Positions 1-32,000 are shown, counted from the first letter of the stretch. The stretch is DNA of 32,000 nucleotides from an uncultured Opitutales bacterium (GCA_934613415.1 CAKTSY010000002.1:1-32000), one strand, 5' to 3'. Program-made: numbers and translations. Notes: a model not told the origin generated them from the letters alone.

Positions 1-471
1 TCCCGAATGGGGTTTGCGCCTCTCTGCGTTATGGAGGGGCTAGAGCTGATGTTGATGCCACTGAGCTGAATTTGCTTGTGCGTTGGAGTTTGCCTTTTTT
101 ACTGCTTTGCAGCACGTTGCAACATCGCTTCCAAGCGAGCGGCTTAGTCCTTATTGTGGATTTTATCCCCACACTCCCTCGCTAGCTAGAATATTGTGTG
201 CTTTGAAATAAAAACACCGAAAATCCCTCGGCGGTGCTTCTTCCCATTTTTTGCGTGATAAAGCTATCCAATACCCCCAACTATTCTTGTCCTTTCAATA
301 TTATAATCTATCTCTGTTGAAAAAAATACTTCGTTTCTTTACAAGACATACCGCGCATATATGAACTTCGCCCCCAGAAAATGGGATAATAAATAAGCCC
401 AAAAGTTTATCAAAAGCTACCCTTTGCTTTTTTTGTAAAAAGGAAAGATATCTCCCATAACACACACACAA

Positions 472-497
472 CGCCACCAAACTCTTGGCGGCGTTTT
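472..497 (-). terminator. Hairpin plus U-rich tail downstream of the minus-strand glycan/surface operon; possibly bidirectional
   Basis: The stem is cgccaccaa / loop actc / ttggcggcg, 9 bp with one mismatch. On the minus strand it lies ~36 nt after the stop at 529 and is followed by TTGTGTGTGTGTT. On the plus strand it is followed by TTTTG. Confidence 0.4.
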
Positions 498-528
498 GTC
501 ATATCAATAAGTATACTTATCTAAAACT

Positions 529-1015
529 TTATTCGACACCTTCTATCTCTTCATATACTAGCTCTTGAACATAATACTTCTTCCCCTTATAGGTGTAATA
601 CGGGTGTGCATATAAAAACAATCCGTCGTAGTTGCTAGCCAGCTCCAAATATTTGTTTATATCAAAATCTATAAACTGGTCGGAATTTGCGGTCATAAGG
701 GGGCTGTCGTTGTCGATTAGGGGTTCAGCTTTCAATACGGTACAAACTTGTCCTTCTGTAATGCCGTCTATGCCTATAATTTCAACGTCGTCGTCTAATC
801 TTTGCAAAAGTTCTTTTAGGCCATATTTTTTAATATGCTCGTTTTGGCATATGAAAATAAATTTATGCGGCCATTTGCGGTTTTAAGTTGTTAACAACAA
901 CCTCTATCATAGGTTTTCCGCAAACGTCTATAAGCGGTTTCGGCAAATCGTATCCTGCCTTTGAAAATCGGCTCCCCAAGCCAGCCATTGGTATGACAAT
1001 ATTTAATTTATTCAT
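529..1015 (-). pseudogene. Sugar-phosphate nucleotidyltransferase, frameshifted and apparently 3'-truncated
   Basis: The minus-strand ATG at 1015 opens MNKLNIVIPMAGLGSRFSKAGYDLPKPLIDVCGKPMIEVVVNNLKPQMAA*, with the stop at 863-865. This is the N-terminal G-x-G-x-R nucleotide-binding loop of sugar nucleotidyltransferases. The family-like sequence continues in the +1 frame (..KWPHKFIFICQNEHIKKYGLKELLQRLDDDVEIIGIDGITEGQVCTVL..MTANSDQF..AHPYYTY..) down to the stop at 529. The two frames can only be joined within about 866-885. The combined length of ~155 aa is shorter than the ~230-250 aa I remember for this family. The start overlaps the upstream stop by 8 nt (ATGAATAA). Confidence 0.7.
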
Positions 1016-2750
1016 ACTGTTCCTTTATTTTCTGGTATATTGATTTTTTGTTTTTGCACTTTGCGTAGTTTAGTTTGTGCACAAAAGATTTTTTTGTTAT
1101 TTCCTCCCAAAGCGGTTGGGAGAAATCTTTGTTTATATTTTTAAGCAAAAGATGGGGTATTGTGTCGTCGCAAATTTCGCAATTTAAGCTGCGAAAATAT
1201 TTATATTCGAGCATTACATCGAGCAATATATGGAGTATAAAATAGTGAGGGATTGACGGCTCGTTTTTTATATATTCGGTTAACAATTTTAACAATGCGC
1301 CTATTAACGGATTTTGTTTTTTTACAACAATAAAGCTGCTTAAGCTATTTACTCTGTTGTTGGGGTCCCACGAAAAATATTTGGGGTTAAACATTTCCCA
1401 TTCTTTATGGCAGGTTGGGCGCGCCCCTCTTTGAAACATAAAAAACGGCGCATCTTTAATGTTGTTTGGAATGTCGGACGAAAAGTAGCAGGTGGCATCT
1501 GCCCAAACCCCGCCATATGTATACAATAAATACAAGCGCAAAATATCCGAGAACAATGCCATCTTTGCGGGTTTTGCATTTAATGTTTTGTCGTATATAT
1601 AATCGGGGATATCCACATATTTAGATATTGTGTTTTTGTCTATAACTATGTGCTTTAGGGTTCCTTTATGGGTATCTGCCGATTTAAACGATATTTTCAC
1701 TACATCGCTTGAAATGTTCTCTTGCCCCTGATACCAAAATTGCCATAGCGAGCTGTTGTCGGCAATATCCGCCTTTTTTGGCAATGTTTGCAGTTCGGGA
1801 ATTTCGCCCTTTAAATAGGGCTCAACATAGTTTTTGCGCAGCTGCTCGGCCAATATATTTTGCTTTGAAAAATCGTTTTGTAAATTGCTTAGGCAAAATG
1901 TGCGCAGCCTTTTCCGTAGGGGTTTATAAGGAATTATAGAAGAAAGCCCCTTTAGTGCATATAAAAACGGAATGTGTGCATTAAGCTTTTTTAAGACAGA
2001 GCATAATTTATTGTATGCAGAAAAAGAGTGGTAATAAATGTCTTGTATGGTAGAAGTGGCAAATAAACTTTTTGTTTTTATTCGGTTCTTATTTCTGCCT
2101 GCAATTGTAGATTCAAATTCAGATTCGCTATATATATATGAATATGGGCGCAGCCCCAGCCTTTTAACTTTTGTATGCCAGTAAAAATCCGAATCGCTGT
2201 CTACCGGGCGGCCAAACGGTATGCAATTTTTTAAAAGTGTTTTTGCCGCATTGTACGAAACTGCATCTATTGGCGTTTCGCCCGAAAATCTTTTGTATTC
2301 GACAAACTCAAAACTGTTGCATGTGCGTATGGTTTTTGCTTTGTCTAGCCTGCCAGATTTTCTGTAGCCAAGCTGCAGGTAGCCGAAATCGCCATTATAG
2401 TTTTTTAAAAAATCTATTACTTTGCAAAGGTTGGCGTTTGGAATGGCATCGTCCTCTATAGTTATTGCAAAATCCAGGCGGTCTTCCACAATCTTTTGCC
2501 AGCAGTATATATGGCTAATGTAGCAGGCAATTTCCGCCTTCGACATATACCTTGTCATTAAGCGTTTGTTTAGTTGCTTAGAATAGTATTTGTTTATTTC
2601 GCTTTCCGAAAGATTTTGTGCATCGGCTGCCTCTATTCGCTCGAAGGATATATTTAAGCCAGACAGTATTTTTGAAATATTTGCCAACCTATCTGTAGCG
2701 CGGCGTAAATTTATAACAAAAACTTTATATCTTGTCCCAAGTCTGTCCAT
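1008..2750 (-). CDS. Two-domain glycosyltransferase: N-terminal GT25 fused to a C-terminal GT32-like / capsular-polysaccharide-synthesis (DXD sugar-binding) domain
   Basis: 580-aa ORF. The N-terminal ~250 aa carry GT25 hallmarks: YKVFVINLRRATDR, EIACYISHIYCWQKIV and ITIEDDA. The C-terminal ~250 aa carry WQFWYQG and ALFSDILRLYLLYTYGGVWADATCY, typical of the GT32/Caps_synth sugar-binding region. Confidence 0.8.
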   Translation of the reverse strand: MDRLGTRYKVFVINLRRATDRLANISKILSGLNISFERIEAADAQNLSESEINKYYSKQLNKRLMTRYMSKAEIACYISHIYCWQKIVEDRLDFAITIEDDAIPNANLCKVIDFLKNYNGDFGYLQLGYRKSGRLDKAKTIRTCNSFEFVEYKRFSGETPIDAVSYNAAKTLLKNCIPFGRPVDSDSDFYWHTKVKRLGLRPYSYIYSESEFESTIAGRNKNRIKTKSLFATSTIQDIYYHSFSAYNKLCSVLKKLNAHIPFLYALKGLSSIIPYKPLRKRLRTFCLSNLQNDFSKQNILAEQLRKNYVEPYLKGEIPELQTLPKKADIADNSSLWQFWYQGQENISSDVVKISFKSADTHKGTLKHIVIDKNTISKYVDIPDYIYDKTLNAKPAKMALFSDILRLYLLYTYGGVWADATCYFSSDIPNNIKDAPFFMFQRGARPTCHKEWEMFNPKYFSWDPNNRVNSLSSFIVVKKQNPLIGALLKLLTEYIKNEPSIPHYFILHILLDVMLEYKYFRSLNCEICDDTIPHLLLKNINKDFSQPLWEEITKKSFVHKLNYAKCKNKKSIYQKIKEQYE

Positions 2751-2848
2751 ATTTGCAGAAAAATCTATTCTTAAAATTAAAATACCACTGTGTATATTGT
2801 CGTAAGGTAAAAACCGTCCAAAGGGCGAATGCGCTGCAGAATGTGTCT

Positions 2849-3751
2849 TTAAAGTGTTTCATTTGTGTTGATTGGCAGTTTTACCCAGCTTGCGGGTACA
2901 ATGTCGCCATAGTCTATGTTTGCAAATTTTGTGAACCACTGGTTGGGGGCTATAACTGTTTTGTTGGGGTTGCGGTTTAGCCACGCGCACCACCAGCTAA
3001 AAGACGAATTAGAAATAATTTGATGCTTGCAGTTTGCCATTAAAAAGAAATCTTCAATTGCGCTGTTCGATTTTATCAACTTTGTTTGGTTGGATAATTC
3101 GAAGTTTTCGGCAACCCATTTGATGTCGTCGGATGCAATAAAAAATTTTAGGCCGCTATGGCGTTCGCGCAAATATGCAATGGCGCGCAGGTAGTATGGC
3201 AATGTGCAAACATAAAGGCGTTTTTTGTATTTAGGGTTTTTTATGTAGTCGCCGCGCCTTATGTGAATTGCAACCGAATTTGTGCTGCAAATTTCATCAA
3301 ACTGCGGGTGCTTTTGCAAAAGTTGCTCGTCGCGAAACGCAAAATCGGCTTTTACTGCGCCGGCAAAGTCGGCGAAATATTTTTCGCTTTGCCAGTAGCC
3401 GTCGTAATATGCCGAAGTTTTGTTGTTTGCAATGCTTGGCGTGTAGGCAAAAGTTTTTTCTAAAATATGCGTTGGCGCATATTTAAATGGAATTTTTAAC
3501 GCCTTCCAAAGCTTTTTTCTGAACGCAAAATTAGGCGTAATTAGGCCTTTTAAAATGTCGCTTGTTGCAAAATTCGGGGTAAGCAAAAAATTGTCTAGCG
3601 CATAGCCGCGGTTTTTCTTGGGGTTAAGTGCCGACAAATCTAAAAACAAATTCGACCCGTTCCTAAGCGAAAGCGCCCTGCCAAAGGCATATTGAAACAT
3701 TTGGTTGCCAAGGCCGCCCTGCAAGCGAATTACTGTGTATGTGTGCGCCAT
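2849..3751 (-). CDS. GT11 alpha-1,2-fucosyltransferase
   Basis: 300-aa ORF with the GT11 motifs VIRLQGGLGNQMFQYAFGRAL, HIRRGDY and SNSSFSWWCAWLN, as in FutC/WbgL-type enzymes. Its ATG shares nt 3751 with the upstream stop (TAATG). Confidence 0.9.
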   Translation of the reverse strand: MAHTYTVIRLQGGLGNQMFQYAFGRALSLRNGSNLFLDLSALNPKKNRGYALDNFLLTPNFATSDILKGLITPNFAFRKKLWKALKIPFKYAPTHILEKTFAYTPSIANNKTSAYYDGYWQSEKYFADFAGAVKADFAFRDEQLLQKHPQFDEICSTNSVAIHIRRGDYIKNPKYKKRLYVCTLPYYLRAIAYLRERHSGLKFFIASDDIKWVAENFELSNQTKLIKSNSAIEDFFLMANCKHQIISNSSFSWWCAWLNRNPNKTVIAPNQWFTKFANIDYGDIVPASWVKLPINTNETL

Positions 3752-4557
3752 TATTTTTTATTTAAATGTTTTGCGCGCAAAAGCATGTATTTTATTTTAT
3801 ATATTACGCGCGCAAAGGGGGTGTGATAATTTGCTTTTTTGTGCCCTATGTCGGATTCAATATCTCTTACTTTGCATAAGAAGGGGCATAACCCGTCTAT
3901 TGCAAGCGAAGTTTCCCAAGTATATTGCAAGTCTACATCTATGGGGCGGAAGAATCGCGAACGCTTCGCCAAAATTTCTTTTGCGCCTTCTTTTGTTATG
4001 GCATAGGCCTGCATTCCCATTGGCGGCTTGTTCCACTTTACCAATTCAAAAACAAATGGGGCCATAATTTGTTTTTCGCTTTTGGCTATGTTTTGGTTTT
4101 CAAACTTTTCGGTTGTGCAAGTTGCGGGGATTTCTACAGCAAAAGGCGTTCGCGAAAGTGCCTTTTTTGCCTTAAAGGGTGCCATTAACTTTATATAGTT
4201 CCATTTATGCTTTATTGCATTCAATGCAAAGGGAACCGCGTAGAAAAGGGGGTTTAATTCGATGTCGTCTTCCAAAACAATGCCGTAGTCGAGGTTTAAG
4301 TCTACAATTTTTTGGCACACTTTTAGGTGGCTAATGTAGCAGGCAATTTCGCCGCAGCTTAACCCAACAAAATAGTGTTTTTTGTTTAAAATAGCCGAAT
4401 AATAACTGCTTAAAAAAGCGTCCGAACAACTTTTGCCATCGGTTGCCGCAGAGCGTTCGTATGGCATGCCAAGCTTTTCAAGCTGCGCGTGCATATTCGC
4501 CCAACGGTCTACAGACCTGTCGAGATTTATAACAAACACCTTGTAGCTTTTTTGCAT
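3751..4557 (-). CDS. GT25 family glycosyltransferase (LgtB/Lic2B/LpsA-like)
   Basis: 268-aa ORF with YKVFVINLDRSVDRW, EIACYISHLKVCQKIV and IVLEDDI. It starts 18 nt after the stop of the giant ORF. Confidence 0.85.
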   Translation of the reverse strand: MQKSYKVFVINLDRSVDRWANMHAQLEKLGMPYERSAATDGKSCSDAFLSSYYSAILNKKHYFVGLSCGEIACYISHLKVCQKIVDLNLDYGIVLEDDIELNPLFYAVPFALNAIKHKWNYIKLMAPFKAKKALSRTPFAVEIPATCTTEKFENQNIAKSEKQIMAPFVFELVKWNKPPMGMQAYAITKEGAKEILAKRSRFFRPIDVDLQYTWETSLAIDGLCPFLCKVRDIESDIGHKKANYHTPFARVIYKIKYMLLRAKHLNKK

Positions 4558-4575
4558 AGAGATTTTTTAGAATTG

Positions 4576-7500
4576 TTATTTTCTACGCCTGAAAACTGCC
4601 AAGCCCAACGCCAGCGCGCCGAATATTGCAGCATAGGTTGCGGGCTCTGGGACCTGCGTTATAATTAAGCTGAATGTGTTTTCGTTTTTAACACAGCTCC
4701 AAGCGCCATCAAAGCTTTCGCCCAAAACAGTAAGCGATACGCATTCTTCTGGAATGTCTATAATAGAGCCGTCTTCAAACGAAATTAAGTCGAACTTATA
4801 TTCAACATTTTCTAAAAGCTCTTCGGTTATGTTTACGGTAAGCTTGCCGTCTATAACCAAACTTGCCAAAGATTCTACAAAAATCTGCGTCGGGTCGCTA
4901 GCTGAGGTGTCTATAACAAGCTCGCCGTTGCTTGCAATAGTAAGCGTCTTTTTATTTACTACGTCTAAGCGCGCGCCTGTGTCTAACTTAAGGGTTGCCC
5001 CGCCATAAACTGTTGCATCGCTTTCCGAAATTTTTGCGCTAATCATAGTTGTGTTAGCTAGATTAGGCGAGGGCGTGTATTTGCGAATTGTAAGGTTAGC
5101 GGCACTAGACGCCATTTCAAAGTTTTTAATAACGCCGTCGTCAAGTATGGTATTCTTGTAAATTGGCGTGCCGTCAATATCTGTAAGCGTTGCACCGCGC
5201 ATATCGGCATTCGTTAAATCTGTGCTGTCTAACACCGCGTAGGTAAGGTCCGAATTTTGGAGATTTTGATTTGCAAAGTTCCAACCCGAAAAATCGTTAT
5301 CGGAAAGATTTGTATTCGATAAATCGTGGTTTTTGTAGCTTGCAGTTGTATATAATTGTTTGCGCTCAAATGCGCTATATGTTGCCGCTGTAAAGTTTGC
5401 TCCGTTGATTTTCGCGTCGGTAAAATTGGTGTTAAGCAAATTCATATCAACAAAGCTCCAACCGTTTAGGTCGTTGTTCGAAAAGTTTATGCTGGCAAGC
5501 TTATCGTTTTTATAGGTTGCCGTTTTTTGGAACTGTTCGAATGTTAGCCCGTTTTGTGTAGTGCCCGAAAGGTTTGCATTTGCAAAGTCGGCATCGGAAA
5601 TATCTGCATTTTCAAAGCCTGCATTTGAAAGGTCTTTGTTTGCAAAGTTCCAGCCACTTAAGTTGTTGTTGGCTAGGTTCGTGTTTTGCAGAGAGCCTTC
5701 TAGGTAGCTTTTTGTTGAATAGAATTGTTCCTGTGTAAGGCCGTTTGCAACTGTGTAGGACAAGTTTGCTCCATCAATTTCGGCATCGGTTAAAACGGTT
5801 CCTGCAAGAATTGCATTTGAGAAATTCTGGTCTTTTAAATTCGCGCCAGCGAGATTAACGTTGGTAAAGTTTGTTTCCGAAAAGTTCTTGTCTAGATAGC
5901 TTTTGGTAGAATAGAGCTGGTCGAATTCGAATGCCGTTCCGGTAAGATTTGCTCCCGTTATGTTGGTGTTTGTCATTACGGTGTTTGCTGCTTTAATGTA
6001 GCTTAAATTTTTGCCCGAAAAATCCCAGCCGGAAATATCGTTGTTCGAAAAATCTATGTTCGAAAGGTCGCCGTCTTTATAGTTTTTGGTGCTGTAGAAT
6101 TGCTCTTTTGTAAGCCCGCGCGTCGTTGTGTTAGATAGGTTAGCTGCAGTTATATCGAGGTTGTCGAGTGTGGCATTGTTGAATGCGGTGCCAGAAAGGT
6201 TTTGCCCCGCAAAATTCCAATTGCTCAGGTTGTTTTCAGAGAAGTTGATGCCCGAAAGATTTTTGTCGGCATAGCTTTTTGTCGATTGCAATTGTTCTTC
6301 TGTAAAGCCGTTCGATGTTGCGCGCGTAAAGTTGGCGTTTGTTATTGTTGCGTTGTCGAACTTGGCGCGGGCTACGCTTGTGTCTACAAAACTGGCCCCC
6401 ATAAGGTTTTGGTCGGTAAAAGTAAAGCGGCGCATATTATTGCCGTCGAACTTCACCCCCGAAAGGTCTTTGTCGGCAAAGCTTTTTGTGGAGGTAATTT
6501 GTGCCGCCGTTATGTGGGAATAGCTTAAGTCTGCGTTGGTAATTATAGCGTTGCCGAAGGTCGCATTAACTACGTTGGCATTGGCCAGGCTTGTGCCCAT
6601 TAAATTTGCATTTGTAAATTTTACGTCGGTAAGAGTGCTGTTTTCAAGTTTTGTATTTGTTAAATCGGCATCGGTAAAATCCCAATTGGCCGCCGCAAAA
6701 TCGTTGTTAGAAAGGTTTATGTTTGTTAGCTTGTTCTTTGCCGTTTCCAACTGTGCCCTTGTCAAACCCTTTGTGGCGGTGTTCGAAAAGTTGGCGTTTG
6801 TTGTGTCTGCATTTGCAAAGCTTGTGTTTGCAAAAGTTGCATTTGTAAAGTCGCCATTGCTAAGTTTTGTGTTTTCAAGATTTGCGTTTGAAAAATCTGT
6901 ATCGGCAAAATTGGCGTTGGTTGCATCTGTTCCTACAAGGCTTGCGTTGGCAAGGCTTGCTTTGTTTATGCTTGCCCCCGTAAGGGTGCTATTTTCAATT
7001 TTAGCTCCGTTAAAATCAAGTTCGGTAAGAATCCAATTCGCAAAATCGTTGTTAGAAAGGTTTGCTCCTTTTATTGAAGAAGCCGTGCGCAATTGGATTT
7101 CGGCGAGCCCGTTTTTCGTAGTGCCTGCCAAATTAGCATTGGTGAGATTTGCGCGAACAAACACCGTATTTTTCAATGTTGCGTTCGAAAAATCTGCGCC
7201 AGTTAAATTTGTGTTTTCTAGGTTTGTATTTGCCAAATCAAGAGAGGACAAATCCCAACCAGAGAAATCGTTATTAGAAAAGTTTGTTCCGTCTACGCTT
7301 TCGGCTTCGCGCAACTGGCTTTGTGTAAATCCGTTTTGCGTTGCACCTGTAAAATTGGCGTGTACAAGATACGCATTTGCAAACGATGTATTTTTTAATG
7401 TTGCATTTGTAAGGTCTGCCCCTGCCAAGTTTGTATTGGCTAAGCTTGTGTTTGTTAAATCAAGAGAGGATAAATCCCAACCAGAGAAATCGTTATTAGA

Positions 7501-13937: not shown

Positions 13938-15248
13938 ATGCGCAGTTGGCTGGCGGTAGTTTTTTTAATGGTTTGCTCTTTGGGGTTTGCAAAGGGTGCC
14001 ATTAACGCGCGCTTTTTAGACGCCCTGTCGGAAACGGGCGTAATTTCGAAGATGGACGCCGACGCGGTAAAGAAGGAAAGCTCGTCTATAGAGCTATTGC
14101 TGCCGCAGGCGGAACCGCTTCTTAGAACCTTTCTTATTCTGCAAAACCGCTACACCTACGCGCAGCATAGCTATTTTAACGAGGCAAATTCAAGCCAGTC
14201 GCGCTTCGACATACGAAGGTTGTTGCCCGTTTTTATTGCAAACCCCACCGAAAACACAAGCGTGTTTGTAGCCGTATATTTGCCCAGCGATATGCCAATA
14301 AACAGCGCATTTGCAACTTTTAATTTTGAAAGCGAATATGTTTGCGGAACCTTTAAGGCGGGCTTTTTGGGGCCGAACTTTTCGATGGAAGAGCCCGACA
14401 GTTGCACAAACCTTTTTACGCCCGACAGAAATATTTTGTGCCTTTATTTCGGCGGCGGCGACGGCGGCATAGACGGCTATCGCAAAACGGCCTACGGAAC
14501 TTCGCTTGGCTTTTCGGGTAGCCACCCCGGCATATATTTCGACGGCTATCTGCCGACGCACAAAGAATATGTATATCAACTTGGCTTATCGAATTCTAAA
14601 AGCGACGCATTAACCATTAGGCGCGACAACGGCGTTATTGTTTGGCTTATGCTAGGTTACGAAAAGAAGTTTGAAGATTTTTCCGTAAAATTTGGCAGCA
14701 ATTTTGGCTACTCCACAAAAAGCGTTTCGGCAATAGCAAGTGGGGCGTCTTTGCCTAGCGAGATTGTAGATTGTGGAGACCTTTACGGCATAGACCCATA
14801 TTTTAGACTGGCAACCGAAAACTTTACTTTGCAGCTAGAATATATGATGGCGAAAGTTCAATACGGCAAAACCCAGTCAGACTTAATTCCCACATATACA
14901 ACCTCTTCGGGATATGCCGATCCACACGGCTTTAGTGCAATGGTTGCCTACAAGTTATTCGATTTAGGTAAGCTTGGTAAACTTGAGCCTATTTTTAGGT
15001 ATACCTACCTAAATACCGACGGCAAAGGGGTTAGGGAATGCGACGTTTTCTATAAATCGCCAAACGTAGGCGGTTTGTTCAACAAGGCCCACGCGTATTA
15101 TGCGGGCATAAATTGGTATATACGCGGCAGATACCTAAAATATGCAATGGGTATAGAGCATTTAGATTTTCAAGACTCGCCCATGGGGTTAGACAAAGGC
15201 TCGGCGTCGTCGGACATAGTTATAGGCCAGCTGCAGGTAATGTTTTAG
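13938..15248 (+). CDS. Outer-membrane beta-barrel porin, OprO/P (phosphate-selective porin O/P)-like
   Basis: 436-aa ORF with a signal peptide, alternating beta-strand-like segments, LEPIFRYTYLNTDG and YYAGINWYIRGRYLKYAMGIE, and a C-terminal aromatic residue (..LQVMF). It starts 9 nt after the GH28-like gene. Confidence 0.6.
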   Translation: MRSWLAVVFLMVCSLGFAKGAINARFLDALSETGVISKMDADAVKKESSSIELLLPQAEPLLRTFLILQNRYTYAQHSYFNEANSSQSRFDIRRLLPVFIANPTENTSVFVAVYLPSDMPINSAFATFNFESEYVCGTFKAGFLGPNFSMEEPDSCTNLFTPDRNILCLYFGGGDGGIDGYRKTAYGTSLGFSGSHPGIYFDGYLPTHKEYVYQLGLSNSKSDALTIRRDNGVIVWLMLGYEKKFEDFSVKFGSNFGYSTKSVSAIASGASLPSEIVDCGDLYGIDPYFRLATENFTLQLEYMMAKVQYGKTQSDLIPTYTTSSGYADPHGFSAMVAYKLFDLGKLGKLEPIFRYTYLNTDGKGVRECDVFYKSPNVGGLFNKAHAYYAGINWYIRGRYLKYAMGIEHLDFQDSPMGLDKGSASSDIVIGQLQVMF

Positions 15249-15267
15249 CTTTTGTGTGTGTTGCGTG

Positions 15268-15284
15268 TAGTATTTATAATACTA
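15268..15284. repeat. Near-palindrome B1 (tagtatttataatacta); candidate recombinase core site or operator
   Basis: 7-3-7 structure: TAGTATT-TAT-AATACTA. It is the exact reverse complement of B2 (17 of 17). Confidence 0.65.
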
Positions 15285-15298
15285 TTGTCAAGCAACAG

Positions 15299-15327
15299 TT
15301 GCATTTCGCTTAGTATTAACATAATAT
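15299..15327 (+). promoter_or_regulatory. Sigma70-like promoter candidate facing the 471-aa PEP-CTERM paralogue
   Basis: TTGCAT (15299-15304), a 17-nt spacer, then TAATAT (15322-15327). It lies inside the B1-B2 bracketed segment, and a GGAG sits ~8 nt before the ATG at 15484. The promoter consensus for this organism is unknown. Confidence 0.35.
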
Positions 15328-15421
15328 GTGCCTGCAATTTATCTGTGGGTTCATGTATTTTTTTGCATATACTTCCTCGAAGATATGATTTTTGGCAATG
15401 TTTTCGCAAATACAATGTATG

Positions 15422-15438
15422 TAGTATTATAAATACTA
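15422..15438. repeat. Near-palindrome B2 (tagtattataaatacta); candidate recombinase core site or operator
   Basis: 7-3-7 structure: TAGTATT-ATA-AATACTA. It is the exact reverse complement of B1 and lies 46 nt upstream of the ATG at 15484. Confidence 0.65.
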
Positions 15439-15483
15439 TATACAAAACGATATTTTAAAACTAAAATATAGGAGACTATTTGT

Positions 15484-16899
15484 ATGAAAAAAATATTGTT
15501 TGTATTGTGCATTTTTATGCCAAGCTATATTTTTGCGGATAACGAAGATTATAGTGGACAAGATGTTAGTGGAATGAATTTTTCTCTTGAAAGCAGAAGA
15601 AACTCAAAATGGGGAAATCTTATTGGAGCAAGAGGGACGATTTTTTCTGCGGGGACTGAATTTGGTTCTGGCACGGATTATACTAATGCCAGTTTTGGCA
15701 GTGCGAATTTGGCTGGAGCAATTTTTTCGGGGGCAAACCTGGCTGGTTCAAATTTTGAAAACTCAAGTATAAACGGCGCAAATTTTAGTAATGCAAATTT
15801 AGTTTCGTCCGACTTTTTCATAGCCGTAGATTTTACAGGGGCAGACTTTACGGGCGCAGTTGTAACCCATGCTGATTTTTCGGATACAACAAGAAATGGT
15901 TTTACAAAAGAGCAGTTGTATTCGACTAGAAGCTATAAAGAAAAATCAATGCAGGGCATGGGCTTTCTGGGAAATAATTTTGATGGTTGGGATTTCTCCG
16001 GGCAAGATTTAACCGGGGCGGATTTTTGTTGTACATCACTAAGCGGTACGAATTTTGATAATGCGATAATTACAAATGCAATGTTTAATAATTCTTCATA
16101 CATAGATAAGTCTACTATATATTCAACAAAAAGCTACAAGGAAAGAAATCTAATGGGAGTTAGCTTTTTAGGCCTTGATATATCGAGTTGGGACCTTAGC
16201 CGACAGTGTCTGATGCACGCTGTATTTAATTATACAACCCGCAGAAATGTAAAATTTTCATTTTCAGACCTAAGAGGCTCGTTTTTTGACGAAGAAGACA
16301 ATTCGGAAAACCTTCCTATTTACAAAAACACTATATTGTCAGATGGAGTAATTAAGAATTTTTCTATGACGTCTGCCGAGGAGAGTTTTAGTATTCGAAA
16401 ATATGTTCCGCTAAAAAATAGCGACAATGTAATTTCGGCAAAAATTTCTGAAAAAAATAGCGAAATTTTTGGTGGTGCGATATTGAATTTAGAGCCCGGT
16501 TCAAAACTTGAGATTTCGGCACAGAAGACATTGACTGTTCATGCCGATGGAACACTAGCTATTAGCACTTCAGTATTAGATTCAACTCAGATTTATCTTG
16601 GTGAAAATTCTGGTCTAATAATAAGTGGTAACCTTATAGTAAATATCGAAGAGGCCTTGGATGAAAATAAATTTTATAAATTTGATATAGTAGCATTTGA
16701 AGACAATAGCTTGTTAGATATAAAAGAAGAATGCGTATCTCTTAGTGTTATAGGCGAAGCATATAATGACTTTTGGTACTGCACTATCGAAAATGGAACG
16801 CTTAGCATAGTGATTCCCGAGCCTAGCAATGTGTGTTTAGCAATGTGTGTTTTTGCTCTAGGTTTCTTTGTTTACAAAAAAATAAAACATGTTGCATGA
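15484..16899 (+). CDS. Secreted pentapeptide-repeat protein with PEP-CTERM-like anchor; short paralogue of the giant protein
   Basis: 471-aa ORF with a signal peptide (MKKILFVLCIFMPSYIFA/DN) and pentapeptide runs (ANLAGAIFSGANLAGSNFENSSINGANFSNANL). It has two FTKEQLYSTRSYKEK-type linkers. Its C-terminal ~195 aa align with the giant protein's C-terminus and end IPEPSNVCLAMCVFALGFFVYKKIKHVA. Confidence 0.85.
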   Translation: MKKILFVLCIFMPSYIFADNEDYSGQDVSGMNFSLESRRNSKWGNLIGARGTIFSAGTEFGSGTDYTNASFGSANLAGAIFSGANLAGSNFENSSINGANFSNANLVSSDFFIAVDFTGADFTGAVVTHADFSDTTRNGFTKEQLYSTRSYKEKSMQGMGFLGNNFDGWDFSGQDLTGADFCCTSLSGTNFDNAIITNAMFNNSSYIDKSTIYSTKSYKERNLMGVSFLGLDISSWDLSRQCLMHAVFNYTTRRNVKFSFSDLRGSFFDEEDNSENLPIYKNTILSDGVIKNFSMTSAEESFSIRKYVPLKNSDNVISAKISEKNSEIFGGAILNLEPGSKLEISAQKTLTVHADGTLAISTSVLDSTQIYLGENSGLIISGNLIVNIEEALDENKFYKFDIVAFEDNSLLDIKEECVSLSVIGEAYNDFWYCTIENGTLSIVIPEPSNVCLAMCVFALGFFVYKKIKHVA

Positions 16900-16921
16900 G
16901 ATACACCCATTTTTTACGCAC

Positions 16922-16954
16922 AAAAAAACTTCGGGGGTTTCCCGAAGTTTTTTG
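16922..16954. terminator. Bidirectional rho-independent terminator between convergent genes
   Basis: aaaaaacttcggg / ggttt / cccgaagtttttt: a GC-containing stem flanked by an A-run and a T-run. It lies between the PEP-CTERM paralogue (plus strand) and lysS (minus strand). Confidence 0.8.
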
Positions 16955-16980
16955 CGTTTTTAGCCTTATGGATTTTTAAG

Positions 16981-18537
16981 CTATTGCTCTTTAGAATAGT
17001 TTTGGAAAGACTTTAAAAGAATGCCTTCTTTGGAATCTTCGGCGTCTTTTGTCATATTCTTTAAGCTTGGGAACAACACGGTGTCGCGTATGTTTTCGGC
17101 ACTGGTAAGCAGCATAACAAGCCTGTCTATGCCAACGCCCATACCGCCTGCGGGGGGCATACCGTGTTCCATTGCAACCAAAAAGTCTTCGTCTAGCTTT
17201 TGCACTTCTTCGCCTATTTGCGCTTCGAGCATCTGACGCTGAATAATAGAGTCGTTCTGTTCGGAGTAGGCGGGGGCAATTTCCTGCCCGTTTATGCAAA
17301 GTTCAAAAACGTCTAGCACGCCCGTGTCTTTCTGGTTTATTTTGGCAAGCGGGCAAAGCTCTTTTTGAATGTGCATAACAAATGTGGGCTGAACCAAGAA
17401 AGGCTCTATTTGCTTGCTGTAAACTGCGTTTGTAACTTCGTAGTCTTCTGCGGTGTCGCGGTTTTTAATTTCTATTTTTTGCGCGTCGCAATAGGCAAGC
17501 TTTTCTTCCCTAGTTCTAGAGAACCAATTCGGGTCTTTTGTGGTTTCTATAATAAGGTCTTTATAGTCTGCCTGACGCCATTTGCCGCCAAGCTCTATAA
17601 TTTGGCCGTCGGGGCGTTTTATAGAAGTTGTACCCAAAATATTTTTGCAGATGCGCTGAATCATAGACTTGAAAAGCTCCATCATACCCTCGTGGTTAGA
17701 GTAGGCCTGATAAACTTCAAGCATTGTAAATTCGGGGTTGTGCTTGCGGTCTACGCCTTCGTTGCGGAACACTCTGCTAAGTTCGAACACCCTTTCAAAG
17801 CCGCCTACAAGCATTCTTTTTAGATAAAGCTCGGGTGCAATTCTAAGGAAGAACAAAGAGTCTAGCGCGTTCATATAGGTTACAAAGGGCTTTGCCGCAG
17901 CTCCGCCCGCAACCGAGTGCAAAATGGGGGTTTCAACTTCGCAGAAATCTCTTTCCCACAAGAACTGCCTAATTTCCTTAATTATTTTCGAGCGCAGCAT
18001 AAACCTTAGTTTAGATTCCTGGTTCGTTATAAGGTCTAGGTAGCGCTGGCGGTAAATTTGGTCGTCGTCGGTAAGGCCGTGCCACTTTTCGGGCAGGGGG
18101 CGCAACGCCTTGCTCAGCATTTTATAGTCGTGCACCCTAACGGTAATTTCGCCCGTTTTGGTTTTAAACAATTCGCCCCTTACGCCTATAATGTCGCCTA
18201 CGTCTATGTCTTTTTTAAACTGTTCGTTATACTTGCCTTCGGGCAGGTTGTCGCGCGAAAAATAAAGCTGTATTATGCCTTTGCGGTCTTGAATTTTAAT
18301 AAAGCTGGCTTTCCCCATAAGCCTGAAAAGCATAATGCGCCCTGCCAGCGAAACTTCGGGGCCGCTTTGGGTTTCTTCGTTAAACAACGCCAAAGCCTGT
18401 TCGGAGGTGTGTGTTTGCGGCCATTCGTTCCTAAACGGGTCTTCGCCGCGCGCGCGCATTGCGTCTAGCTTTGCCTTGCGTACGGCAAAAAGGTCGTGGC
18501 TGTTTTCTTGAATTGTTTTGTTGTGGTCTTCGTTCAT
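16981..18537 (-). CDS. lysS: Lysine--tRNA ligase (class II)
   Basis: 518-aa ORF with an N-terminal OB-fold region and class II motifs, including FELCINGQEIAPAYSEQND and GMPPAGGMGVGIDRLVMLLT. Confidence 0.93.
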   Translation of the reverse strand: MNEDHNKTIQENSHDLFAVRKAKLDAMRARGEDPFRNEWPQTHTSEQALALFNEETQSGPEVSLAGRIMLFRLMGKASFIKIQDRKGIIQLYFSRDNLPEGKYNEQFKKDIDVGDIIGVRGELFKTKTGEITVRVHDYKMLSKALRPLPEKWHGLTDDDQIYRQRYLDLITNQESKLRFMLRSKIIKEIRQFLWERDFCEVETPILHSVAGGAAAKPFVTYMNALDSLFFLRIAPELYLKRMLVGGFERVFELSRVFRNEGVDRKHNPEFTMLEVYQAYSNHEGMMELFKSMIQRICKNILGTTSIKRPDGQIIELGGKWRQADYKDLIIETTKDPNWFSRTREEKLAYCDAQKIEIKNRDTAEDYEVTNAVYSKQIEPFLVQPTFVMHIQKELCPLAKINQKDTGVLDVFELCINGQEIAPAYSEQNDSIIQRQMLEAQIGEEVQKLDEDFLVAMEHGMPPAGGMGVGIDRLVMLLTSAENIRDTVLFPSLKNMTKDAEDSKEGILLKSFQNYSKEQ

Positions 18538-18645
18538 TATTAAATAAAAAATTTACGCCATTATTAAACGTCTCGGCACTTAAGGCAAATATTTTTTTAT
18601 CCGCAAAAACGCAGGGGAGTGCGGCTTAAACGGTGTTGTTTTTTG

Positions 18646-20436
18646 TTATTTAAAAAGGCGCGCCAAAAAGTTTTTGTCGGCCGACTTTATTATATACGCG
18701 CCGTCGGGGGCGTTGGCTGCGTTTTGGCATTTAAAAAGTTCGCCTAAAAGTTGCGTTGCGCTTTCGGCGGAATCGGGCGGGGTTGTGCCGCGTATGGATT
18801 GGGCGGCTGCCATTGCAAAGGCATAGTTTATGTCGGCAGCCCTTGCCGAAGCCGAGGTTTTTTTCAATTCCAAAAAGTCTTTTACAAAGTTTTCGGCCTG
18901 CGAAATTTCCGCCCATTGAGGCAGCGATAAAATTCTAAAAAAGTCTTTGCCGAATTCTTCTATCTCGAATCCGCAAGCCGAAAATTGTTCCAGATTGCTC
19001 CTTAAAATTTCGGATTCAAGCCTGTCTAGCTGCAGGCAAATGGGCAACAAAAGCGTTTGCGTTATGGCTTTGCTTTCGCTTTCAAGCGAATCTATAACGT
19101 TGTCGAAAACAATTCGCTTTTTGGCGTTTGTTGTCTCTACAATTTTAACCGAGTCTGCGGTCTTAAAAAATATGTAGCTGGCAAAAGAACCCATAAACTG
19201 CCAGTCTGGCAATGCGCTTTCTTGGGGTTTAGTTTCGCTTTGGCTCTGCAAAAAAGCGGCGTTGCCAAAGGTGGAATCTTCCGTTTTTTCCGGCAAAATT
19301 TTTGCCGCAACGCAGTCGCTTACCTGCAAAGGGCGCACATATTCTATATTCTTTGGCCTTTCGCGTGCGGGGAAAATTGCGGGCTTAAGCTCCAATTCGG
19401 GCGAAGAATTTTCTTTTTTTGTTTCGGCAAAGGGATTTGCCAAAGCCTCTATTTTTTTTGAAACGCATTCGCACAAAAAGTCGCCAACAAAGCGTTCGTT
19501 GTTAAAGCGCACTTCGCGCTTTGCCGGGTGTACGTTTACGTCTACCAACTTCGGGTCTATTTCTATAAAGATAAAACCGCCCGCATATTTGCCTTGCGGC
19601 ATAAATGGCGCATACGCCTCTTTTAGGGCAAAAAACACGGTTTTAGATTCTACTGGGCGATTGTTTATAAAAGCGTATATGTTGCGGCTTGTCGCGAACG
19701 AAACATCTGGCTTTGAAATTGCCCCATATATTTTTAAAGCCCCTCTTTGCGCAACGCCTAGCTCGGTTAATTTTTCGGAAAGCTCGCGCCCGTATATTTT
19801 TTCTATGGCGTCTATAAGCCCAAACCCTTTTGCCGATTTAAAAATTGTTTTTGCATTTTCCCTAAGTGTAAACGAAATATCTGGCAACGCCAGCGCGTAG
19901 CTTTTGCAAAGCCTTACAATTTGCATTGCCTCGGTATTGTCGCTTTTAAGAAATTTGCGGCGGGCGGGAACCGAGCAAAAGAGGTTTGCCGCGGTAATTT
20001 CGGTGCCAAAGGCTGCGCCGCATTCCCTGCAATATTCAAGTTTGCCGCCGTTTACGAAAATTTCGGTGCCTGCCGAAGAATCTTCGGGGCGCGTTTTTAT
20101 TGTAAATTGCGAAACCGCAGCAATAGACGGAACCGCTTCGCCCCTAAAGCCGTAGCTTCTTATTTCGTTTAGGTCTTGCTCGGTGGAAATTTTGCTTGTT
20201 GCGTGCTGCTCTAAGCTTAGCAGAGCCTGCTCTTTTGTCATTCCGCACCCGTTGTCGGCAACCCTTATGTAGGCCTTGCCGCCGCTTTTAAAATCTATAT
20301 CTATTTTTGTGGCGTTTGCGTCTATGGCGTTTTCCACAAGCTCTTTTACCGCCGAAGCGGGGCGTTCTACAACCTCGCCCGCTGCGATTTTGCTTATTAA
20401 AACGCTGTTAAGCTTTCTTATTTCGGGCGGTTTCAT
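18646..20436 (-). CDS. mutL: DNA mismatch repair protein MutL
   Basis: 596-aa ORF. The N-terminal GHKL ATPase signature is ISKIAAGEVVERPASAVKELVENAIDA...DNGCGM. Its start overlaps the ligA stop (ATGA). Confidence 0.93.
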   Translation of the reverse strand: MKPPEIRKLNSVLISKIAAGEVVERPASAVKELVENAIDANATKIDIDFKSGGKAYIRVADNGCGMTKEQALLSLEQHATSKISTEQDLNEIRSYGFRGEAVPSIAAVSQFTIKTRPEDSSAGTEIFVNGGKLEYCRECGAAFGTEITAANLFCSVPARRKFLKSDNTEAMQIVRLCKSYALALPDISFTLRENAKTIFKSAKGFGLIDAIEKIYGRELSEKLTELGVAQRGALKIYGAISKPDVSFATSRNIYAFINNRPVESKTVFFALKEAYAPFMPQGKYAGGFIFIEIDPKLVDVNVHPAKREVRFNNERFVGDFLCECVSKKIEALANPFAETKKENSSPELELKPAIFPARERPKNIEYVRPLQVSDCVAAKILPEKTEDSTFGNAAFLQSQSETKPQESALPDWQFMGSFASYIFFKTADSVKIVETTNAKKRIVFDNVIDSLESESKAITQTLLLPICLQLDRLESEILRSNLEQFSACGFEIEEFGKDFFRILSLPQWAEISQAENFVKDFLELKKTSASARAADINYAFAMAAAQSIRGTTPPDSAESATQLLGELFKCQNAANAPDGAYIIKSADKNFLARLFK

Positions 20437-22565
20437 AGATCGAAAAGCATTTGCTGGGAGTTGTCTTGAGTCTCTTTTGCGTTGTCGAAATCCGCCAATT
20501 TAAGGAATTCGGCTTCGCTTAGAATTTTTACACCGAGTTTTTCGGCTTCGGTTTTTTTAGAACCCGAGTTTTCGCCGCAAACCACATACGAAGTTTTTGC
20601 CGAAACGCTTGCCGAAACTTTGCCCCCCAAACTTTCTATAAGGGCTTTTGCCTTGCTTCGCTGCATGCTTTGCAATGTTCCCGTAAGCACAAAAGTGCTG
20701 CCTTTAAATTTGTCTAACACGGGTTTTGTGCGGTTTAAAAAGTTTACCCCGGCTTGGCGCAGTTTTTCTACCTGTTCTAAATTGTGCGGGTCGGCAAAGA
20801 ACGCGGTGATTGAGTCTACTAGAACTTCGCCTACCCCGTCTACCGCCAAAAGCTCTTCTTTTGTGGCGTTTTTTATGTTGTCCAGCGATCCGAATTTTGC
20901 CGCCAGGTCTTTTGCGGTTTTTTCGCCTATATTGAAAATGCCTATGGCAAAAAGCAGGCGCGGCAAATCCCTATTTTTGCTTTGCTCTATTGCATTTATA
21001 AGGTTTTGCGCGCTCTTTTCCTTTATGTTGTCTAGCGCAAGCAAATCGCTTTTTTTAAGCGAATAAATGTCGGAGGGAAACTTTACCAAATTTGCGGAAA
21101 CAAGCTTTTCTACAACCGCGCCGCCCAAGCCTTCAATGTCCATACAATCGCGCGAGGCAAAGTGCTCTAGCGCGCGTTTTATTCTGTCGGGGCAAAAGAA
21201 ATTAGGGCAACGCCAAACCGCCTGGCCTTGGTCGCGGACAAGCTTTGTATTGCATACGGGGCAGTATTCGGGGAATTTGAAGGGCTGCGAATTTGCTCCG
21301 CGCAAATCTTTGTCTACAACCTCTATTACCGCGGGTATTATTTCGCCCGCTTTTTCTATTAAAACCTTGTCGCCTTCGCGTATGTCTTTTCTGGCAAGCT
21401 CGTCGGCATTGTGTAGCGTAGCCCTCGAAACCGTGCTACCCGAAAGAAACACGCTTTCAAGCTCGGCGACAGGCGTAATTGCGCCCGTTCTGCCAACTTG
21501 CAAAGTTATCTTTTTTAAAGTGGTTATTGCCCTTTGGCTTTTATATTTCCACGCGGTTGCCCAGCGCGGCGACTTTGCCGTAAAGCCCGCCTTTTGCCAC
21601 AAAGAGCAGTCGTTAAGCTTTATAACCGCGCCGTCGGTATCGAAGGGAAACTTTGCCCTGATTTCGTCTAGCTGCATTATTGCGCTGTAGGCGGCGTCTA
21701 CCCCAACAACTTTTTGGCTCCACAAAAGGGGGCTTAAGCCCCAGCTTTTTAATGTATTAGGCAATGAGCTTTGAAAATCCAATTCAAAACCCTCGGCTTT
21801 TGCTATAAAATAGAATACCGATTCTAGCTCGCGCTTTTCAAGCTGCGTTTTGTCTAGCAATTTCATTGTGCCCGCCGTTAGGTTGCGCGGGTTTGCATAG
21901 GCGCGTTTTTGGGGCTTTTCGGGCAAGTCGGTGTTTTGGGCTTGTTCAAAAAAGTCGCTTTGGTTCTTTTGCTTTTTTGCCGCGTTTTGCGCTTCTTTTT
22001 CGGCGCAAAGCCTTTCAAATTCGGCGCGCGTCATATAAACTTCGCCTCTAATTTCCAAAAGGGCAGGTGGTGTTGGGGTGTTCAACACTTGGGCAATGCC
22101 CTTTATAATGCCTATGTTTTCGGTTATGTCTTCGCCCGTTTCGCCGTCGCCGCGCGTAAGCGCCCTAAGCAAAACGCCGTCTTTATATACAAGCGAAATT
22201 CCAGCCCCGTCTATTTTAGGTTCTATATTATATTCAAGCTCCTTAGTTTCGTCTATTTGCAGAGCCTTTTTTAGGCGGCTGTCGAATTCGCGCAATTCCT
22301 GAATGCTAAATACATTGTCTAGGCTTAGCATTGGCGAAAGGTGCTTTACCTTTTCAAAATCGTCGCCTAAGTCGCTTCCAACGCGCTTGCTTATAGAATC
22401 CGGCGAGTCGTATTGCGGGAAAACTTTTTCGAGCCTCACAAGCTCGTGCATAAGCGCGTCGTACTCGATATCGCTTACAAGGGGCGCGTTGTCTATGCGG
22501 TAGGCTCTCTCGTATTTTTCGAGCAGCTTTCTAAGCTCGATTATTCTGCTTTGTGCGCTATCCAT
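20433..22565 (-). CDS. ligA: NAD-dependent DNA ligase
   Basis: 710-aa ORF with the adenylation motif [13 protein letters not shown], a Zn-finger (CPVCNTKLV...WRCPNFFCP), an HhH region and a C-terminal BRCT-like domain ([10 protein letters not shown]). Confidence 0.93.
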
Positions 22566-23241
22566 TGCAAATTGTGCCGTCTTTTAGCAGCAGTTGTTTG
22601 TCGGTCATTTTTGCGAATGCCGAATTGTGCGTTATAAGCAAAAGCGAAACATTGTCGTTTTTGCACAATTCCAAAAACATTTCGTTTATTATTGCCGCGG
22701 TTTTTTCGTCGAGGTTGCCCGTGGGTTCGTCGGCCATAATAAGCTTTGGGGCGTTCATAAGGGCGCGGGCAATTGCAACTCTTTGCCTTTCGCCACCCGA
22801 AAGCATTGCGGGCGTGTGCCTGATTCTGTCTTTAAGCCCGACTTTTTCTAAAAGTGCCAAAGCCCTTTCTTTAGATTGCTTGTTGTAGAGATTTGCAATT
22901 CTTGGGGCAATAAGTACGTTTTCCAGCGCGTTAAGTTCGGGTATAAGGCAATACGACTGGAATACAAACGCCATAAAGCGGCTTCGCAGCGCGCTTTGTT
23001 TGGAATTGCCCAAGTTGTCTATCCTTTGGCCGTTCCACATAACTGAGCCGCCAGAGGGCTGTTCTAAGGCGGCAGCTATGTTTAAAAGCGTGGTTTTGCC
23101 CGCGCCGCTTTCGCCCCTTAGGCTTACGCTTTCGCCTTGTTGTATTGCAAAGTTTATTCCCTTTAAAACCTCTATGTCCGACTTGTCGGGGCTTTTAAAG
23201 GATTTTCGTATGTCTATACATTCTAATACAAAGCTATTCAT
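22558..23241 (-). CDS. lolD: ABC transporter ATP-binding protein, LolD-like
   Basis: Walker A (GESGAGKTT), the ABC signature ([15 protein letters not shown]) and Walker B ([12 protein letters not shown]). I prefer the ATG at 23241 ([15 protein letters not shown]), which overlaps the upstream stop by 8 nt, over the track's start at 23280. Confidence 0.8.

Positions 23242-32000: not shown

Follow-up and report, generated by a model that had tools for sequence, protein, structure and literature searches.

The 137-bp segment located between two inverted repeats upstream of a PEP-CTERM-like surface-protein gene of an uncultured Opitutales bacterium (seg2, 15285-15421) is probably a second DNA flip switch in this genomic region, though it was found in the forward orientation in all eight contigs inspected. 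All positions refer to the analyzed window, that is, the whole stretch of 32,000 nucleotides. Both repeats, referred to as B1 and B2, very likely belong to the true recombination sites of a lineage-specific family of invertases found in uncultured gut Opitutales, and this family switches PEP-CTERM pentapeptide-repeat surface proteins. The site family exists, and a sister segment (seg1), bounded by near-identical sites in the same window, inverts with its crossover inside the site core. A probability of roughly 0.6 is assigned to the reading that seg2 is an orphan inverton belonging to this family of small invertible promoter segments and that it flips in vivo.

Inverted repeats and gene content of the seg2 region

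The repeats B1 (TAGTATTTATAATACTA, 15268-15284) and B2 (TAGTATTATAAATACTA, 15422-15438) are 17-bp lox-like sites reading TAGTATT-TAT-AATACTA and TAGTATT-ATA-AATACTA, respectively. As reverse complements, they match each other at 17 of 17 positions across a spacing of 137 bp, which bears out the exact inverted pair with 7-bp arms and TAT/ATA centers described in the original prediction. Each site represents a 7-3-7 palindrome, the direction of which is set solely by the 3-nt center (TAT in B1, ATA in B2). Aligned as direct repeats, the two sites mismatch at all three center positions (3/3), and the pair is therefore inverted. In Markov simulations of 32-kb sequences, 0.01 perfect 17-nt inverted repeats located 20-400 nt apart were expected, compared to the one observed, which excludes a chance origin of B1 and B2. 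The core GTATT-N3-AATAC occurs at four places only within the window (11220, 11394, 15268, and 15422), and in 486 kb of related DNA fetched for this study, it was detected exclusively in the form of such pairs. An additional copy of the TAGTATT arm, which had likewise been predicted, is present at 15311-15317.

Within the segment, a TTGACA box with a putative function as a -35 element (15286-15291, minus strand) is located one base from B1 and reads outward through B1 toward the porin gene. A weak terminator-like hairpin was noted at 15330-15350. On the other side, the fixed flank features the hexamer TATACA (15439-15444, plus strand), and inverted seg2 would give the combination TTGACA-N18-TATACA, ending 39 nt upstream of the start codon at 15484. 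This ATG is preceded, at a distance of 9 nt, by a Shine-Dalgarno-like AGGAG (15470-15474, plus strand). It opens the gene of the putative switch target, a pentapeptide-repeat protein of 471 aa (15484-16899, plus strand) possessing a signal peptide and a PEP-CTERM-like tail (IPEPS, TM, and KKIK). The earlier description of this gene as a short PEP-CTERM paralogue was confirmed by 35% identity to residues 1396-1889 of the 1889-aa PEP-CTERM protein encoded beside the proven switch seg1. The 471-aa protein forms a single cluster at 100% identity, its next homologue being at 37%, and no variants within this cluster offered a route to other strains.

Seg2 and the 471-aa gene together constitute a 1.7-kb cassette of low GC content (15249-16917; GC of 0.35-0.38 vs. 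0.45 in the flanks), which is absent from relatives at 88-95% nucleotide identity. In the relatives represented by L015, L018, and L027, the porin stop codon is followed by the shared lysS/porin terminator within about 25-32 bp, without the sequence corresponding to 15249-16917. In the orthologous intergenic regions of relatives, gene and repeats are thus missing together. Furthermore, one Logan contig (L037) ends at window position 16920, corresponding to the cassette boundary.

The sister segment, its recombinase, and the inverton family

A mismatch-tolerant search with the B1/B2 site revealed two further sites in the window, namely, site A (TCGTATTTAAAATACGA, TCGTATT-TAA-AATACGA, 11220-11236) and site B (TAGTATTTTAAATACGA, TAGTATT-TTA-AATACGA, 11394-11410), which are mutually inverted by their centers (TAA/TTA). 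They bound seg1 (157 bp, 11237-11393), which carries a TTGACA box at 11238-11243 (minus strand). Seg1 lies between a divergent surface-protein operon (4576-11197, minus strand), encoding a 316-aa protein (10247-11197) and the 1889-aa pentapeptide-repeat PEP-CTERM protein (4576-10245), and the gene of a tyrosine recombinase (333 aa, 11410-12411, plus strand), the last A of site B being the A of the recombinase ATG. The 316-aa protein was considered as a conserved accessory factor, and this idea was discarded, its identity to positional counterparts amounting to 13-22% only.

Seg1 was found to be inverted in the contigs ERZ27286970 k141_1242806 and ERZ4561717 NODE_6693 (labeled L002/L014 and L009/L013), which show no other difference from the window (100% identity). 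Accordingly, two out of three same-strain contigs spanning seg1 carry it reversed, and the in-silico reverse complement of 11220-11410 matched the inverted contigs with zero mismatches. The arm polymorphisms of the seg1 sites (C/A at position 2 and G/T at position 16) exchange partners in the inverted contigs, and the crossover is thereby localized to the shared core. Inverted seg1 was also detected in the related MAG locus L015, labeled uncultured Opitutales, at approximately 89% identity. Since both orientations were observed, seg1 is a bona fide invertible segment.

The recombinase encoded at 11410-12411 was assigned to the Pfam family Phage_integrase (PF00589) with E = 3.5e-13, above the gathering score, and represents the only recombinase gene in the window. 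Its residues R200, K227, R284, H307, and Y317 are invariant among the paralogues, in agreement with the R-K-H-R-H/W-Y signature of tyrosine recombinases; as read from the alignment, the first His of the HxxR motif appears to be an Asp (D281). Searches against the curated NCBIfam models for XerC, XerD, XerA, and integron integrase gave no assignment, the best score being 51 bits compared to a cut-off of 220 (XerA) and the remaining ones lying far below, and the sole sequence match in the PDB was XerA (5hxy, E = 3e-6). This recombinase is the obvious enzyme for seg1, hence a proven or near-proven invertase of sites near-identical to B1 and B2, and it is a candidate invertase for both segments.

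The gene of this recombinase is located 3.9 kb upstream of seg2, and the core and TAGTATT arm of its own sites recur in those of seg2. More precisely, the B1 arm TAGTATT corresponds to the arm variant of the functional seg1 site at 11394, and the central 7 bp of seg2 (TTTATAA) differ from those of seg1 (TTTAAAA) by one base. The center of seg2 is unlike that of seg1 yet matched in both of its sites, as would be expected if the match between crossover regions is being maintained. In seg2, positions 2 and 16 show the A/T variant in all four arms, compared to one out of four arms in the proven sites, and the affinity could therefore be low. The original prediction was right in stating that no recombinase gene adjoins seg2, and its proposal of a trans-acting enzyme gained weight, since the own, near-identical sites of the candidate invert in nature (seg1 being inverted in two assemblies). 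It named 11410-12411 as the only candidate, which holds for the window; it is not the only candidate overall, as a recombinase paralogue of 381 aa (L046:187-1332, minus strand), 63% identical to the neighboring one, was found in the same samples (L046-48), and the switch of this paralogue has the same central 7 bp as seg2.

In total, nine recombinase-linked invertons were recorded (seg1 of the window, L015, L016, L017, L020, the L038 type, the L040 type, L046, and L091). In every full copy examined, a nnGTATT-N3-AATACnn pair occurs at 167-178 bp start to start, the recombinase ATG lies on the final base of one inverted repeat (IR), a TTGACA is positioned exactly one base inside one IR, and a divergent operon encodes pentapeptide/PEP-CTERM or DUF5122 proteins. 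The offset of TTGACA is identical in seg1, L015, L016, L017, L020, L038/L040, L046, and L091. Invertible segments of the family comprise 137-161 bp. The site pair of seg2 measures 154 bp start to start, which falls into the range of 150-180 bp applied for family membership and is slightly shorter than that of the other members. Seg2 also features TTGACA at a distance of one base (15286-15291, minus strand) and a surface-protein gene as its neighbor, namely, that of the 471-aa pentapeptide-repeat PEP-CTERM-like protein. However, it is not accompanied by a recombinase gene starting on an IR and represents the sole orphan pair among the loci examined.

The family is represented several times in an Opitutales reference MAG, which contains at least four full recombinase paralogues (91, 75, 69, and 67% identity) together with contig-end fragments. 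P0083 and P0076, both distantly homologous to the 471-aa protein, are located in the same module type, and the same applies to the IMG/VR contig L091. The P0083 locus was found in both orientations across samples (L038/39/41/42 vs. L040/43/44/45). Site centers are reverse-complementary within a pair and differ between pairs (TAA/TTA, TAG/CTA, ATA/TAT, and ACA/TGT, with TAT/ATA in seg2). The idea that the center serves as a unique, insulating barcode of each switch was weakened by shared centers, namely, TAA in L015 and L020, TAG in L016 and L017, and TAT in seg2 and L046. In the L038 type, the center AAG stands against CTA in the partner site, indicating a naturally mutated and possibly locked switch.

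For seg2, we infer inversion and the acting enzyme within the following proposed mechanism, and any assignment of an ON orientation is likewise inferential. B1 and B2 would function as lox-like sites, each composed of two inverted recombinase-binding arms (GTATT and AATAC) flanking a short asymmetric AT center, and the asymmetry of the center would give each site its direction, with B1 and B2 opposing each other. B1 and B2 would be brought into synapsis by a tyrosine recombinase encoded at another locus, and strand exchange within the identical core would flip the 137 bp. Candidate enzymes would be the neighboring recombinase (11410-12411), with the TAGTATT arm in its own sites, and the 63%-identical paralogue, with sites having the same central 7 bp. 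The flip would change which promoter elements adjoin the fixed flank, located 45 bp upstream of the gene for the 471-aa PEP-CTERM pentapeptide-repeat protein, and the surface protein would be ON or OFF in a subpopulation.

Orientation of seg2 and alternative explanations

Contigs were retrieved by exact-protein look-up using the 471-aa protein, the porin, the recombinase, and LysRS, and a look-up with the 230-nt flank led to one place only. The retrieved same-locus contigs originate from human-gut assemblies (Hadza and others) and are 99.9-100% identical to the window. Among the 21 contigs carrying the 471-aa gene, eight distinct ones were inspected for seg2, and all of them (8/8) contain it in the forward orientation; they correspond to eight sample accessions, and some of these may stem from the same individuals. 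Three Logan (k-mer-graph) assemblies pass B1 and B2 unbroken. The inverted junctions were defined as GCGTG-TAGTATTTATAATACTA-CATACATT and GCTTGACAA-TAGTATTATAAATACTA-TATACAAAAC, and the exact 30-mer over the in-silico left junction gave zero matches in the JGI metagenome contigs and the GTDB genomes. Small ORFs specific to inverted seg2 were called in no locus.

The inversion of seg2 that had been predicted was thus not seen in these data, which contain a single orientation in every assembly and no inverted junction in the two collections. Since consensus assemblies are blind to minority orientations, the forward state in 8/8 contigs is to be read as 'strongly biased or locked' and not as 'never flips'. 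An active seg2 switch would have to be strongly biased in the guts sampled.

The bias could also mean that seg2 is a locked or relic inverton, which arrived with the 471-aa cassette and no longer flips, either because no recombinase accepts its four A/T-variant arms or because selection fixes its state, and which now acts as a fixed promoter region. Besides the single orientation in the eight assemblies and the unmatched inverted junction, this explanation is favored by the minority A/T variant in 4/4 seg2 arms and by the nature of the cassette as an indel of deviant GC content, which may have been parted from its cognate enzyme; moreover, the L038 type, with its AAG/CTA centers, is a possible locked switch within the same family. 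However, the sites are perfect (17/17), and their common center, unlike that of seg1, argues for maintenance and not for decay. The TAGTATT arm functions in seg1, a paralogue with the identical central 7 bp is available in the same samples, and a minority orientation would be invisible in consensus assemblies. We consider a locked state unlikely on balance, while taking it seriously as an explanation of the uniform orientation.

A role of B1 and B2 in the insertion or excision of the 471-aa cassette, in place of a promoter flip, would fit the presence or absence of 15249-16917 as a unit among close relatives and the contig ending at its boundary. Yet neither B1 nor B2 falls on a cassette end (15249 or 16917), and the two are thus not the cassette attachment sites. 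Furthermore, both sites are located on one side of the gene in inverted orientation at a distance of 154 bp, a geometry suited to inversion and not to excision, no site was found at the other cassette end, and the empty loci of the relatives are devoid of a site. Mobilization of the cassette by these sites is, therefore, very improbable.

Slightly less probable still is a pair of operators, in which a dimeric transcription factor would bind B1 and B2, located about 15 helical turns apart, and repress the 471-aa promoter by looping, with no recombination involved. The 7-3-7 palindromes bracketing promoter-like sequences have the form expected for such operators, but the near-identical seg1 sites were found recombined with exchange of their arms, and the homologous sites of the P0083 locus were found recombined as well. 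All pairs of the family are mutually inverted by their centers, which would be needless for a symmetric operator, and the family sites occur together with a tyrosine recombinase gene, the ATG of which forms part of one site. Finally, an RNA stem formed in transcripts reading through from the porin gene, with a function in processing or attenuation, or mere AT-rich chance is hardly credible, since, despite the missing terminator between the porin gene and seg2 and the weak hairpin within the region, the Rfam scan of 15100-15600 returned no match, the chance expectation is 0.01 per window, and homology to proven DNA recombination sites fully explains the repeats.

Promoter elements, related systems, and significance

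The inverton reading of seg2 implies a promoter whose connection to the 471-aa gene changes with orientation. The element TTGCAT-N17-TAATAT (15299-15327, plus strand), on which the original prediction relied, does exist; its ranking as the best sigma70-like element of the region does not hold, because it reaches 7/12 consensus matches, compared to 9/12 for two other elements, and is absent from the promoter scan list. These two are TTTGCA-16-TATGAT (15362-15389, plus strand), located inside seg2, facing the 471-aa gene, and lying within the shuffle expectation, and TTCGCA-16-TATTAT (15403-15430, plus strand), a consensus match only, which also faces the gene and has its -10 hexamer within B2. 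Outside seg2, TATACA-17-TAAAAT (15439-15467, plus strand) was ranked above the predicted element by the scan. Overall, three promoter-like matches were found compared to 2.1 +/- 1.3 in shuffles, that is, no excess. The claim that the promoter is currently aimed at the 471-aa gene applies to the plus-strand elements, which do face the gene, and is nevertheless uncertain, because the family-conserved TTGACA box on the minus strand points away from it.

Comparison of the family loci revealed two conserved arrangements. In arrangement (a), located at the box-free end of the segment, a TTGCA-type hexamer (TTGCAA, TTGCAT, TTGCAG, or TTGATG) precedes an IR-embedded TATTNT by 17-18 nt; the seg2 counterpart is TTCGCA at 16 nt. 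In the present orientation of seg2, this arrangement faces the 471-aa gene, predicting a transcription start near 15437 and a 45-nt leader containing the AGGAG (15470-15474). In arrangement (b), TTGACA would read outward via the other IR, and an 18-nt spacer would place the -10 element on the first six bases of the fixed flank. The corresponding hexamers are TAGCTT, TAGGCT, TACTCC, TATACC, TGCTCA, TACTCT, TAATCA, and TACTCA in the surface-gene flanks and TATACA in the right flank of seg2, and the recombinase flanks begin with TGGACA or TGAACA, neither of which could serve as a -10 element. Under arrangement (b), seg2 would be OFF at present, because the box is directed at the porin gene, where it encounters CACGCA, and most paralogous switches in the assemblies would likewise be OFF.

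Since the two promoter architectures are oriented oppositely, no ON/OFF logic is established from sequence. A call of the ON or OFF state by promoter consensus was also discarded, as the scan counts equal the shuffle expectation and the family comparison offers two conflicting conserved arrangements. A more far-reaching scenario, which we regard as doubtful, would be a multi-locus, split-promoter system of antigenic variation in gut Opitutales. In such a system, the TTGACA -35 element carried by the segment would be productive only when docked via the 17-bp site to a -10 element in the flank, and the recombinase gene, starting on the last base of the opposite IR, would possibly be transcribed as a leaderless mRNA from the IR-embedded TATTNT as its -10 element. 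Seg2 would then be OFF in all sampled guts and turned ON by a recombinase encoded elsewhere, creating TTGACA-N18-TATACA 39 nt upstream of the ATG, with most switches being OFF and one or a few ON.

By analogy, the closest known system is Tsr19 (BF2766) of Bacteroides fragilis, a tyrosine recombinase inverting the local promoter IVp-I and the distant promoter IVp-II (PMC4747536). Both systems would share the logic of a local and an orphan promoter, the recombinase gene adjoining one segment and the second one being without a recombinase, as well as surface targets in a gut commensal. Differences concern the phylum, the placement of the Opitutales recombinase outside the curated families, the 17-bp lox-like palindromes with a 3-nt asymmetric center, and the recombinase start codon within the IR. 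Moreover, the Opitutales family has several copies, one MAG containing at least four full paralogues, and its distant segment was forward in 8/8 contigs.

In the fimS switch of E. coli, a short invertible promoter is located beside the tyrosine recombinase gene(s) FimB/FimE, and switching can be biased to one state. It comprises 314 bp, has 9-bp IRs, and depends on IHF and Lrp. The Opitutales system resembles fimS in its short invertible promoter beside a tyrosine recombinase, in the possible action of paralogues across switches, and in the possible bias to one state; it differs by its segments of 137-161 bp, its self-palindromic sites of 17 bp, and its targets, which are PEP-CTERM proteins and not fimbriae. 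According to one report, paralogous recombinases can act across more than one switch (PMC6083910); the FimB/FimE paralogues IpuA, IpbA, and HbiF act on other switches. In Clostridioides difficile, several of the RecV switches (flg, cmr, and cwpV) are distant from the recombinase gene, one of them measuring 174 bp with 19-bp IRs, and some switches of this species are nearly all in one orientation under given conditions (PMC9286219). Small switches away from the recombinase gene and a bias to one orientation are thus common to both organisms. However, the IRs in C. difficile are imperfect and vary by switch, whereas the Opitutales family has one strict core, and each recombinase paralogue possesses its own cis switch.

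Regarding site architecture, the family resembles Cre/loxP and FLP/FRT in its inverted arms around an asymmetric crossover region, which sets the direction, and in the identity of the partner centers within a pair, a requirement for recombination between partner sites in the two known systems. Compared to the 13-bp arms of these systems, the arm core comprises 5-7 bp, and the natural role is gene switching. The center, unlike that of loxP, spans 3 nt when defined by symmetry and up to 7 nt when the arm is restricted to the invariant GTA/TAC. In a survey of invertons, Akkermansia had the most intergenic ones per genome (5.55; PMC10028968). It shares the phylum (Verrucomicrobiota) and the habitat with the bacterium studied here and belongs to another order, the latter being an uncultured member of the Opitutales.

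The concept of a local and a distant promoter served by one tyrosine recombinase is well established, and the advance made here is incremental. In a text search of the literature, no paper was found that describes phase variation of PEP-CTERM proteins by DNA inversion. Should seg2 flip, a recombinase gene located elsewhere in the genome would render a strain-specific PEP-CTERM pentapeptide-repeat surface protein of an uncultured human-gut Opitutales bacterium phase-variable. The proven neighboring switch and at least two further paralogous modules suggest that this lineage diversifies its surface by means of small DNA switches, similar to Bacteroides and Akkermansia. The strict site consensus TTGACA-N-nnGTATT-N3-AATACnn offers a straightforward means of finding such switches in MAGs lacking read data. 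In a scan of viral contigs with the pattern of TTGACA plus site, 48 matches were obtained, 46 of them single-site. These and contig L082, whose two sites are 2 kb apart, were rejected as unrelated, and L091 was the only family member among the viral contigs.

Inversion of the sister segment and its recombinase

The sister inverton (11220-11410), located immediately upstream of the gene encoding a 333-aa tyrosine recombinase (11410-12411), was present in both orientations among assemblies that were otherwise 100% identical to the window. Comparison of assemblies with opposite orientations also revealed that arm polymorphisms had been exchanged between the two sites of this inverton.

In the recombinase, box II reads DVLRH (residues 281-285), and the alignment revealed the same motif in all paralogues; an aspartate (D281) appears to take the place of the first histidine of the usual HxxR. 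Furthermore, the last base of the 17-bp site is the first base of the recombinase start codon in every paralogue (window 11394-11412 and, in related contigs, L015 7985-8003, L016 7955-7973, L017 4748-4766, L046 1330-1348, and L091 1860-1878). No Shine-Dalgarno sequence was found at the recombinase start in the window or in these five contigs, and a TATTNT element is embedded in the site approximately 7 nt upstream of the start in all paralogues. Taken together, these features hint at a leaderless recombinase mRNA, whose -35 element would change with the state of the switch.

The recombinase gene is multi-copy in the MAGs CAKUIA01 (contigs L015-L024) and JAXFOH01 (L018, L019, and L023). Several contigs of these MAGs end inside a paralogue, indicating that this gene family breaks these assemblies.

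Related modules and the segment upstream of the 471-aa gene

A paralogous recombinase-plus-inverton module (L046, 1332-1523) was found in the same samples as the strain of the window (ERZ27286970 and ERZ4559859). The inner sequence of its inverton is, as judged by eye, much like that of the sister inverton. Its sites have the same centre as B1 and B2, the sites bracketing the 137-bp candidate segment (15285-15421). This module suggests the encoded paralogue as a second candidate recombinase for this segment.

The candidate segment and the 471-aa PEP-CTERM gene together make up a low-GC block (15249-16917) that is missing in three relatives. The Logan contig L037 (ERR7738624) ends at 16920, and strains with and without this cassette may therefore co-occur in that sample.

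In one lineage of the switch accompanying P0083, a distant homologue of the 471-aa protein, the left-site centre is AAG versus CTA in its partner, so that the crossover regions of the two sites mismatch at one base (L038, 4224-4240 and 4391-4407; also L039, L041, and L042). All four contigs share the same orientation, with the TTGACA box towards the surface operon, and this variant may be a naturally locked switch.

Neighbouring genes

The first gene of the divergent operon (10247-11197, minus strand) encodes a 316-aa protein lacking a signal peptide. Its sole match was a sub-threshold CAP12/Pycsar TIR domain (E = 0.001), and it is barely alignable with its positional counterparts in the paralogous modules (13-22% identity).

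Three glycosyltransferase genes (GT25/Caps_synth, GT11, and GT25; 1008-4557) lie downstream of the 1889-aa PEP-CTERM gene, and the pentapeptide gene of the P0083 module is likewise followed by a row of glycosyltransferase genes, so that glycosylation of proteins, or a glycan of the cell surface, may also be under the control of the switch.

The ligA region (20620-20690, minus strand) may be a hot spot of slippage or of assembly errors. It contains a C7 run at approximately 20623-20629, and in one assembly (L003/L010) a frameshift, placed near this run as estimated from the ORF overlap, divides ligA into two ORFs. Two independent contigs (L002 and L009) end at 20683.
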